Part shown: positions 1 through 64,000 of the stretch, in pieces
Position numbering within the stretch: position 1 is the first letter of the stretch
How the letters are laid out: every line of letters starts with the position of its first letter
Sequence record: NC_042060.1
DNA: 64,000 nucleotides
Strand: one strand, 5' to 3'
The notes under the pieces: generated by a model
Database searches by the model: none
Told to the model about the DNA's origin: nothing
Seen by the model: the letters and a program-made list of their open reading frames with translations, nothing else
Program-made: the position numbers and the translations under genes

Positions 1-2929
<2,929 letters not shown>

Positions 2930-2957
2930 TTAAGATCATAAGATCATGGTCTAACAG

Positions 2958-2990
2958 CATAAAAGGGAGCCATGAAGGCTCCCCGTTATG
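2958..2990. terminator. Intrinsic terminator hairpin with CATAA/TTATG flanks
   Basis: GGGAGCC (2965-2971) pairs with GGCTCCC (2977-2983); a T-tract follows on the minus strand. Confidence 0.75.
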
Positions 2991-2994
2991 TTTG

Positions 2995-5445
2995 TTACTT
3001 AATGGCACGATTCACAGCAGTGTTAATTGCATTGGTAAGAGCTACAATGTAATCAACTAGAACGGTGTGGTTTTCAGCCGATTGGCCAACAACTTCCCAT
3101 ACTGCACTAGCTAGTTGCCGGACTTTCTTTTTACCGGCTTTACTATCCATGCTAGCCACTTTAGAGATATCACGGTTAGCTTGGTCAAGACGACGTACAC
3201 CGCGGTTACCGCTAACTTTTAGAGAGGCATTACCAAGACCAATTAGAACTTTAGAAAGTTTCATTAGTTCAGTAACGTCCTTACGGCTAACTTTAGCAGT
3301 AGCAGTACCGGTAGCACCCCATTCACCAGTTGGAAGTGCAATAGCAGCTAATCGTTCAATATCTTTACTAGTGCGACCAGTTACATCACGGCCAGACTTC
3401 TCGAAGGTAAAACTACCTTCTAGTTTTCCACTGATAAATGAACTCTCAGGATATTTCTTAACAGGTACTTCTAATTTAGTTGCTTCTTCTAGAGCCTTAT
3501 CAATAGCTTCTTCACTATCAGCTTCAATAGCAGTTGATAGGTGACCAACTAAACGTTCGATGTATTCACCATCGATTTTGAAGCATTTGTTAATAATATC
3601 GCTAATACGACGAACTTCTCCAGCAACACCGCGTACTAGATTATCATCACCTTTTAGAATACCATTAATTTTGATTTCTTTATTTTCAAAATTATCAGTA
3701 TCTTTAAGCTTAACTAGAAGTTGGTCAGCTTTAGTATTAGCTGCGGCTAGTTCTTTTTGGTTAGCTTTAACATGGATGGATGCATTTGCACCTTCAGCAA
3801 TGTTGTCGATAATATTTCGAACAAACTTACCAATAGTGCTATTAAATGATTCTAGCGAAGTAACCATCGCCTTATAGTAATCTTCTAGATTACCATAACC
3901 ATAATCTTCCATTGCTGGAACACCAGGTGAATAGACATCAAAGGCGTTATGCAGGCGTTCTAAACAGCTATTAGCATGTACGATGAACTGAGGACTATAT
4001 TGCTTATGTTCTAGGCCATAATGTAGAATCTCAAGCATGGATTCATTTGATGCCTGCTCTTCAAGTAATTGACCAATGGTTTTCTTACCATCTTCAATGT
4101 CATCTTCAAGCTTATCGGCTTCTTCAACTGCCTCATCAGCAGTCTCGTCAGCTTCTTCAACATCATCTTCAGTTACTTCTACGTCAACATCCGGGATGTC
4201 AATTTCACCTTCAGCTAACTTTTCTTCGATGTCATCTTCTGAAACGTCATCATCTGTTTCTGCAACAATTGTTTCACTGTCGTCTTCAACAGCACCTTCT
4301 TCAATTGTTGGTTCGGAAATAGTAGATGCCGTTTCGGTTTCAGCAACTGTTTCTTCAGTTTCAGCTTCATTGATTAATACATCAGTAGAATCACTGTCAT
4401 CATTAGTTAATTCTTCTTCAGCTTCATCCCGAACTTCTTCCAATTCGCTTAAGCCTTCTTCAGCTACTTCTGCTGTTTCGGCAGCTTCTTCTACAATTGG
4501 ATCAGTTACAGCTACTTCTTCATCAACTGCTACGATTTCATCTGGTTCAGCTTCAGCAGGAACACTTTCAGATTCCGCCTCTACTACTTCAGCTACTTCA
4601 CTATCAGTTGTATCCGGCGTATCTTCTACGGTTTCAACAACTTCTGTTTCAGCATCAGCTACAGCTGGTTCAGTAATTTCGACTTCTTCTGTTTCAGTGA
4701 TCTCTGTCTCAGGTTCATCATTGGAACTTTCATCAGCAGTTGTTTGCTCAGCACCGGCTTCTTCAGGAGTTACATCGTCATCAATACCAGGGACTGCTTC
4801 ACTTACAACTTCACCAGCATCTAACACTTCATCTGGTAGTGTATCCATGGTTGATGAAACAGGTTCATCACCAGCTGGAAGTTCCTCAGATAGTGGTGCA
4901 GGCGGTGGAGTTTCGTCACCAAGTGGGGTTTCTTCAGTGGGGGTTAATTCCACTGCTGTTTCACCAGGTGCTTCTGCAACAGGTACTAGTTCAGTATCAT
5001 CAGCCGCATCTTGTGCAGCTTCAATAATTTCAGTGGTTGAATCTAAAACCTCTTTACCGCCTTCAGAAATTGTACCGATTTCTTCAGCGATTTCAGCTTC
5101 AGCAACTTTAACTGCTTCTTCGCCTTCTTCGACACTAGTGGTAGCTAGCGGTTCAGGAATACTTTCCTCAACAACAGTTTCTTCTGGTACAACTTCTTCA
5201 ACAATTACTGCTGACTTATCAGCAGCATGTGCTGTTTCTTCATGTTCTTCAGCAGAGATAATATCAGTATCTGTTTTAACAGTTTCATTCTCAATAGTTG
5301 CAGATGCATCATTATCTTTCTTTAAATCTTGAACTAGTTCATGATCATCTTTAACAGATGTCTCGACTTTGGATACATCCTGTTCCACAGCCGTACCATC
5401 TTGGTTCTCAAGGCTGGCTACATATTTGTGAATATTTACCATCAT
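2995..5445 (-). CDS. Inner-body/head ejection protein (gp97-like), 816 aa, with long acidic N-terminal propeptide
   Basis: Extremely E/D/T/V-rich first ~450 aa; S/A-x-E processing motifs (ASLE, AME, TSLE) typical of phiKZ head-protease substrates. Confidence 0.75.
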   Translation of the reverse strand: MMVNIHKYVASLENQDGTAVEQDVSKVETSVKDDHELVQDLKKDNDASATIENETVKTDTDIISAEEHEETAHAADKSAVIVEEVVPEETVVEESIPEPLATTSVEEGEEAVKVAEAEIAEEIGTISEGGKEVLDSTTEIIEAAQDAADDTELVPVAEAPGETAVELTPTEETPLGDETPPPAPLSEELPAGDEPVSSTMDTLPDEVLDAGEVVSEAVPGIDDDVTPEEAGAEQTTADESSNDEPETEITETEEVEITEPAVADAETEVVETVEDTPDTTDSEVAEVVEAESESVPAEAEPDEIVAVDEEVAVTDPIVEEAAETAEVAEEGLSELEEVRDEAEEELTNDDSDSTDVLINEAETEETVAETETASTISEPTIEEGAVEDDSETIVAETDDDVSEDDIEEKLAEGEIDIPDVDVEVTEDDVEEADETADEAVEEADKLEDDIEDGKKTIGQLLEEQASNESMLEILHYGLEHKQYSPQFIVHANSCLERLHNAFDVYSPGVPAMEDYGYGNLEDYYKAMVTSLESFNSTIGKFVRNIIDNIAEGANASIHVKANQKELAAANTKADQLLVKLKDTDNFENKEIKINGILKGDDNLVRGVAGEVRRISDIINKCFKIDGEYIERLVGHLSTAIEADSEEAIDKALEEATKLEVPVKKYPESSFISGKLEGSFTFEKSGRDVTGRTSKDIERLAAIALPTGEWGATGTATAKVSRKDVTELMKLSKVLIGLGNASLKVSGNRGVRRLDQANRDISKVASMDSKAGKKKVRQLASAVWEVVGQSAENHTVLVDYIVALTNAINTAVNRAIK

Positions 5446-5544
5446 GTTAATATACCTTCTGTACAGAGTTTATGAGTTATGCTATTCGTCTTAGTCATAA
5501 CTCCAAGCGACGAACGTTAACATTCAAAATATTGCGCTGGAATC

Positions 5545-6660
5545 TTACTTTAGATTTTCATCGCATACATTGAGTATGGCAGTCAAATTACGACATGTTA
5601 ATTTAAATAGGTCGTGATAAGGAATAGCCAACCAATCAACATATGTTTCTACCAATGAAACAAGTTCTTGTATTTCTCTATCAGGTCGCCCTTCATTACG
5701 AGCACGTGTTAGTTCATCTCTAAACCTGATTAATGCACCTTTAAGAGTCCTTAACCGTTCATTTCGACGAGTACGCATTGATGCAGCATTTGCACGATTG
5801 ATCTTATCAACTACCTTAACAACTCGATCAATAATACTTTCAGTAACTTGATGGTTGAAATGTTCAAATTCTATTTCGACTGGTAGTGGTCTAGGGGTTT
5901 CTTCAGATGGAACTAACCGTGAAGAAATATCCCTACACTGATCATAAGCACTTGCATTCTTATCGGGATTATAGTTAATTACAATTTGATGATTACCTAG
6001 CAAATGCAATGATACAAATCGATTACCTTGATCGCGATAAACAGATGGTGTGGTTATTTTAGTTGGGGCACTATTTAATAGTAGTTCTGCTAAAGCATCT
6101 GGACTAGCATTTGGATTCATATACGAAGGTATGATATTAGCTGGCCTTAGAATCACATTGTCTAATCCATTGATATACCCATCAACTACTGTCTCCAATA
6201 CGCGTAAGTGAGATAACAAATTAGCACTATTGGTAATAGGTTTATATCTAACACTTAAGTTCTGAATACGAGTTGTAATTAGAAATGTAGGATTCTTATT
6301 TTTACGAGTTCTAGCACGACTGTTAACTCGTAAGTTTTCTGCTCGAATTGCAACATATTCAGCAGTAGCTGCTAGCACTACTCCACTATCCATCAGTTTC
6401 TCAATAGTGGTAACAAATAGTTTTATAACTCGATCAATAACATGTTTAATAGTATCACTAATATCTTCAGTAGATACAACATCCTCTAATTCTTTGATAA
6501 CCCCTTGGATCTGATTATAATCTTCCATACCGCCTAATAGATCCATCACTCGCCTAGCTAACGCTTCATCGCCTGATAATAAATCTGCAAGTCTTTTAGG
6601 TTCATCAAGATCAATAATCATTTCATCTGGAGTATCTTTATAAATATCAATTAATTCCAT
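5545..6660 (-). CDS. Head protein (gp96-like), 371 aa
   Basis: ORF with GGAG SD; GME and STE motifs; synteny. Confidence 0.65.
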   Translation of the reverse strand: MELIDIYKDTPDEMIIDLDEPKRLADLLSGDEALARRVMDLLGGMEDYNQIQGVIKELEDVVSTEDISDTIKHVIDRVIKLFVTTIEKLMDSGVVLAATAEYVAIRAENLRVNSRARTRKNKNPTFLITTRIQNLSVRYKPITNSANLLSHLRVLETVVDGYINGLDNVILRPANIIPSYMNPNASPDALAELLLNSAPTKITTPSVYRDQGNRFVSLHLLGNHQIVINYNPDKNASAYDQCRDISSRLVPSEETPRPLPVEIEFEHFNHQVTESIIDRVVKVVDKINRANAASMRTRRNERLRTLKGALIRFRDELTRARNEGRPDREIQELVSLVETYVDWLAIPYHDLFKLTCRNLTAILNVCDENLK

Positions 6661-6673
6661 TGCTAACTCCTAA

Positions 6674-6708
6674 CATAAGACGGGACTCTTCCGAGCCCCG
6701 TCGATATG
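6674..6708. terminator. Intrinsic terminator-like hairpin
   Basis: GACGGG (6679-6684) pairs with CCCGTC (6697-6702); flanks are CATAA and ATATG. Confidence 0.6.
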
Positions 6709-6721
6709 TCGTCACTTATCA

Positions 6722-8365
6722 TTATTCTGCTTGGAATTTAGTGTTAATTACACTATTATAAAGTCCAGTTGCAGTATTTGCGTAACGCATTGCTTCACGA
6801 ATAATGGAGTCATGTTTAGGTGCACTATCTGTAATAATAGATGCTACCTTACGTGATACTTCTTCGATCTGTTCTTTAGAAACATCGTCGATTTTATCAC
6901 TCTCTAGTTTCCGTGAAAGTTGATCAACATCATCTTCAAGTTGCTTAATGGCTTTAACAATATTCCGACCGCCAGTGATAACATCAGCTGCATCATCAAC
7001 CAGATTACGTAGAGCTACCGCTTCTTTCTTAGCTTGACTCTTATCAAAGTTCTTTAAAGTCACTTCAGTGCCAGGTTCTGCGGCTGTCTCATCATCCGTT
7101 AGATATACTTGAGTAGCAGTCGTAGTTACAAGCTTATTACCCGGTAAAGTGTTAGATGTACTAGCGTAGTGTTTGAGAGGTCCATCTTGAAGTTTGTCCA
7201 TCTTCTCAACTAGTTCACTAGCATCATTACGCTCTGGATCCCAAGCTTTAAGCACAGTGCCAATATTCGTTAGGTAGGTAGCATAGTCTTTTGCATATAC
7301 AGATGCCATCCATTTAACGATAGGGCCATATCCAACGTTAGCTGAAGGCTGAATGAATTTACCATTAGCAAATACGGGTCCACCATTTTTAACAGGAACC
7401 GTTAATTCACTGGGTATATTTTCAAACTTAGCATTTTGGATAGCTAAAATGAGTTCATCAACTTTTACGCTCACACGCGGTACACTATTCTTAAGACTAT
7501 CCCATACGTGGCTAATAATTTCACGTAGTTTAGCAATAGCTTTCTTGATATAAGCAAGCGCCTTACGACTTAACTCTTTAATATCCTCAGTTGAAATCTT
7601 AACTGGATATAAATGACTTTTACCACCAGTTGTATAGTTTTCTAATGAGCTAGTTAAAGTATTATCACCAAGTACATGACGATGTGGTAAGAGTGCAGAA
7701 TGAATAAATGCAGCTGTACTTTGACTGATACCATTAATACCAGCTTGTCGAACAAGAGCTTTAATTGACTCTAGGGCATATGCGGTATTTAGACCTTGAT
7801 TGATATCTTGCACTGCTGTAGTAACTACTTGTGCATTACCAATGTCCATGAAATCAGTAGGTTTATCCATATCCACTGCAACAGCGATCTGTGGCACCAC
7901 GCCATTATGTGCTAGTGGAATAGAACTATCTTTGGCAGCCTGATCAGCGATTTGCTGAGTTACTGTTTCACCACCTTGTGGATTCTCTCCTTCGGCACCT
8001 GCTGGAATAACTGTTTCAACAGCAACATTAGGTTGTTCAGGAATAGGGGGTACTTCTGTTACTACATCTGTTTCAACTACGGTAACTGGTACAGCTGGTT
8101 GTTCAACTAGAGTAGCAGCTGGAGTCTCAACAATAACGCCATTATTAGGAGTATTAACAATAGTGGTATCTGCATCCACTGGTGCAGTTGGTGTTACACC
8201 AACATTAATGTCAGACACATCTTGAATAGTATTTTCAGGCACAGCGTCTTCAGAAATACAATCGCCACTGGTCATGGCTGCTACTTTATCAACTGCTGTT
8301 TCAGGAATAGGTACCTCAGTATAGTCTTCTAGACTATCTAGATACTCATTGAGTTTAAATGTCAT
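6722..8365 (-). CDS. Inner-body head protein (gp95-like), 547 aa, paralog of neighbours
   Basis: Shares the G-I-S/T-x-x-x-A-A-F block and SLE/ALE/STE motifs with 8453..9970 and 10040..11347. Confidence 0.75.
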   Translation of the reverse strand: MTFKLNEYLDSLEDYTEVPIPETAVDKVAAMTSGDCISEDAVPENTIQDVSDINVGVTPTAPVDADTTIVNTPNNGVIVETPAATLVEQPAVPVTVVETDVVTEVPPIPEQPNVAVETVIPAGAEGENPQGGETVTQQIADQAAKDSSIPLAHNGVVPQIAVAVDMDKPTDFMDIGNAQVVTTAVQDINQGLNTAYALESIKALVRQAGINGISQSTAAFIHSALLPHRHVLGDNTLTSSLENYTTGGKSHLYPVKISTEDIKELSRKALAYIKKAIAKLREIISHVWDSLKNSVPRVSVKVDELILAIQNAKFENIPSELTVPVKNGGPVFANGKFIQPSANVGYGPIVKWMASVYAKDYATYLTNIGTVLKAWDPERNDASELVEKMDKLQDGPLKHYASTSNTLPGNKLVTTTATQVYLTDDETAAEPGTEVTLKNFDKSQAKKEAVALRNLVDDAADVITGGRNIVKAIKQLEDDVDQLSRKLESDKIDDVSKEQIEEVSRKVASIITDSAPKHDSIIREAMRYANTATGLYNSVINTKFQAE

Positions 8366-8452
8366 GTTATTTCCTCAAGGAATTTCTTTGCGCGCGTTTA
8401 ACAATAAACCATAGAATTAGGTACTTAGATAAAAATGAACACTTAGATATAT

Positions 8453-9970
8453 TTATTGGCCATATCTTTCTAATTCCATATTACAAACAGCATTTCGTTG
8501 CTTTGCAATACGTAATAGGTAACTAATTAGTGTTGCGTATTCTGGTGACATATCGGTGATAAAGCCATTAATTAAAGATATAATCTCATTTGCATCATCA
8601 CGAGCACCTTTCCAAATAGCTTTAGACCTACGTAGCTCCATGTCTTCAATACCCTGTGCAACTTTCTTCAGTTGTTCAAGGATATCTTTTTCAGCTTTAA
8701 ATAGATCACCTAAACGACGAATAGCTTCTTTATTAACTTCTAATGTTTTACGCACTTCAATAGGAGGCCTTGGTTCGATCGTGATTGTATCTGGACCATC
8801 ACCATGATTATCTTCACCAAGTCGTGGAGCATATTTATCTTTCTGGAATATAAGTTTACTATTACCAGGTAGAGAAGTATCTTTTACTTTATCTAACTGA
8901 TTAGCTTCACCAATAAATTCAAAAGCCTCTTTAAACTTATCTAGTTCATTATCTTCTAAGTCGTAGTCTTTAATTAATTTAACTACTTTATCAATGTTTG
9001 ATCTAGCTATATTTGGCCATTCTTTAGCTAGAAATTGACTAACTTTTGTTTCATTAGTTAAATCGTCTAAAACAAATTCATCACCAATGAATAACATTTT
9101 AGGATTGTCAATCTTAATTGACATATCAAAATCAGGTGTTACCCTTTCATTTGATACGATTGGCTTATTGATTAAACTTTTCGCTTTTTCAATTAACTCA
9201 TCAGTTTTATCTTCAACTGATTTGATTCCAGTTAGTACACGCTGTGCCGCTACTTTAGCTTGTTCAATAACATGGACTATTAAAGCAAGTATCTTTTTAC
9301 CTATACTTTCAATACGTTCTTTTATTTCTTCTTGAGAAATATTTACAAAACGCATAGCGCTGCTAGGGGTTGCATTAAAATCTTCAATACTAATCTTTTC
9401 AAAGCCGATAAGCTTATCAATTGATTCTAATGTAACGTGCATAAAAGCAGCTGATTGTTTAGTAATACCTCTATCACCAGCGGTATTTAATAAATCTATA
9501 AAACATTCTAAACTAGTACGCGCATGCAGTAATTGATTTAGCTGATATGTCATGTTTTGAGATGGAGGTGCATCATACGCAAAGATATTTAAATGATCAT
9601 CATCACTATCTAAATCTTTACCATCCACTGGTGTAGGTCTATTATCAGGACTTTCTCGGGTATCATGGGGTGATGCTGGATATTCTTCTGATGCGACGTA
9701 TGTTTTACCAAATGAATCAACTTCAGTAACTAAACCACGATCTGATTTCCAATGGATATTAGGTTTATGTGCTTCTTCAACATCTAACCCATTATTAGTT
9801 GCTTTTACATCATTTGGTAATTCATCAATTAATTTGGCAGCTTCTTCTGGTTCTTTAGATATTTGCTTGTCGTCTGTAGCAGCGTGCTTTAGTTTGGCTT
9901 TCGCGACTTTTTCTTTTACTTCGACAACACCATAACCTTCTAAACTATCAAGTAATTTATTTAAGTTCAT
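8453..9970 (-). CDS. Head protein (gp94-like), 505 aa, paralog family
   Basis: GITKQSAAFMHVTLESIDKLIG is nearly identical in pattern to GISRQAAAFMHVGMESIDRILG of the next gene. Confidence 0.75.
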   Translation of the reverse strand: MNLNKLLDSLEGYGVVEVKEKVAKAKLKHAATDDKQISKEPEEAAKLIDELPNDVKATNNGLDVEEAHKPNIHWKSDRGLVTEVDSFGKTYVASEEYPASPHDTRESPDNRPTPVDGKDLDSDDDHLNIFAYDAPPSQNMTYQLNQLLHARTSLECFIDLLNTAGDRGITKQSAAFMHVTLESIDKLIGFEKISIEDFNATPSSAMRFVNISQEEIKERIESIGKKILALIVHVIEQAKVAAQRVLTGIKSVEDKTDELIEKAKSLINKPIVSNERVTPDFDMSIKIDNPKMLFIGDEFVLDDLTNETKVSQFLAKEWPNIARSNIDKVVKLIKDYDLEDNELDKFKEAFEFIGEANQLDKVKDTSLPGNSKLIFQKDKYAPRLGEDNHGDGPDTITIEPRPPIEVRKTLEVNKEAIRRLGDLFKAEKDILEQLKKVAQGIEDMELRRSKAIWKGARDDANEIISLINGFITDMSPEYATLISYLLRIAKQRNAVCNMELERYGQ

Positions 9971-10002
9971 TTACAATTCCTCAAGAATACTTAATTACAT
10001 AG

Positions 10003-10035
10003 CATAAGAGGAACCCCGAAGGGTTCCTCATTATG
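10003..10035. terminator. Intrinsic terminator (UUCG loop on minus strand)
   Basis: GAGGAACCC / GGGTTCCTC 9-bp stem; CATAA and TTATG flanks. Confidence 0.8.
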
Positions 10036-10039
10036 TTTG

Positions 10040-11347
10040 TTACTTCTCATCATTCTCAGATGCTTTAGAAGTTTCTTTGCCATATGCAGCTAGTTCATAT
10101 TTAACAATAAATGTATATTGCGCAGCGATGCATTTAGCAATATAGTTAACTAGTGCACTATTGTCAATGCCACCAATATTCAGTGCATCACGTGCTGTTT
10201 CTTTTGACATACCTGCTTCGTCAGGATTCCAATCAGCTAGGGCCTTTTCAAGATTCTCAGCAATCTTGTAATCAATCTTATTAAAGTCCTGTAGTTTAAT
10301 AACAAGACCTTTAAGAATATTAAGATGTGCTAAGATTTTACTCGGTGCACGGACATCAACTTCAACTTCATGTAGATCCGTTTCCCCATCACCCTCAACA
10401 ACTTCCCACTTATTCACACCTGACTTAGAAGAAGTAACTTCTAACTTAACATTACCAGGAGCTTTCTCAACGGCTTTATTAATATCTTCAGCCATCTTAG
10501 CTTGTAAATCACTGGTGACTTGATCAATATCAATAGACTTGTCACCTTTGAGATAACGTACTCCAAGTTCGCCATATTTCCTAAGAGCAGATACATACTG
10601 GGTTGAGAATACAGTCATGAAGTCTGCAATAGTCTTCGGATTATTTGCAATAAAGCCACTACTAGATACCATATACTCAGAAGGAGTGAACTTAATCTCT
10701 TCTTTCTTTAGATCACCGGCTTTGAGTGATTTAATAGCATCAATAGTTTTAGTAATACGCATATCGAGTGCAATCAGCTTAGGATTAAAATCTTTAATCT
10801 TCTGCTTTATCATTGCAACAATCTTCTTGATAATCTCTAAAGCTTTCTTACCTGCTTCTTTTAGTTTCTCTTTGAGATCCTCAAGAGAGATAACTGCTGC
10901 TTTCTGAATAGCGCTGCGTGGAGAAGCATCGTAATTCTCAAGCGCGGCAGTGAGTCCAGATTTTTCAATACCTAGGATACGATCAATTGATTCCATGCCA
11001 ACATGCATGAAGGCAGCTGCTTGACGAGAGATACCATCTTCACCAGCTTGAAGTAAAAGACCTTGGAACTTTTCAAGTGCTTCTTTAGCATCTTCAATTA
11101 GCCCTAATTCATCTTCAGCTTGAACAATAGTTACTTCAGTATCTAATGCAGTTGGTTGAATAGCATCATCTGCATCAAGAACTTCTTCTACGGGATTATT
11201 TTCAATCTGATCTACTTCTGCTAAAACGGATGATACATCAGCAGAAGTTTTATTTTCAACGACTAATTCAACATCACCATGAATCGTAGTGCCTTGATCT
11301 TCAATTGATTCAAGTGATAGTTTGTCTAGCATTTTAAGTAGAGACAT
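10040..11347 (-). CDS. Major inner-body protein (gp93-like), 435 aa
   Basis: Multiple SLE/ALE/GME motifs in the N-terminal third; paralog of neighbours; synteny. Confidence 0.75.
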   Translation of the reverse strand: MSLLKMLDKLSLESIEDQGTTIHGDVELVVENKTSADVSSVLAEVDQIENNPVEEVLDADDAIQPTALDTEVTIVQAEDELGLIEDAKEALEKFQGLLLQAGEDGISRQAAAFMHVGMESIDRILGIEKSGLTAALENYDASPRSAIQKAAVISLEDLKEKLKEAGKKALEIIKKIVAMIKQKIKDFNPKLIALDMRITKTIDAIKSLKAGDLKKEEIKFTPSEYMVSSSGFIANNPKTIADFMTVFSTQYVSALRKYGELGVRYLKGDKSIDIDQVTSDLQAKMAEDINKAVEKAPGNVKLEVTSSKSGVNKWEVVEGDGETDLHEVEVDVRAPSKILAHLNILKGLVIKLQDFNKIDYKIAENLEKALADWNPDEAGMSKETARDALNIGGIDNSALVNYIAKCIAAQYTFIVKYELAAYGKETSKASENDEK

Positions 11348-11352
11348 GTTAA

Positions 11353-12675
11353 TTACCTTACCTGGGAGGGATTATTTACTTGTTCTTGCGTAGGTCTTTG
11401 AATTGGACGCTGGTAAGCTTTTAATTCTAACTCGGTCACGAATACTAGTCGACCCATTACTCTGACTAAACCAGCAAGAGCATTACTAAAATCTGTTACA
11501 ACGCGACTTACATTATTGATCATTAATGTAATTGAATTAATGATATTTGAGATAGCAGGGATGCCATCAGGTGCATCAGGATCTTGAACTTTTGCTTGAC
11601 GATTTCGCATATTAGATTGTTGTGCCCGAATCCTACCAGCTTGTTGACGATTAGTCTCGGCTAACTGCATTAACCTACCAAATTCAAAATCTAGTTTAGT
11701 TGCATAATCTTTTCTAGCATCTATACGTTTAGCCATTTCGCTTAATAATACTAACCGTCTTCCAATTGAACTCGTATCATTAACCTTAAAGGTATTGTTA
11801 CCTTCAGGTGCATCCTTCATAGTAGGAATAGTATAAAACTTAAAGGCAAAATCACGGACAGTATTTACTAAAAAATCCCAATCCCTGATCTCTTCAGTCT
11901 GTGTTTCAGTTGGCCCTGCGCCAAATAAAGTCTTATTACCTTGAACTGGCATACTACGATAAACTGTAGAACTTACTCTAAATCTATCATCTTTCTTAAT
12001 AGGTACTGCACCCTTCATCCAGTTCTTAACATTAAACTTACTAAAGTCTTGTGCAGCTCTATCAGTCCATTTTTCATCAAATGATAATTTCCTAAGGATA
12101 TCCGCTACAGATTGGATATACAAGAGTAGGGATTTATCATAGAAAGCTATCAAGTTGTTAACTTGCATGAGTATCGGATCAACTGTAGTCGGTTCGAATT
12201 TACCATCAATACTAAATCGTTTAGTATTTTTAAATTTTAATTCTTGCTTAAATGGCTCATGCTTAATATTTTCAGCTCTTTCTAAAAGCATGTTTATTCG
12301 TTCAAGAGTACGTTGATTACCTTGTGTAATAACACGTGCATACTCTTTTAACTCATCTCGATGCTTTGCTTGGGATTTTTTCATTTCATCCCAGGTATTT
12401 CGTGCTGTCTTAGATAGGTCTTCTAATGACACATTCTCAGTTTTTAGAATGTGTTCACTAACAACATCTTGGTTATCTGCATATTTTTGAAATAAGCCAT
12501 CGGTATAGGTTTTAACTAAAATGTCTTTTTCAGTGCATTCTAATCTACTTTGAATATCTTCAATTGATGGCAATAATTCTTTTAGATATCCATCGCATGT
12601 AGCGATCATATCGACGGGGCTGTCCCCGTCGATTGATTCAAGTAAGACCGAATGACTAAGTGAATTATTAGTCAT
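11353..12675 (-). CDS. Head protein (gp92-like), 440 aa
   Basis: ORF in the head operon; SLE motif; synteny. Confidence 0.65.
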   Translation of the reverse strand: MTNNSLSHSVLLESIDGDSPVDMIATCDGYLKELLPSIEDIQSRLECTEKDILVKTYTDGLFQKYADNQDVVSEHILKTENVSLEDLSKTARNTWDEMKKSQAKHRDELKEYARVITQGNQRTLERINMLLERAENIKHEPFKQELKFKNTKRFSIDGKFEPTTVDPILMQVNNLIAFYDKSLLLYIQSVADILRKLSFDEKWTDRAAQDFSKFNVKNWMKGAVPIKKDDRFRVSSTVYRSMPVQGNKTLFGAGPTETQTEEIRDWDFLVNTVRDFAFKFYTIPTMKDAPEGNNTFKVNDTSSIGRRLVLLSEMAKRIDARKDYATKLDFEFGRLMQLAETNRQQAGRIRAQQSNMRNRQAKVQDPDAPDGIPAISNIINSITLMINNVSRVVTDFSNALAGLVRVMGRLVFVTELELKAYQRPIQRPTQEQVNNPSQVR

Positions 12676-12684
12676 AGATAGTCC

Positions 12685-13230
12685 TCAGTCCTTATCTATT
12701 ACTTCTACAGATCCAAATAGTAGATGTAGGGTATACATTAGATCATTCATACCGTTTTTGTGTTTAACCCAATTCTGGATCATTGAAACAGTATCTAGAT
12801 CTAATTTTAACTCATTAAAGAGAGTAGCAATTTCAGCGCGCGGTTCAATGAGTTGTGCACCAGCATCTGGTTCAGTAGCTAGTAACATTGGCCATTGGGT
12901 AATTGAAATACGTCGATGACCCGTAGCAATGTATCGAACAGTATCTAATAGGAATTGATAATTATAACTATCAATATTACTATTATTGTCCTGTAGAATA
13001 AACCAATTATAGTTTCCGCTAAAAAGACGAATAGCACAAGCTAGAACTTTCTTATGGAATTCCCAATATGCAGTTTGTGCAGGAAAGTTGGTAAAGATAA
13101 GATATAGTTCTTCAACTTGAGGATCACCGGGACGAGCAGTGAACCGTGAAATGGCCTGTTGTTGACCACCTGAGTAATTACGACCAAATGGGCGTACAGC
13201 ATTAGTTGCTGGCATATCAATGCCCTCCAT
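12685..13230 (-). CDS. Conserved head-operon protein (gp91-like), 181 aa
   Basis: TAATG overlap with the upstream gene; synteny. Confidence 0.6.
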   Translation of the reverse strand: MEGIDMPATNAVRPFGRNYSGGQQQAISRFTARPGDPQVEELYLIFTNFPAQTAYWEFHKKVLACAIRLFSGNYNWFILQDNNSNIDSYNYQFLLDTVRYIATGHRRISITQWPMLLATEPDAGAQLIEPRAEIATLFNELKLDLDTVSMIQNWVKHKNGMNDLMYTLHLLFGSVEVIDKD

Positions 13231-14162
13231 TAGTGACCAAGAGATAGTAGATCACGATGGTTAGCAAAGAACTCAGATGCGCGATCTTGGATCATACCTA
13301 GGCGATAGTTATAATCAGAGATACGAATTTCATACTCTTTAATAAGCTTCTGTAGGCGTGCATCCACTTTACCATTACTTTGCATTTCCCGCATTTCTTG
13401 TAAACGTAGTTGAAGTGCAAGGAATTCTTGCTCAGCTTCTTTAAAACGTTCAACCTGATACTCAGCTAAGAACTTGCCAAATAGCACGAACGGGTTCTGA
13501 CGAGGTGAGAAGCCATCCATGTTAAGTGGATCACGTTGAGCTATAGAGAGAGCACTCACAGCTACATCATAAGTACCTTCATTGACTTCAGCACTAGATG
13601 CACGACTTAAGCGTTGTTTCAGTTCATTAGTCTTAAGACTCATTGCTGGATACAGAGTAATGAATTGCGCCATATTAGTGTATAGCCATTCTTTCTCAGC
13701 ACGAGATGATTTTAATTCTGTAGCCTTACCTAATTTCATTGCTTCTTGTGCAATTAGATTTAGTAGTAGTTTACGGCCATAACGAATATAGAAACTAAGA
13801 CCATCAACAAAACGTAACATGTTTGCACGGTCAAAGGTTAGATTAGAGTTAGTAAACTGAATAGCAAATAAACGCCGGATTTCGCTTTCGATCATATCAA
13901 AGCTACCACGAATATTTGAAAGAGTATCCAGTACTAGTTTAATCGGTTCAGTATTAAAACTAATCGCTCGCCGTAGTTCAGTAGATAACCGCATACCTAA
14001 ATCTGATTTAAGTTGCATATTACCAAATACTTCACCTACATCGTCAATAATTGGTGCGAGAGTTGCATCATATTCTTCACGTAATGAACGGATTTGATTT
14101 AATAGTTCACGACGTTCAGTAACTGGTGCGAGTTCACGTACATAATCAATAATTCTCATCAC
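13230..14162 (-). CDS. Inner-body/head protein (gp90-like), 310 aa
   Basis: Helical, coiled-coil-like C-terminus; synteny. Confidence 0.7.
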   Translation of the reverse strand: MMRIIDYVRELAPVTERRELLNQIRSLREEYDATLAPIIDDVGEVFGNMQLKSDLGMRLSTELRRAISFNTEPIKLVLDTLSNIRGSFDMIESEIRRLFAIQFTNSNLTFDRANMLRFVDGLSFYIRYGRKLLLNLIAQEAMKLGKATELKSSRAEKEWLYTNMAQFITLYPAMSLKTNELKQRLSRASSAEVNEGTYDVAVSALSIAQRDPLNMDGFSPRQNPFVLFGKFLAEYQVERFKEAEQEFLALQLRLQEMREMQSNGKVDARLQKLIKEYEIRISDYNYRLGMIQDRASEFFANHRDLLSLGH

Positions 14163-14169
14163 TCAGTCC

Positions 14170-15333
14170 TTAAATATTGGTAGACATGGTTTTATTCATC
14201 ATTTTAAAGATCTCAGTGATATCCGGACCTTTATTCTTTTCAGCCATTTTAATTTCATCAAGTCGGTGAGATGTAGATAGATCAACCCCACGATGATAAA
14301 TAGTTACTCGCTCATAACGGTCATCAATAACAACAAGCATCATTAGATAGCTATTGTCAAAGATCTTTTGCCGAGTGGCGAAATCATCAATACGACCATA
14401 AAGAGAATTAGAAGCAGCTTTAAGAGTTGAAGTTGATACAATCGCGATATTTGATGCATCTGCTAATGAAACCGTACCACTGCGAACTGATTGTTTCCAG
14501 TTGTTACGGCGGCGATCGGTGATTTGTTTATAAACACCTGATTTATCATTCATTAGAATGCGATAATGTTCATCGATCATATCTTGACCTAGAACGAAGT
14601 CACGCCAGAATTTAATTTGACCAGTTTTTACTAGAAATAGGCGATGTAGCCAAGTATCTCGTCCACCAGCACTAAAGATGTGCGCAATAATCTGAGGACT
14701 AACAGCGGCTGGAATTAAACGGATCATAACAGGAATTTTAGCTTTCTGCTTTCCTGATTTAACATCAACGTTAACCAGCTTACCAACGGCAAGGTTTTCA
14801 ACTTCATAAATCTTTTGTGTATCACCACTAGAAATACTTTGTGCACTTGTACTTTCGTCATTCGCTTCCATTGAAGCTACCCAACGCTCATGTGAGTGTT
14901 CAGCGACGATATTTGGTAAATGCACAGGCTTCTCAAAAGACTCTAATGAAGGAAGACCATCAGAATACTCTTCGGCAGAGAATACACTAGTGCGAGTTAC
15001 ACCTGTACGGTTAGGATTAATAGTATCGAATACTTTTAAAGTATCAATCTTATCCACACCTAGAAGCATATTAACAGCTTGTAGATAATAACCAGTAAAA
15101 GACGATGAAACAAATTTCATAACGTCTTTCATGTAAGGTTGATCAACTAAGGTTTGGTCTACGATGACCAATGGTTCAACACGAGTTGGACGTGCTAGAT
15201 CGGTTAGAGAAGAAATCTCTACACCATTTTTAGTGGCTTGTAGGACAGTCTGCATTAGACCACGTACACCTTGATCAGCAGCAACAGTCATCAGAGCAGA
15301 ACTTACTGCTCCGGCGATTACAGGTAATGGCAT
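14170..15333 (-). CDS. Inner-body/head protein (gp89-like), 387 aa
   Basis: PSLE and ASME processing motifs; first gene of the head operon; synteny. Confidence 0.7.
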   Translation of the reverse strand: MPLPVIAGAVSSALMTVAADQGVRGLMQTVLQATKNGVEISSLTDLARPTRVEPLVIVDQTLVDQPYMKDVMKFVSSSFTGYYLQAVNMLLGVDKIDTLKVFDTINPNRTGVTRTSVFSAEEYSDGLPSLESFEKPVHLPNIVAEHSHERWVASMEANDESTSAQSISSGDTQKIYEVENLAVGKLVNVDVKSGKQKAKIPVMIRLIPAAVSPQIIAHIFSAGGRDTWLHRLFLVKTGQIKFWRDFVLGQDMIDEHYRILMNDKSGVYKQITDRRRNNWKQSVRSGTVSLADASNIAIVSTSTLKAASNSLYGRIDDFATRQKIFDNSYLMMLVVIDDRYERVTIYHRGVDLSTSHRLDEIKMAEKNKGPDITEIFKMMNKTMSTNI

Positions 15334-15369
15334 TTTTCTCTTCCTATATGGGTTTGCAGAGAGTTATAA

Positions 15370-19341
<3,972 letters not shown>

Positions 19342-19344
19342 GGT

Positions 19345-19375
19345 CATAAGCCCTCCCCTAGGGGAGGGCATTATG
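19345..19375. terminator. Bidirectional terminator between convergent genes
   Basis: GCCCTCCCC-TA-GGGGAGGGC perfect inverted repeat, flanked by CATAA and TTATG. Confidence 0.85.
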
Positions 19376-19382
19376 TTGTATT

Positions 19383-20672
19383 TTACATTGCATAACCACG
19401 TTTAAAGTCATCAATGACTTTATCAAATCGACGCTGCCATTCGCGAATAGCATCATTGAAGCCATGGATCTTATAATCTTCACTAACTACTTGTGCACAC
19501 TTACCATAATAGTTAAGTACGCAGCTAGCTGCTAGATATTGTGCTTGAGAATATTCAAACATCGTATCAGTAATACGACGCATACCTTCAAGGGAGGTAT
19601 TAATTAATTGAACAGACTCACCAATAGCATCAATAGTTTCTTGACTATAGTTACGTGATAGTTGCTTTAATTTACGTAAAGCATCACTACTATTGCGATA
19701 TGCTTTTAACAAATCATCAAGTGGTGCGACAAAACGATCTTTTAATAGATGTGAGTTTTTCCAGAAATTCTTATCGGGGAAATCTGGAATGCTTGAACGA
19801 TCAGGATATACTGTAGATAGTTCATTGCACCGGGTAGCTAGTTTACCAATCTCACGGATGTTGACAATAGGCATAAGTGCACGATAATCATCACCATTGT
19901 AATTAACATATTCAATGATAGTGCCAACTAGCTTTTCCATTGTACCTAGTTCAGTACGTGCTTCATTATTAATATTAATGATTTCTTTCTGGTAGTATAC
20001 ACTACCAAATGCAGCAGCATATACACGACTAGCTAGGATTTTAGGATCATCAATGATTGATTGTGCAATTGCATCAAACTTTTCTAGTAATGCATCCTTT
20101 CGATTACCTAATCGATTTTTAACTAGTAACTCTTGAAAGAGAGTACGTGCTTGATCAACTGCCCGGACAATCTTTCCATAACGAGTTGCTACAACAACAT
20201 CACGCTTCTTAAAATCACTAATCCAACGCATCAGCTTAGCAAATAGTTCCATTAGTTTCTCAAACCAAGTCTTAAGAGTATTAATGATGGTAGCCATCAC
20301 TGCCTCTTGAGAAATAGTCACATTAAGAGTACTACGGGTTGGTGTAAACATAGAAGCATATTGCTCAAGTGAAGCTACTGCTTTCTTAGGAGCTTCAAAC
20401 CCTTCAGTGCTCATGCGCTTAACTAATGCTCGAATACCATCAACATCTGGTTTTGATACGCCTTCAAGTTTAGTGATTGCATAAATATCAGATAGCTGAT
20501 GAATCGCTTCGACAGCTACACACATCTTAGCTAAAATTTCAGGAGCCGAGGCACTTGAAACAGTCTCTTCTTCGCCTTCAACCATCTCTGGTTGGTTCTC
20601 ATCAAAGAAAAGTTTTTCCTCTTCGACATCTACTTCTTTAACATGAGACATGGGTTTAACCTCACTCATCAA
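19383..20672 (-). CDS. Head protein (gp86-like), up to 429 aa
   Basis: Acidic N-terminus with ASLE and SQE motifs; the start may be MSHVK at ~20651 (GAGG SD). Confidence 0.65.
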   Translation of the reverse strand: MMSEVKPMSHVKEVDVEEEKLFFDENQPEMVEGEEETVSSASAPEILAKMCVAVEAIHQLSDIYAITKLEGVSKPDVDGIRALVKRMSTEGFEAPKKAVASLEQYASMFTPTRSTLNVTISQEAVMATIINTLKTWFEKLMELFAKLMRWISDFKKRDVVVATRYGKIVRAVDQARTLFQELLVKNRLGNRKDALLEKFDAIAQSIIDDPKILASRVYAAAFGSVYYQKEIININNEARTELGTMEKLVGTIIEYVNYNGDDYRALMPIVNIREIGKLATRCNELSTVYPDRSSIPDFPDKNFWKNSHLLKDRFVAPLDDLLKAYRNSSDALRKLKQLSRNYSQETIDAIGESVQLINTSLEGMRRITDTMFEYSQAQYLAASCVLNYYGKCAQVVSEDYKIHGFNDAIREWQRRFDKVIDDFKRGYAM

Positions 20673-21111
20673 TACTACCGATTAATTGATTTAATGCATT
20701 ACCCATGTCTGCTTGGATACGGTTATAATCTGGGCCATTAACAACGGCAGAGACAATATTGATATCATCGACAGTTAGATAATCATTAGCGGTATCAGAT
20801 GTCAGTACAGCTTTGACAAGACATGGATCAGTAATACCGTTGATAAGACTTTGGCGAATGCGAAGAATATTGTTAAAATAGGTTACGGCTAGTTTAGTAT
20901 CAACTGCAATATTCTCATTAACTTTACTTAAGATTTTCTTAAATTTAGCAACAGCTTTATCCTGTTGTTCATTGAAATCAAGTAAAATCTCAAATGGAAT
21001 CTGTAATGCCACCGCATTAGCTAGGAGCATTGCGCGGGTTTTACGATCAGAACCACCTAAGTTAGGCAGTTGCTTTAGAATACGGGAAAGTTCAAAACCT
21101 AATTGTTGCAT
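20662..21111 (-). CDS. Virion protein (gp85-like), 149 aa
   Basis: ORF coupled between gp84- and gp86-like genes. Confidence 0.6.
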   Translation of the reverse strand: MQQLGFELSRILKQLPNLGGSDRKTRAMLLANAVALQIPFEILLDFNEQQDKAVAKFKKILSKVNENIAVDTKLAVTYFNNILRIRQSLINGITDPCLVKAVLTSDTANDYLTVDDINIVSAVVNGPDYNRIQADMGNALNQLIGSIDE

Positions 21112-21122
21112 GATTTTTCTCT

Positions 21123-22364
21123 CTATTTAGTTAAGCGGTAGGCTCTTACAAATAAGTCATTATTTAATAGACTTTCTAAAGTATCTTCTAATTCAGTAGC
21201 CCGTTTATCTTTACGACGCTGGGGACTAAGGAAATCTAAAATTTTATCAAAAATGGTCCACTCATTAGCTAAATCATTTATCAATGAATCAATTACTTTA
21301 ATGTCATCATCAATTCCTGGTTTTAGTGATGAGTCCTTTACCCATTTAAGTTGTGCTACTAGATCTTGTTTAATTTTCATTAAACGTTGTCGTTGTTTGT
21401 CATAACGTGAACTAATTGGATCATATCCAACTTTTAAATTACCGGCAATGATACCTAGTGTAACAGGTAAACCAATGATCATAAATAGACCTTTGAATAC
21501 CTCAGCAGTAATATGGCTAGAAACAGATTTATATTCACGGTCATTATAATACCGACCTGATTTAGTTAATGCCGTTGCCAGTGGCCTTCCATAACCTAAT
21601 CGAGTGGCGAATAAATCAGCTAATTGTTCATCGCGTTTACGTGATTGAACATCACCAGTTAAATGCGGACGTTGCGCTTTCTTAAATGATGATAGAATGA
21701 CTTTACGAATATTTCCTTCAGTCCTATCATTAGCAAACTTCTCATAATCGGCTGGATCAACGTTTTTCTTTAACCATGTTTCATCCAATAATTGAATCTT
21801 ATACTTATTAGCTTTCCTACCCTGTAAGATAAGTATACCTTCAGTAAGTGCATAGTTAAGATAGACGTAGTCACCCATTGTAGCCAGTGTTTCCCAACAA
21901 TGCCCAATTTCATGTAATGTAATGGCAGTAGCTTCTGCTATACTAACACGGTTAATAGCCGATAATAAACCAATAGATAAACCGACCTTGTATTTAAAAG
22001 TTGAAACAGCCTCACCCGTAACTTTTAAATTTGTTAAATCAATATTAATGAATGTATTGACACCTTGCTCAGTTGCTAAAGTAACTCGATTAATATTGTC
22101 AAATTTACTACCAGTATGTCCAACTGTAAAGGATGTGTATGCACCACCCATTATACCCTGATCATCCAGGTGTGTAAACTCTATATTCATATTGAGGATC
22201 TTAGAAACATCATCACTCAGTGACCTAAAATCATTAATATCTATTCTCTGTTGATTATCTAATTTATCACGAATCTTGGTTAGATGTTCTTCGATCAATG
22301 GACCTAAGTCACGCTTAACATTCACATCTAACACTTCATTAGAGATTTCTATCGTATGTAGCAT
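21123..22364 (-). CDS. Virion protein (gp84-like) with zincin/M48-like metallopeptidase motifs, 413 aa
   Basis: TITLHEIGHC (HExxH) and downstream DEQLADLFATRLGYGRPLATALTK. Confidence 0.6.
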   Translation of the reverse strand: MLHTIEISNEVLDVNVKRDLGPLIEEHLTKIRDKLDNQQRIDINDFRSLSDDVSKILNMNIEFTHLDDQGIMGGAYTSFTVGHTGSKFDNINRVTLATEQGVNTFINIDLTNLKVTGEAVSTFKYKVGLSIGLLSAINRVSIAEATAITLHEIGHCWETLATMGDYVYLNYALTEGILILQGRKANKYKIQLLDETWLKKNVDPADYEKFANDRTEGNIRKVILSSFKKAQRPHLTGDVQSRKRDEQLADLFATRLGYGRPLATALTKSGRYYNDREYKSVSSHITAEVFKGLFMIIGLPVTLGIIAGNLKVGYDPISSRYDKQRQRLMKIKQDLVAQLKWVKDSSLKPGIDDDIKVIDSLINDLANEWTIFDKILDFLSPQRRKDKRATELEDTLESLLNNDLFVRAYRLTK

Positions 22365-22465
22365 TTTATATCTCTACCAGTATTAATTTATAATCATAAA
22401 GATAAGGCTGCGTTGTATAGAATTCAATCTTATGCACTACGTATTATAAAAGAGGCGCACACAAA

Positions 22466-23980
22466 ATGTTTGAGTTATTGTTGTCTTCTGGACTAACAAA
22501 TACGCCTATATATTCCGATCCTTATCCAGGTCCTAAAACACTGATAGCTGGGACAAGGGAATTAGGTTTGTATGGTGAAACAACATCTTCAGAATTATTT
22601 GGTTATGATGATGCAGCTAAATTAGTTAATATGACATTTGGAACAGTAATCAATGATGGACAACCATGGTTAAAGTTCTCTAATAAAAATGTTACTTGTT
22701 ACATACCAAAGAAACCAGCTCGTAAATCAATACAAAAATCACGGCTTAATAATGCCGGACTCCGTAATGGTGACTATGAAGTTAGATTTATGGGGAACAT
22801 TTATAAATTTGGTTTATTAACAATGGCTGGTGCCACATCAGAATGGCAAAGGTTACTTTATAATGTTCACGTATCTAATTTAAATGGTGCTAACTGGCCT
22901 TATAAATTTACAGATAATGACTTAGGTATTAACCAAGCGGTCGCTGGTGGTATTAGCACTGATGGTACTACTAACTGGGGAAGAGACCCAGGTAGTGATC
23001 CAGTTAATGACCAGCTCTATCGTGGCTACTATGCGATTGATATAACTAGCTCGTCAAGTAGTGAAACGGGTGCTGCAACCCAAGGTTGGCGTCCAGTGGT
23101 TTATGCTAGTGGTACATATCCATTCGTTAAAGATAATGTTATTAAACTTACTGATTTTGAAACTGATAACGAAATGGCAGCAGGTGCCCAAATAGGTAAC
23201 TTAGTCTATTATTACGGTGGTAAGAATAATGCTAATACTGCTCTACGTACACTGAATTTAGTCACGGGTAAGTTAACAACATTACAACCAACTGGTACGC
23301 CTATAGCAGTTAAACAATGCTCGGCTGTTGCATTTAATGGTAAAGTATATTTCTATGGTGGTGAAAGTGCCACAGATGGTGTACTTACTAAAGATATGCA
23401 GTGTTATGATCCTGCAACTAATACATGGGAAATAAAATCACCAGGCACGATAGCTTGCCGGTATGCACGTGGAACTAGTCTTAATGGGTTAATCTACATA
23501 TTAGGTGCAGCTGATACAACTGCGACAAATAATCGTGGATTTACATTAATGTACAATCCAACTACAGATACATATACCAGTGGTGCAGCATTTAATGATA
23601 CTGGGGAATATACCCAAGATTATTCAGTGAGTATTTATAATAATAGCGTATGCGTTATTGGTGGTACGGTTGGTGCTGGTGTTAATACTGGAATCATATC
23701 GTACAATCAAACCAACAATAATTGGTCCAAACCAATAACTACAGGTATACCTCTTGGTGCAGCTATTAATATACGCCCATCTGGTGAACTTTATGTAATC
23801 GCTGGTGAAAATCAAAATAACGCACCAATTAAGTATTATGAACCACGATTAGCACGATGGATAAATTTAGGTAATTTAGAAACTGGTTTAGTGGATGCAG
23901 GTTTTGCCAATACGTTTAATAATGACGGTAAGATTTATGTTCTAAACGGTAATCAGAATTTAAAATACCAAATTAGTTAA
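22466..23980 (+). CDS. Virion structural protein with C-terminal Kelch beta-propeller (gp83-like), 504 aa
   Basis: About six Kelch-like blades (VYYYGG, VYFYGG, IYILGA, VCVIGG, LYVIAG, IYVLNG) after an N-terminal domain of the phiKZ tail/fiber paralog type. Confidence 0.7.
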   Translation: MFELLLSSGLTNTPIYSDPYPGPKTLIAGTRELGLYGETTSSELFGYDDAAKLVNMTFGTVINDGQPWLKFSNKNVTCYIPKKPARKSIQKSRLNNAGLRNGDYEVRFMGNIYKFGLLTMAGATSEWQRLLYNVHVSNLNGANWPYKFTDNDLGINQAVAGGISTDGTTNWGRDPGSDPVNDQLYRGYYAIDITSSSSSETGAATQGWRPVVYASGTYPFVKDNVIKLTDFETDNEMAAGAQIGNLVYYYGGKNNANTALRTLNLVTGKLTTLQPTGTPIAVKQCSAVAFNGKVYFYGGESATDGVLTKDMQCYDPATNTWEIKSPGTIACRYARGTSLNGLIYILGAADTTATNNRGFTLMYNPTTDTYTSGAAFNDTGEYTQDYSVSIYNNSVCVIGGTVGAGVNTGIISYNQTNNNWSKPITTGIPLGAAINIRPSGELYVIAGENQNNAPIKYYEPRLARWINLGNLETGLVDAGFANTFNNDGKIYVLNGNQNLKYQIS

Positions 23981-23984
23981 CGAA

Positions 23985-24015
23985 ATAAACCCTCCCGTAA
24001 TGGGAGGGTTTTATG
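23985..24015. terminator. Bidirectional terminator
   Basis: AAACCCTCCC / GGGAGGGTTT 10-bp stem between convergent units. Confidence 0.85.
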
Positions 24016-24083
24016 ATGTGTCGAAGTTTATGTTAGCAGTAATGATCAATTGATAATATTTAATTAGGAATACCTTCCATTTT

Positions 24084-24452
24084 TTAATATCCTTCATTAA
24101 GTAGTTCTGCTAGAGCACGTGCCTGTGAAATATCAGTAGAAGCAAAAACATCAGAAAGATAGTTATCATGTTCTTTTGCATTCTGACGCAATTCATCCAT
24201 TAGATGTTTATTAGATACCGCCCATACTTTCCACAGATTTTTATAATCATCATATTTGGGATTATACCCGTCTAGTGGTGGTTTTCCTTTACCAGCTTTC
24301 CAATGGTTGGAGTATATGCGATATCCTTTACAATCTAACTGCCAAGCTTCCTCAATTGTTCTGCCATCAGGAAGCCTTGCGTAAAGAGCCGAGAATCTTT
24401 TGTCACCAACAGATGAACATTCATATCCTCCTCGGCGCTTCCACTGATATAT
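24084..24452 (-). CDS. Unannotated 122-codon ORF lacking an ATG/GTG/TTG start (ATA start or -1 frameshift extension of the DNA polymerase subunit)
   Basis: Hand translation IYQWKRRGGYECSSVGDKRFSALYARLPDGRTIEEAWQLDCKGY...ALAELLNEGY*, 369 nt without stops. It fills the whole gap to the terminator, and the in-frame stop lies just upstream of the C CCA AAG heptamer. Confidence 0.75.
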   Translation of the reverse strand: MYQWKRRGGYECSSVGDKRFSALYARLPDGRTIEEAWQLDCKGYRIYSNHWKAGKGKPPLDGYNPKYDDYKNLWKVWAVSNKHLMDELRQNAKEHDNYLSDVFASTDISQARALAELLNEGY

Positions 24453-26368
24453 TACTTTGGGTTCTTATAGGTATTAATAAACTTCTCTAGCAGGGTGTCC
24501 ATTTTAGGAGCACCCATGATCTTCTGTGTGATTTCAATAGCATTAACCCTACCACCTGTTAAGTTTACGCCAACTTCACGGCGATGGTGTTCACTAATTC
24601 CTTCCATCATTGAGAATTCCATCACACATGTTTCACGTGCAATATTTAGAATCTGACTAACGTTAGGATATGTCGACACGATGTCAAGGTCGGCGATATG
24701 ACAGAAGATTAAGGTTTTATAATTCGGTAAATCTTTAACACACTGCAATCCATTTGGACCTGCCATGTATGATGGTAGTGTAACAATCCAATCATTATGG
24801 CCAATAACATATTGATCAAGTTCATGCACCATCTGATCTGAACTTGAACCAATGACACATGGCTCTGGTCTATTCAAATACCAGAAGTGCATATCGTCAC
24901 ATAGTCGTTTTGGGTTAGAACTAAAGTTCTTATAGTCAGATGCCTTAGAGAATAGACTTATAGAGCGACCAAGGTCATTTACTTGTTCATCAAGTTGTTC
25001 TAGTCGAATGGAGTCGATGATGTTATAAAGACCATATTTGATTTTATGCTTAGTCTGCATCTCACGGTGCCAATCGATACCACCAAGATGTGCAGTTTCT
25101 TTAAAGGTTAACTTACCAAATTCCATTACATATCTAATAGAATCACCATAGGTAAAGTTATCATTTAATATAAAATCATCCACCGGTACCCATTCATTAC
25201 TACCTACATTTTTAATATATTTAGTAATAACGCCGCCTGGTCGGTCAACTAGTTGTTTATTAAAACCTTCAATAAAATCTTCTAAGTCCTTATCATTTTT
25301 AATGGTCGTGGATTTATCGATGTTTAGTTCTTTTCTAAGAATAGACTCTAACCGATAGTTAGGATCACGTCCTTTAGCTAATCGAGTTACTCGATAAGTT
25401 GACATAGAATCGATACATTGAAAACTAGAGGGTGCTGTAATCCAATGCCATTGATCCTCCGGTCCTTTAGATTTAGTGACCCCAGATGCAGTGGTGGTCA
25501 TAGGTTCATCAATCTTAAAATGGAAATACCTATAATTCTTAGGTACCGATGGATCAGAAAAAACATCAGCTGGATTAACACCATAGTGTTCTAATGTTTT
25601 TAAGATTCTACCAATGTCGAAGCTAATATTCCAGAATGCGAAGAAATCTGGTTTCCAGGTATGTAGTCGTTTAAAACATTCAATAATAATATCTACTGGT
25701 GTTTCAACAACCATTACTTCAATATCTAGACCACGTTCTTTAATTAGATGTGATAATACCTCTTCTTTTTGTGCTTGTTCTAATGTCTCTTTCACTGGAT
25801 CTTCAATATCACTAACCCATCGTTTTAAATAGGCTAAGAAAGCTTTGTTCTTATGTGTAACTGACATACAGATAATCTGACCATCGTTCTCAGCTTCATA
25901 AACGTTGGTTTCGATGTCACCGCCAGCAACAGTGTTTAGAGAGATTAGACCAGGATAACGTTCTTGATAATCATGCTTCAGATAACAGGTTGAACTAACA
26001 TCACTGCCATATAGGTAAGGACTACGCGCTAGTTGACGAAGAGATCTAGCCGAATAGTCACCTAGGATTTTACTAATCTTACGTTTCATGTCAATTTGAG
26101 TTGACATGTATTTAACTAAGTTACGCTCATATTCGTAATCTTTCTTTTCTTTATGGTTACGCATTCCTTTTGAGGTAATCCAAAAAGGACGCTGGTAGTT
26201 TTCCCACATCCTTAAATTATTTGCAGTTGTACCATCTTCAAAATGAATTCGTTCTTTAACGAAATGCGCATCTGTAAACTTACCAAATTGATCAGTACAA
26301 TAAGTAATATGTTTGGCTTCAATGCCCTTAATCTTTTTCTTATTTGTAACCTGTTGTTCATTAGACAT
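24452..26368 (-). CDS. Split family-B DNA polymerase: 3'-5' exonuclease plus motif A subunit (gp82-like), 638 aa
   Basis: ExoI GDIET, ExoII WNISFDI, ExoIII YNIIDS, and polymerase motif A DLDIVSTYPN. Confidence 0.85.
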   Translation of the reverse strand: MSNEQQVTNKKKIKGIEAKHITYCTDQFGKFTDAHFVKERIHFEDGTTANNLRMWENYQRPFWITSKGMRNHKEKKDYEYERNLVKYMSTQIDMKRKISKILGDYSARSLRQLARSPYLYGSDVSSTCYLKHDYQERYPGLISLNTVAGGDIETNVYEAENDGQIICMSVTHKNKAFLAYLKRWVSDIEDPVKETLEQAQKEEVLSHLIKERGLDIEVMVVETPVDIIIECFKRLHTWKPDFFAFWNISFDIGRILKTLEHYGVNPADVFSDPSVPKNYRYFHFKIDEPMTTTASGVTKSKGPEDQWHWITAPSSFQCIDSMSTYRVTRLAKGRDPNYRLESILRKELNIDKSTTIKNDKDLEDFIEGFNKQLVDRPGGVITKYIKNVGSNEWVPVDDFILNDNFTYGDSIRYVMEFGKLTFKETAHLGGIDWHREMQTKHKIKYGLYNIIDSIRLEQLDEQVNDLGRSISLFSKASDYKNFSSNPKRLCDDMHFWYLNRPEPCVIGSSSDQMVHELDQYVIGHNDWIVTLPSYMAGPNGLQCVKDLPNYKTLIFCHIADLDIVSTYPNVSQILNIARETCVMEFSMMEGISEHHRREVGVNLTGGRVNAIEITQKIMGAPKMDTLLEKFINTYKNPK

Positions 26369-26438
26369 TGCTATAACCTCAGCACATATTGATATTTATC
26401 TACGTACTATATTAGTGCCTAGTAAAAGTAATAATCAG

Positions 26439-26468
26439 CATAAAGCCTCCCCTAGGGGAGGCGATATG
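26439..26468. terminator. Intrinsic terminator hairpin
   Basis: GCCTCCCC-TA-GGGGAGGC, near-identical to the 19350 hairpin; CATAA and ATATG flanks. Confidence 0.8.
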
Positions 26469-26469
26469 T

Positions 26470-27891
26470 TTACATACCAGCTTTCTGCCGGAAGAAGTGT
26501 AGAACGAGTTGCCGTTTACCTTCAGGGATGAAACGTGCAAGATAGTTAATATCTACCTGATAAAGCGCATCTGATACATCACTAGTAAATAGGCAGAATA
26601 GAGTAAGAAGATTAATGTGTGCTTCTTGACGGTTATTCTGAGTAGGTAGAGTAGCAACAAAGCGAAGTGCGTTAGATTCACTAAATAGAGTATTACGATT
26701 TTTCTTAACGAAATCAAAGATAATATCCATGCCTGATTTAAAGCCTTCAATATCTTCGATTGTCATTACGTAGTTGAATACATCATCTAGTTTCTTTTGT
26801 GCATCGCCACCACGTTCGATAGTGATATAGTCACCAGGTTTAGCACCAGTGGCAAACTGCTCTAGACGAGATTCGATAAATACTTGGTTCATTTTGGTCA
26901 TACCTTTACGAAGTACAGGTTCATTAGATGTTGATTCACTATTCAAGATTTTAACTTCCCCGGTTGGTTTAATATCATCTTTACCAGAGAATACTTTCCA
27001 TTGTTCAACAATAGTTTCAATATCTTGACTAGTGGTAGGTAAGAATAAACGATCGCGTAACTCAATAGCAATTTTAAAATCTTTTATCAGATTACTATTT
27101 TTAATAAGTCCTTCAGCCCAGTCTTCAAGCTCTGCTGTCGTCCAATCGGTAGGTGGAGCATTATCACGAATAACACTATTAACCCAACTACCACGTAGTG
27201 TTTTTGGTGGAGTAATACCTTGTTTAACAAAATCAACCACTTCTTGGGTAGACCAATCTAGTGGAATATCACTAGTGTGAATACGCAGTTGCTTGACTAA
27301 TTCTTCAAGCTTGATACTGTCTTCAGTATTGCGAATATCTTGTTTCAGAGTATCTTCATTAACTACCGGTACAATTACTTCCTCAGTAGTCTCATTCTCT
27401 TTAGCCCTTTTAGTTAAAATATCATCAGCAATATCGGCAATATCATTAACTACACCAGTTAGACGATGGTTAGCAGCATCGATTAGTTCATCATCTGACC
27501 ATTCATCATAAGGACGATATTTACGGGTTGGGTCAAATACAAAGCTACCGAGTTCAGTTTTACCTTTAGCAATGCCATCATTGGTAAACCATTCAATGAC
27601 GTTTTCATCTGTCCATGTTTCAGGAATATCATGGTCAGTACGCAGTGCATTTACATTAACTTTAGCTAATTCTGAGGTATCGTTAACTGTATTAACTGAA
27701 GAATTAATATCATCTGCTGTAGTATATACTTCCTCAGGAGATACTAATTCAATATTTGTTAATCCTCGACCAATTTCAGAAGTTGGCTTATCTTCAGTTA
27801 CTTCTGATAAAACTTCGTCTTTGACAATAGGTTTTTCAGGTAAACGATTGAGTTGAGGAAACTTTCCAAATCGTTGATTCTTTTTAGACAT
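26470..27891 (-). CDS. Conserved hypothetical protein (gp81-like), 473 aa, with internal duplication
   Basis: IPETWTDENVIEW...DEWSDDELID is repeated as IPLDWSTQEVVDF...TDWTTAELED. Confidence 0.7.
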   Translation of the reverse strand: MSKKNQRFGKFPQLNRLPEKPIVKDEVLSEVTEDKPTSEIGRGLTNIELVSPEEVYTTADDINSSVNTVNDTSELAKVNVNALRTDHDIPETWTDENVIEWFTNDGIAKGKTELGSFVFDPTRKYRPYDEWSDDELIDAANHRLTGVVNDIADIADDILTKRAKENETTEEVIVPVVNEDTLKQDIRNTEDSIKLEELVKQLRIHTSDIPLDWSTQEVVDFVKQGITPPKTLRGSWVNSVIRDNAPPTDWTTAELEDWAEGLIKNSNLIKDFKIAIELRDRLFLPTTSQDIETIVEQWKVFSGKDDIKPTGEVKILNSESTSNEPVLRKGMTKMNQVFIESRLEQFATGAKPGDYITIERGGDAQKKLDDVFNYVMTIEDIEGFKSGMDIIFDFVKKNRNTLFSESNALRFVATLPTQNNRQEAHINLLTLFCLFTSDVSDALYQVDINYLARFIPEGKRQLVLHFFRQKAGM

Positions 27892-27922
27892 TACTAGTTC
27901 CTTTCGGGTTATAATCTAAATA

Positions 27923-27948
27923 ATGGAGAAGCTGAGTAACTTCTCCAT
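27923..27948 (-). terminator. Hairpin after virion RNAP subunit gene
   Basis: ATGGAGAAG / CTTCTCCAT 9-bp stem; weak T-tract. Confidence 0.5.
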
Positions 27949-27953
27949 CTATT

Positions 27954-29312
27954 TTAACTGATGCGATCGCGATAAGACCATTTAACAGTCTTAAGAACAG
28001 CACTGTGCATTTTAGACATGAAGATGGATAGGAATCGACCACCAACACCTGCTGCTGCTGCCGGAATGCCATTGGGGTTCTCTGACATTTGTTTACCCAT
28101 ACAGACAGCACATACGTTCTTACCTCTACCTATTACACCATTAGCTGGATCACCACCGGCCTTACATGTCATTGGACCACGTAGTTCAATCTCAGTGCCA
28201 ACTAGTTCATCAATATTAGTTTCTTCAATAAGGATAGATTTCCCATTCTTAACATAAGACAAGCCAATGAAATCTTTCTTATTAAATTGGTGAACAGTAG
28301 TTGGAATACCTATCCATGTATTGCAGTCTTCCATAATAATCCTGACTGTACCAACCATTCGATAAATCGTTTTAGTTGACTCACCGCCTAGGGCTGTTTG
28401 TGCACCACGGTTATATGAACCATAACGTAATGAGTTATTCATTACTGGCATATGGTCAGTGTCAATGCCTTCTTCCAATGATTTACCGATATATTCAACT
28501 GATGTACCATCTTGGAATGGCGCTTCCCCACCAAACATACCAAATACTTTCTTACGCACGCCACCAAATAATTTACTATGTTTAGTGTCATAGAACTCAT
28601 AAGAAGGATCGTCTTTTAGATAGTCCTCATCTAGCTTGATTAATGCATTACCCATTTCTGCAATAACAGCCGGATCATCTAACCGATCTTTATATTTCTC
28701 TTCTAGTTCTTTACGTAACTTATCTCTGTCTGGTGCAGAGGTCATTGATTTCTCAGTAATGGATGTTACCAAGGTACTGGCATATGCTGGCAATGCTAAA
28801 CAATGATCTGCAAACATCCGATATTGCCATACATATAACTTACCATCAGTTGCACGCGGTGGATTATCATCATCAATTGGATCATCGATCATGCGGTTAA
28901 GAATTTCTTTCTCAACTTTACCAATATCGAAATAACCAGATTGGAATGGGAACAGATCACCAAAAGGTAAACATAATACTAAATGGTTAACAAAAACGTT
29001 ACCATAAGTTGTTCTTAATGCACCTGGTCCTTTATAGTTTTCAATTTCACCAGGTTGTAAAATGAATTCATCTCGAAATGCTAATGGTTGTTTACCTTCA
29101 ATATAATCGTCGATATAAACAACTTCATCATTAGAATCGCCTTCTTTATAGAAGAACATTTTACCATCTTTGAAATATGGCTTGTATAGATATTCACCAC
29201 CATCATTTGGGTTATAAACGATATTAAATAAAACGTTAACCCATGCTCGTTTCTTATCTAATCCAGCATTGATACCCATTAGAAAATAATCACGTAATTT
29301 CATTAGTATCAC
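27954..29312 (-). CDS. Virion RNA polymerase beta'-C-terminal subunit (gp80-like), 452 aa
   Basis: LRGPMTCK, VCAVCMG and a trigger-loop-like AAGVGGRFLSIFMSKMH. Confidence 0.85.
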   Translation of the reverse strand: MILMKLRDYFLMGINAGLDKKRAWVNVLFNIVYNPNDGGEYLYKPYFKDGKMFFYKEGDSNDEVVYIDDYIEGKQPLAFRDEFILQPGEIENYKGPGALRTTYGNVFVNHLVLCLPFGDLFPFQSGYFDIGKVEKEILNRMIDDPIDDDNPPRATDGKLYVWQYRMFADHCLALPAYASTLVTSITEKSMTSAPDRDKLRKELEEKYKDRLDDPAVIAEMGNALIKLDEDYLKDDPSYEFYDTKHSKLFGGVRKKVFGMFGGEAPFQDGTSVEYIGKSLEEGIDTDHMPVMNNSLRYGSYNRGAQTALGGESTKTIYRMVGTVRIIMEDCNTWIGIPTTVHQFNKKDFIGLSYVKNGKSILIEETNIDELVGTEIELRGPMTCKAGGDPANGVIGRGKNVCAVCMGKQMSENPNGIPAAAAGVGGRFLSIFMSKMHSAVLKTVKWSYRDRIS

Positions 29313-30180
29313 CTATGCTATTTAAAATCTTTTTAGCTTCATTTTCCATAATAGATCGTTCAATATTGTTAGATGTGAAATCATCTATAATACTCATTAC
29401 GGTTCTACTAATTTCATTCTGTTCAGTATTTGAAATTAATACCAATCCGACAATTTCTTTAGCAACTTCAATAGGCGTCATAGCATCTAATGGGCCAAAT
29501 GAAATTTGTAATAGGTCATCAATATTCCTTTTACCAACACGTAATCCTGCATTAACTAGTTCCATAGCTAACTTAAATGATGCCCGCGTATGAATACGAA
29601 TAAGGCGATTAATTAAATTAATCCGTTCGACATTACTTACATTGCCATATGCTTGACCACGGGTAGTAAGTACTGACTGAATAAATGATGTAATATTACT
29701 AATAAGTGTTGGTGATACACTTTCAATTAAGTCAATGATATTTAAGAAATCTACACTTGTATCGATAAGTTCTACCAGATGTGCTAACGTCTCTTCGGGT
29801 GAATATTCGGCTAACAGAATATCATTCACTTCATCTGGAATAATGTAATCTTCTAAACTAAGGAGTGTATTAACAACAGCTTGCCGTTCAGCCTGAGTTG
29901 CTTCATCACTAATTTTAATAAGATGTTCATTTAGAATTTCATCTTGTGCAATGCGAATGATATCATCAATGCGAGAAAGAAGCATTGCATTATCTGAGAT
30001 ACCTGATTGAATCTGACATACTGTATTTAGTTCATCTAGAGCTGCAACATAATTGATCTTTTCAAAAGATGCTACACAGTCTAGGATAACTTCTTTACGC
30101 TCTTCATGTATAAGAGGCGTAAGATAACTATCAATGAAATCTTTCATGACGATATCCTTTTTATACGGAATTATTAACAT
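29290..30180 (-). CDS. Virion protein (gp79-like); probable start MKDF at 30147
   Basis: AAGG SD precedes the ATG at 30147; synteny. Confidence 0.65.
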   Translation of the reverse strand: MLIIPYKKDIVMKDFIDSYLTPLIHEERKEVILDCVASFEKINYVAALDELNTVCQIQSGISDNAMLLSRIDDIIRIAQDEILNEHLIKISDEATQAERQAVVNTLLSLEDYIIPDEVNDILLAEYSPEETLAHLVELIDTSVDFLNIIDLIESVSPTLISNITSFIQSVLTTRGQAYGNVSNVERINLINRLIRIHTRASFKLAMELVNAGLRVGKRNIDDLLQISFGPLDAMTPIEVAKEIVGLVLISNTEQNEISRTVMSIIDDFTSNNIERSIMENEAKKILNSIGDTNEIT

Positions 30181-30215
30181 AGGGTTGGACAGATAGTTAT
30201 TCTTTAATATAGTGT

Positions 30216-30223
30216 AAAATTAC
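30216..30223 (+). promoter_or_regulatory. Candidate middle promoter core AAAATTAC
   Basis: Matches the recalled phiKZ middle consensus (AAanntTAC); lies upstream of the + strand gp78/gp77 unit. Confidence 0.4.
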
Positions 30224-30319
30224 CAAATGTGTTAAATATATGTTGAACTAATCATTTTTTTTCATTTGTCAATTTATATTGGCAAATATTAAATTAAGCC
30301 TCTATCGGAGTATAACAAG

Positions 30320-30814
30320 ATGTCAAATAAAGCTAAAGAACCAACTCTAACTAAAGAACAGGAAAAGACTCTACGTCTATTTGAACGTGCAGTTGGAGCA
30401 TCAGCTGCCGCAGCTGATCATATTCTTAACCGTGATGGTTGGGATGTTGTCAATGTACTAGCAGGTTCCGTAGGTAAACGTATTCTACAAACTGAAGTAT
30501 TCATTAATCCAGTTATCAATAAGATCAATGAAATCATTCCGACGTTATCTGATCCTACTGGATTCCAAAAGAACCTACAAACAGTTATTGCTGACCTTAA
30601 TCGACTAACTAAAATTATCAGTGTCCTATATGCACAACATCAAGGTAAGGCTGGTCCAGCAAATAATGAAGATGAACTAAAACTCATCAGTGAACTTGTT
30701 ACTAAATACACTGGTATTGAAGGTGCTATTGAACGCGGTATTGATGGTGTAATCCTAGCGATGATCGGCACTCTTCGAGAAGCTGGTTGGGACGAAAAAC
30801 TAATTCAACAATAA
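30320..30814 (+). CDS. Hypothetical protein (gp78-like), 164 aa
   Basis: GGAG SD; highly expressed-type codon usage. Confidence 0.7.
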   Translation: MSNKAKEPTLTKEQEKTLRLFERAVGASAAAADHILNRDGWDVVNVLAGSVGKRILQTEVFINPVINKINEIIPTLSDPTGFQKNLQTVIADLNRLTKIISVLYAQHQGKAGPANNEDELKLISELVTKYTGIEGAIERGIDGVILAMIGTLREAGWDEKLIQQ

Positions 30815-30825
30815 TGGAGTTTTAA

Positions 30826-32427
30826 ATGGCTACTGCTGACTTCGATAATGAGTACGATGATACTCCAGAAGAGAATTTACTAGATCAAATTGATGAGATC
30901 AATGCGCAACACGATCCTGACTCTAGTATTGAAAATAATGACGAGGTGGAAACTCCACCTTTCGTTCCTGATCAAAAAGAAATTAAACTACGTATTCCAC
31001 GTAATGCTAAAACTGGAAATATCCGGGATGCTTCTGAACCGGCTATTAAAGATAGTGCTAGCATTCTTACTTTACTACGTGAGAATCCCCAGACTGTTTA
31101 TAATTTCCTGGATCACAATAAAGAACTATTTAAAGCATTTGCTGATAATAAAGTAGATGACACTAGTGACGGTGTAAAGTGGACAGCTGCTATTCTGGAA
31201 GGCTTAGCTCACTCTATTGTTGAAGATGCACCAATCGGTGCAACTGCCCGAGAAGGTTCTGAATGGTCTAGTGAAATTCCTTATGGTGAAAAGATCATTC
31301 GACCTGGCCGACCTGTATTTAATACCAATGGTCGTAAAATGACCGATGATGAAACTCTAGTTTTCCTAACACGTAAAGCTAACATCGGTACGCCATATGA
31401 TACTTTCCTACCTCATTCAGGTATTTGGGTAAAACTACGTGCACCTACTGGTACTGAAGTAGCTGCCCTACAAGCACGTCTAGCACAATTAAAGATCCGG
31501 CTAGGCGCTGAATCAAAAGGTATGCTGTTCTCAAACATGGCAGCTGTGTTACTTAACATGGTTAGTAGTTTAGCACTTGCATGTGTTATTCAATCCAACT
31601 ATAAGTTCAACACCCCAACTGATCTAGAGCATGTTATCTCAGTAGCTGATGAGCCGTTCTTGCATCACGCACTAGCGGCGACTATGTATCCAGATGGATT
31701 TAATTATAGTTATCCATGCATTGCAGATGCCAATACATGTAACCATATTGAAACAGCGAAACTTAATATGTCAACGCTTGTTCAATATGATCTACTGGCA
31801 TTCTCAGAAGAACAAAAGAAATATATTGCACGTAAGTTTAATGCATGTACTGAATCTGATCTTAAGACTTATAAAGAAGGATTCCGTATTGAAACTCAAG
31901 TAACTGAAATGTTTGGTGACGTTGGTGTTGTTCTTGAGATGTGTACAATTGCTGATCGCCGAGAGTCTGGTGATAGTTGGATTAACTCAATTATCGATAT
32001 GACTCAAGGTAGTTTTAATGAACCAGTCGATGGTCCGCAACGTTCTCAGTATATTGCACGTTTACAAAAGATCTCTATTGCCCGTCAGTTCTCACATTTT
32101 GTTAAAGAAATTAAAGTACGTGAAGATGACGATGGTGAAAGTTCTGAAGACAATATTCGTACTGCAACCACTAATCGTGAAACTATTGAAAAGTTCTTAA
32201 CTAATATTCTATCCACACCGGAATATAATGACCGCTTTATTAATGCGGTGAGTAACTTCATTGATTCACAACTAATTGGAATGATTGCAATTACAAGTTG
32301 GAATTGTCCAGTATGTGAGTCACCTGCTGCTACTAAATTTAAAGAACGTTTCCCACACTTAATCCCTATTGACATGCTGTCAACTTTTTTTACTTTGGCG
32401 GCCTCGAAGTCAAACCGGATGGTGTAG
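30826..32427 (+). CDS. Conserved protein (gp77-like), 533 aa, probable baseplate-hub/tail assembly chaperone
   Basis: GGAG SD; YPC..C and WNCPVC motifs reminiscent of T4 gp26/gp51-type chaperones; ends ...STFF over a T7 run. Confidence 0.65.
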   Translation: MATADFDNEYDDTPEENLLDQIDEINAQHDPDSSIENNDEVETPPFVPDQKEIKLRIPRNAKTGNIRDASEPAIKDSASILTLLRENPQTVYNFLDHNKELFKAFADNKVDDTSDGVKWTAAILEGLAHSIVEDAPIGATAREGSEWSSEIPYGEKIIRPGRPVFNTNGRKMTDDETLVFLTRKANIGTPYDTFLPHSGIWVKLRAPTGTEVAALQARLAQLKIRLGAESKGMLFSNMAAVLLNMVSSLALACVIQSNYKFNTPTDLEHVISVADEPFLHHALAATMYPDGFNYSYPCIADANTCNHIETAKLNMSTLVQYDLLAFSEEQKKYIARKFNACTESDLKTYKEGFRIETQVTEMFGDVGVVLEMCTIADRRESGDSWINSIIDMTQGSFNEPVDGPQRSQYIARLQKISIARQFSHFVKEIKVREDDDGESSEDNIRTATTNRETIEKFLTNILSTPEYNDRFINAVSNFIDSQLIGMIAITSWNCPVCESPAATKFKERFPHLIPIDMLSTFFTLAASKSNRMV

Positions 32428-32459
32428 TTAATGATCTGAGATATAGTCGTCTTGAGGCC
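32385..32459 (+). other. Candidate -1 programmed ribosomal frameshift element
   Basis: T TTT TTT at 32385-32391 in XXXYYYZ phase. After an 8-nt spacer, GGCCTCGA (32400-32407) can pair with TTGAGGCC (32452-32459). Confidence 0.7.
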
Positions 32460-32888
32460 ACTTTCACGGAAGATAGTGGCCACATCCTACATCCAAACTT
32501 TGGTTATGATAAGTTAACTGAAGATGATACACACTTAGATAGACTATTATCGACAGTAGGGGCAGTAAGACCGTCTACAGCAGCACGTTTAACAAGAGAA
32601 GCATATCTACTTGATTACGATATCGGTTCACCAGAAAACGGACCCATGTGGTTAAATAAAGTAAATCCTAAAGAGGATTTTATCGAAGGTGGGTTGAGAA
32701 GGAGACTGACTAGAGATTTCTTCAAGTATAAAGTAGGTAGCTTATCTAATATGTCATTAACTGAATTCTTTGAATTAGCTTATTCTGAGGTAGAATACAT
32801 AATTGAATTATGTAGGAATATTACTCATAATGAGGCTGTTAATAACAATAACCAGTTAAATGAATTAAACAAGCCGTTAACTAAATAA
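32391..32888 (+). CDS. -1 frame extension of the gp77-like protein (165 aa; includes track ORF 32646..32888)
   Basis: The frame is open from 32373 through the slippery site to the TAA at 32886-32888 (checked codon by codon to the ATG at 32646). The internal ATG has only a weak SD. Confidence 0.7.
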   Translation, partial: YFGGLEVKPDGVVNDLRYSRLEATFTEDSGHILHPNFGYDKLTEDDTHLDRLLSTVGAVRPSTAARLTREAYLLDYDIGSPENGPMWLNKVNPKEDFIEGGLRRRLTRDFFKYKVGSLSNMSLTEFFELAYSEVEYIIELCRNITHNEAVNNNNQLNELNKPLTK

Positions 32889-32904
32889 AAAAAATAAAGA
32901 CAGG

Positions 32905-32932
32905 CCCCTCTCCACATGGAGAGGGGTTTATG
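32905..32932. terminator. Bidirectional terminator
   Basis: CCCCTCTCCA / TGGAGAGGGG 10-bp stem, then TTTATG. Confidence 0.85.
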
Positions 32933-32937
32933 TCGTC

Positions 32938-33081
32938 TTACTTACGTGCAAAGCTAGCTACAAGACCTTTGATAGCTAGAACGACCATCCAGGCCGTTAA
33001 CCCTTTTATTGGGTGGATATCAACCCGTTCTTCGATATCCAGATTACCCTCACTATTGATTACCTCAATTCGTACTTGCAT
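32938..33081 (-). CDS. 47-aa microprotein with hydrophobic C-terminal helix (not in ORF track)
   Basis: AAGGAG SD, then MQVRIEVINSEGNLDIEERVDIHPIKGLTAWMVVLAIKGLVASFARK*. Confidence 0.7.
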   Translation of the reverse strand: MQVRIEVINSEGNLDIEERVDIHPIKGLTAWMVVLAIKGLVASFARK

Positions 33082-33140
33082 GGTCTACTCCTTGTCAGGA
33101 TGGGATATGATATTCAAAAGTCTTTTGATATAAAGATGGC

Positions 33141-33173
33141 ATATTACCCCACCAATAAAAGGCGGGGTAATAT
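33141..33173 (-). terminator. Terminator-like hairpin
   Basis: ATATTACCCC / GGGGTAATAT 10-bp outer stem. Confidence 0.6.
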
Positions 33174-33176
33174 TTA

Positions 33177-33371
33177 TTAAACCATCAGATATCCTAATGG
33201 AAATAAAGCAAAGAAGCCATATAAAACAACAAGCAGTGTCTTTTGGCGAACATACCGGGATTTAATACTATCTTTATCTAAGTCAAACTTGACATAAAGA
33301 TAAATCTGATAACTTTTATATCCCATACTAGCCACAAGGGCTATTACTATAAGTTGACACAAAAAGACCAT
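33177..33371 (-). CDS. Small two-helix membrane protein, 64 aa
   Basis: Two hydrophobic stretches flanking a charged loop. Confidence 0.6.
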   Translation of the reverse strand: MVFLCQLIVIALVASMGYKSYQIYLYVKFDLDKDSIKSRYVRQKTLLVVLYGFFALFPLGYLMV

Positions 33372-33426
33372 AGTGGGATGCTCTTATTATTAGAGAACAA
33401 TGATCAATTGTTCTTACATAGCATGT

Positions 33427-33618
33427 CTATTTAATATGCATGATTATCATATTAAATAACCACAACCCTAACATAAGGGTAAACATACTGCAAATCAAGC
33501 CACTTACAATCATTGCTTTTTGTTTGATTGTTTTAGCAGCAGCAAGAAATATAATTGAAGTTATTAATCCACTAAATGCAATTAATAGTGGTACTAAAAA
33601 TAACAATACCCGAGCCAT
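33427..33618 (-). CDS. Small two-helix membrane protein, 63 aa
   Basis: GAGG SD; almost entirely hydrophobic, with a short KTIKQK loop. Confidence 0.65.
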   Translation of the reverse strand: MARVLLFLVPLLIAFSGLITSIIFLAAAKTIKQKAMIVSGLICSMFTLMLGLWLFNMIIMHIK

Positions 33619-33630
33619 ATAGACACCTCA

Positions 33631-33903
33631 TCAAAATAGATAAGTTGTACATGTCAGTGAATAGTTAGTCCAGCAACTAACAATAGTACTTACCCATATG
33701 GTAACTAATACAATGCTTACGGAGAGAAAAAGCATAGCGTACTGGCATGCACTTTTATTAAAGATATCTTTAAACTCAAGATATGTTTTAATAATAAATA
33801 TCAGCATGCATGTTAGAAGAATATCAACTAAGATCAAAGTACTGACTAGAAGCCATGTTGCACCAAAGATCTGATCAACTGTATACATTATTTCCACTCC
33901 CAT
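33631..33903 (-). CDS. Small two-helix membrane protein, ~90 aa
   Basis: Two hydrophobic segments; GGAG SD before the internal Met (MYTVD). Confidence 0.65.
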   Translation of the reverse strand: MGVEIMYTVDQIFGATWLLVSTLILVDILLTCMLIFIIKTYLEFKDIFNKSACQYAMLFLSVSIVLVTIWVSTIVSCWTNYSLTCTTYLF

Positions 33904-33972
33904 AGTTTATAAGCTATAACTACAATTGTAATCATAATCAATTTTTTCTTCATTGTAAATACCCTATAGTTT

Positions 33973-33990
33973 TATCACATTTGTGATATA
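33973..33990 (-). promoter_or_regulatory. Early-promoter-like core (TATATCAC) overlapped by a perfect palindrome
   Basis: TATCACA-TT-TGTGATA at 33973-33988; the minus strand reads TATATCAC at 33990-33983. Confidence 0.5.
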
Positions 33991-34029
33991 CTGTTTAAAA
34001 TGCTTTAAATACAAAAAATAAAAAAAAAG

Positions 34030-34065
34030 CATAATCCCTCCCAACTAAGGGAGGGATCATTTATG
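34030..34065. terminator. Intrinsic terminator after helicase
   Basis: ATCCCTCCC / GGGAGGGAT stem, followed on the minus strand by TATG and a long T-tract. Confidence 0.85.
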
Positions 34066-34072
34066 CCATTTA

Positions 34073-35686
34073 CTATAAACGCATCATGCGCATACTTTTA
34101 GTTTTACCCATGAAATGATTTTCTTTATTTCTAGCGTATCTGCAATGATGAGGTATGTTATTACAAACCATGAATGTTAACCTTGGTATTACATCAGGCC
34201 AGTTCTTCAATGGTCTTAGTCGTCCAAGAATTTGGATGCTGTCCTTTTTAGAGTCAGTTGCTTGTAATAGAATAACTTCCCTTAAATTCCTAATATCAAC
34301 ACCAGTACCAGATGATTTAATAGTTGATACAGTGATATCATTAGTCATTAATCTATCATACGGACTACCCGAAACATGTCTATTAATCTGAAGATCTGGA
34401 TATTGTTTCTTAAGATAAGCTGTCAGTACATCGATAAAGTTTACAGTCGCGCATAATAGCAAACATTTCTGACCTTCAATACGATCCTTTATATAAACGC
34501 CATCTACAATACGTTTAACCATCTTTAAATAGAAGTCTAGTCGCCTAGGATTCTTCATCATTACTGTTTCATAACGAGCATGGTTATATGTATTTTTAAA
34601 TGGAGTTAAATAGTCCTTAGGTTTAATAGTTGGTTCACTATATAACAAGCCAATAACATTGATGTATGAGTCATATGCAGGTAACCTACACTTTGTAGTG
34701 GCAGGTAGCATGACATCAATCATTTTAGTAACAAACTGATTACCAGTGTATGGAGTAGCTGATAAATAGATTTGTTTATTGACATTGGTATATAGATCAG
34801 TACGAAATACTAATCCTGGATCTTCTTGAATCTCATCATTGATCTGCCAACCTGCTCCAATAACCTCATGGAATCTAGGTGGTGGTACATTAAATCCAAC
34901 TACATCGATTTTTTCACCTAATCGTTCAAAAGTATCGATATATGCACGGTATGTTGTAGAACTAATGAGAATAATTTCAACACCCTCTAAATCATTCTCT
35001 AGGCCGCGATTAATTAGATTCTGTAATTCAGCAGATCCTGATACTTTTAAATATTTTATACCTAGCTGATCTTCATAACCAACAAATGTTTCTTTTAATG
35101 CTTTCTCCCAAATACCGAAATATTTAGGTGGAATCATAACAACACCACGTTCTTTCATTACTGCAACTGAAGCTAAACTAGTTAAGGTTTTACCTTTACC
35201 AGTCTGTAAATCAACACGTGCTGAATGTAAATGTGGTCTTAGAATATCTTCGCGGATGGTTTCCTGATAATCCCTTAGAACATAATGTTCAAATAAAGTA
35301 TAGTCTACTTTAACAGCTGTTGGTACAGGAATATCTACAATTTCAATTCTAGTAGATGGTATATTCTTATCGGCTAGATAATTAATAAGTTCTTGAAGAC
35401 ATTCACGATGGATGAATACAGATTTACCATCTTCTGTTTCACCATAATATTTTTTCTTTATTTCCATTATGGTGCGTTGACCAGGTATCTTCTTAGGTTC
35501 TTTTAAAACCAGTTTATTAAGATATCCAGTCATCTTTAAGTATGTTTCCCGATCGTAACCGGATAAACGAACACCATGGGTGTATCGTTCTGCTGTAAGA
35601 ATCGGTTTCATAAAAAAATCAACGATCGGTAAGGGGAGCAGTGCTCCCCAAACCTCACGTCCTCCACGTCTATCGCAGTTTACCAC
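34073..35686 (-). CDS. SF2 (UvsW/Rad3-like) helicase (gp75-like); likely start MKPIL at ~35611
   Basis: Walker A QTGKGKT, Walker B variant NDEIQE, motif III SAT, motif VI QILGRLR. Confidence 0.85.
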   Translation of the reverse strand: MVNCDRRGGREVWGALLPLPIVDFFMKPILTAERYTHGVRLSGYDRETYLKMTGYLNKLVLKEPKKIPGQRTIMEIKKKYYGETEDGKSVFIHRECLQELINYLADKNIPSTRIEIVDIPVPTAVKVDYTLFEHYVLRDYQETIREDILRPHLHSARVDLQTGKGKTLTSLASVAVMKERGVVMIPPKYFGIWEKALKETFVGYEDQLGIKYLKVSGSAELQNLINRGLENDLEGVEIILISSTTYRAYIDTFERLGEKIDVVGFNVPPPRFHEVIGAGWQINDEIQEDPGLVFRTDLYTNVNKQIYLSATPYTGNQFVTKMIDVMLPATTKCRLPAYDSYINVIGLLYSEPTIKPKDYLTPFKNTYNHARYETVMMKNPRRLDFYLKMVKRIVDGVYIKDRIEGQKCLLLCATVNFIDVLTAYLKKQYPDLQINRHVSGSPYDRLMTNDITVSTIKSSGTGVDIRNLREVILLQATDSKKDSIQILGRLRPLKNWPDVIPRLTFMVCNNIPHHCRYARNKENHFMGKTKSMRMMRL

Positions 35687-37703
35687 CTTTAACTAGTAAG
35701 TCATATGGATGGTCATTCCTCATCTTGTTAAGGAAACTGCCTGGGTTATTTAGTGGCTCATGCTGCTTTTCGAAAGCCATCGCACCACCTAAACTACGAC
35801 ATTGCATTAGCCTATTATATTTTTCAAATTGGCCATTAATACCGGGTTTAGGTAAGCGATAGTCTCGATATTGAGCTGAACGGATCATCATAGCGTATAT
35901 CAAGATCTCACAATGGGAAATATTAAGGCTAATCTTTTCATTAGCCATTGTTGCAAATACAGGTAGTGCTTCAATTGGTGACTTGTAGTTTTTAAGATAC
36001 GTTTTAGACGTATATCCAACTTTCTCAGTGCTTAGTTTACCTGCCTCGGCTGAGTCACTACCGGAATGTAAGAAACTTTGGAATCGTTTCATTACTTCAT
36101 ACATGTTTACGTGCTTATTTGGTAGCGTTAAGAATGGTAGGTTAAAATCAAAACCACGAAGACTAATGACGATATTGTCTCGCTGATCTAGTTCCCAACG
36201 GACCATCTTAATATGCTTTAGCATTTCAATAGATAGACTAGCCCTACGGTTATACAGCGACACAGTCAGAACATCACCACATTCACCATTCACCTCATCA
36301 TCATAGACTAGGGCCAGGCTGGTTAGTTCAGTAGCTGAAGTAGCTGGATATGCAGTAAGGTCATCAATCATTAAAATGTCAGCAAGGTTTTCTGCCTCTG
36401 ACCGTGCGATTACTAAACGATAATCCTTCTGAGTAAGTTCTTTCTTTAGATATAGTGTCTCTGGGATTTCACCTGTTCTTAAATAATTACTTTCAATTTT
36501 GCCAAGTTTATATTGTTCTACAGCAGAAGACGCATCGGTGTGTTTAGTAGACAATACTGCTGAAGTAATTTTGTCACCCATCGATACGGCAGCAACCTGA
36601 CCGATATTAGTTCCTTTTGGAATATTGATACCTAGTCGGCCATAACAAGTCATACAGATACCCTGACTATCTGGATGATTACATCCAAATACAGACCTGA
36701 ATTTCTGTTTAGTTCCAATTAGGTGTGTTTCATTTCCACGGATCCAGTCTAGTTTACCATCTTCTTTTTGATAATATTTTCCTTTGAATGCTTTTAAAGT
36801 TAACTTAGTTACAGGATACTCAGCTAAGATTGTGGTCTTACAATCACCAGGATGTAGCCTTTGGACATATTGTGCAATAAGCTGAGATTTCCGGTTAAAG
36901 TATTCAGTTACTCGCAGTAGTTCTTTGTTATATAGTAGTGCTTTAGTACCTGAACGAGATTCAATCATATTCTCATACAGATTCCAAATACCATCAATAT
37001 AACCAGTTGTTACCGGATATTTAAAGATATCTGAGTTAATGTCAGTTGGAAAGCCCCGCCAAGCAAATGCTTGTAGAAGCTGTTCAGTTTTCTGAGTACC
37101 AGAACGAAGACCTTCAATGATGCTGTTACCAATGAATTGGGTAGGATCATTAAATACTTCTTTGACTTTACCATAACTAATTTTTTCGATACCATAAGTA
37201 GTTGGTTCGATATTATGGTTAGCCTCACGTACCTTGGGATGATTATATACTTCAGCAATATCAAACATCGACAAGGTTGCTAGATATTCAGACAGTTTCA
37301 CAGTGGTCTGATTATACAGCCAGTTCTTACCTTCAATAGCCAGTTTAGATAGTACTTCAGGATCTACTGTTTCACCTGACCAATCATAGATGTTCCAAAT
37401 AGCCTTATTTAAATGCTTAACCATGGCCTTAGATGTTACTCGGCCACCTTCAACATTTAGATAATCTTTAGGGTTATCAGTTAAGATGCGATTGAAATCG
37501 ATATGGTGATCAGATGGAATTGGGCAATCTTTATAATGTTTAAGAGGATACCAACACAGAACGGATAATTTGGTAATACGGTCAACTGACACAACCGTTT
37601 TACCATCATCAAATTCGATTAGATGCCATTCTGAAGGGAGTGACCATAAATCATCATAACTTAGATTTAGAAGATCACGCGCTTTATAACGATTAAGATT
37701 CAT
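35670..37703 (-). CDS. Non-virion RNA polymerase beta' C-terminal subunit (gp74-like), 677 aa
   Basis: RSVFGC..GICMTCYG zinc site; trigger-loop-like IGQVAAVSMGDKITSAVLSTKH. Confidence 0.9.
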   Translation of the reverse strand: MNLNRYKARDLLNLSYDDLWSLPSEWHLIEFDDGKTVVSVDRITKLSVLCWYPLKHYKDCPIPSDHHIDFNRILTDNPKDYLNVEGGRVTSKAMVKHLNKAIWNIYDWSGETVDPEVLSKLAIEGKNWLYNQTTVKLSEYLATLSMFDIAEVYNHPKVREANHNIEPTTYGIEKISYGKVKEVFNDPTQFIGNSIIEGLRSGTQKTEQLLQAFAWRGFPTDINSDIFKYPVTTGYIDGIWNLYENMIESRSGTKALLYNKELLRVTEYFNRKSQLIAQYVQRLHPGDCKTTILAEYPVTKLTLKAFKGKYYQKEDGKLDWIRGNETHLIGTKQKFRSVFGCNHPDSQGICMTCYGRLGINIPKGTNIGQVAAVSMGDKITSAVLSTKHTDASSAVEQYKLGKIESNYLRTGEIPETLYLKKELTQKDYRLVIARSEAENLADILMIDDLTAYPATSATELTSLALVYDDEVNGECGDVLTVSLYNRRASLSIEMLKHIKMVRWELDQRDNIVISLRGFDFNLPFLTLPNKHVNMYEVMKRFQSFLHSGSDSAEAGKLSTEKVGYTSKTYLKNYKSPIEALPVFATMANEKISLNISHCEILIYAMMIRSAQYRDYRLPKPGINGQFEKYNRLMQCRSLGGAMAFEKQHEPLNNPGSFLNKMRNDHPYDLLVKGGKLR

Positions 37704-37726
37704 TATTTACCTCTTGTATTATTAAA

Positions 37727-37747
37727 CCCCTGATCAATGATCAGGGG
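37727..37747 (-). terminator. Hairpin overlapping the beta subunit stop codon
   Basis: CCCCTGATCA-A-TGATCAGGGG, followed by TTTAAT on the minus strand. Confidence 0.5.
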
Positions 37748-38657
37748 CATATTCTAATGCAATACCACTACATTCAAGCAGGTGATCAAACATAGCTACT
37801 GGGCGAGATCCACCAAATGGAATCTTTTCACGATCAACTGCAACTGGTACAGATGAAGGTTTTTCTGCTGTTAGCCAAGACTCAATAACCGCAGCATGCG
37901 CCAATGGGTTATTAGTTTGGTCTAAGATTTCAGCAGTCGGACCTGGACCAACTGTACAGTTATATGACCGAGTTTCAGATTCACCGAATGACCGGATAGC
38001 TGTTTCTCGACCAGGTGTGCTAGCCCTATCAGCATTGTTTAACTTAGAAGGTAGACCAAATGGTTGTGTTTTTACAGATGCTGCTGCTGACCAGTCTTCA
38101 CCAATCTTTTCTAGTAGCATCATGTAAAGTGGACCCATTAAGACATTATCTTTAGTTGTTACCCACTTACCAGCTTGATCTCGATAAGATACCTTCCCAT
38201 AGTGTGGTCGATACTTATCGCTATTAATTAATTTGTTGACTGCTGCCATTAGATCCACTGGATCATCAACTGGTGCGTAGATATATGGGAATCCATCCAT
38301 TAGTACTGTTTTAACATGTTCTGCTGGATTTGGGTGTTCCATCATTTTACTATGCATTGTTGGAGCAATGATCTCATAGAAACCTAATAGTTCTTTAAAT
38401 GCATAATCAACCCATTGCGTATTACCCATTACACTATTTAGTTGTTGCTGGGTTGGTTTGGCATGTCGATCTAGTCCAGCTTCAACGCGTAGGCGTTGAG
38501 CTAGATCTCGTGCAGCTGCGCCAAAACCATGTTCATAAATTCGACCATAATTTGAACGACGCATGGTTGAACCACCAAAGATAATTAGATCTGCCCTATT
38601 ACCATTTTCGTCAATAGGCATATCTTCATCTTCCATTACCTTACAGATGACGCCCTT
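37734..38657 (-). CDS. Non-virion RNAP beta C-terminal subunit, exon 2 (gp73-like)
   Basis: Begins AAG GGC GTC (KGVICKVMEDEDMP) after the intron terminal G; RSNYGRIYE, GPLYMMLLEK and RSFGESE match beta motifs. Confidence 0.9.
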   Translation of the reverse strand, partial: KGVICKVMEDEDMPIDENGNRADLIIFGGSTMRRSNYGRIYEHGFGAAARDLAQRLRVEAGLDRHAKPTQQQLNSVMGNTQWVDYAFKELLGFYEIIAPTMHSKMMEHPNPAEHVKTVLMDGFPYIYAPVDDPVDLMAAVNKLINSDKYRPHYGKVSYRDQAGKWVTTKDNVLMGPLYMMLLEKIGEDWSAAASVKTQPFGLPSKLNNADRASTPGRETAIRSFGESETRSYNCTVGPGPTAEILDQTNNPLAHAAVIESWLTAEKPSSVPVAVDREKIPFGGSRPVAMFDHLLECSGIALEYAPDH

Positions 38658-38964
38658 CGTTATGTTCAGGTAAGTTCGCTACGCTTACCCCGCCTCTCGT
38701 ATTGCAGGCAGCTGCATGTCACCATGCAGACCAGACTATATCTTAACCTTCACCCTAGGTGGTCAGGTCCCTCCCATTTCCACTCGCTTGAGTGTACTCC
38801 GCGTAACCGGATAGTCGTTGAACGTTCAATCCATTTCTGGAAAGCTTCGCTGCTGATTGTCTCATTGAGATGTCCCAGCAATTAGAGAGGATTTACTTGA
38901 CTCTTTCGAGATCAAGCAGGCAATTTGACAATATCCATTCCTGAGAGATGGATGGATATTAATT
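38658..38964 (-). ncRNA. Group I intron, 307 nt, no ORF
   Basis: P AATTGCTGG, Q AATCAGCAG, R TTCAACGACTA, S AAGATATAGTC. P1 is GGU|AAUU paired to AAUUGCC, with U-G at the splice site, and the intron ends in G. Splicing restores FHGG-KGV in frame. Confidence 0.93.
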
Positions 38965-40143
38965 ACCACCATGAAAATCAGTCATCTTGAAAGCACCAGC
39001 AGGCATCTTTTGGGCTTTGTAAGTTACTTCGACTCGCCATTCATCTAGTGGGTCTAGTCGATAGAATCGAGATAGTTTACGGACATTATCAGGTTGAGGT
39101 AGGAACATCTGTGCAGTTACAATAAGACGTTCAAATTCCTCAGTGATATGTAGATCATCTTTACGACGTGCTAATAGACCACGATAGATCTTTAATAGTT
39201 CTCGATAATAACTGCTAAGATGAGTATGATATTTAACTAGTTGTGCATCCATTCCTGTTGGAGTAGGGGATGGATTTACACGCTCATCACGCCAAATATC
39301 AATATCAATAACCTTCGCACCAGGTGTGCCAATAACAGCTCTATCGAAAGTTCTATCTAGTGTACGAAGTGCCCTAGGAGTCATCTCGGCAGGAGCTAGA
39401 TCATCATCATGGTCACGGATGGCGAAGATTACACCATCTGGTCGGATAACATCGCCAATGTCTGGGAATGGTTTATAGACCTTATCATCGCCATACATGT
39501 TTAAGAAGAAAGCTTTCCTACCAGCATTAGCTACAGCCGTGCTATAACTAGTTGGCATCATCCTTTTAAGGAAATTCTTATTAGCTACGAATCCATCTTC
39601 AATGGTACCAGCGGCAGATAGGAATACAACATTAGCATTAACACCCATCCCTAAAGTACCGTCTTTCTTAACTGCACCAGACTGTGCAATCACTGTGTCT
39701 TTAGAGAACATTTCATTTGGGGCAATGGTTTCCCACACTTCTCGATTCTTTACAAGTTCATAACCAAAGTCTTGGTGATGACTCATGTACTCGGGAACAT
39801 GTAAGACACCAATGGTTTTATATTTGTCAAAATAGTTTTCGTAGATAATAGTTGTTACCGGGTTAGATCTAATACTGTCTTTACCAATACCCGTTGGATA
39901 TTTTCTAAGAACATGTAGTACACGACAATCCTCAGGAAAACGAACATCATGTGTATACTTGGCATACTCTAATTCAGCACCCGTTAGGAAATAACGCGAT
40001 TCATTTCCATTTACTTCTGGTGCCTGGCCAATATGTGTTACAAACATAGCACCCCGTGCAGATGAGGTAGTGCCATACCAAGGATCTAAACCAGTATGCC
40101 CTAATAGGGTTAGATCAATTTCACGTTTACCTAGTTCAGCCAT
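38965..40143 (-). CDS. Non-virion RNAP beta C-terminal subunit, exon 1 (gp71-like); spliced product 700 aa
   Basis: SSARGAMF, GTIEDGF, ...FKMTDFHGG; GGTGA SD before the ATG at 40143. Confidence 0.9.
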
Positions 40144-40255
40144 TTTGTTTATCACCATTAATTAGACAAGATGCAGTACTACTATATTTCTTATTTGCGC
40201 TGTTTTTAGATATAGCCTTTTGTAAGACTTCAATGTCTGGTATCACCAATCTCAT
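40136..40255 (-). CDS. 39-aa leader ORF overlapping the beta start (not in ORF track)
   Basis: AGGAGG SD, then MRLVIPDIEVLQKAISKNSANKKYSSTASCLINGDKQNG*; the stop overlaps ATGGCTGA. Confidence 0.55.
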   Translation of the reverse strand: MRLVIPDIEVLQKAISKNSANKKYSSTASCLINGDKQNG

Positions 40256-40281
40256 ACCTCCTGTTTACTAATTACAAATCA

Positions 40282-40300
40282 ATGATATAGATCTTAAATA
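40282..40300 (-). promoter_or_regulatory. Early (virion RNAP) promoter-like motif
   Basis: The minus strand reads TATTTAAGATCTATATCAT, the same family as the motifs at 45361 and 57901. Confidence 0.6.
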
Positions 40301-40307
40301 AAATTTA

Positions 40308-40682
40308 TTGGAATTTATTATGGCGTTCACACTGTTAGCTAATCAGCCAGATTCAGGTGAATCTGTTTATTATGAACCAGGGTTCAGATTAATTATTGAG
40401 ACTCATTTGAATATCTTACGTAATGTCAGATCCACACGTATTCAGATTCCACCTGAACTGTATTACCAGTTCGAAGGAAACTTTTATGGATACATGGCAG
40501 AACGCCGTGTCAATCCTGATATGTGGTGGATTCAAATGCGTGTTAATGGTTTAGTTAGCCCTTATGATTTTGGTAAAGTTCTAAGGGATCCTTCAGCTAA
40601 TGATTACACCAGCTATTTAATCATACCGAATAACGACATGATTCAACACCTCGTTAGCTTATATCAAACTAAAAAGTTTTAA
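40308..40682 (+). CDS. Small conserved protein (gp70.1-like), possibly T4 gp53/LysM-like baseplate component
   Basis: YQFEGNFYGY...MWWIQMRVNGLVSPYDF resembles the gp53-type YW.IL..N.I.DP..DW pattern (inference); likely start MAFT at 40320. Confidence 0.55.
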   Translation: MEFIMAFTLLANQPDSGESVYYEPGFRLIIETHLNILRNVRSTRIQIPPELYYQFEGNFYGYMAERRVNPDMWWIQMRVNGLVSPYDFGKVLRDPSANDYTSYLIIPNNDMIQHLVSLYQTKKF

Positions 40683-40688
40683 AGCAAG

Positions 40689-40718
40689 CCAGGGGACCCT
40701 TAGGCCCCCTGGTTTATG
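40689..40718. terminator. Bidirectional terminator
   Basis: CCAGGGG / CCCCTGG stem between convergent genes, then TTTATG. Confidence 0.75.
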
Positions 40719-40723
40719 CCGTG

Positions 40724-42115
40724 TTACAGTAGACGACCCATCATTTGGTTTCCACCTAGATTCATCATCGCGGTGTTACCATTACCAGCTAGAGCGGGGT
40801 TTAGTGCTTGTGCAAATCCACCACCCATCGGCATTTGATTGCCCATGAGTTGCATCATTTGCGGATGCATATTAGCCATCATTGGTTGCTGTGGCTGCAT
40901 CATCCCAGGCATTGCAAAGTTATTGTTCATCATAACAGGTTGTTGCATCATTCCGGGTTGAGCAAATTGGTTTTTCTGCCCAGCGTTTAGAAGATCTTGG
41001 ATAGATGCTTTATTGCTAGTTTGAACTTGTTGTGCGGGACGTTGAGGTGCCTGAGTCATTGCTACAGCTTGACTCATAGATGGATTAACATTCACAGTTG
41101 TGCCTACTGGTACACGTGTAGAAGTAGTTTGTTCTTTAGCAGTATTACCCACTTTAACTACACTATCCTTTTTCTGGACAGGAATTTGGGCAACTGGGTT
41201 TACAGTTTCAGAAGCTTCTTCTTCTACTTCATTGCTGACTCCTTCATTACCATCAAGAGAGGGGATCTCACGTTGCATCTTTGCAAAATCAGCAATCACC
41301 TTCTCATCAACTTTTGAATAAGGTTGAATAGCATCATCGAAGATCAGGCGATACTTATCAATAACACTATTTAGTTGAGTAGTGATTTTGTTAAATGCCT
41401 GGATAAGACATACAAAATAAGGTGCTACCCGCTCAACTGTTCCTGCTGAATATTCAGTTGGTGAATCACCAAATGGTACAACTAGTTTAAATAGTTCGAT
41501 TAGAACTGGCCGCTGTTTCTTAGGTACATTTACTCCAAGGATATCATCTTTAGAATAAAGATCCTCTACGATAGGGAACCGAATAACGCAGATACGGTTA
41601 ACTGTCTTCCCATCAAATTTACCATTTGCTTTTAGATACACGCTTACAAAACGTGAACGTTTTTCAGCAGCTTTGACAACCTTATTAAACCACTCAATGG
41701 TATCTGGCTTAGCACCGGATAGTTTCTTTAGGAAGTCTGAACATTCTGGTGGAATGTCTTTATGCAGAGTGGAGTCGGCAGCTACTTCTAAAATACGTGA
41801 AGTAAGATACTTCACAGTAAACATTAGATTAGCCTTAACTTGACGCTGCATATGCTGTAGTACTTGAGAAGTACCTAGCCGAGAGATCTTTTCAGATAGC
41901 GGGTGGAAGGCGATGTAATCATCGCCTAGCCCTTTACGAAGCCAATCTTTAGTAGGTACCACTAGTCGCTTACCATCTACCTTTGCAGGTGCAGGTCGAC
42001 CAAGTGGATCGAGAATACTGATCATATCCTCTTCACCTACTTTGTATCGGAAAGCAGGTAATACTTGATCACTATAGAACTTGGAAAGAGAAATCGTAGG
42101 CATTGTTATCACCAA
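40724..42115 (-). CDS. Conserved nucleus-associated protein (gp70-like) with Q/M/N/G-rich low-complexity tail
   Basis: Folded N-terminal ~290 aa, then QPGMMQQPVMMNNNFAMPGMMQPQQ...; synteny. Confidence 0.7.
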   Translation of the reverse strand: MVITMPTISLSKFYSDQVLPAFRYKVGEEDMISILDPLGRPAPAKVDGKRLVVPTKDWLRKGLGDDYIAFHPLSEKISRLGTSQVLQHMQRQVKANLMFTVKYLTSRILEVAADSTLHKDIPPECSDFLKKLSGAKPDTIEWFNKVVKAAEKRSRFVSVYLKANGKFDGKTVNRICVIRFPIVEDLYSKDDILGVNVPKKQRPVLIELFKLVVPFGDSPTEYSAGTVERVAPYFVCLIQAFNKITTQLNSVIDKYRLIFDDAIQPYSKVDEKVIADFAKMQREIPSLDGNEGVSNEVEEEASETVNPVAQIPVQKKDSVVKVGNTAKEQTTSTRVPVGTTVNVNPSMSQAVAMTQAPQRPAQQVQTSNKASIQDLLNAGQKNQFAQPGMMQQPVMMNNNFAMPGMMQPQQPMMANMHPQMMQLMGNQMPMGGGFAQALNPALAGNGNTAMMNLGGNQMMGRLL

Positions 42116-43745
42116 ATTTAGGATTGATTTGAGCAGGTTGAGCTACAGGATGTTGATACGGTTGCATGTTAACCGGCTGACCACTACTGTTTAGAATGTT
42201 TTGTTGAGTCTTAGTTGGGATAACATTCTTAACAAGATAGGTAAGGTCATTAGAGATCATAGCCGGTGCAGATGCATCCCGAGTAATGACTGGACTAAAC
42301 AGACTATCAATGAAGGTCGGTGCGATGAATCGTTCTACCGATTCATGATTTAGACTGATATCAATAACAGTATCACCAGCTAAGTCAGAGTGCATGGAAA
42401 TTTTAAACGGAATCTGGTTACCATAAGAGATACTGTTAATCGCATCGGTAATAAGACGACGTTCAAAGTCATTAATCTGTGGAGTCATATCAATTCCATC
42501 CATGATACTCCTGGTACCATTTGGATGCATTTCGAATAGATAGTTATTCGCTCCATGTCCATTTGTAATTGCAAAGGAGGTTACCCGGAAATAGTTATCC
42601 ATCATGATTGCTGGAACTACTTGTGCAAGTAGAGATGCTGCAACAGTGTGATGATCTGCACCACCCCAATGCATGGAATGCTCTGCTCGGTTAACGAAGC
42701 GTTGAGAATTACCATTATCCATACCAGCTTTAACTACACCATCAACCAGTAGTTCAGGGAATACTCGTTGTAGGTCAGCCAGTGTAACAAAGCCACGTTC
42801 CATGTAATTGCAGCGTTCTTTTAGAATGCGCATGAACATATTGGAATGGATATCTTGATTTCGAAGTACAGCAGATGCATCGCCTAGCATCACTTCATCA
42901 GAGACACCTCCAAAGATATTATCGTTATCATTATTAGCCATCTCAGCTTCTTTAACAGAATGCTGCCATGCATTAAGAGTACTAGATAGATAACGAGTAG
43001 GAGAAGTATCACGGCGATTTGAATATTGGAAAGTGCCTGCTTCACCAACACTGGAGCGTTGGTCAATGATCCGGTCAAATACGCCTTGATGTAGTCCAGT
43101 TGATTCAATGCGTTTAGCTACTTGCATCGTTTGCTGAATTTGGAAAACATCTTCTGGTCGTTGGAGATATGATGAAGTTCCAGTATACATGCTAAACCCG
43201 TTCTGAGGGATAGTAATATCACTCATGATATCGACGGGTGCAAGGATCTGGTTAGAACCTAGGATATGTGCTTGTTTGACTACACCGAACTCAGTTGGTC
43301 GTTGGCGCTCTACAATAACAGTTTCACTATTAAAATAGATACGCATGTTAGGATCTAGACTATTGCTAAGCGGACTAATAGAGCAATGGTCAGAGCAACC
43401 AAATAGAATCCGGCAAGTACGGGTATTACCAAAGAAACGGTTATTCTCCCATACTTTCATCATGAACCTAAACCGGCGCTCACCCCAACCATTGACGATA
43501 GGGACTTCACCTTGAGTTTGAGCACGTGGTGCAATCACATCAGCTGCAATTTGCTGCACAGCTGCAACACCTAGATTACGACCATCATTAGTTGCTTCTT
43601 TTAAACGTTCAATAGAGTTCTCAGTGACCTCTACCGTAAATGGTCGAACATGCTCAGGTTGATAAGTACCAGTCTGTACTAGAATGAATGATTCAATCTG
43701 TACTTCAGTATTACCACCCATTGCTGAATTATTAAAACCTAACAT
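42072..43745 (-). CDS. picA: Phage-nucleus protein importer PicA/Imp1 (gp69-like), 557 aa
   Basis: Immediately downstream of the gp68-like subunit, the conserved position of PicA in Chimalliviridae; assignment from synteny and size. Confidence 0.7.
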   Translation of the reverse strand: MLGFNNSAMGGNTEVQIESFILVQTGTYQPEHVRPFTVEVTENSIERLKEATNDGRNLGVAAVQQIAADVIAPRAQTQGEVPIVNGWGERRFRFMMKVWENNRFFGNTRTCRILFGCSDHCSISPLSNSLDPNMRIYFNSETVIVERQRPTEFGVVKQAHILGSNQILAPVDIMSDITIPQNGFSMYTGTSSYLQRPEDVFQIQQTMQVAKRIESTGLHQGVFDRIIDQRSSVGEAGTFQYSNRRDTSPTRYLSSTLNAWQHSVKEAEMANNDNDNIFGGVSDEVMLGDASAVLRNQDIHSNMFMRILKERCNYMERGFVTLADLQRVFPELLVDGVVKAGMDNGNSQRFVNRAEHSMHWGGADHHTVAASLLAQVVPAIMMDNYFRVTSFAITNGHGANNYLFEMHPNGTRSIMDGIDMTPQINDFERRLITDAINSISYGNQIPFKISMHSDLAGDTVIDISLNHESVERFIAPTFIDSLFSPVITRDASAPAMISNDLTYLVKNVIPTKTQQNILNSSGQPVNMQPYQHPVAQPAQINPKFGDNNAYDFSFQVL

Positions 43746-43761
43746 AGAACTACCTCAATTA

Positions 43762-45345
43762 TTACTGATTAAGTTTACCCAGATGAATTACCAGTTCGGT
43801 GATCACCGACTTAATTGTGGCCGGTACAACAAGGACTTTATTCTGAGTTACCTGTTCTGCTTCTTTGAATAAACGATCGGGTCCATGATAGATCCAGTTA
43901 CTAGATCTAATGGATGCATGTGCAGATTGCACAGCAATGCCCGCAATATTTACAGGTGCTACTGGAACACCATTAATAGCTCGCTGTTGTCGTTGATGTG
44001 GATAAAGCTCATCCATTACGTCCTTATATTTAATTTGAATACGTGTACTATTACGTGGTTGAATGGACATTGCATGTTCACCACTATAATACAACTCTAC
44101 TTGCATAAATACAGCAACTTGTTGGAAACCCCAATGCCACATTAGTGACTGAGCTGCTGCCAACAAATGGTTAACTGCATTTTTATTAATGTGGCTGAAT
44201 GCTCTTGCAGGGAAAGCTTTGTGCATCACCCATTGTGCAAGTAATATCTGGTGTGGATAGATATCTTTAGTAGCTGTAACTGCAACGCAATCTAGACATT
44301 CCTGAATTAACTCTACTGGGACAGTGTCATCGATTTTGTGAACCAGTTTAACTACATCAAGAGCATCTAAGTTATAAGCTACGATATCACCAGGAGTAAC
44401 TCGCTGTTTAGTTTTATGCGATTCGATAAATGATGTTTTATCATCATCATCAATACCACCTTTATCTGGCCGTTTATCATTAACCCGGTCAGCAGTTGAT
44501 CGTTCAGCAGGGTTTAGATTTGACTTAACATATCTAAACATATTTGAAACGATGGAATGTGAGGTGGCATCGTTTAATGGTAGGATGGTTAATCGCCTAA
44601 CCATAACTTTAGCCTGTAAGATATCCGGCACTTCAGCTGAACTCATACCTCTATAAAGGTTGGCTAAGGTGGGTGCTTCATCTTCTACACAAAACTTAAC
44701 ATATGCACTTAGCTTATCATAAGCTGTTTCTACTGGAGTTCCATCAATTGATATTTCATCAACAGGCCAATGGTTAACCTCACAATCCGAGATGAGACTA
44801 ATTACTTCACACTCTTTATGCATTTCCTGAGAAGTGCCCTGATCAATAAACTCGCCCCAAATAGGTACTAAAGGACGAAGAGCTAGTGATACAGATGCAA
44901 GGTTAATATAGTCATGTTTCAGATATGTTTGATCTGGTCGATTATATCGTGAATCATCAGTGATAACTTCTTCAATATCTACTGGAATATAAAGTTTACC
45001 AATAGTTAGTAGCCATCGCCGAAAACTGTTCATCGGCATGGCTTTATACATCTCTTTGATGTAATAGGATAGACTCATTGCAATCCTCATCGGATCCATA
45101 GCCATATCCATGATCTTACGAATTTCTACATAACAATTCCAGATATGTTGTTGTGTCTCAGCACTTAGGCCACTCCAATAATCATTGATTTCTTGGAATA
45201 CGCGTTGTTGATCTTGTACACGGATTTTACTATAAGCCGTAGTTGTCCAAGTTAAACGTTTACCATTGTGTTCTGTAGCCACTTCAGTAAAACCAGTACC
45301 TTGAACTCCTGTAACGATGATTTGCATTTTAACCTCTTTTACCAA
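43762..45345 (-). CDS. Non-virion RNAP sigma-like subunit (gp68-like), ~521-527 aa
   Basis: Size and position between ChmC and PicA; preceded by an early promoter; GAGG SD before MQII. Confidence 0.8.
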   Translation of the reverse strand: MVKEVKMQIIVTGVQGTGFTEVATEHNGKRLTWTTTAYSKIRVQDQQRVFQEINDYWSGLSAETQQHIWNCYVEIRKIMDMAMDPMRIAMSLSYYIKEMYKAMPMNSFRRWLLTIGKLYIPVDIEEVITDDSRYNRPDQTYLKHDYINLASVSLALRPLVPIWGEFIDQGTSQEMHKECEVISLISDCEVNHWPVDEISIDGTPVETAYDKLSAYVKFCVEDEAPTLANLYRGMSSAEVPDILQAKVMVRRLTILPLNDATSHSIVSNMFRYVKSNLNPAERSTADRVNDKRPDKGGIDDDDKTSFIESHKTKQRVTPGDIVAYNLDALDVVKLVHKIDDTVPVELIQECLDCVAVTATKDIYPHQILLAQWVMHKAFPARAFSHINKNAVNHLLAAAQSLMWHWGFQQVAVFMQVELYYSGEHAMSIQPRNSTRIQIKYKDVMDELYPHQRQQRAINGVPVAPVNIAGIAVQSAHASIRSSNWIYHGPDRLFKEAEQVTQNKVLVVPATIKSVITELVIHLGKLNQ

Positions 45346-45360
45346 TGTAGATACATGTTA

Positions 45361-45380
45361 GTAATATAGATCTCAAATTT
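45361..45380 (-). promoter_or_regulatory. Early promoter
   Basis: The minus strand reads AAATTTGAGATCTATATTAC, containing the phiKZ early core TATATTAC. Confidence 0.8.
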
Positions 45381-45411
45381 TTTTTAGTATAACGGTATTT
45401 AGTGCTGAGGG

Positions 45412-45450
45412 CATATCGGTGCCTACTTCGAGAGTAAGCACCGAAATATG
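45412..45450. terminator. Hairpin after chmC
   Basis: CATAT-CGGTGC...GCACCG-AAATATG. Confidence 0.55.
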
Positions 45451-45452
45451 TT

Positions 45453-46193
45453 TTAGAAGGAAGGCATATCCTCATCAAAAGCTGAGTCATTATAACTATT
45501 ATTAGCCGGCTTAGCATAACTATTATTGCCACCGTTGTTATAGTTATTGCGCTGACCACCGTTATTGTAACCACCGCTATTACCATTACCCTGATTGAAA
45601 TTAGCAGGGTTAGATACACCTTTAGCATCTGGATCGAATTCAGTTACTAGAAGATGCATTACTAGTTTATATGCGGGGTCTAGGAAACCGTATGCATAAG
45701 CATCAGACATTTCCTTAGGTGATAGCTGACTACCATCTGCTTTGCGGATATCATGGAATTGGGACGGGCCAAAGAAGAATTTGATCTTTGGACGATCAGG
45801 TTGAGTGCTCAGCACTGCGATGTAAATTCGACCATCTTGTGCACGGCCAACATGTAGCTTAGAAAGCTCAATAAAATTATCACGCTTTTTACCAGCTACG
45901 AAGTTATTGCGGTAAACAAAGACGCGTTCAGTATCTTCAGTTTTACCTTCAATTAAGTCCATTGCAAACTTAATGAAACATGCAAAGGTTGCTAGGTCAG
46001 TATTGAACTCAATTTTACCATGGTCTTTATCACCAGGTACATTAGTACGAACAGTAACCCGTGGTTGGTTTTTAAACAGACCAAATCGTAGCGTCGGTCG
46101 TTTTTGAGAACCCTCACATGGTTTGGCATGTAGCCAAGTATTCATTACGTTAAAAGGGTTAACTACGGGTGCATTAGGCTGCTGTTGTGACAT
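45453..46193 (-). CDS. chmC: ChmC-like RNA/ssDNA-binding protein (gp67-like), 246 aa
   Basis: Beta-rich Whirly/PC4-like core, N/G/Y-rich disordered tail and acidic end (FDEDMPSF); two genes upstream of PicA, as recalled for ChmC. Confidence 0.65.
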   Translation of the reverse strand: MSQQQPNAPVVNPFNVMNTWLHAKPCEGSQKRPTLRFGLFKNQPRVTVRTNVPGDKDHGKIEFNTDLATFACFIKFAMDLIEGKTEDTERVFVYRNNFVAGKKRDNFIELSKLHVGRAQDGRIYIAVLSTQPDRPKIKFFFGPSQFHDIRKADGSQLSPKEMSDAYAYGFLDPAYKLVMHLLVTEFDPDAKGVSNPANFNQGNGNSGGYNNGGQRNNYNNGGNNSYAKPANNSYNDSAFDEDMPSF

Positions 46194-46279
46194 GATGTGA
46201 TAACTCCAAATTAAAACTAGATTCTTTTAACTAGATGGGAAATGATTTCTACGTAATATTATCGCAACAAGTATTTCTT

Positions 46280-47110
46280 CTATTTGAATTTCTTGTATGC
46301 TTCTTTTAACTCTTTAGAACCATAAGCAGTAATGTCATGATGAACTTTATCTGGTGTTGTTAATCCTGTCCATTTTCTAGATTGTGCCAATTGTTTTAAT
46401 TGCGCACGAATAGCTTTGTCTTGTGGTTCAAGTAATTGTTTATCGCCAAATATCTGTATAGCAAATGATGTAAAAGGAAATGGAGTATCTTCTTTTAAAC
46501 CATTTAGTTTAGTATACCACATGTTGTATGTCTTTATTTTACCCGTATGGGATTCCAATAAAAGAAGTCTATTAAAATGGGGTTTCCATAATAGTTCATG
46601 TGGGAAATGGGTTAATAGTAAAACAGTACCTTCAACCTTTGGAGGTTTATTAGATATTTCCATTGTAGTTAAATCTGTATCTTTTAACTTCTGGTATAGT
46701 TCAATTGATACAAATCGTTCATAAACATCATAAGCTAATTGTTGCGGTGTTCGTGATACTTTAAATGTAGCTTTAGGGAATAACCACTTCACTGCATCTC
46801 GACCAGTAATGTAATATTTTACAGTTGCTTTTATCCCCGATTGCCGTAAAGCAACCGGGATTGTTTGTGCTTCTTGAAATAAAACATCGACTGCTGCAAC
46901 CAAGTTAATATTAGTTTGTTGTTCAGACTTCATAGCCTGCCACATATTTCTTGCAAGAGTACGGACATTAATCCATATTTCTTTAATAGACTTAACATCA
47001 GTTGGTTGTCTAGGCTTTTGTGGATGTGTTCCTATAAGCCCTTCGAGAGCAAAAGAAGTTCCAATGCTAATCGGAATATTAGCACCTACATCTCTCTCGA
47101 TAATATCCAT
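46280..47110 (-). CDS. Putative 5'-3' exonuclease/FEN-PIN-like protein (gp66-like), 276 aa
   Basis: WINVRTL, LLTHFPHELL and IFGDK are loosely FEN-like; adjacent to an Mre11-like gene (inference). Confidence 0.45.
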   Translation of the reverse strand: MDIIERDVGANIPISIGTSFALEGLIGTHPQKPRQPTDVKSIKEIWINVRTLARNMWQAMKSEQQTNINLVAAVDVLFQEAQTIPVALRQSGIKATVKYYITGRDAVKWLFPKATFKVSRTPQQLAYDVYERFVSIELYQKLKDTDLTTMEISNKPPKVEGTVLLLTHFPHELLWKPHFNRLLLLESHTGKIKTYNMWYTKLNGLKEDTPFPFTSFAIQIFGDKQLLEPQDKAIRAQLKQLAQSRKWTGLTTPDKVHHDITAYGSKELKEAYKKFK

Positions 47111-47122
47111 TATTATTGCCTT

Positions 47123-48289
47123 TTATTTGAACTCTGTCAATAATCCCAATACCCGCTGGATCTGAGCAGCGTCCGCTGTAAATTTTTCAATATCTGGAAT
47201 AATTAAATCAGAAATACTTTCTGGAGTTATATCCAAAAATTCTGATAAATCAAAATTCTTTAGGCTATCTGACACAGTATTTTTCTTTGTAGTAACTTTT
47301 TCAATTAAGATACTCCATGAAAAATTAGGATATTCATTTTGAAATGTATCGAGATCACCAGTAGCTACATCACCTGGATTACATCTTAACCTAATTGCAG
47401 AGTTAGTTGGTAGTGTCTTGATATGTTCTTTAACAGTGTAATTAAGTTGCTTAGTATCCATTCCATGGACATTCAAAGTATCGTATCTACGCGCACCCTT
47501 ATTCTCAAGGAATGTAGCAGTCCATTCGCCATTTTCTTTCACCACAACATCAAATAATCCTTTTGGAATTTCATCGTTGTGACTTAATCGGTCAAATCCA
47601 CCGGCAGCTAAAATGCGTTCATAGATAGACATCTCATGAACATGTCCACCATTGATCATATATTTAGTTAATGCTAAATATTCATCTGGATCATGTGTTG
47701 GCTCTTCAACAATGCTAGGTAGCTGGTGTTTAAATGCACCATGTAAAATAGTAAAGTCAACTTGAGATATACCTTTCTTATGCATTAAATCTTTTACTTG
47801 ATTTAAAGTCTCTGATGTGGATGGATTCCATTTATCAGGGACATAAAGGAAATATGCATCTAGTTTCTCAATATACTCGATATCGAGAATCTTTGAATAA
47901 TGCAAATCAACTTTAATATTAGCATTATTCTTTTGTTCTACGAAAAACTGCATTTGCCCACGATCGTGTGATGGAGTCCCTTCAACAATACGGATCATTA
48001 CATTATACATTTCACATTTGTAGAGAAGTATTGTAATAAATCTATCAATTGCGTATGCAGCTGGATCACCATTGTTTAATTGGCGATCAAATAAATCCCC
48101 TGTAATAATCAACATATCAATATCTTTTAAAATTGTATCAGGGACAGTTTTCCAAAAGTTATTGATGATTAATTCAGTAGGGGTTTGGCGATGCCCCATA
48201 TGGACATCGCCTACTGTTAAATATCGAAATATGCCAGGTTTCTTTGTTTTATCAGTCTTCATATTCGTCACCGTAAACACATTCATCAT
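47123..48289 (-). CDS. Mre11/SbcD-like metallophosphoesterase nuclease (gp65-like)
   Basis: GDVHMG, ITGDLFD, EGTPSHD, LHG, GGHVH motifs; likely start MKTDK at 48262. Confidence 0.85.
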   Translation of the reverse strand: MMNVFTVTNMKTDKTKKPGIFRYLTVGDVHMGHRQTPTELIINNFWKTVPDTILKDIDMLIITGDLFDRQLNNGDPAAYAIDRFITILLYKCEMYNVMIRIVEGTPSHDRGQMQFFVEQKNNANIKVDLHYSKILDIEYIEKLDAYFLYVPDKWNPSTSETLNQVKDLMHKKGISQVDFTILHGAFKHQLPSIVEEPTHDPDEYLALTKYMINGGHVHEMSIYERILAAGGFDRLSHNDEIPKGLFDVVVKENGEWTATFLENKGARRYDTLNVHGMDTKQLNYTVKEHIKTLPTNSAIRLRCNPGDVATGDLDTFQNEYPNFSWSILIEKVTTKKNTVSDSLKNFDLSEFLDITPESISDLIIPDIEKFTADAAQIQRVLGLLTEFK

Positions 48290-48884
48290 TCTCAGGTGTA
48301 TCTACTTGCACACCTCCAGATTTAGATGAAGATGCATTCGGTAACTCATATAACGGAGTACCATCAGTATTTTTTAATACCCGACCATATGCTGCTAAGA
48401 TTTGGATTAACACTTGTAGAAGTTGTTTTTCTAATGGTTCATTATAAATACACCGCTCTAGGAATTGAGCCGCTTCTTTAGCAAACCCACCACGTGGATT
48501 GCGATTATGTTCTTTATTATAATAATCCATTACATTAGAAATACTAGCAACATTCTCACCAGATGAGATTGCAACACTTGGACGAGGATAAAGTGCTGGA
48601 ACTGTAAAAAGTACAACTGCTTCTTTGGTATTAACACTTGCTACACGTAATGGATTTGATAGCTCATGAACATATTTACGATATTCATCTAATGCACCAG
48701 GTGCCCATGGACATTCAAGTAACGGTAATATATTCTTTACAAAAACGTCCTCATGAACAATAGGTGTCTCTTTCTGATGAATGTTAACCATGGCTTGCAT
48801 TGCATCCATGATCATGTTATCGCTATCTGTAACTCTAGTGTTCGGTTCCGGAGTTGCCATCTTCTTTACCCATAACTTGTTCAA
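48252..48884 (-). CDS. Hypothetical protein (gp64-like)
   Basis: ORF overlapping both neighbours; likely start MATPE at 48860. Confidence 0.65.
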   Translation of the reverse strand: MNKLWVKKMATPEPNTRVTDSDNMIMDAMQAMVNIHQKETPIVHEDVFVKNILPLLECPWAPGALDEYRKYVHELSNPLRVASVNTKEAVVLFTVPALYPRPSVAISSGENVASISNVMDYYNKEHNRNPRGGFAKEAAQFLERCIYNEPLEKQLLQVLIQILAAYGRVLKNTDGTPLYELPNASSSKSGGVQVDTPENDECVYGDEYED

Positions 48885-49392
48885 TCTGTTGTTTAGTCAG
48901 AGTAGTGATGATATTAAAACGAGCTTCTTCTTTATTTTCCATTAGTTGAGGATTACTATTTAGGTAATCAATCAACGCATCGCAGTTTTCAGTAGTGAAC
49001 TTATTAGGCGTTCCAACAGTAGCAAACATATAACCTTTATCACCGCCCTTACGAACAATGACTGATTCCATATGTTCTTTCTGATTAACCCCATCTACTT
49101 CAGCTAGTGAGAATACTGGTTTAGTATCACCATGGATAGCTCGCAATGCGTCATCAACTTCATGCCGAATACTTTCACCCATATTGCAAAGAATATCTGC
49201 AAGAACTCGACTAACGCGAATATTAAATGTTGCAGTTTCTTCAGCTTTAGCTTTTACCAATTGTTGGAAAGCCTCATCTACAACATTAGCATGTTTTGTT
49301 AGATTCCTAACTGTTACTTCTAGCATATGAATTCGTTTTAATAGCATGGAGTTCATAGCTTCGCTTTCATTTTTCTCAACTTCACTAGTCAT
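48835..49392 (-). CDS. Hypothetical protein (gp63-like), 185 aa
   Basis: TAAATG coupling to the upstream gene; coiled-coil N-terminus. Confidence 0.65.
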   Translation of the reverse strand: MTSEVEKNESEAMNSMLLKRIHMLEVTVRNLTKHANVVDEAFQQLVKAKAEETATFNIRVSRVLADILCNMGESIRHEVDDALRAIHGDTKPVFSLAEVDGVNQKEHMESVIVRKGGDKGYMFATVGTPNKFTTENCDALIDYLNSNPQLMENKEEARFNIITTLTKQQIEQVMGKEDGNSGTEH

Positions 49393-49830
<438 letters not shown>

Positions 49831-49842
49831 TTAAGTTAAGAT

Positions 49843-49860
49843 GGGAGCCAAATGGCTCCC
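49843..49860 (-). terminator. Terminator-like hairpin
   Basis: GGGAGCCA-AA-TGGCTCCC. Confidence 0.65.
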
Positions 49861-49896
49861 TTTATATTGCTTGATACATACAGTTAAATACTTACA

Positions 49897-50361
49897 TTAA
49901 CTAGCATATAAATATTTACTTGCAATTAATTCAATGTGATATACGATAACAGCACCTTCTTTTTTCTTGAGTGTGCTTGTTAAAACGATATCGTGTTCAG
50001 TAACACATGCATGTACACTAATGGGTTTGGTAGTAATTTCACTACTTGTCCCTGAAAAATGAGTTGTAGCTACATATAACTGGGTATCATCAACTAACCC
50101 ATTTGGATCCCTACCAACATGTACAAATGGTGGCCTGCTAGAAACATTAGGATGGTCGTCTTTAATAACAAGATGACCATCTTCAGATGGGTAAGCATAG
50201 TCATATCCAGTTACATAGATACGTAGAGCGCCATTCTTAAATGCTTCTTTAAGATAAGAATATTCTTCAAAATTAAAACGAATTGAATCAACCACAGCAG
50301 TAGTTAATTTAAGAATAGGGTGTAGTGGCCTTGATGAGTTATTATTCTTAATTAATAGCAT
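49897..50361 (-). CDS. Hypothetical protein (gp61-like), 154 aa from MLLIK
   Basis: AAGG SD before the ATG at 50361; the longer track start (50421) is unlikely. Confidence 0.6.
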   Translation of the reverse strand: MLLIKNNNSSRPLHPILKLTTAVVDSIRFNFEEYSYLKEAFKNGALRIYVTGYDYAYPSEDGHLVIKDDHPNVSSRPPFVHVGRDPNGLVDDTQLYVATTHFSGTSSEITTKPISVHACVTEHDIVLTSTLKKKEGAVIVYHIELIASKYLYAS

Positions 50362-50683
50362 CGGTATTTTCCTTAACGTAAAAAGCAATATGTGGATGGT
50401 TCCACAATGGACTCTCATCACAAAAACTATAACTATGTATTTCCTCGCCAGTATCTAATTTAATAGAGACCACTTCACCTTCAATGACTGTGAAAATAAA
50501 TTTAGTATCAGGTGAAACATAATCACCAGTTACATAGTCATTATCGGGAAGATACAATAGTCGTGTTTGATTATCGTATTTAAGTTCTATTCCATCTGTA
50601 CTATTAAAGTACATATATCCCGTACCATCTGGACTTTTTTGAAACATCTTTAGTTTATTTGGTACGAGTAGATCAATTGACAT
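50348..50683 (-). CDS. Hypothetical protein (gp60-like), 111 aa
   Basis: AGGAG SD. Confidence 0.65.
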   Translation of the reverse strand: MSIDLLVPNKLKMFQKSPDGTGYMYFNSTDGIELKYDNQTRLLYLPDNDYVTGDYVSPDTKFIFTVIEGEVVSIKLDTGEEIHSYSFCDESPLWNHPHIAFYVKENTDAIN

Positions 50684-50705
50684 AGATCTCTCCTAAACGA
50701 TAGAA

Positions 50706-50728
50706 GAGAGCCCCATGTAGGGACTCTC
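50706..50728 (-). terminator. Terminator-like hairpin
   Basis: GAGAG-CCCC...GGG-ACTCTC, followed by TCTTCT on the minus strand. Confidence 0.55.
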
Positions 50729-50734
50729 ATTTAT

Positions 50735-51346
50735 TTAACCTAGAAGATTACCTACGACTGAAGTTGGATCTTCTTCACCTGCGTCTAGATGCCCATCAAT
50801 AGCATTCCACATACGGATGATGTCAACTTTTTCATGCAGTCTAAGTTTACGATCACTCTTGATATCTTCGTGATAGTTTTTATAACCGAATTCTTTCTTA
50901 TCGGTATACATAACTCCATCCATCACGCGGCGATAATCAAACTGTCGTTCACCTACAGCATCACCTTGGATGTTATTATAAGAACCACCATATCCATCAA
51001 CTTCATTATTAAGATACATAGTTCTTAGACGCTCATGCGCCATAACCCAACGTTGCATAATTGGACCAGCTGTTTGTAGTTCAGCTAATGTCTCAAGATA
51101 CACAATGTTGTTCGACTGCCATAAGTTATCTTTCTTTGTGGTCAGATTCCGCAGTGCTTGAACAGCAGCTGATTCACTAATCATACTGTACATATTTTGA
51201 GCAGTATTAAAAAAGCTAGCAGCAGCAGTTGACATAGTTGAACGAAGTGCCTGACTACGCTCACCCAACCATTGAGTTGTTTGCTGTGTAAGATGGCCAC
51301 CTGCACAGATGTCCAAGAGGTCTACACCATGTGCATCTACAATCAT
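50735..51346 (-). CDS. Conserved Chimalliviridae core protein (gp59-like; recalled as import factor Imp3), 203 aa
   Basis: GAGGTG SD; position and size; the functional name is from memory. Confidence 0.55.
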   Translation of the reverse strand: MIVDAHGVDLLDICAGGHLTQQTTQWLGERSQALRSTMSTAAASFFNTAQNMYSMISESAAVQALRNLTTKKDNLWQSNNIVYLETLAELQTAGPIMQRWVMAHERLRTMYLNNEVDGYGGSYNNIQGDAVGERQFDYRRVMDGVMYTDKKEFGYKNYHEDIKSDRKLRLHEKVDIIRMWNAIDGHLDAGEEDPTSVVGNLLG

Positions 51347-51354
51347 TATACACC

Positions 51355-51780
51355 TCAGTTATTGGCCGTATATGACCAGCATAGATTAAACGGATGTTGC
51401 ATAGGTAAGTTAAATGTATCTAGTTCCTGACCGATCCAATTGACAGCTTTTGTAACACCTTCAACAGTTACAGTTAATTCAACATGGATATCATGTTCAG
51501 GTGCAGTCACCACAATAGTGATTGGATCATCATGTTTAATACGGAATCCAAACTTAGGATGATGGAATCCAGTATATTCACCTTTAGTATTTTCTAGAAT
51601 ACATTCAAATAGATTAGTTTCTTTATTAAGTTTAAATGTAACTAGTTTATCTGAATCTTTAAGTAAACCATTATCCCCAAATACATTGAATCGATAATGC
51701 TTATGGCAGATACCAAGTGTTTTTGGTACATCATGGGAATTATCGATTTGCTTAGTACATTCGTTGCATTTACTATTCAT
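51355..51780 (-). CDS. Hypothetical protein (gp58-like) with N-terminal CxxC...CxxH zinc finger
   Basis: KCNECTK...GICHKH. Confidence 0.6.
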   Translation of the reverse strand: MNSKCNECTKQIDNSHDVPKTLGICHKHYRFNVFGDNGLLKDSDKLVTFKLNKETNLFECILENTKGEYTGFHHPKFGFRIKHDDPITIVVTAPEHDIHVELTVTVEGVTKAVNWIGQELDTFNLPMQHPFNLCWSYTANN

Positions 51781-51792
51781 CTTTATTTACCT

Positions 51793-52176
51793 TTAATAGA
51801 TTTGTTTATCAAAAGAACAATTGATTGGAATAGTGATAACTTCATTAGTAATTACATGTTTACCTGTCTTTTTAAAGAATTGTGCAAATTTTGAAGTAGC
51901 TGGAATTACAAGGGTATCATCCCGATCATTATTTGACATATTGTAAAAAGTAAACTTACCGTCTAGGTTAAACCTAATGCACCACTTAATATTTCGTATT
52001 TTGAAATCTATACCAAATCTTAAATGACCATCAATCAATTCAGAACCACCGTATTCATAAGCTCCGGTGAAATTCCAATTAATTTCTGATAATTGGAAAG
52101 TTACAGGATGTTCACCATGCTCATCTCGTATATAGTAACCATCATACTTTTTCCAATAAATAACTAGATCGCGCAT
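51793..52176 (-). CDS. Hypothetical protein (gp57-like), 127 aa
   Basis: GAGG SD. Confidence 0.6.
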   Translation of the reverse strand: MRDLVIYWKKYDGYYIRDEHGEHPVTFQLSEINWNFTGAYEYGGSELIDGHLRFGIDFKIRNIKWCIRFNLDGKFTFYNMSNNDRDDTLVIPATSKFAQFFKKTGKHVITNEVITIPINCSFDKQIY

Positions 52177-52196
52177 ATTACTAACCTCAAAGAAAT

Positions 52197-52221
52197 AATA
52201 GGGGAGTTAGACTCCCCTATT
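52197..52221. terminator. Terminator hairpin
   Basis: AATAGGGGAGT / ACTCCCCTATT 11-bp stem. Confidence 0.75.
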
Positions 52222-52235
52222 AATTTATTTTGCTT

Positions 52236-52424
52236 TTAATCATTAAGCTTAGAGATCATTTCGACATATGCATCGACAAACCTTCTGTTTACCACTACAT
52301 CACCATTCCCGCAAGTAATATATCTCTTAGTGAATACGGCTACCGATCTGGCTTCACGTTCATCTCATTCGACTTGTGATAAACATTCCGGGTTACGTCG
52401 AATAATTTCACGAATATTAGACAT
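52236..52424 (-). pseudogene. 62-codon ORF interrupted by an in-frame TGA at codon 20
   Basis: AAGGGG SD, then MSNIREIIRRNPECLSQVE*DEREARSVAVFTKRYITCGNGDVVVNRRFVDAYVEMISKLND*; it has its own promoter motif and terminator. Confidence 0.6.
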
Positions 52425-52455
52425 TGGGTATTCCCCTTATCACTATTGCATCTTA

Positions 52456-52474
52456 GTGATATAAATCTGAAATT
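52456..52474 (-). promoter_or_regulatory. Early promoter-like motif
   Basis: The minus strand reads AATTTCAGATTTATATCAC. Confidence 0.65.
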
Positions 52475-52530
52475 AAATCCAGTGGAACTTTACATCCATG
52501 GTTAGTCGCCGCCATAACAGGAAATAAAGC

Positions 52531-52554
52531 CCCCTACTACATAAATAGTAGGGG
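52531..52554 (-). terminator. Terminator after beta' exon 2
   Basis: CCCCTACTA / TAGTAGGGG, then CTTTATTT on the minus strand. Confidence 0.75.
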
Positions 52555-52565
52555 TAAGTTTATTA

Positions 52566-52766
52566 TTACGACTTCAACCATTCTTCTAATGGCGGTAAAT
52601 ACTTCTCATGCGCCCAGTTAATAATTGTTTCTACAACAGGACCCTGTAATTCAAGGTTACCTGAGATTTCATGTGGTTCATCAATAGATAGAACCCATGT
52701 ATGTGGAGCAATGCGTTCAGTTGCTTTGGTTAAATACACATCAGGCATTAACGTTAAATTAAGTTG
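52566..52766 (-). CDS. Non-virion RNAP beta' N-terminal subunit, exon 2 (gp56.1-like)
   Basis: QLNLTLMPDVYL... follows the intron terminal G; splicing gives NADFDGD-QLNL. Confidence 0.88.
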   Translation of the reverse strand, partial: QLNLTLMPDVYLTKATERIAPHTWVLSIDEPHEISGNLELQGPVVETIINWAHEKYLPPLEEWLKS

Positions 52767-54290
52767 CACTATCTTCATACAGCATCGTCAGCGACATGTC
52801 TAAAAATCATCTGGGTCATTTTCATATTTAAAAATGAACCCATTAATTGGTCGACGGTCTTTCTTTTTGAGTTTGCTAGTTACTACTTTCTTTGATAATC
52901 CAAGATCGAGATATGCCTGCTTGGCTGATTTGTATTTCAAAATCTCGCCAGTTTCCACATTTTTCACAAGTGTGGTCTTATTTTTAGCCTGACTATACTC
53001 AATGGATTCATCCCAGGTTGGCCATTCTGAACCAACCCGACGTACAATGTACCTATCCATAATGACTGGATAAATTGCATGTCCGCTAACTTTCAAAGAA
53101 ATCGTACCTACACTAACCCCTATCGCCTCACTTGCTTTCTTTTGCGAGTCATATTTCCTGATTTCACCCGTAACGATATCCTTTATCTCAATACCGTCGT
53201 GCTCAAGAACAATTCCGTCCGTGTTAATTCCGCGATTTTTCAACATTCTCATGATCGCGGTATTCTTTGCTGATCCAATATAACCGGTTTTGATTGCATT
53301 TCCATGCAACACATTTTCACTCTGGGTTACCCATTCTAGGTTATCGGGTACTGTATTGTCACGATCACCATCTATGTGGTTGACCACTTTCTCATTGATG
53401 GTGTTATCGTATTCAATAAATGTCAGTGCAGCTACACGGTGTAAATTCGTTCCTACATAGGTGCCATCATCTCGACGCAATCCAAGATCTCTGTATCCAG
53501 TTGTCGCCAAACTTGTTAATTTAGCTGAACCTTCAAAAAGACTTATGACCTTGAGTTCATCATTGATTGCATAGCAGGTAAAACTAGGGATGAAATAATA
53601 TCCTGGGAAGGTGGGAACCTCCAATCCTTCTTCCGGGAATTTCCAAATCAAGTTTCTAGGATGAATATTGTCTTCATCTCCATCAGAAAACAATATTTCG
53701 CAGCGGCTAACAAACTCTAATGGCGCATGCCAGCCTTTAAAACACACTGCTATCAACTTAGTAACATGAATGGGTAGTCTATGCCATGGTAATTCAAGAA
53801 CGTAATGTCGGTTTATTGGATCTATCAATTTATCCAAAAATCGATCATAGACTAACCCATCCAGAGTCAGTCTATAACGCCCGAATGTACCGGGAATCAC
53901 AATTTCTCTCGATTTGGGTATACGACTGTAAATAAACACATATCCTCCATTGGAAGACATGTCGCTGCTGTACCGTCCACTTAATATCTCCCGACATTAA
54001 GTAACTGCTCTAGCTTTCACTAGATGGTGAGACTATATCTTCTTCCCAGAGGGAAGCCTTCTATTTCGGACCACTTGGCCCTACTCTACTCCCTTGGCTG
54101 CTTTCGCAGTGGTTTCGATAGTCGTTGAACGTTCTTCCTATCTCGCCTCACGGCAATACGTAGAAGCTTCGCTGCTGATTGTCCAATCCTAACACTTTTC
54201 AAACCGTTACATTTTAGCTTTCGCTATCTGCTTTGGTAGTTAGGCTCTAAGGAGGTTCCAGCAATTAAGAAGGTTAGGAGACCAATTAAA
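52767..54290 (-). mobile_element. Group I intron (1524 nt) carrying an HNH homing endonuclease
   Basis: P1 GGAGAU|...GUCUCC with U-G at the splice site; P/Q/R/S cores at ~54258-54267, 54170-54184, 54118-54130 and 54030-54041; terminal G at 52767; the ORF is looped out of a 13-bp stem. Confidence 0.93.
52800..53960 (-). CDS. Intron-encoded HNH homing endonuclease (gp56-like), 386 aa
   Basis: LHRVAALTF...VNHIDGDRDNTVPDNLEWVTQSENVLH; two C-terminal NUMOD1-like repeats; codon usage differs from the flanking genes. Confidence 0.9.
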   Translation of the reverse strand: MSSNGGYVFIYSRIPKSREIVIPGTFGRYRLTLDGLVYDRFLDKLIDPINRHYVLELPWHRLPIHVTKLIAVCFKGWHAPLEFVSRCEILFSDGDEDNIHPRNLIWKFPEEGLEVPTFPGYYFIPSFTCYAINDELKVISLFEGSAKLTSLATTGYRDLGLRRDDGTYVGTNLHRVAALTFIEYDNTINEKVVNHIDGDRDNTVPDNLEWVTQSENVLHGNAIKTGYIGSAKNTAIMRMLKNRGINTDGIVLEHDGIEIKDIVTGEIRKYDSQKKASEAIGVSVGTISLKVSGHAIYPVIMDRYIVRRVGSEWPTWDESIEYSQAKNKTTLVKNVETGEILKYKSAKQAYLDLGLSKKVVTSKLKKKDRRPINGFIFKYENDPDDF

Positions 54291-55553
54291 ATCTCCGTCG
54301 AAATCTGCGTTTGGAGCCTTAAGGCATAAAACTGACATGCTGATAGAATTATCATTAATGTCATCTTTTACTTTAGTAATAAAGAACTGCTGCGTAGATC
54401 CACGTTGAAGCGTTGGATTTCGGTGAAAAGTACAACCCATCCCTTTATAAGGGGCTGCTTCTGCAATTAGCTCTTTAAATAGATCTGCAATGATTTGGTT
54501 ATATTGAAGTACATTCTCATATACAAATGAGAATGCTTCACGAGTTGTCATGTTAAACTTTGCTTTTAGTTTATTGGTTAGATGATACTTTAATAATTGA
54601 CAACCTACCCCCCAAGGGATATGTAGTTCATCATAATCATGCGGGTCACTAATAGAAGTGATTACTGCACGTGCCGTAGCGTTGAGACGAGCACCAAACA
54701 TGTGACGCCGAGCAAGACCAGGCTTTTGAGCAATTCGTGATTTTGCGTAGATCTCGTAGAACTGGCCATATAGTCTTAGTCCTCGCATAGTCCTATTCTG
54801 AGCTTTAATTGGACTAAGTGGTACAGATGATGCATCAATACTAGCGAAGGTTAAGGTAGCATCAATTGCTGCTTCAATTGGTTTATCTAAGTAAGTACCA
54901 GATGTGGTTGATTCTGCTACGAAACAGAGTTTAGAAGGAACTGGTAAATATTTAGGGAATAACTTATCTTTATTCTGAGCAACGAATTGAGCGAATTCGG
55001 ATTTATTATTAGAGATAATATTTGCATCTAGTAGGAATTGGAAGATCTCATTGAAATTATCAATGAAGTGATTTAATCCTCTTTCAAATCCTCGATGCAG
55101 TAGCCTATCTACTTTCCTGCGTGTTTCCTTAGAACCAATAGATTCTACATCGTATCGATAAGAAGTATCAGTTAGATATGCTAAGAAATCGAATTCTTTA
55201 GTTACTAGATATCCGGTTAGCATAATGATTAAACGTGGGTTAATTAGGCTACGTACATGTTTTGGTGTACGAACCCACATTGATGGTTCGATAGGGCGGC
55301 TAGAAGTATTGACAACTGGAGTATTACAAATATCACAGATTACTCCGAGTTTATGTGCGTCTTCGATTGCTCGACAATCACAGCTTACACTACTTTCAAT
55401 TGCTTCTGAATCTTGGAAATGAGAATAGAAATGTCTATCAAATTCTTCTTTCTCATCTGAGTTACTCGTATTGTAATCATTGGCATAAATTCGTTTACCC
55501 GTAAATTGATCATGTACTTCATCATGATCAACAACTTTGGCATAAAGACCCAT
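54291..55553 (-). CDS. Non-virion RNAP beta' N-terminal subunit, exon 1 (gp55-like); spliced product 487 aa
   Basis: Zinc-binding CDC..CDIC, GLARRHMFGARL, RNPTLQR and the catalytic NADFDGD. Confidence 0.93.
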
Positions 55554-55578
55554 ACCAAACTCCTATTTATCGATTAAC

Positions 55579-55620
55579 AAAAAAAGGAGATATAAGCGGC
55601 CCCCGAAGGAGCCGCTATAT
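55579..55620 (-). terminator. Intrinsic terminator of the chimallin transcript
   Basis: The minus strand reads AUAUAGCGGCUCC-UUCG-GGGGCCGCUUAUAU, then CUCC and U7. Confidence 0.85.
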
Positions 55621-55945
55621 CAGTTTTTACAATGGACCACCAACGGAGCCTGGCCCGATCCTAGCGTCGTCTACAAAGCTTAACCTCCGCTCTTCTCTGT
55701 AGCGCTCTGACACTAGAACCTTTTACCATCCATTGTAGTTTTTTGATCACACGTCACCTTTTGAGTAACTCCTTTCGGTTAAGTGATCTATCATCCTCGT
55801 GTAGTGATAGGTCGACCTAGACTAAGTCCACTAGTCGATTACTTCACGGAACCTACTCCTAACCGTTATCACTGAAGTGAACCGGGTCGCAGTATTAGAA
55901 TCGGGATGTTACTTATTTAACATCCCTATCTACCGAGGTATTTCC
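55621..55945 (-). ncRNA. Highly structured non-coding RNA / chimallin mRNA 3' UTR
   Basis: At least seven stems identified by eye, some needing G-U pairs available only on the minus strand; GC content visibly higher than other intergenic DNA; no long ORF. Confidence 0.6.
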
Positions 55946-55947
55946 TA

Positions 55948-57828
55948 TTAGTACCAGGTACCCGGTGCATTATAGGAAGGAGCGCCGTAAGTTTGACCCA
56001 TGCTGCCAGCCATGCCAACTTGTGCACTACCAGAAACAGCCATGTTACCCATACCGGTGTAACCAGCGAAGCGCTGTTGACCGAAGTTGGTAATTAGGTT
56101 TTCCATGGTTACAGTTACACCAGCTGCTGCTGCTGCGGCATCCATTGCGGTGATGAATTTCGGGTTAAAGGTTAGACGACGAGCACGACCAGTATAGGTA
56201 ACGTTACCTAGGTACATCTTGTCGAAGCCTTTACTGTTATTCATACGACGCACAATGTGGTCATTACCTACCTGAGTAGCATACCAGGTCTTCCACTCTT
56301 GGTCATTACCTTCAGACATGTTCATGGCACCTAGAACGTCGAGATCACGACGGTCGCTTAGTTCACCATGCTCATCAGTGTAGTGACCGAGGTCTACTTC
56401 ATGATGGTTGTCAAAGATAATCGGACCAGCTTCAGCTAGATTATAGAACTGACGGAAATCAGTGCCGTATAGGTTAGTTAGAGCTTGGAAGATCAGACTA
56501 ACTGCACGAGCTTGGTTTACGCCACCAGCTGCATCTAGGACGACTTGCTCAATAGCTGAGTTGTCTCCCATTGGATCGACATCGATCTGGAATGCAGGGT
56601 TCTGGTTAACCATCTTGTTCATTAGCATTACGAAGTTGCTGTCGTCTGCCATGAATGCTTCGGTGCGAGTTTCAATCGCTTTACCTAGCTCTGAGTAATA
56701 ACCAAGTGCACCAATATCACGCATCTTACTAGTAGCGATCTTCGGCATTAGAGTACGAGCCCATGCCTGAGATGCAGTTGCACGATACGCGTTACCAAGC
56801 GCGAACAGCCACATTTCTAGAGTCCATGCTTGGATCCAGGACGCCTTACGAACGTCAGTAATAACGATGTAAGGAGTGAACTGCGGAGGTAGAACTGCAC
56901 CAGGTAGAGTTACGCCAAACATGCCTTGTTGCTGGCCAGTGGTCGGAGTCCAATGTAGATCTACGAATAGACTAACTTGGTTTAGCTGGCTATCGGTATC
57001 ATAGAACTCGTTCTCAGGTACGTTGGTTTTCTTACCACGGCTAGTGGAGATGACCAGGTCAGAACGGATCGGATTACCACAGCTATCTTTAACCGGAATA
57101 CCATTGTAGTCTAGATTGCAGGTAAGCTGTTCGTTTTCTGCTTTGATGTGGGTCGCAATAGAGAACGGAGTCTCATTGTTACGACGCGCAATAGCATCTT
57201 CACAGATATTAACGGATTCAACTAGTAGGTTCTTAACAGCTAGTTCATCTTTGAAGTCGAAGTCAGCATACACTGCACGGGGACCGGCAGATAGTACTTC
57301 TAGACCAGGGATGTTGTAACGGTTCCGTAGGAACTCGCCGATCTTGCTCCAGTATTGAGCAGTGAATACATCACGCGGTAGTACCTTCTCTTCAATGATG
57401 TCATCAGTTAGACCATTGTTGATTTTGTGGGTACGGGGACGGATGCGAGTACCAGGTAGGTTATCGAGTACTAGAGTACGAACGAATGCCTTCATGGAAC
57501 CATTGATATCTTTAGCTAGTTTAACAATGAGTAGACCAGCCATACCCACTTGTTGTGCATCGCGATCGAAACGATGGATATCGAAGTCATCAGGTAGGTC
57601 CTGATGGCGGATTGCTTCTTCTTTTACTTTAGTGAATACTTGTAGGGCATCTGCTGAACGAGCATCAGAGCCATCTAGCCGACCAGAGCGACGCATTAGA
57701 TGGTTAATGCCAGTAGTGGACCCAGGTGCGCCAGCCGGACGTTGAGCTTGACGTTGTGCAGTGGGTTGCGGAGCCGGAGCGGTAGCTTGAGTTTGAACGG
57801 TGCCGATTTCGTTTTCGTTAACAGCCAT
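55948..57828 (-). CDS. chmA: Chimallin, major phage nuclear shell protein (gp54-like), 626 aa
   Basis: Recognised N-terminus [12 protein letters not shown]..., size, highly biased codon usage, and position directly upstream of the nvRNAP beta' gene. Confidence 0.9.
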
Positions 57829-57900
57829 TTTAAATACCTTTACGATTATGGTTTCTTGATCAAGAAGAACCTAAGTACTTAGTATACTAGATTCAATTTA

Positions 57901-57920
57901 GTAATATAAATCTCAAATTT
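57901..57920 (-). promoter_or_regulatory. Early promoter of chimallin
   Basis: The minus strand reads AAATTTGAGATTTATATTAC, 19/20 identical to the motif at 45361. Confidence 0.82.
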
Positions 57921-58139
57921 TTTTCATTACAACATAGACGCTATAATCTGCTATCAGCAGATCGTAACGAACACTATGTTCACTACATATTATTACAATC
58001 TGAGTATTATTTATTTTTCATCTTACAATTTCCATATCTTCTTTTTTGAGTTTATGGGTATAAAGTTTGAATCCAGAAACTAATTTACGTCAGTCCTGTA
58101 TTAAATAATAACTATCAGTATTTTTATAAAATGCAGTTA

Positions 58140-58505
58140 TCATTTACTTCGCATATACTTACGAACTGTTCCAAAAAGAGAATGATACAGTTTGTATAGT
58201 TTACTAACTGGATCAACTTTATTATTATCAGTTGTATCAAATTTAGCAATAAATGGTGAATGTGCCGAAGCAGATGTTTCATTTACTTTAACTACACTAC
58301 CAAATCGATATGCGACTAATACCTTTATTAATTCCTCATGGAGTTTAGTAGCAGTTGCTAATGGATTGGGATCATTAGGATCTATCTTAATCCTACGCTC
58401 GACATTGAAAAAGTTTACTACAATTTCTTTGCTAGTCATGTATACAGTAAGATCTTTGTTATTACCTAAATATAGTGGCGGATCTTCAACATTATTTTTA
58501 GCCAT
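58140..58505 (-). CDS. Hypothetical protein (gp53-like), 121 aa
   Basis: AGGA SD; preceded by an early-promoter motif. Confidence 0.65.
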   Translation of the reverse strand: MAKNNVEDPPLYLGNNKDLTVYMTSKEIVVNFFNVERRIKIDPNDPNPLATATKLHEELIKVLVAYRFGSVVKVNETSASAHSPFIAKFDTTDNNKVDPVSKLYKLYHSLFGTVRKYMRSK

Positions 58506-58545
58506 TGTATATTCCTATTTGTAATTACTACTGTTGTTACCAAAC

Positions 58546-58565
58546 TATGATATAGATCTCAATTA
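58546..58565. promoter_or_regulatory. Overlapping divergent promoters: early motif (-) and late TATG (+)
   Basis: The minus strand reads TAATTGAGATCTATATCAT; the plus strand has TATG at 58546-58549, upstream of the 58587 gene. Confidence 0.5.
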
Positions 58566-58586
58566 ATTTTTAATCGGATAATAACC

Positions 58587-59678
58587 ATGTATAATTTATT
58601 TAAGAATGCTCCGTCACGTAAATTGGGGCAGGTGGTTGATCCTAACATCCATTATATCCGACGAATCTACGCTGAGCAAATTAGGGACGTTAAAAGTTAT
58701 TATAGACGGGCACCGAAGTATGTTGAATCTAAAAACATATTAGCACAAATGATTCGACATTTTAACGTAGAGTTACTAAGTGATGATGCTACTTTTATAA
58801 AGAACGTGGACGATCGTTCACGTGCTATTATTCGTTCATTTGGTATTACATCATCTTTAAATAAAGGTAAGGTTCATGTAGGTGGTGTTACACTTGGTCC
58901 TCAAACTGAAGAAGTTCTAGTATCCACATCAGAGAGCTTTGATCTAAAAGATCTAAATAAAACATGGTATAAACTTTCCCCTGTTACGTATCTGTATCAT
59001 ACACGTACTGATACTAATTTACCTATCATGAACAATACCACACAGGGTAGAGGCTATGGTGTAACTCTAGTAAATATACCAATGCTTCTTGTGATGTACC
59101 GTTACTGGTATCGATGGCAAGTTGAGAAGAATCCTGATGAAGTAGAAGACACTTATAGGTTTATAGGATCATTTGTATTGCCAAATATGGTTGACTCTTA
59201 TTTAGATATTTCTTTCTTTAATAGGTTAGCAAGGAATGCTTTAGATATTAAAAATCCAACATTCCCTATACCGCATCCATTTTACATCACTGATATGAAT
59301 CCACGTATTGATAAACTATGTACAACTATCAATAGAGAATCCATATTAAAAGGTGTAGACATGGAAGGTTTATCATGGATAACACCAGCTATCGTACAAT
59401 CTAATTTGTTCGATATGATGCGGCTCCCACGAGAACCTATTAACAGGAATAATGAATGGGCTTATGTATTGGCTCGCACACCCTTCATTAAGTATCTTGT
59501 AGGGCAGCTTTTAAAGAATACTGGTTATGATCAATCTTCTGTTAACACTGTATTAATTGATCTTATAGAAGCATCTAATGATCAAGCATTTAAGCAACAA
59601 GCAAATAGTGAGTTTGTAAAAGCTCAACAGGCACAAGTTGATTGGATGATAGATGCACTTAAAAGAAAAGAAATGTGA
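58587..59678 (+). CDS. Conserved Chimalliviridae protein (gp52-like), 363 aa
   Basis: Long ORF; conserved inverted position next to chimallin (synteny). Confidence 0.7.
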   Translation: MYNLFKNAPSRKLGQVVDPNIHYIRRIYAEQIRDVKSYYRRAPKYVESKNILAQMIRHFNVELLSDDATFIKNVDDRSRAIIRSFGITSSLNKGKVHVGGVTLGPQTEEVLVSTSESFDLKDLNKTWYKLSPVTYLYHTRTDTNLPIMNNTTQGRGYGVTLVNIPMLLVMYRYWYRWQVEKNPDEVEDTYRFIGSFVLPNMVDSYLDISFFNRLARNALDIKNPTFPIPHPFYITDMNPRIDKLCTTINRESILKGVDMEGLSWITPAIVQSNLFDMMRLPREPINRNNEWAYVLARTPFIKYLVGQLLKNTGYDQSSVNTVLIDLIEASNDQAFKQQANSEFVKAQQAQVDWMIDALKRKEM

Positions 59679-59713
59679 CATAAACCCCCTCCTAAATTGG
59701 AGGGGGTTATATG
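59679..59713. terminator. Bidirectional terminator
   Basis: AACCCCCTCC / GGAGGGGGTT; CATAA and TATATG flanks. Confidence 0.85.
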
Positions 59714-59721
59714 CCGTTTTA

Positions 59722-60444
59722 TTAGAAATTACCTTTCTTCATTTTAGAAAGTAATTTTCTACGTTCAGCTCGGTTAATTCCTGGGATAGCTGGTAATAGC
59801 ATTTTATTACTAAACTTACCTGGCTTGCGGTCATGATTTAGTAATTGATCAACTACAGCTTGGTCACTGCTTTTAACTCCATTATCCATTTCATCTAATG
59901 GGTCCATAATAGCTTTAGCAGTCAATCTTAGATGAGTAACTAGTTCATCAAATGAACTATCGGTATTAATAAGTTGTTTATCAACACCTTCTTTAAGAGC
60001 TTGTTTAATAGTTACGTCTTTTACCAGGATATTATCACATTCCCAAAGAGTTGTATGATGGGTATTTAACATTAATTCAAGTGAGACATTATTGTAATCG
60101 TTGTCAGCACTTGAGTGCCAATTGAATTCATCAATATAGTCATTTAGACTCATTAACTTTGGTGGTTCGTTACTAGAGGTAATTAAACCAATTGGTTGAA
60201 CATCATCTAGTGAACTTTTATCACTAGTAATTGCAGTTGTTTCAGTAGTAACATCAACTTCTTTTAATTCGTTGGTATAAGTTACATATACTAATTCTTC
60301 ACTACCGTCATCCAAAAGAACATAGGCTGTTGCTTTGGTGGAATCATCAGGTGCTAATCCATGGATCCTAATACGATTATCATTTACTAATTTACTATAA
60401 TCATTCCAGGTAATTACGCGGACTTCTTTATTCTCTTTCATCAT
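59722..60444 (-). CDS. Hypothetical protein (gp51-like), 240 aa
   Basis: GAGG SD; acidic body with a basic NRAERRK tail. Confidence 0.65.
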   Translation of the reverse strand: MMKENKEVRVITWNDYSKLVNDNRIRIHGLAPDDSTKATAYVLLDDGSEELVYVTYTNELKEVDVTTETTAITSDKSSLDDVQPIGLITSSNEPPKLMSLNDYIDEFNWHSSADNDYNNVSLELMLNTHHTTLWECDNILVKDVTIKQALKEGVDKQLINTDSSFDELVTHLRLTAKAIMDPLDEMDNGVKSSDQAVVDQLLNHDRKPGKFSNKMLLPAIPGINRAERRKLLSKMKKGNF

Positions 60445-60637
60445 TAGTTACCTCTTTTAATTTGTCTTTAATATAACTTCGGATAAATGCTCGTTTTTCT
60501 TCACGAGTTAACCCAGGTGGAGCGGTTGGTAATGTGATAGTACCACTGTTAATTGCCTTCTTCATCCGATCTAAGTCAAAATTAAATTCGGTATGATTTG
60601 TCATTATATTGAACCATATTAAGTTAGTAATTGGCAA
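60428..60637 (-). CDS. Small phage protein (likely start MTNH at 60604)
   Basis: FNFDLDRMKKAINSG...PGLTREEKRAFI resembles a recurrent small phage protein pattern; overlaps the next gene. Confidence 0.55.
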   Translation of the reverse strand: MPITNLIWFNIMTNHTEFNFDLDRMKKAINSGTITLPTAPPGLTREEKRAFIRSYIKDKLKEVTNDERE

Positions 60638-60641
60638 TCAG

Positions 60642-60660
60642 ACTATATAAATCTTAATTA
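60642..60660 (-). promoter_or_regulatory. Early promoter-like motif (degenerate)
   Basis: The minus strand reads TAATTAAGATTTATATAGT. Confidence 0.45.
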
Positions 60661-60674
60661 TTTTTTAGTATATA

Positions 60675-60695
60675 AGCCTCCCACTAGGGGAGGCT
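60675..60695 (-). terminator. Terminator after DNA polymerase
   Basis: AGCCTCCC / GGGAGGCT stem. Confidence 0.75.
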
Positions 60696-60702
60696 ATATT
60701 TC

Positions 60703-62898
60703 TTAATAGAAGTCAGAGATGAGTCGATCGTTATTTTTATCAATAAGGAAAATACCTAGGGACTCTAAGGTTAGATAGAATACACCCATAGTGTTTCCAA
60801 TGATTGTTCTAACGTCAGCAACACGCGTAATAACTTCTGGAATACGACCAGTTTCTACTACTGTACTAGGAATATGGAAATCACCAATACTGGTTTTATT
60901 TTCTTCAGTAACCCATGCTTGAATACGAGCAGCTAATTTCTTATCTTCGATACCATCAATCCATTCTTTGATCGCAGTTTTATTATTAAGAGTAACTGAG
61001 ATCTTTACATGTGAATAAGGTGGATCACCAGCTTCACCAAATGACGGAGCAAATACAGTCTTCCACACCAATCCCTTTTTATGAGTTGAGTTATCTTCAG
61101 ATTTATAAGATTCAGGTCGTTTAGTTTGACCACTTGTAAGATACTCGGCTTTACCACTTCTAACAGACTCAATAATTTCTCTTTCGATATTACCGGCTTC
61201 TTTTAGAATTGAAGCTAAGTCGATTTTCTCTTCAGCCTTTACCGTCTTAATAATATCTTCCATGAGTTTTTTAGCACGACTATTAATCTTCTTAGGTACT
61301 TTACTATCCCTTAGCCCCACGCCTTTAATCTCCATCCGAGATTCATTAAACATCACCCCTTCTTGGGCATCCTGTGATGCAAAGTAATGTTTAGAACGAG
61401 TGGTTAGGGCCAGTACTGCGAAATAATATTCGTTCTTCATTGCAAATAGACGAAGCTTATCTTTAGCTACACCCATATTAGCGGATTGAATCGCTAAGAT
61501 ATGCATAACTACTTCAGATACTAGAAACACTAGTGCGAATACTAGTCGTTTAGCCTCATTGCTAAAAGTTACTTTACCAAAGAATTCCTCAACCCACCAT
61601 TGTAATGTAAACATAGTGGAGTCGGTATCTGAAATAACAGCGGCGCGCCTATACACAGTTGGAAAAGCATGAATACTTGATGGTACACAATTAGTCAAGA
61701 AGAATGCTTCAATCAATAGACGATATTCATTAAGAGTTTCTGCAATGTTTCGACCAGTTGCGAAAATTTGATTCAGTGTATCTGGATCGGATTCTTTTAG
61801 TTTAGCTTTAGATCGACCCTTAACAGTATCAAAGCAAATAAAGCTAGCCAATAGATCCATATCACCATCGTAAGTTGAATATTCTTCTTCAGTGATGATT
61901 TGTTCTTTTGTCCCAACCTGGCTTAATTTAATTAGAAAGCTCTTGATTAATTCTTTATTGTATTTATATAAGTGATATAGATCACCTACATACATAACTG
62001 CTGCCCGTTCGACTGGCGTCATCCCAGTAGCTAGTTTTAAAATCTGTGCCGTGTAGTACTTATTTTGCCAATAGTGTTTAGTTGAATAAAGAACCATATC
62101 AACTACTTCTTCTGGCGTTGGGCAATGTAGATTAAAATTAGTTACTGCTTTTTGAATTAACTCCATATCAGCTACATTAATAATATTTACTAAATTAGCT
62201 TTTGTGATTTCTGGAGTGTAATAATGCCTATTACCCATAATGAATTTTTCATTATTTGAGTTAGCATAAGAGGTACCAGTTCTACAGGTGGATGTTAAAC
62301 TAGAGTGTGTGGATTTATAATAAAGAATAGTGGCAGCAGATACAGTACCGCCCGAATATGAGTTATTGTTAATTTTGAAGTTTTCTTGTTCACCTTTACG
62401 TACTTGTGCAAGTTCTGTTTTAATTCGTGAATTCTCTTTGTCGCCGGCCTGTAAGAAAGCAGCTGCTTCACGTTCAGCCTGCATCTGTTCACCTTTAACT
62501 CGCTTACGGTTTTTCACACCTTCGGCAATATAGATGGAGTGTGTAGACTGTCTAACAGACTCTGGTAAATATGCAGTCATTGATGGTGATAATAATAGAT
62601 TCTGTTTCTTAACACGGTTAAGGAAAGCCATGAATGAAACAGTCTTTAATTCCCTATCACCAAACTTATTTTTATCTAGAATAGTTGCAACTGGATTACG
62701 AAGTGCATATTCACCATTTTGACGTAATTGTTCTTTAACAAATTCTTTACATTCTTCTAAACTAATATTTAATTCATCTTTTGTCATTAATTGAAGATAT
62801 TTGGCATTATCATCAAGACATGCATTAATGATATCAATATCACGATGGTAATCATTGACATCTTTTAAAAACGGATTTGGTTGGGCAAATGCGGTCAT
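60703..62898 (-). CDS. Split family-B DNA polymerase, catalytic subunit (gp50-like), 731 aa
   Basis: Motif B KINNNSYSGG and motif C ISDTDST; motif A and the exonuclease are on the separate 24452..26368 gene. Confidence 0.88.
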   Translation of the reverse strand: MTAFAQPNPFLKDVNDYHRDIDIINACLDDNAKYLQLMTKDELNISLEECKEFVKEQLRQNGEYALRNPVATILDKNKFGDRELKTVSFMAFLNRVKKQNLLLSPSMTAYLPESVRQSTHSIYIAEGVKNRKRVKGEQMQAEREAAAFLQAGDKENSRIKTELAQVRKGEQENFKINNNSYSGGTVSAATILYYKSTHSSLTSTCRTGTSYANSNNEKFIMGNRHYYTPEITKANLVNIINVADMELIQKAVTNFNLHCPTPEEVVDMVLYSTKHYWQNKYYTAQILKLATGMTPVERAAVMYVGDLYHLYKYNKELIKSFLIKLSQVGTKEQIITEEEYSTYDGDMDLLASFICFDTVKGRSKAKLKESDPDTLNQIFATGRNIAETLNEYRLLIEAFFLTNCVPSSIHAFPTVYRRAAVISDTDSTMFTLQWWVEEFFGKVTFSNEAKRLVFALVFLVSEVVMHILAIQSANMGVAKDKLRLFAMKNEYYFAVLALTTRSKHYFASQDAQEGVMFNESRMEIKGVGLRDSKVPKKINSRAKKLMEDIIKTVKAEEKIDLASILKEAGNIEREIIESVRSGKAEYLTSGQTKRPESYKSEDNSTHKKGLVWKTVFAPSFGEAGDPPYSHVKISVTLNNKTAIKEWIDGIEDKKLAARIQAWVTEENKTSIGDFHIPSTVVETGRIPEVITRVADVRTIIGNTMGVFYLTLESLGIFLIDKNNDRLISDFY

Positions 62899-62980
62899 TT
62901 CACATATCTCTCAGTATACTTATTTTTTAATTATAGTGAATGATTTCTCTCTTTTTAACTAAAAAAGAAAAGGAAAGAAT

Positions 62981-63001
62981 GGGTACCCTATACGGGTACC
63001 C
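62981..63001 (-). terminator. Hairpin of two self-palindromic GGGTACCC units, followed by a T-rich tract
   Basis: GGGTACCC-TATAC-GGGTACCC; the minus strand continues ATTCTTTCCTTTTCTTTTTT. Confidence 0.6.
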
Positions 63002-63068
63002 TAAATTGAGAGGTAGCACATCAACTTACATTCACATTAGATGATGTAAGTAAGTAAAAATAAAACAA

Positions 63069-63098
63069 CATAAAAGGAGCCATTATGGCTCCTTTATA
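63069..63098. terminator. Terminator hairpin
   Basis: AAAGGAGCCA / TGGCTCCTTT; the minus strand continues TTATG. Confidence 0.8.
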
Positions 63099-63099
63099 G

Positions 63100-63525
<426 letters not shown>

Positions 63526-63550
63526 CTAAAATAGTTGGTTACATAGGGTA

Positions 63551-63934
63551 TTACTCATCTAGTAATACTACTACACCAAACAGACCTTTCGTATCCATTG
63601 GTACTGTAATGAGTACATGTCCATCTGGATACTTTTCTTTAAAACTATTGATAAAGTCGGTGCAATATTCAATAACATATCCTTTAGTAGAATAATTCTC
63701 CAACTCAATATCTTCGTCAGGATCATCAAATGAGTCATGTCCATACATCAGCATATGGATATATATGTCATTATTAAGCGTATCCATATAACTTAACTTA
63801 CGTGATTCTTCAAATAAATCAAGTGGTGTTGGACAATCTGGATATATCATTCGTTTTGTATATTCACGAAGCAAATGTTGCGAATATACTTCTGATTCCT
63901 TAGATTTGAATACGATAAATACTCGTTTTTCCAT
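63551..63934 (-). CDS. Hypothetical protein (gp48-like), 127 aa
   Basis: AGGA SD. Confidence 0.6.
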   Translation of the reverse strand: MEKRVFIVFKSKESEVYSQHLLREYTKRMIYPDCPTPLDLFEESRKLSYMDTLNNDIYIHMLMYGHDSFDDPDEDIELENYSTKGYVIEYCTDFINSFKEKYPDGHVLITVPMDTKGLFGVVVLLDE

Positions 63935-63945
63935 ATCGGTTCCTA

Positions 63946-63980
63946 GTAGGAAGCCTATGTGAACCGATAGGCTTTCCTAT
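63946..63980. terminator. Hairpin upstream of gp48-like gene
   Basis: AGGAAGCCTAT / ATAGGCTTTCCT with one bulge. Confidence 0.5.
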
Positions 63981-64000
63981 TTGCGTCAATTGTTAATATG

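Follow-up and report, generated by a model that had tools for sequence, protein, structure and literature searches.

A putative programmed -1 frameshift site kept across the Chimalliviridae may extend the core protein gp77

The gene for gp77 (PHIKZ077) of phage phiKZ and its relatives in the Chimalliviridae carries, close to its 3' end, a T run from which an overlapping -1 frame stays open. A family-wide programmed -1 frameshift giving gp77 isoforms of 533 and 687 aa is, judged by comparative sequence analysis, probably the best explanation of this arrangement. The window analyzed is a stretch of 64,000 nucleotides from sequence record NC_042060.1 and comes from a phiKZ-type phage (100% match to PA7). 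One gp77 mRNA would give rise to two proteins. Most ribosomes would stay in the zero frame, terminate at 32425-32427, and release the 533-aa form, and a fraction would slip back by one base with the Phe codons at 32386-32391 in the P and A sites and continue in the -1 frame to the stop at 32886-32888. The 687-aa form would consist of gp77 residues 1-522 followed by 165 new residues, with a flexible linker and a helical domain taking the place of the last short helix of gp77. A start-less overlapping frame near the 3' end, as expected of genes that make two products by frameshifting, was present on comparative evidence, and the two products are putative. The features of the locus are:

30320-30814, plus strand: PHIKZ078 homolog, 164 aa, directly 5' of gp77 and in the same orientation
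30826-32427, plus strand: zero-frame ORF PHIKZ077, 533 aa, Chimalliviridae core gene cg18
32373-32888, plus strand: open -1 frame, preceded by TGA at 32370-32372 and ended by the stop at 32886-32888
32385-32391, plus strand: slippery heptamer T_TTT_TTT, made up of codons F521 and F522 and the last base of the preceding codon
32428-32645, plus strand: unannotated gap of 218 nt, coding in the -1 frame and without ATG, GTG or TTG
32646-32888, plus strand: annotated ORF PHIKZ076.4, 80 aa starting at the first ATG and forming the C-terminal half of the -1 extension
32905-32926, no strand assigned: GC-rich hairpin with T tracts on both strands and a 9-pair stem that includes 7 GC pairs

The zero-frame codons at the slip site read ACT TTT TTT ACT, which sets an X_XXY_YYZ heptamer in the correct phase, and 11 sense codons lie between the heptamer and the zero-frame stop. 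From 32391 to 32888 the -1 frame comprises 165 codons and a stop; its first ATG, GTG or TTG, at 32646, is the start of the annotated PHIKZ076.4. An earlier note on this DNA had placed the heptamer correctly, in phase and short of the gp77 stop, and had rightly described the -1 frame as open for 165 codons from the TGA at 32370 to 32888. The gap of about 220 bp that it called unexplained amounts to 218 nt uncovered by annotated ORFs, and the arithmetic behind its isoform sizes of 533 and 687 aa is correct.

The arrangement is not a product of chance, since it recurs in every related locus examined and runs of seven T were depleted in the window (16 observed vs. 33 +/- 8 in shuffles). The run in gp77 was intact and without indels in independent isolates (phiKZ, ANB1, and Wadjak 2) and is thus not a sequencing error. 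Homopolymers are error-prone and the two frames together make up one long protein, as they would if a homopolymer error, or a frameshift mutation, had split a once-continuous gene. However, the same arrangement was found in 47 independently sequenced phiKZ-type isolates and in every distant lineage, a continuous version was found nowhere, and the downstream frame is under purifying selection. We regard such an artefact or decay as extremely improbable.

The -1 translation of the gap was identical to that of phiPA3 at 28 of 73 positions, and the annotated part at 20 of 76; by these alignments, the gap region is conserved as well as the annotated 80-aa ORF. Compared with a second relative (L038), 33 of 73 gap residues were identical, and the differences at codon positions 1, 2, and 3 numbered 34, 25, and 46, respectively. 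This coding-type conservation indicates that the start-less region is protein-coding. PHIKZ076.4 has an entry of identical length (80 aa) in PA7, and phrog_12109 matches the -1 piece from its residue 33. After the shift, the -1 piece is predicted to form a disordered linker of about 40 residues and then a helical domain, which was present only in the nucleus-forming jumbo-phage family.

The arrangement is retained throughout the family. Each of the 63 related loci examined has N_TTT_TTN at the homologous codon pair and, after it, a -1 frame open for 130-198 codons. These loci come from phages of Pseudomonas, Xanthomonas, Ralstonia, Erwinia, Serratia, Salmonella, Vibrio, Aeromonas, and Bacillus and from metagenomes, and they span protein identities down to about 20% and locus GC contents of 34-59%. 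They include phiPA3, 201phi2-1, Psa21, PA1C, Xoo-sp14, RSF1, PCH45, SPN3US, and Wellington, as well as a Bacillus phage, Vibrio and Aeromonas phages, Halocynthia phage JM-2012, and metagenomic contigs. The downstream ORF was in the -1 frame in every case examined, and the +1 frame was usually closed within 1-20 codons in the related loci. The zero-frame stop lay 8 to 46 codons past the slip site, varying among lineages. Stops in the -1 frame occurred as near as 2-4 codons 5' of the run, and the stretch from the run to the zero-frame stop was always free of them, which pins the shift to that short interval. The check proposed in the earlier note, that homologs keep the heptamer and the open -1 frame, came out positive in every lineage examined.

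Codon choice at the site also favors the frameshift. The first slip codon was TTT in 23 of 23 lineages. Among the other Phe codons of gp77-family genes TTT accounted for 162 of 420 (39%), TTC being commoner, and in Xoo-sp14 it was used for none of the 14 other Phe codons of the gene. The codon before the slip pair ended in T in 18 of the 23 lineages, across six different amino acids. Because TTT is invariant as the first slip codon compared with 39% elsewhere, and because of the preceding T, the slip site is, on codon usage, under selection at the nucleotide level. The site and the overlapping frame are therefore kept beyond what the protein sequence requires, as is characteristic of programmed -1 sites. 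The X_XXY_YYZ pattern took the form T_TTT_TTN in all non-Pseudomonas lineages, and some Pseudomonas phages had a weaker site, A/G_TTT_TTT, or A_TTT_TTC in the PA1C group, which counts against the frameshift. The T run was 5-8 bases long across lineages, with only 5-6 T in the PA1C group, phiPA3, and Psa21.

The zero-frame and -1 pieces were searched and modeled separately throughout. A search of 1.84 billion representative proteins gave no in-frame fusion of the two frames. The 38 relatives of the -1 piece in that set were all 45-175 aa long, and their first residues fell at scattered query positions between 5 and 89, suggesting that the start calls are arbitrary. A word-indexed protein database returned one partial match to the -1 piece, because gene callers cut such ORFs below its length window.

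The -1 frame might instead be a separate gene with its own transcript, reinitiation, or both, starting either at the ATG at 32646, which gives 80 aa, or at some non-canonical codon, in which case the T run would simply encode a conserved Phe-Phe pair. In published RNA-seq data, the RPKM of PHIKZ076.4 was about 6-fold that of gp77 or gp78 (1288 and 1402, respectively, taken as equal), which would fit a separate downstream transcript, and knocking down the shell protein and an RNAP subunit reduced PHIKZ076.4 RNA more sharply. In almost every relative the annotation has a separate ORF of 75-155 aa, the two frames are fused in no lineage, many lineages have a possible start codon close to the zero-frame stop, and the short stop/start overlaps of coupled genes likewise produce a -1 relation. 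Several findings, however, count against a separate gene. In the window, 85 conserved codons pass without an ATG, GTG, or TTG, and the ATG at 32646 is preceded by only a weak GGA. Start positions are not conserved: depending on the lineage, the first possible -1 start was up to 72 nt 5' or up to 261 nt 3' of the T run, and in at least six lineages it lay past conserved Gly-His and Phe-Gly motifs. Moreover, the -1 relation was kept across "gaps" of 12-216 nt, over which independent genes would drift in frame; in every case the -1 frame was open as far back as the T run, something for which an independent gene has no need; and the codon choice at the run is unexplained by the protein sequence. 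A k-mer comparison of the gap with the region upstream of gp78 gave no indication of an internal promoter. On this evidence two separate genes are improbable; the frameshift could well be accompanied by an additional transcript.

The organization of the transcription unit favors the frameshift as well. The hairpin at 32905-32926 is a bidirectional terminator. It ends the gp78-gp77 unit shortly past the -1 frame stop and sets this unit apart from the convergent genes. Since the zero frame and the -1 frame have no terminator between them and one directly after the -1 stop, a frameshift is favored. In the related loci with annotation inspected, a gene in the position of PHIKZ078 was also found before the gp77 homolog; gp78 itself had no Pfam family. 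The neighbors of gp77 are gp78, the head proteins gp79/80, small ORFs, a RAD2/SF2 helicase, and an RNAP subunit, so that the locus is flanked by RNA polymerase and helicase genes on one side and by head genes on the other.

A stimulatory element, either a downstream hairpin or pseudoknot or an upstream Shine-Dalgarno-like sequence, is a feature of programmed -1 sites, and neither kind was conserved at gp77. The earlier note had proposed a stem, possibly a pseudoknot, downstream of the heptamer. The segments at 32400-32407 and 32452-32459 (8 nt each) are indeed complementary, with one G-U pair, but the downstream fold in the window was no better than shuffles (z = -0.46), and RNAalifold gave no consensus structure in ten related sequences (-0.56 kcal/mol). 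Downstream folds beat shuffles in only 2 of 10 lineages. The long-range stem of the earlier note appeared in the window centroid fold only, was no better than shuffles, and was not conserved. No Shine-Dalgarno-like or purine-rich motif was conserved upstream.

These results bear on whether the ribosome or the polymerase makes the shift. In transcriptional slippage, an RNA polymerase, here the phage non-virion RNAP that transcribes middle and late genes, would slip on the T run and join the frames in a subpopulation of the mRNA, giving the same two proteins by recoding at the RNA level. Such programmed slippage is known from bacterial IS elements and some bacterial and viral genes, where a short homopolymer is the sole cis element and opens an overlapping frame. 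At gp77 the homopolymer T run of 5-8 bases is likewise the only conserved element, no conserved RNA structure or Shine-Dalgarno-like frameshift stimulator accompanies it, the flanking synonymous position tends toward a longer run, and T7 runs are avoided elsewhere in the window. On the other hand, 5-6 T is short for efficient slippage by bacterial RNA polymerases, and several clades, among them the PA1C group, phiPA3, and Psa21, have no longer run than this. The phase of the run was also always that expected for tandem tRNA slippage; this argument is confounded because the Phe-Phe/Leu pair is conserved in the protein too. We consider transcriptional slippage possible but unlikely. In a more specific version, rather unlikely as a whole, the phage multisubunit RNAP would slip within the phage nucleus as it transcribes the T run and thereby set the isoform ratio, and the abundant PHIKZ076.4 RNA may supply the C-terminal half-domain once more, as a third and free product. 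If true, this would be the first time that a phage-encoded multisubunit polymerase is seen to slip in a programmed manner, and the trait would be shared by an entire virus family. The shift is more probably made by the ribosome, and both isoforms would presumably be needed in a set ratio.

Among known systems, the putative frameshift at gp77 resembles that of lambda G/GT in organization. In both, a -1 shift a few codons before the upstream stop appends a start-less domain from an overlapping frame, the arrangement outlasts sequence similarity, the two frames are never fused, and the product is probably a non-virion assembly factor in two forms. Unlike lambda G/GT, the gp77 slip site is a pure T run and gp77 is a Chimalliviridae core gene. 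The lambda G proteins are about 100-150 aa long, compared with 533 aa for the upstream part in gp77. The earlier note had taken gp77 for a member of the G/GT tail assembly chaperones. Its programmed -1 shift extending gp77 is supported, but the membership is not: a protein of 533 aa, gp77 is not encoded between the tail tube and tape measure genes and has no Pfam, NCBIfam, or named PHROG family. By fold, Foldseek targets called "Tail assembly chaperone" were at noise level (E 2.6-3.9, probability <= 0.06).

Other recoded genes share part of the pattern. In T7 10A/10B, a -1 frameshift at a Phe-codon-rich site near the gene end gives a minor, C-terminally extended isoform. The gp77 shift would also lie near the gene end at Phe codons and would add a longer isoform beside a major form, but T7 10A/10B is a capsid protein with a short extension, whereas gp77 would gain 165 residues, is presumably non-structural, and keeps the arrangement family-wide. 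In E. coli dnaX and the OrfAB of the IS3 family, tandem X_XXY_YYZ slippage sets a fixed ratio of products with a shared N-terminal part. Slippage at those sites relies on a Shine-Dalgarno-like element upstream and on a hairpin or pseudoknot downstream; at gp77 neither is conserved, and the dnaX frameshift shortens its product, whereas that of gp77 would lengthen it.

As for function, phiKZ gp077 is cg18 in the Chimalliviridae core list and thus one of about 70 genes common to all nucleus-forming jumbo phages; tblastn found gp77 homologs in 226 phage records from more than 10 host genera. Cysteines C298, C305, C494, and C497 were nearly invariant. Sequence searches against Pfam, NCBIfam, PHROGs, and the PDB returned nothing named for either frame, and the only PHROGs matched by gp77 were two families that carry no functional annotation. 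The predicted model of gp77 (pLDDT 78, pTM 0.80) matched, in a Foldseek comparison of predicted with predicted structures, six targets named T4-like baseplate hub assembly protein or chaperone (E 1.7e-4 to 6.6e-3, probability 0.99-1.00, target TM 0.52-0.55, targets of 226-284 aa). On these models, gp77 resembles T4-like baseplate hub assembly proteins in fold. Two GenBank records already name a gp77 homolog baseplate hub assembly protein/chaperone, a name that links to T4 gp51 (PMC3037559). Gp77 is twice as long as the T4 gp51-type models. Searches with 11 diverse gp77 members gave no match to the T4-like hub assembly Pfam family at E <= 1, and among solved structures in the PDB Foldseek found none comparable to gp77 (best E 2.1).

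The hub of phage Goslar resembles that of T4. Gp77, gp136 of 201phi2-1, and the Goslar homolog are outside the virion-protein lists that include their neighbors. Gp77 is probably a non-virion assembly factor related to the T4-like baseplate hub assembly proteins. The role in baseplate assembly suggested by the earlier note thus gains partial support from the hub assembly fold match (E 1.7e-4 to 6.6e-3) and loses its original basis in tail chaperones. For the T4-type hub assembly proteins, no extension encoded through a frameshift is known to us.

Literature searches found no published frameshift in gp77 or its Chimalliviridae homologs, in agreement with the earlier note, which knew of no description for that family. 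They likewise turned up no proteomic, ribosome-profiling, or immunoblot data on the putative 687-aa form; in an MS table, PHIKZ077 itself had 0-2 counts. A second, longer form of gp77 is very likely absent from public annotations. Should the frameshift be real, the gp77 locus is annotated wrongly in more than 200 public genomes, which show a truncated small ORF given an arbitrary start, small antisense ORFs, or nothing, and a 687-aa isoform of a core protein would consequently have been overlooked in proteomic databases, knock-down screens, and interaction studies. Gp77 would then be a clean natural frameshift site, kept for a very long time without a recognizable stimulator, so that its efficiency and its mechanism (ribosome or polymerase) would be testable with existing types of phiKZ data. 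The link to the T4-type hub assembly fold would provide the first functional lead for both gp77 isoforms.

The region containing gp77 and the frame that follows it (2,063 bases) matched Pseudomonas phage PA7 at 100% identity and phiKZ at 99%, and matches to 47 phiKZ-type genomes spanned its full length. The phiKZ record annotates a pair of genes here, flanked upstream by PHIKZ078 (gp78) and downstream by convergent small genes; a hairpin read from the sequence lies just past the pair:

30826-32427, + strand: PHIKZ077 (gp77), 533 aa
32646-32888, + strand: PHIKZ076.4, 80 aa
32905-32926: GC-rich hairpin of 9 pairs, with flanking T tracts on either strand; likely a bidirectional terminator, placed between the gp78-gp77 unit and convergent PHIKZ076.3-076

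Re-reading the window confirmed the sequence observation of the earlier note. The zero-frame codons at 32383-32394 read ACT TTT TTT ACT, which puts the run of seven T's (32385-32391) in the correct phase for an X_XXY_YYZ heptamer. The -1 frame was closed by a stop at 32370-32372, then remained open until 32886-32888, and contained no ATG, GTG or TTG upstream of 32646. A shift at the run would join 522 and 165 residues, giving the 687-aa isoform that the note had calculated. Runs of seven T's were about two-fold depleted across the whole window (16 vs. 33 +/- 8 expected from dinucleotide-preserving shuffles), as were runs of seven A's. In phiKZ, ANB1 and Wadjak 2 the run was intact and the region had no indels; that the arrangement is an artefact is scarcely credible. 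Near-identical phiKZ-type genomes were annotated inconsistently (L046 1890-2192; L047 1703-2212): two small antisense ORFs were called in ANB1, nothing in Wadjak 2, and the 80-aa ORF in phiKZ and PA7.

The -1 frame piece, used alone as a tblastn query, retrieved distant Pseudomonas phages (phiPA3, 201phi2-1, Psa21, PA1C, Phabio, Noxifer and others) at 34-40% identity, and the matches started at its first residues, within the end of the upstream gene. The junction was read in 63 loci, among them ten annotated phages that represent six further host genera, 22 IMG/VR contigs, two Logan contigs, 22 metagenomic contigs and six phages of greater distance, such as those of Vibrio and Aeromonas and Halocynthia phage JM-2012. 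Identity of gp77 to the window reached down to about 20%, and locus GC content ranged from 34 to 59%. The earlier note had proposed looking for the heptamer and the open -1 frame in homologs, and in all 63 loci the codon pair aligned with F521-F522 was TTT TTN, the zero-frame stop lay 8-46 codons past the site and the -1 frame was open for 130-198 codons past it. Immediately ahead of the pair, all non-Pseudomonas lineages, phiKZ and 201phi2-1 had the T that makes the heptamer canonical; the phiPA3-, Psa21- and PA1C-like clades had A or G there. Wherever a downstream ORF was annotated it lay in the -1 frame, and the +1 frame was usually shut within 1-20 codons. Homologs of the zero-frame protein had 485-633 aa, with length varying at the N-terminus. 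In the PCH45 lineage (L009 about 2240-2380; L049), the zero-frame tail past the slip site was 44-46 codons vs. 8-22 elsewhere, making a much longer dual-coding overlap in which both frames were still open.

The first slip codon was TTT in 23/23 lineages, while phenylalanine elsewhere in these genes was encoded by TTC 258 times and by TTT 162 times; Xoo-sp14 had TTT at this position although none of its 14 other phenylalanine codons was TTT. In 18 of 23 lineages T was also the last base of the preceding codon, which encoded Thr, Val, Leu, Gly, Tyr or Ala. Several lineages had a -1 frame stop just 2-4 codons upstream of the run, but from the run to the zero-frame stop no lineage read had one. 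Judged from these codons, selection acts on the nucleotides of the site, beyond the protein alone. About 25 nt just past the run (window 32392-32415; aligned in L002-L005, L014-L025 and L038) were unusually conserved as nucleotides among Pseudomonas-phage lineages whose proteins are just about 40% identical. This conservation is what dual coding in two frames would produce, and no RNA structure was found that accounts for it.

In the simplest reading, tRNAs would slip -1 in tandem on the two T-rich codons of the run, and we consider ribosomal -1 frameshifting the probable mechanism. The stem suggested in the earlier note found no support: the complementarity is present, but the downstream fold in the window had z = -0.46 and no consensus RNA structure was found in ten Pseudomonas-clade sequences. 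Among the lineages folded, only Psa21 and pEa_SNUABM_54 folded better than shuffles, and no Shine-Dalgarno-like element was conserved upstream of the run. Unlike dnaX and IS3-type sites, the gp77 site has no recognisable stimulators. Because the T run is the sole conserved element, transcriptional slippage at the run keeps some standing, although we regard it as unlikely; runs of just 5-6 T in several clades favour the ribosome, as does the constant phase, but the latter is confounded by the conserved Phe-Phe/Leu pair.

The start-less stretch between the two annotated genes (32428-32645) is, by sequence comparison, coding. PHROG family 12109 (147 positions) matched the -1 frame from residue 33, far 5' of the annotated ATG, and when 28 -1 tails were aligned, conservation over the 74 residues from the zero-frame stop to the ATG equalled or exceeded that of the annotated 80 aa. 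Identity to phiPA3 was 28/73 in the start-less part vs. 20/76 in the annotated part; among 15 representative tails, one start-less column was invariant and several others exceeded 80%. Against a 53%-identical relative, differences at codon positions 1/2/3 numbered 34/25/46 in the start-less part and 28/20/44 in the annotated part, and a third-position excess in the tail was likewise seen within four clades. Across loci, the position of the first possible -1 frame start varied between 72 nt ahead of the run and 261 nt beyond it. Independent expression of the downstream frame as its only source is improbable. A 288-nt contig encoding a 96-aa 'hypothetical protein, partial [Klebsiella pneumoniae]' matched residues 29-119 of the -1 piece (window about 32457-32729), with the start-less gap among them, at 89% identity; it is probably a phiKZ-like phage fragment within a bacterial assembly.

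When 1.84 billion representative proteins were scanned in full with HMMER for the -1 piece, 38 relatives came up; each had 45-175 aa, and none was a long in-frame fusion. Their first residues aligned to query positions 5 to 89, a spread that suggests arbitrary start calls. Since no fusion was found, the two-frame arrangement itself is, on this comparison, what is conserved, which argues that both products matter.

Published RNA-seq values (RPKM, 15 min, control) were 1402 for gp78, 1288 for gp77 and 7995, about 6-fold higher, for PHIKZ076.4, whose RNA dropped more steeply upon knockdown of the shell protein or an RNAP subunit (PHIKZ054/055). The excess fits an internal start site feeding a shorter transcript, and also a 3' fragment accumulating under protection of the hairpin at 32905-32926. 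Even so, translation of the 85 start-less conserved codons would still call for a frameshift, while the free 80-aa half-domain could be made as a third product.

The gp77 protein is 'hypothetical' (cg18) in the core-genome table, and tblastn detected it in 226 phage records. Pfam, NCBIfam, PHROGs and PDB sequence searches gave it no name. Its AlphaFold model (pLDDT 78, pTM 0.80) had no structural neighbour in the PDB; in BFVD it matched its own family first, then six entries named T4-like baseplate hub assembly protein or chaperone (E 1.7e-4 to 6.6e-3, target TM 0.52-0.55, predicted vs. predicted structures). The same name is already on two GenBank records of homologs; in T4 the baseplate hub assembly protein is gp51 (PMC3037559). 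A virion-protein flag was absent on gp77 and its 201phi2-1 homolog and present on neighbours. The Goslar virion study describes a T4-like hub and does not mention gp81, taken as the homolog from the core-genome table numbering, and a Churi study lists the gp77 homolog among early-expressed proteins. Four nearly invariant cysteines (C298, C305, C494 and C497), two pairs far apart in sequence, suggest a putative structural metal site; Pfam gave only a sub-threshold zinc-finger match at 488-499. The -1 domain model (pLDDT 79) comprised a disordered linker of ~40 residues followed by helices and matched solely small downstream ORFs of other Chimalliviridae. As a working idea taken from fold similarity alone, gp77 in its two proposed forms may serve in assembly of the baseplate hub. 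At the gp78 position, the gene of Halocynthia phage JM-2012 (L040 353-757) is annotated as a metallophosphoesterase; no Pfam family was found in its product or in three other gp78-position proteins.

The arrangement resembles lambda G/GT and T7 10A/10B, in which a -1 shift near the gene end extends the protein by a domain read from an overlapping frame that lacks a start. Membership of gp77 in the G/GT family was itself ruled out, as position, size and similarity all fail. The public records examined carried no frameshift annotation, and the searchable literature held no mention of frameshifting in gp77 or in Chimalliviridae, in agreement with the earlier note, which knew of no such description. 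The gene predicted to carry the frameshift belongs to the core set of a much-studied phage family, and data that already exist would allow the prediction to be tested.

Follow-up and report, generated by a model that had tools for sequence, protein, structure and literature searches.

A modular structured RNA in the 3' untranslated region of the chimallin gene of Pseudomonas phage PA7 and related phages

In Pseudomonas phage PA7, the spacer between chmA and the gene for beta'-N, the N-terminal beta' subunit of the non-virion RNA polymerase (nvRNAP), very probably encodes a genuine structured RNA, the structure of which is under selection. The element is built from three separable modules, which phages exchange like cassettes. 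It is a new family within a known general class of RNA, the structured noncoding RNA borne by a phage 3' UTR. The DNA analysed here (the window) is a 64-kb stretch of sequence record NC_042060.1 and belongs to PA7, a phiKZ-like phage. By blastn, the 394-nt gap that separates the two genes (55554..55947) has 100% identity to PA7 and 95.7% to positions 47,529-47,922 of phiKZ. The original prediction, made from the letters of the window, had described a single highly structured unit at the 3' end of the chimallin message. The RNA-level element under structural selection is substantiated by compensatory changes, but the single unit has given way to three exchangeable modules.

The chmA gene is located 5' of the element, and the structured RNA sits in the chmA 3' UTR. 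The features that frame it are as follows.

55948..57828, minus strand: chmA, encoding chimallin, the nuclear shell protein (626 aa; full-length match to Pfam PF25677, 1119.8 bits)
55579..55621, minus strand: intrinsic terminator with a 14-bp bulged stem and a UUCG loop, then UCC and U7
55551..55578, minus strand: 25-nt spacer with the Shine-Dalgarno sequence AGGAG, and the beta'-N ATG (55551-55553)
54291..55553, minus strand: exon 1 of the nvRNAP beta'-N gene, a homolog of phiKZ gp55 (weak match to Pfam RNA_pol_Rpb1_2)

PA7 ChmA is 99.2% identical to phiKZ gp54. According to published data, chmA carries an early and a middle promoter. In PA7 it ends in a double stop, TAA TAG, ahead of the structured RNA. 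In per-gene tables of phiKZ TnSeq, orf54 (chmA) and orf55 have zero insertions. The homology of beta'-N to the intron-less genes of PA1C, PhiPA3 and phiHQ stops at 54291 and picks up at 52760. Two group I introns with homing endonucleases are found within the window, one of them 1.3 kb downstream of the element. The UUCG terminator, with the beta'-N start 25 nt further on, is present as described in the original prediction and is seen both in the sequence and in the minimum free energy (MFE) fold, the hairpin spanning 55589..55621 and the U7 run 55579..55585. It was absent from the output of a simple promoter/terminator scan, probably because its stem is bulged. The 25-nt spacer between the terminator and beta'-N appears too small to accommodate a separate promoter. 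Almost every genome record leaves the element region without annotation, and the few 'hypothetical proteins' annotated at the locus are overlaps from the flanks or short, non-conserved gene calls.

The minus strand of the gap folds with an energy of -132.7 kcal/mol (z = -4.68; none of 100 shuffles was as stable), compared to -98.9 kcal/mol (z = -2.24) for the plus strand. Thirteen apparent gaps, each at least 125 nt in length, were folded. No other long gap is as stable as the chmA/beta'-N gap, which at -0.337 kcal/nt is joint most stable per base with the 125-nt gap 40683-40807. Its GC content is 0.44, the window mean being 0.373. The other gaps had been portrayed as short and AT-rich. This is true of the composition of most of them (GC 0.25-0.37), but gaps of 200-536 nt exist, and three others have a GC content of 0.46-0.53, including the group I intron gap (0.47).

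An RNAalifold consensus of 13 sequences (12 distinct) contains 94 base pairs in 15 helices. The RNA is about 315 nt long and consists of domains A, B and C, followed by the UUCG terminator. The domains rest on the consensus fold and pair counts, and the individual helices on the consensus fold.

55796..55937, minus strand: domain A, a four-way junction of P1-P4
55934-37/55796-99, minus strand: P1, the closing helix of domain A
55929-32/55896-99 and 55918-26/55903-11, minus strand: P2, a long hairpin with an internal loop, domain A
55885-94/55854-64 and 55877-80/55869-72, minus strand: P3, a hairpin with a UUCA/UUCG loop, domain A
55842-47/55804-10 and 55826-38/55812-22, minus strand: P4, a long hairpin, domain A
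55745..55788, minus strand: domain B, a three-way junction
55630..55735, minus strand: domain C, a long branched hairpin
55728-35/55630-37, minus strand: C1, domain C
55711-20/55657-66, minus strand: C2, domain C
55695-702/55671-78, minus strand: C3, domain C
55689-91/55682-84, minus strand: small hairpin with a GGAG loop, domain C
55650-54/55639-43, minus strand: side hairpin with a GCUCCG loop, domain C

Domain B is made of the GAUCAC/GUGAUC pairing, the CC-GAAA-GG hairpin and a GUUAC...GUGAC hairpin. In domain C, a loop-loop contact between GGAG and CUCC, the bases of which are invariant, may be formed. The consensus contains 11 invariant G-U pairs, and the fold is therefore specific to the minus strand, in accord with the earlier remark that the G-U pairs work only on that strand.

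All eight stems of the original prediction are complementary at the positions given there, and six match the consensus of the 13 homologs. Three of the six are 55903-11/55918-26, 55812-20/55831-38 and 55745-50/55783-88, the last of which encloses CC-GAAA-GG; the other three are the nested stems of the 3' domain. The stem 55841-46/55873-78 (ACUUCA/UGAAGU) is kept in 13 of 13 sequences, but it competes with P3 and P4, which are supported by covariation, and is absent from PhiPA3. The stem 55788-93/55805-10 (CUAUCA/UGAUAG) competes in the same way with the covariation-supported P1 and P4, and has an unpaired cell in up to six of the 13 sequences (four at one pair and two at another).

In the 13-sequence alignment, 99.7% of the consensus cells are paired. 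The covariation analysis called for in the original prediction found eight pairs, in eight different helices, that have changed on both sides, compared to 0-1 in six slid controls; the 57 phage records with the element correspond to three or four effective lineages, so that these statistics rest on few independent events. For four out of five measures, the observed value was reached by at most one of 500 column shuffles, and the fifth, the count of further pair types, was unremarkable against the same shuffles. The compensatory changes in domain A are found in P1, P2a, P2b, P4a and P4b. Five double-changed pairs map to the Phikzvirus/Pawinskivirus branch. One P4 pair is changed from A-U to G-C in W10-2, and the second hairpin of domain B carries an A-U to G-C double change in HPP-Temi. 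The double changes of domain C are in C1 (A-U to G-C in Pawinskivirus) and in C2 (U-A to G-C in phiKZ, PA02 and NK1). Altogether they arise in at least four lineages, namely the Phikzvirus/Pawinskivirus split, W10-2, HPP-Temi and phiKZ/PA02/NK1. With PhiPA3 added to the domain A alignment, eight of 47 pairs are double-changed, compared to at most one in the slid controls. Because of these compensatory changes, selection is taken to act at the RNA level, on the structure, on the chmA strand and in the interval from the stop to the terminator.

Substitution patterns point in the same direction. PA7 and PA1C differ at 14 of 188 paired positions, with nine out of nine changed pairs still paired, and at 33 of 133 unpaired positions. 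Over its whole length the element has about 86% identity between PA7 and Pawinskivirus, a value that rises to 93% for paired positions and falls to 75% for unpaired ones. The flanking proteins of PA7 and Pawinskivirus-type phages have amino-acid identities of 49% (ChmA) and 69% (beta'-N), and the third codon positions of both genes are saturated, being 39% identical. ChmA itself is less well conserved between genera than the element. Within Phikzvirus it is not better conserved than synonymous sites (95.7% for PA7 and phiKZ, compared to 95%), and 10 of the 17 differences between these two phages are grouped in one C2 strand and the internal loop next to it.

One alternative is that the gap holds no RNA structure and instead carries a signal at the DNA level or encodes a small protein. 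Small ORFs are annotated here in HPP-Temi and HHBS36, as is an antisense gene, gp057, in Psa21, but PA7, HPP-Temi and PhiPA3 have no ORF in common. The candidate ORFs start with GTG or TTG and their ends differ, and none is conserved in frame, start and stop among the homologs. The invariant G-U pairs and the double changes, for their part, fit only a minus-strand RNA. This explanation is extremely improbable.

The homologs of the element form a narrow group. The element is present in 57 phage records detected by blastn, all of them P. aeruginosa phages. It is 95-100% identical in phiKZ-like phages and 85-87% identical in the Pawinskivirus group (PS119XW, PA1C, HPP-Temi and others). Only the 3' part of the element is found in phiHQ, and in PhiPA3 only the terminator is visible to blastn. 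Two covariance models, R1 and R2, were built from the element for further searches. Model R1 found a homolog of domain A in PhiPA3 with a score of 46.4 bits (E ~1e-11), and the MFE fold of the PhiPA3 sequence, computed alone, contains the same four-way junction followed by domain B. PhiPA3 keeps P1, P2 and the base of P4, which carries a 157-nt expansion, whereas P3 is rewritten and has a GAAA loop. Domain B of PhiPA3 is a weak match to the covariance model (16.6 bits), and a different structure takes the place of domain C. Domains B and C are kept together in phiHQ (184.7 bits).

R1 and R2 found no copy of the element in Psa21, 201phi2-1, Phabio, Noxifer, Viktualia, D6 or RP13, and no second copy anywhere in the 64-kb window. 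A search of IMG/VR with the chimallin protein returned PA7 itself alone. In DNA-pattern scans of viral contigs (IMG/VR), JGI metagenomes and GTDB genomes, nothing was recovered but PA7, PhiPA3 and Psa21 themselves and three chance matches in coding regions (L014, L027 and L028). The element is not general to Chimalliviridae, the group in which the original prediction had proposed to look for covariation. It is confined to P. aeruginosa phages of three genera (Phikzvirus, Pawinskivirus and that of PhiPA3), a distribution that may mirror which phages were sampled.

The site of the element is more widespread than the element. The order chmA, then beta'-N, is common to the carriers and to Psa21, 201phi2-1, Phabio, Viktualia, Noxifer and D6. 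In PhiPA3, PA1C, phiHQ, Psa21 and D6, beta'-N comes directly after a hairpin with a UUCG loop and a run of U, and the like terminator of Noxifer has a UUCGG loop. Those of 201phi2-1 and Phabio end a structured spacer ahead of a small inserted ORF; Phabio has a second such terminator directly ahead of beta'-N. The length of the spacer from the stop to the terminator ranges from about 20-40 nt in D6 and Noxifer to about 470 nt in phiHQ. In D6 and Noxifer, the chmA/beta'-N gap contains the terminator only. Since these close relatives lack the RNA, it must be accessory and not core to nucleus biology.

The proximity of the terminator to beta'-N raises the possibility that the RNA is a leader or attenuator of this gene, which senses a ligand, a protein or the phage RNA polymerase and sets the read-through of the terminator. 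A promoter would not fit into the 25 nt ahead of the beta'-N start, and no promoter was found for gp107, the beta'-N homolog of 201phi2-1 (PMC11512511), so that expression of beta'-N probably depends on read-through. Furthermore, the loop sequence GCUCC of domain C recurs within the 5' arm of the terminator, and this 5-nt loop was the only candidate competitor for the 3' arm found by inspection. However, inspection showed no segment complementary to the 5' arm and no mutually exclusive antiterminator pairing with it, and domain C has a covarying helix of its own that closes it. The terminator and beta'-N are laid out alike in D6 and Noxifer, which lack the RNA. PhiPA3 has replaced domain C, which adjoins the terminator, and its terminator is nevertheless 97% identical. 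No riboswitch, T-box or leader family in Rfam matches at E up to 10. Antitermination, one of the roles offered in the original prediction, is disfavored by these observations, and a leader function of any such type is decidedly improbable.

Other known RNAs were also searched for. In the Rfam check advised by the original prediction, no family matched the element: cmscan with permissive filters over 54500-57000 reported none at E up to 10, and seven homologous loci gave no match inside the gaps at E up to 0.1. ARAGORN detected no tRNA or tmRNA in the window or in the homologous loci. GOLLD, ROOL, OLE, raiA and HEARO, as well as the small self-cleaving ribozymes, had no match in the gaps of PA7, PhiPA3, phiHQ and Psa21. 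Motifs picked out by eye were discarded: the hammerhead-like and hairpin-ribozyme-like cores, a T-box-like GGUGGU and, in the Psa21-type module, an RNase P-like 'AAAGUCC' have no support in Rfam and are not above chance, and neither is the enrichment of RsmA-type GGA or Shine-Dalgarno-like GGAG.

The group I intron family (RF00028) has no match in the gap at E up to 10; the two true introns of the window, at 54008-54312 and 38712-38940, were recovered with that library at 74.8 and 84.2 bits. An intron role was rejected also on the grounds that the element is intergenic and that chmA and beta'-N are complete without it in D6 and Noxifer. The RNA could still be a selfish element or the decaying remnant of an intron or other mobile RNA, of no benefit to the phage. 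Its cassette-like behavior would agree with this, as would the two introns with homing endonucleases in the window. Nevertheless, group II introns and ribozymes are likewise without a match at E = 10, the element has no ORF and is always at the same site, and its compensatory evolution indicates that the fold itself is maintained. A selfish origin without function is very improbable.

The exchange of modules is seen in pairs of related genomes. The flanks of phiHQ and PA1C are 99.7-99.8% identical on both sides. Between them, a 305-nt segment of phiHQ (L003:2697-3001) substitutes exactly for the 161 nt of PA1C that hold domain A (L004:2994-3154). The incoming segment is a structured module unrelated to domain A, and is common to the chmA/beta'-N gap of Psa21 and to Ralstonia phage RP13 at 73-82% identity. 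The RP13 copy adjoins a tRNA-Leu gene. Psa21 and D6 have flanks that are 82% identical, with 367 nt in the former and 20 nt in the latter at the site of the element. The exchange points fall on the domain boundaries predicted from the fold, which supports the notion that the domains fold and function independently.

The resemblances of Pawinskivirus differ along the locus. Its ChmA has 65% amino-acid identity to that of PhiPA3, closer than to that of PA7, and the ends of its element (P2 and the terminator) resemble PhiPA3. The interior is nearly identical to that of Phikzvirus, and comprises the parts that PhiPA3 has rewritten or replaced. Judged from these sequences, the element may be both strongly constrained and passed horizontally between co-infecting phages of P. 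aeruginosa. In the ChmA and beta'-N trees the backbone is unresolved and the carriers form no supported clade, so that the trees alone do not separate horizontal transfer from loss.

This distribution would suit a cassette directed at the host or at competitors, in which the RNA rides on the first abundant transcript and titrates or decoys a factor of P. aeruginosa, such as a nuclease, a defense sensor or an RNA-binding protein, or acts against co-infecting phages. Only members of the clade that infect P. aeruginosa carry the element, in three genera without a supported common clade; whole modules are gained, lost and replaced between near-identical genomes; and the mixed resemblances of the Pawinskivirus element and ChmA suggest exchange. 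On the other hand, no host small RNA in Rfam matches, our count on the sequence gave no enrichment of GGA or A-rich motifs, and the distribution may reflect phage sampling. Such a function, whichever the factor, is distinctly unlikely.

A purely cis-acting role, in which the element protects the chmA mRNA from 3'-to-5' exonucleases and RNase E entry and raises the ChmA yield, is rather unlikely as the whole explanation. The chmA gene is essential, very highly expressed and free of transposon insertions; the element occupies the interval from its stop codon to its terminator, and the fold is very stable. However, the terminator hairpin alone does the job in D6 and Noxifer. The unpaired junctions and loops, 75% identical against a neutral 39%, are under more constraint than a passive roadblock needs, and neither three ornate domains nor cassette swaps between unrelated folds would be expected of a simple stabilizer. 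A zip code and a scaffold, further roles offered in the original prediction, are candidate functions alongside a stability element. Stabilization can coexist with the explanation that is preferred here.

The preferred explanation, a plausible but tentative one, is that the element is a 3'-UTR-borne, protein-binding noncoding RNA with exchangeable domains. Its structure, selection, strand, modularity and distribution are those established by the present analysis, and its layout is that of a 3'-UTR-derived noncoding RNA, situated on the chmA strand, 3' of the stop, and ending at an intrinsic terminator. The RNA would be transcribed with the very abundant chmA message, forming its 3' UTR and ending at the shared terminator, and would fold into a selection-maintained architecture of three autonomous domains. 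It may then act as a protein-binding module. It probably accumulates as a stable 3'-UTR-derived species, with its own fold and the terminator hairpin as protection. Processing, protein scaffolding and the downstream events are conjectured steps. The domains would be separable cassettes, traded by co-infecting P. aeruginosa jumbo phages.

ChmC is the only candidate partner of the RNA with experimental support, which comes from PhiPA3. Transcription, abundance and ChmC crosslinking are known from the literature on the PhiPA3 homolog. The eCLIP coverage of ChmC in PhiPA3, deposited as GSE243675, peaks between chmA (gp53) and gp54, matching no annotated gene, and Enustun et al. interpreted these peaks as small RNAs bound by ChmC (PMC11077065). 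The same authors found little sequence specificity of ChmC among phage mRNAs (PMC11077065). The gap with the peaks, at 41,455-41,969 of PhiPA3, contains the PhiPA3 homolog of the element, in agreement with the link to ChmC raised in the original prediction. The dRNA-seq, Grad-seq and ONT-cappable-seq studies of phiKZ (Wicke 2020, Gerovac 2021, Putzeys 2024) reported noncoding RNAs elsewhere and none at this locus.

A broader proposal, which is unlikely, is that the chmA 3' UTR is a landing pad for an unrecognized class of exchangeable accessory RNA cassettes. The class would include the PA7-type A/B/C element, the pseudoknot module of the Psa21/phiHQ/RP13 type, and the modules of 201phi2-1 and Phabio. 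If it were true, cassettes riding on the first and most abundant transcript would reach the cytoplasm before the nucleus forms and could act there on a host-specific factor such as a defense sensor, a nuclease or the ribosome. Alternatively, they could combine with ChmC at the shell into an RNA-protein complex that handles mRNA.

Nucleus-forming phages are defined by the chimallin gene, and the element is carried on the message of this gene, the most abundant early transcript. The element is a candidate for the unexplained ChmC eCLIP peaks and a candidate ligand for the study of mRNA handling at the phage nucleus. The replacement of a domain between 99.8%-identical genomes suggests that accessory RNA functions may evolve like protein anti-defense islands, which, to our knowledge, has hardly been described for phage RNAs. 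The element also flags several likely false gene calls, and its RNA domains, which are compact and fold independently, lend themselves to structural study.

Among known systems, riboswitch, T-box and put-type leaders are, like the element, structured RNAs positioned just 5' of an intrinsic terminator and an essential gene. The element differs from them in that it matches no family, shows no alternative antiterminator pairing on inspection, and is missing from sister phages with the same terminator context. The group I intron (RF00028) of the same neighborhood shares with the element a GC content of 0.44-0.47 in an AT-rich genome, a phage-borne location and the behavior of a mobile sequence, but the element, which has no match to it at E up to 10, lies between genes and leaves them uninterrupted.

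The xrRNA and dumbbell modules of flavivirus 3' UTRs form independently folding arrays that are duplicated, lost and swapped, and yield a stable noncoding sfRNA. The element is likened to them by analogy, there being no relationship in sequence or fold. We know of no evidence that the 5'-to-3' exonuclease logic of xrRNAs applies in Pseudomonas. GOLLD, ROOL, OLE and raiA are, like the element, large, multi-domain RNAs with strongly conserved unpaired regions; they are often phage-borne, and their function is obscure or only recently emerging. The element is smaller, has no Rfam match and a very narrow distribution, and is situated in an mRNA 3' UTR, whereas GOLLD-type RNAs lie beside tRNA genes.

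The 3'UTR_PHIKZ298 RNA of phiKZ (PMC8545117) and ncRNA1 and ncRNA2 of PAK_P3 (PMC10914365) are about 100-210 nt long and consist of two simple stem-loops. The element, in comparison, is about 315 nt long with 15 helices arranged in three junction-containing domains, which are exchanged as cassettes, and as a discrete species it is putative. Like these RNAs, it is located 3' of a stop codon on the same strand, uses the terminator of the gene, contains no ORF and is conserved among relatives.

A group I intron, matched by RF00028, interrupts the beta'-N gene, which encodes the N-terminal beta' subunit of nvRNAP. The exon boundaries come from comparison with the homologous genes of PA1C, PhiPA3 and phiHQ, which lack the intron.

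Parts of the split beta'-N gene
52575-54312, minus: stretch covering the intron and exon 2
near 54291, minus: end of exon 1
54008-54312, minus: match to the group I intron model (RF00028, 74.8 bits)
52800-53960, minus: HNH/NUMOD endonuclease ORF carried by the intron
about 52575-52760, minus: exon 2

Because exon 1 ends near 54291, the mechanical ORF of 437 aa that begins at the beta'-N start codon (54240-55553, minus) runs on into the intron. The start codon aligns with an ATG at position 3383 of the PA1C locus (L004:3383-3418), where the annotated start, 3418, is in a different frame, and an indel in the record may be responsible. The ORFs annotated within the RNA element upstream, of 35 aa in HPP-Temi and 62 aa in HHBS36_1, are probably false gene calls; neither is conserved.

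Another group I intron and four apparent gaps stand out in the window. The gaps may hold more structured RNAs, terminators or short genes.

Second intron and unusual gaps
38712-38940, minus: group I intron (RF00028, 84.2 bits)
62899-63099, both strands: unusual folding (z = -8.0 on plus, -6.4 on minus)
41844-42071, minus: unusual folding and composition (z = -3.35, GC 0.46)
23981-24274, minus: unusual folding (z = -3.96)
40683-40807: unusual composition (GC 0.53)

Structured-looking sequence directly follows chmA in three other phages, and RNA modules of diverse kinds may therefore be common there. A GGGAUC-GAAA-GGUCCC hairpin immediately 3' of the chmA stop codon is common to 201phi2-1 and Phabio, and a CCUAAAU-CUGG-CUAAA-GGU block to 201phi2-1 and Viktualia. 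Separately, phiHQ, Psa21 and Ralstonia phage RP13 share a second conserved noncoding module, unrelated to the PA7-type element.

Noncoding features in homologous loci
L007:4759-4983: post-chmA sequence, 201phi2-1
L008:4753-5036: post-chmA sequence, Phabio
L010:4762-4888: post-chmA sequence, Viktualia
L003:2843-2998: second module, phiHQ
L006:4910-5054: second module, Psa21
L026:2440-2597: second module, RP13 (tRNA-Leu 10 nt further on)
L026:89-164: twister-sister ribozyme match, RP13 intergenic stretch (RF02681, 36 bits; gathering score 34)

The hairpin stem of the second module covaries (CCCAG/CUGGG, CUCGA/UCGAG, CCAGA/UCUGG) around a conserved 27-nt loop, in which UACGGU can form a candidate pseudoknot with a downstream ACCGUA. 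The module, for which no Rfam match was found, occupies the place of the PA7-type domain A in phiHQ, and in Psa21 is annotated as the antisense protein gp057, probably a false gene call.

In phiKZ, TnSeq gave zero insertions in the exon 2 ORF (PHIKZ056.1) versus nine in the endonuclease. The gp55 in purified nvRNAP is a 56-kDa protein, a size that agrees with the spliced product, although one ONT study reports no evidence of splicing.
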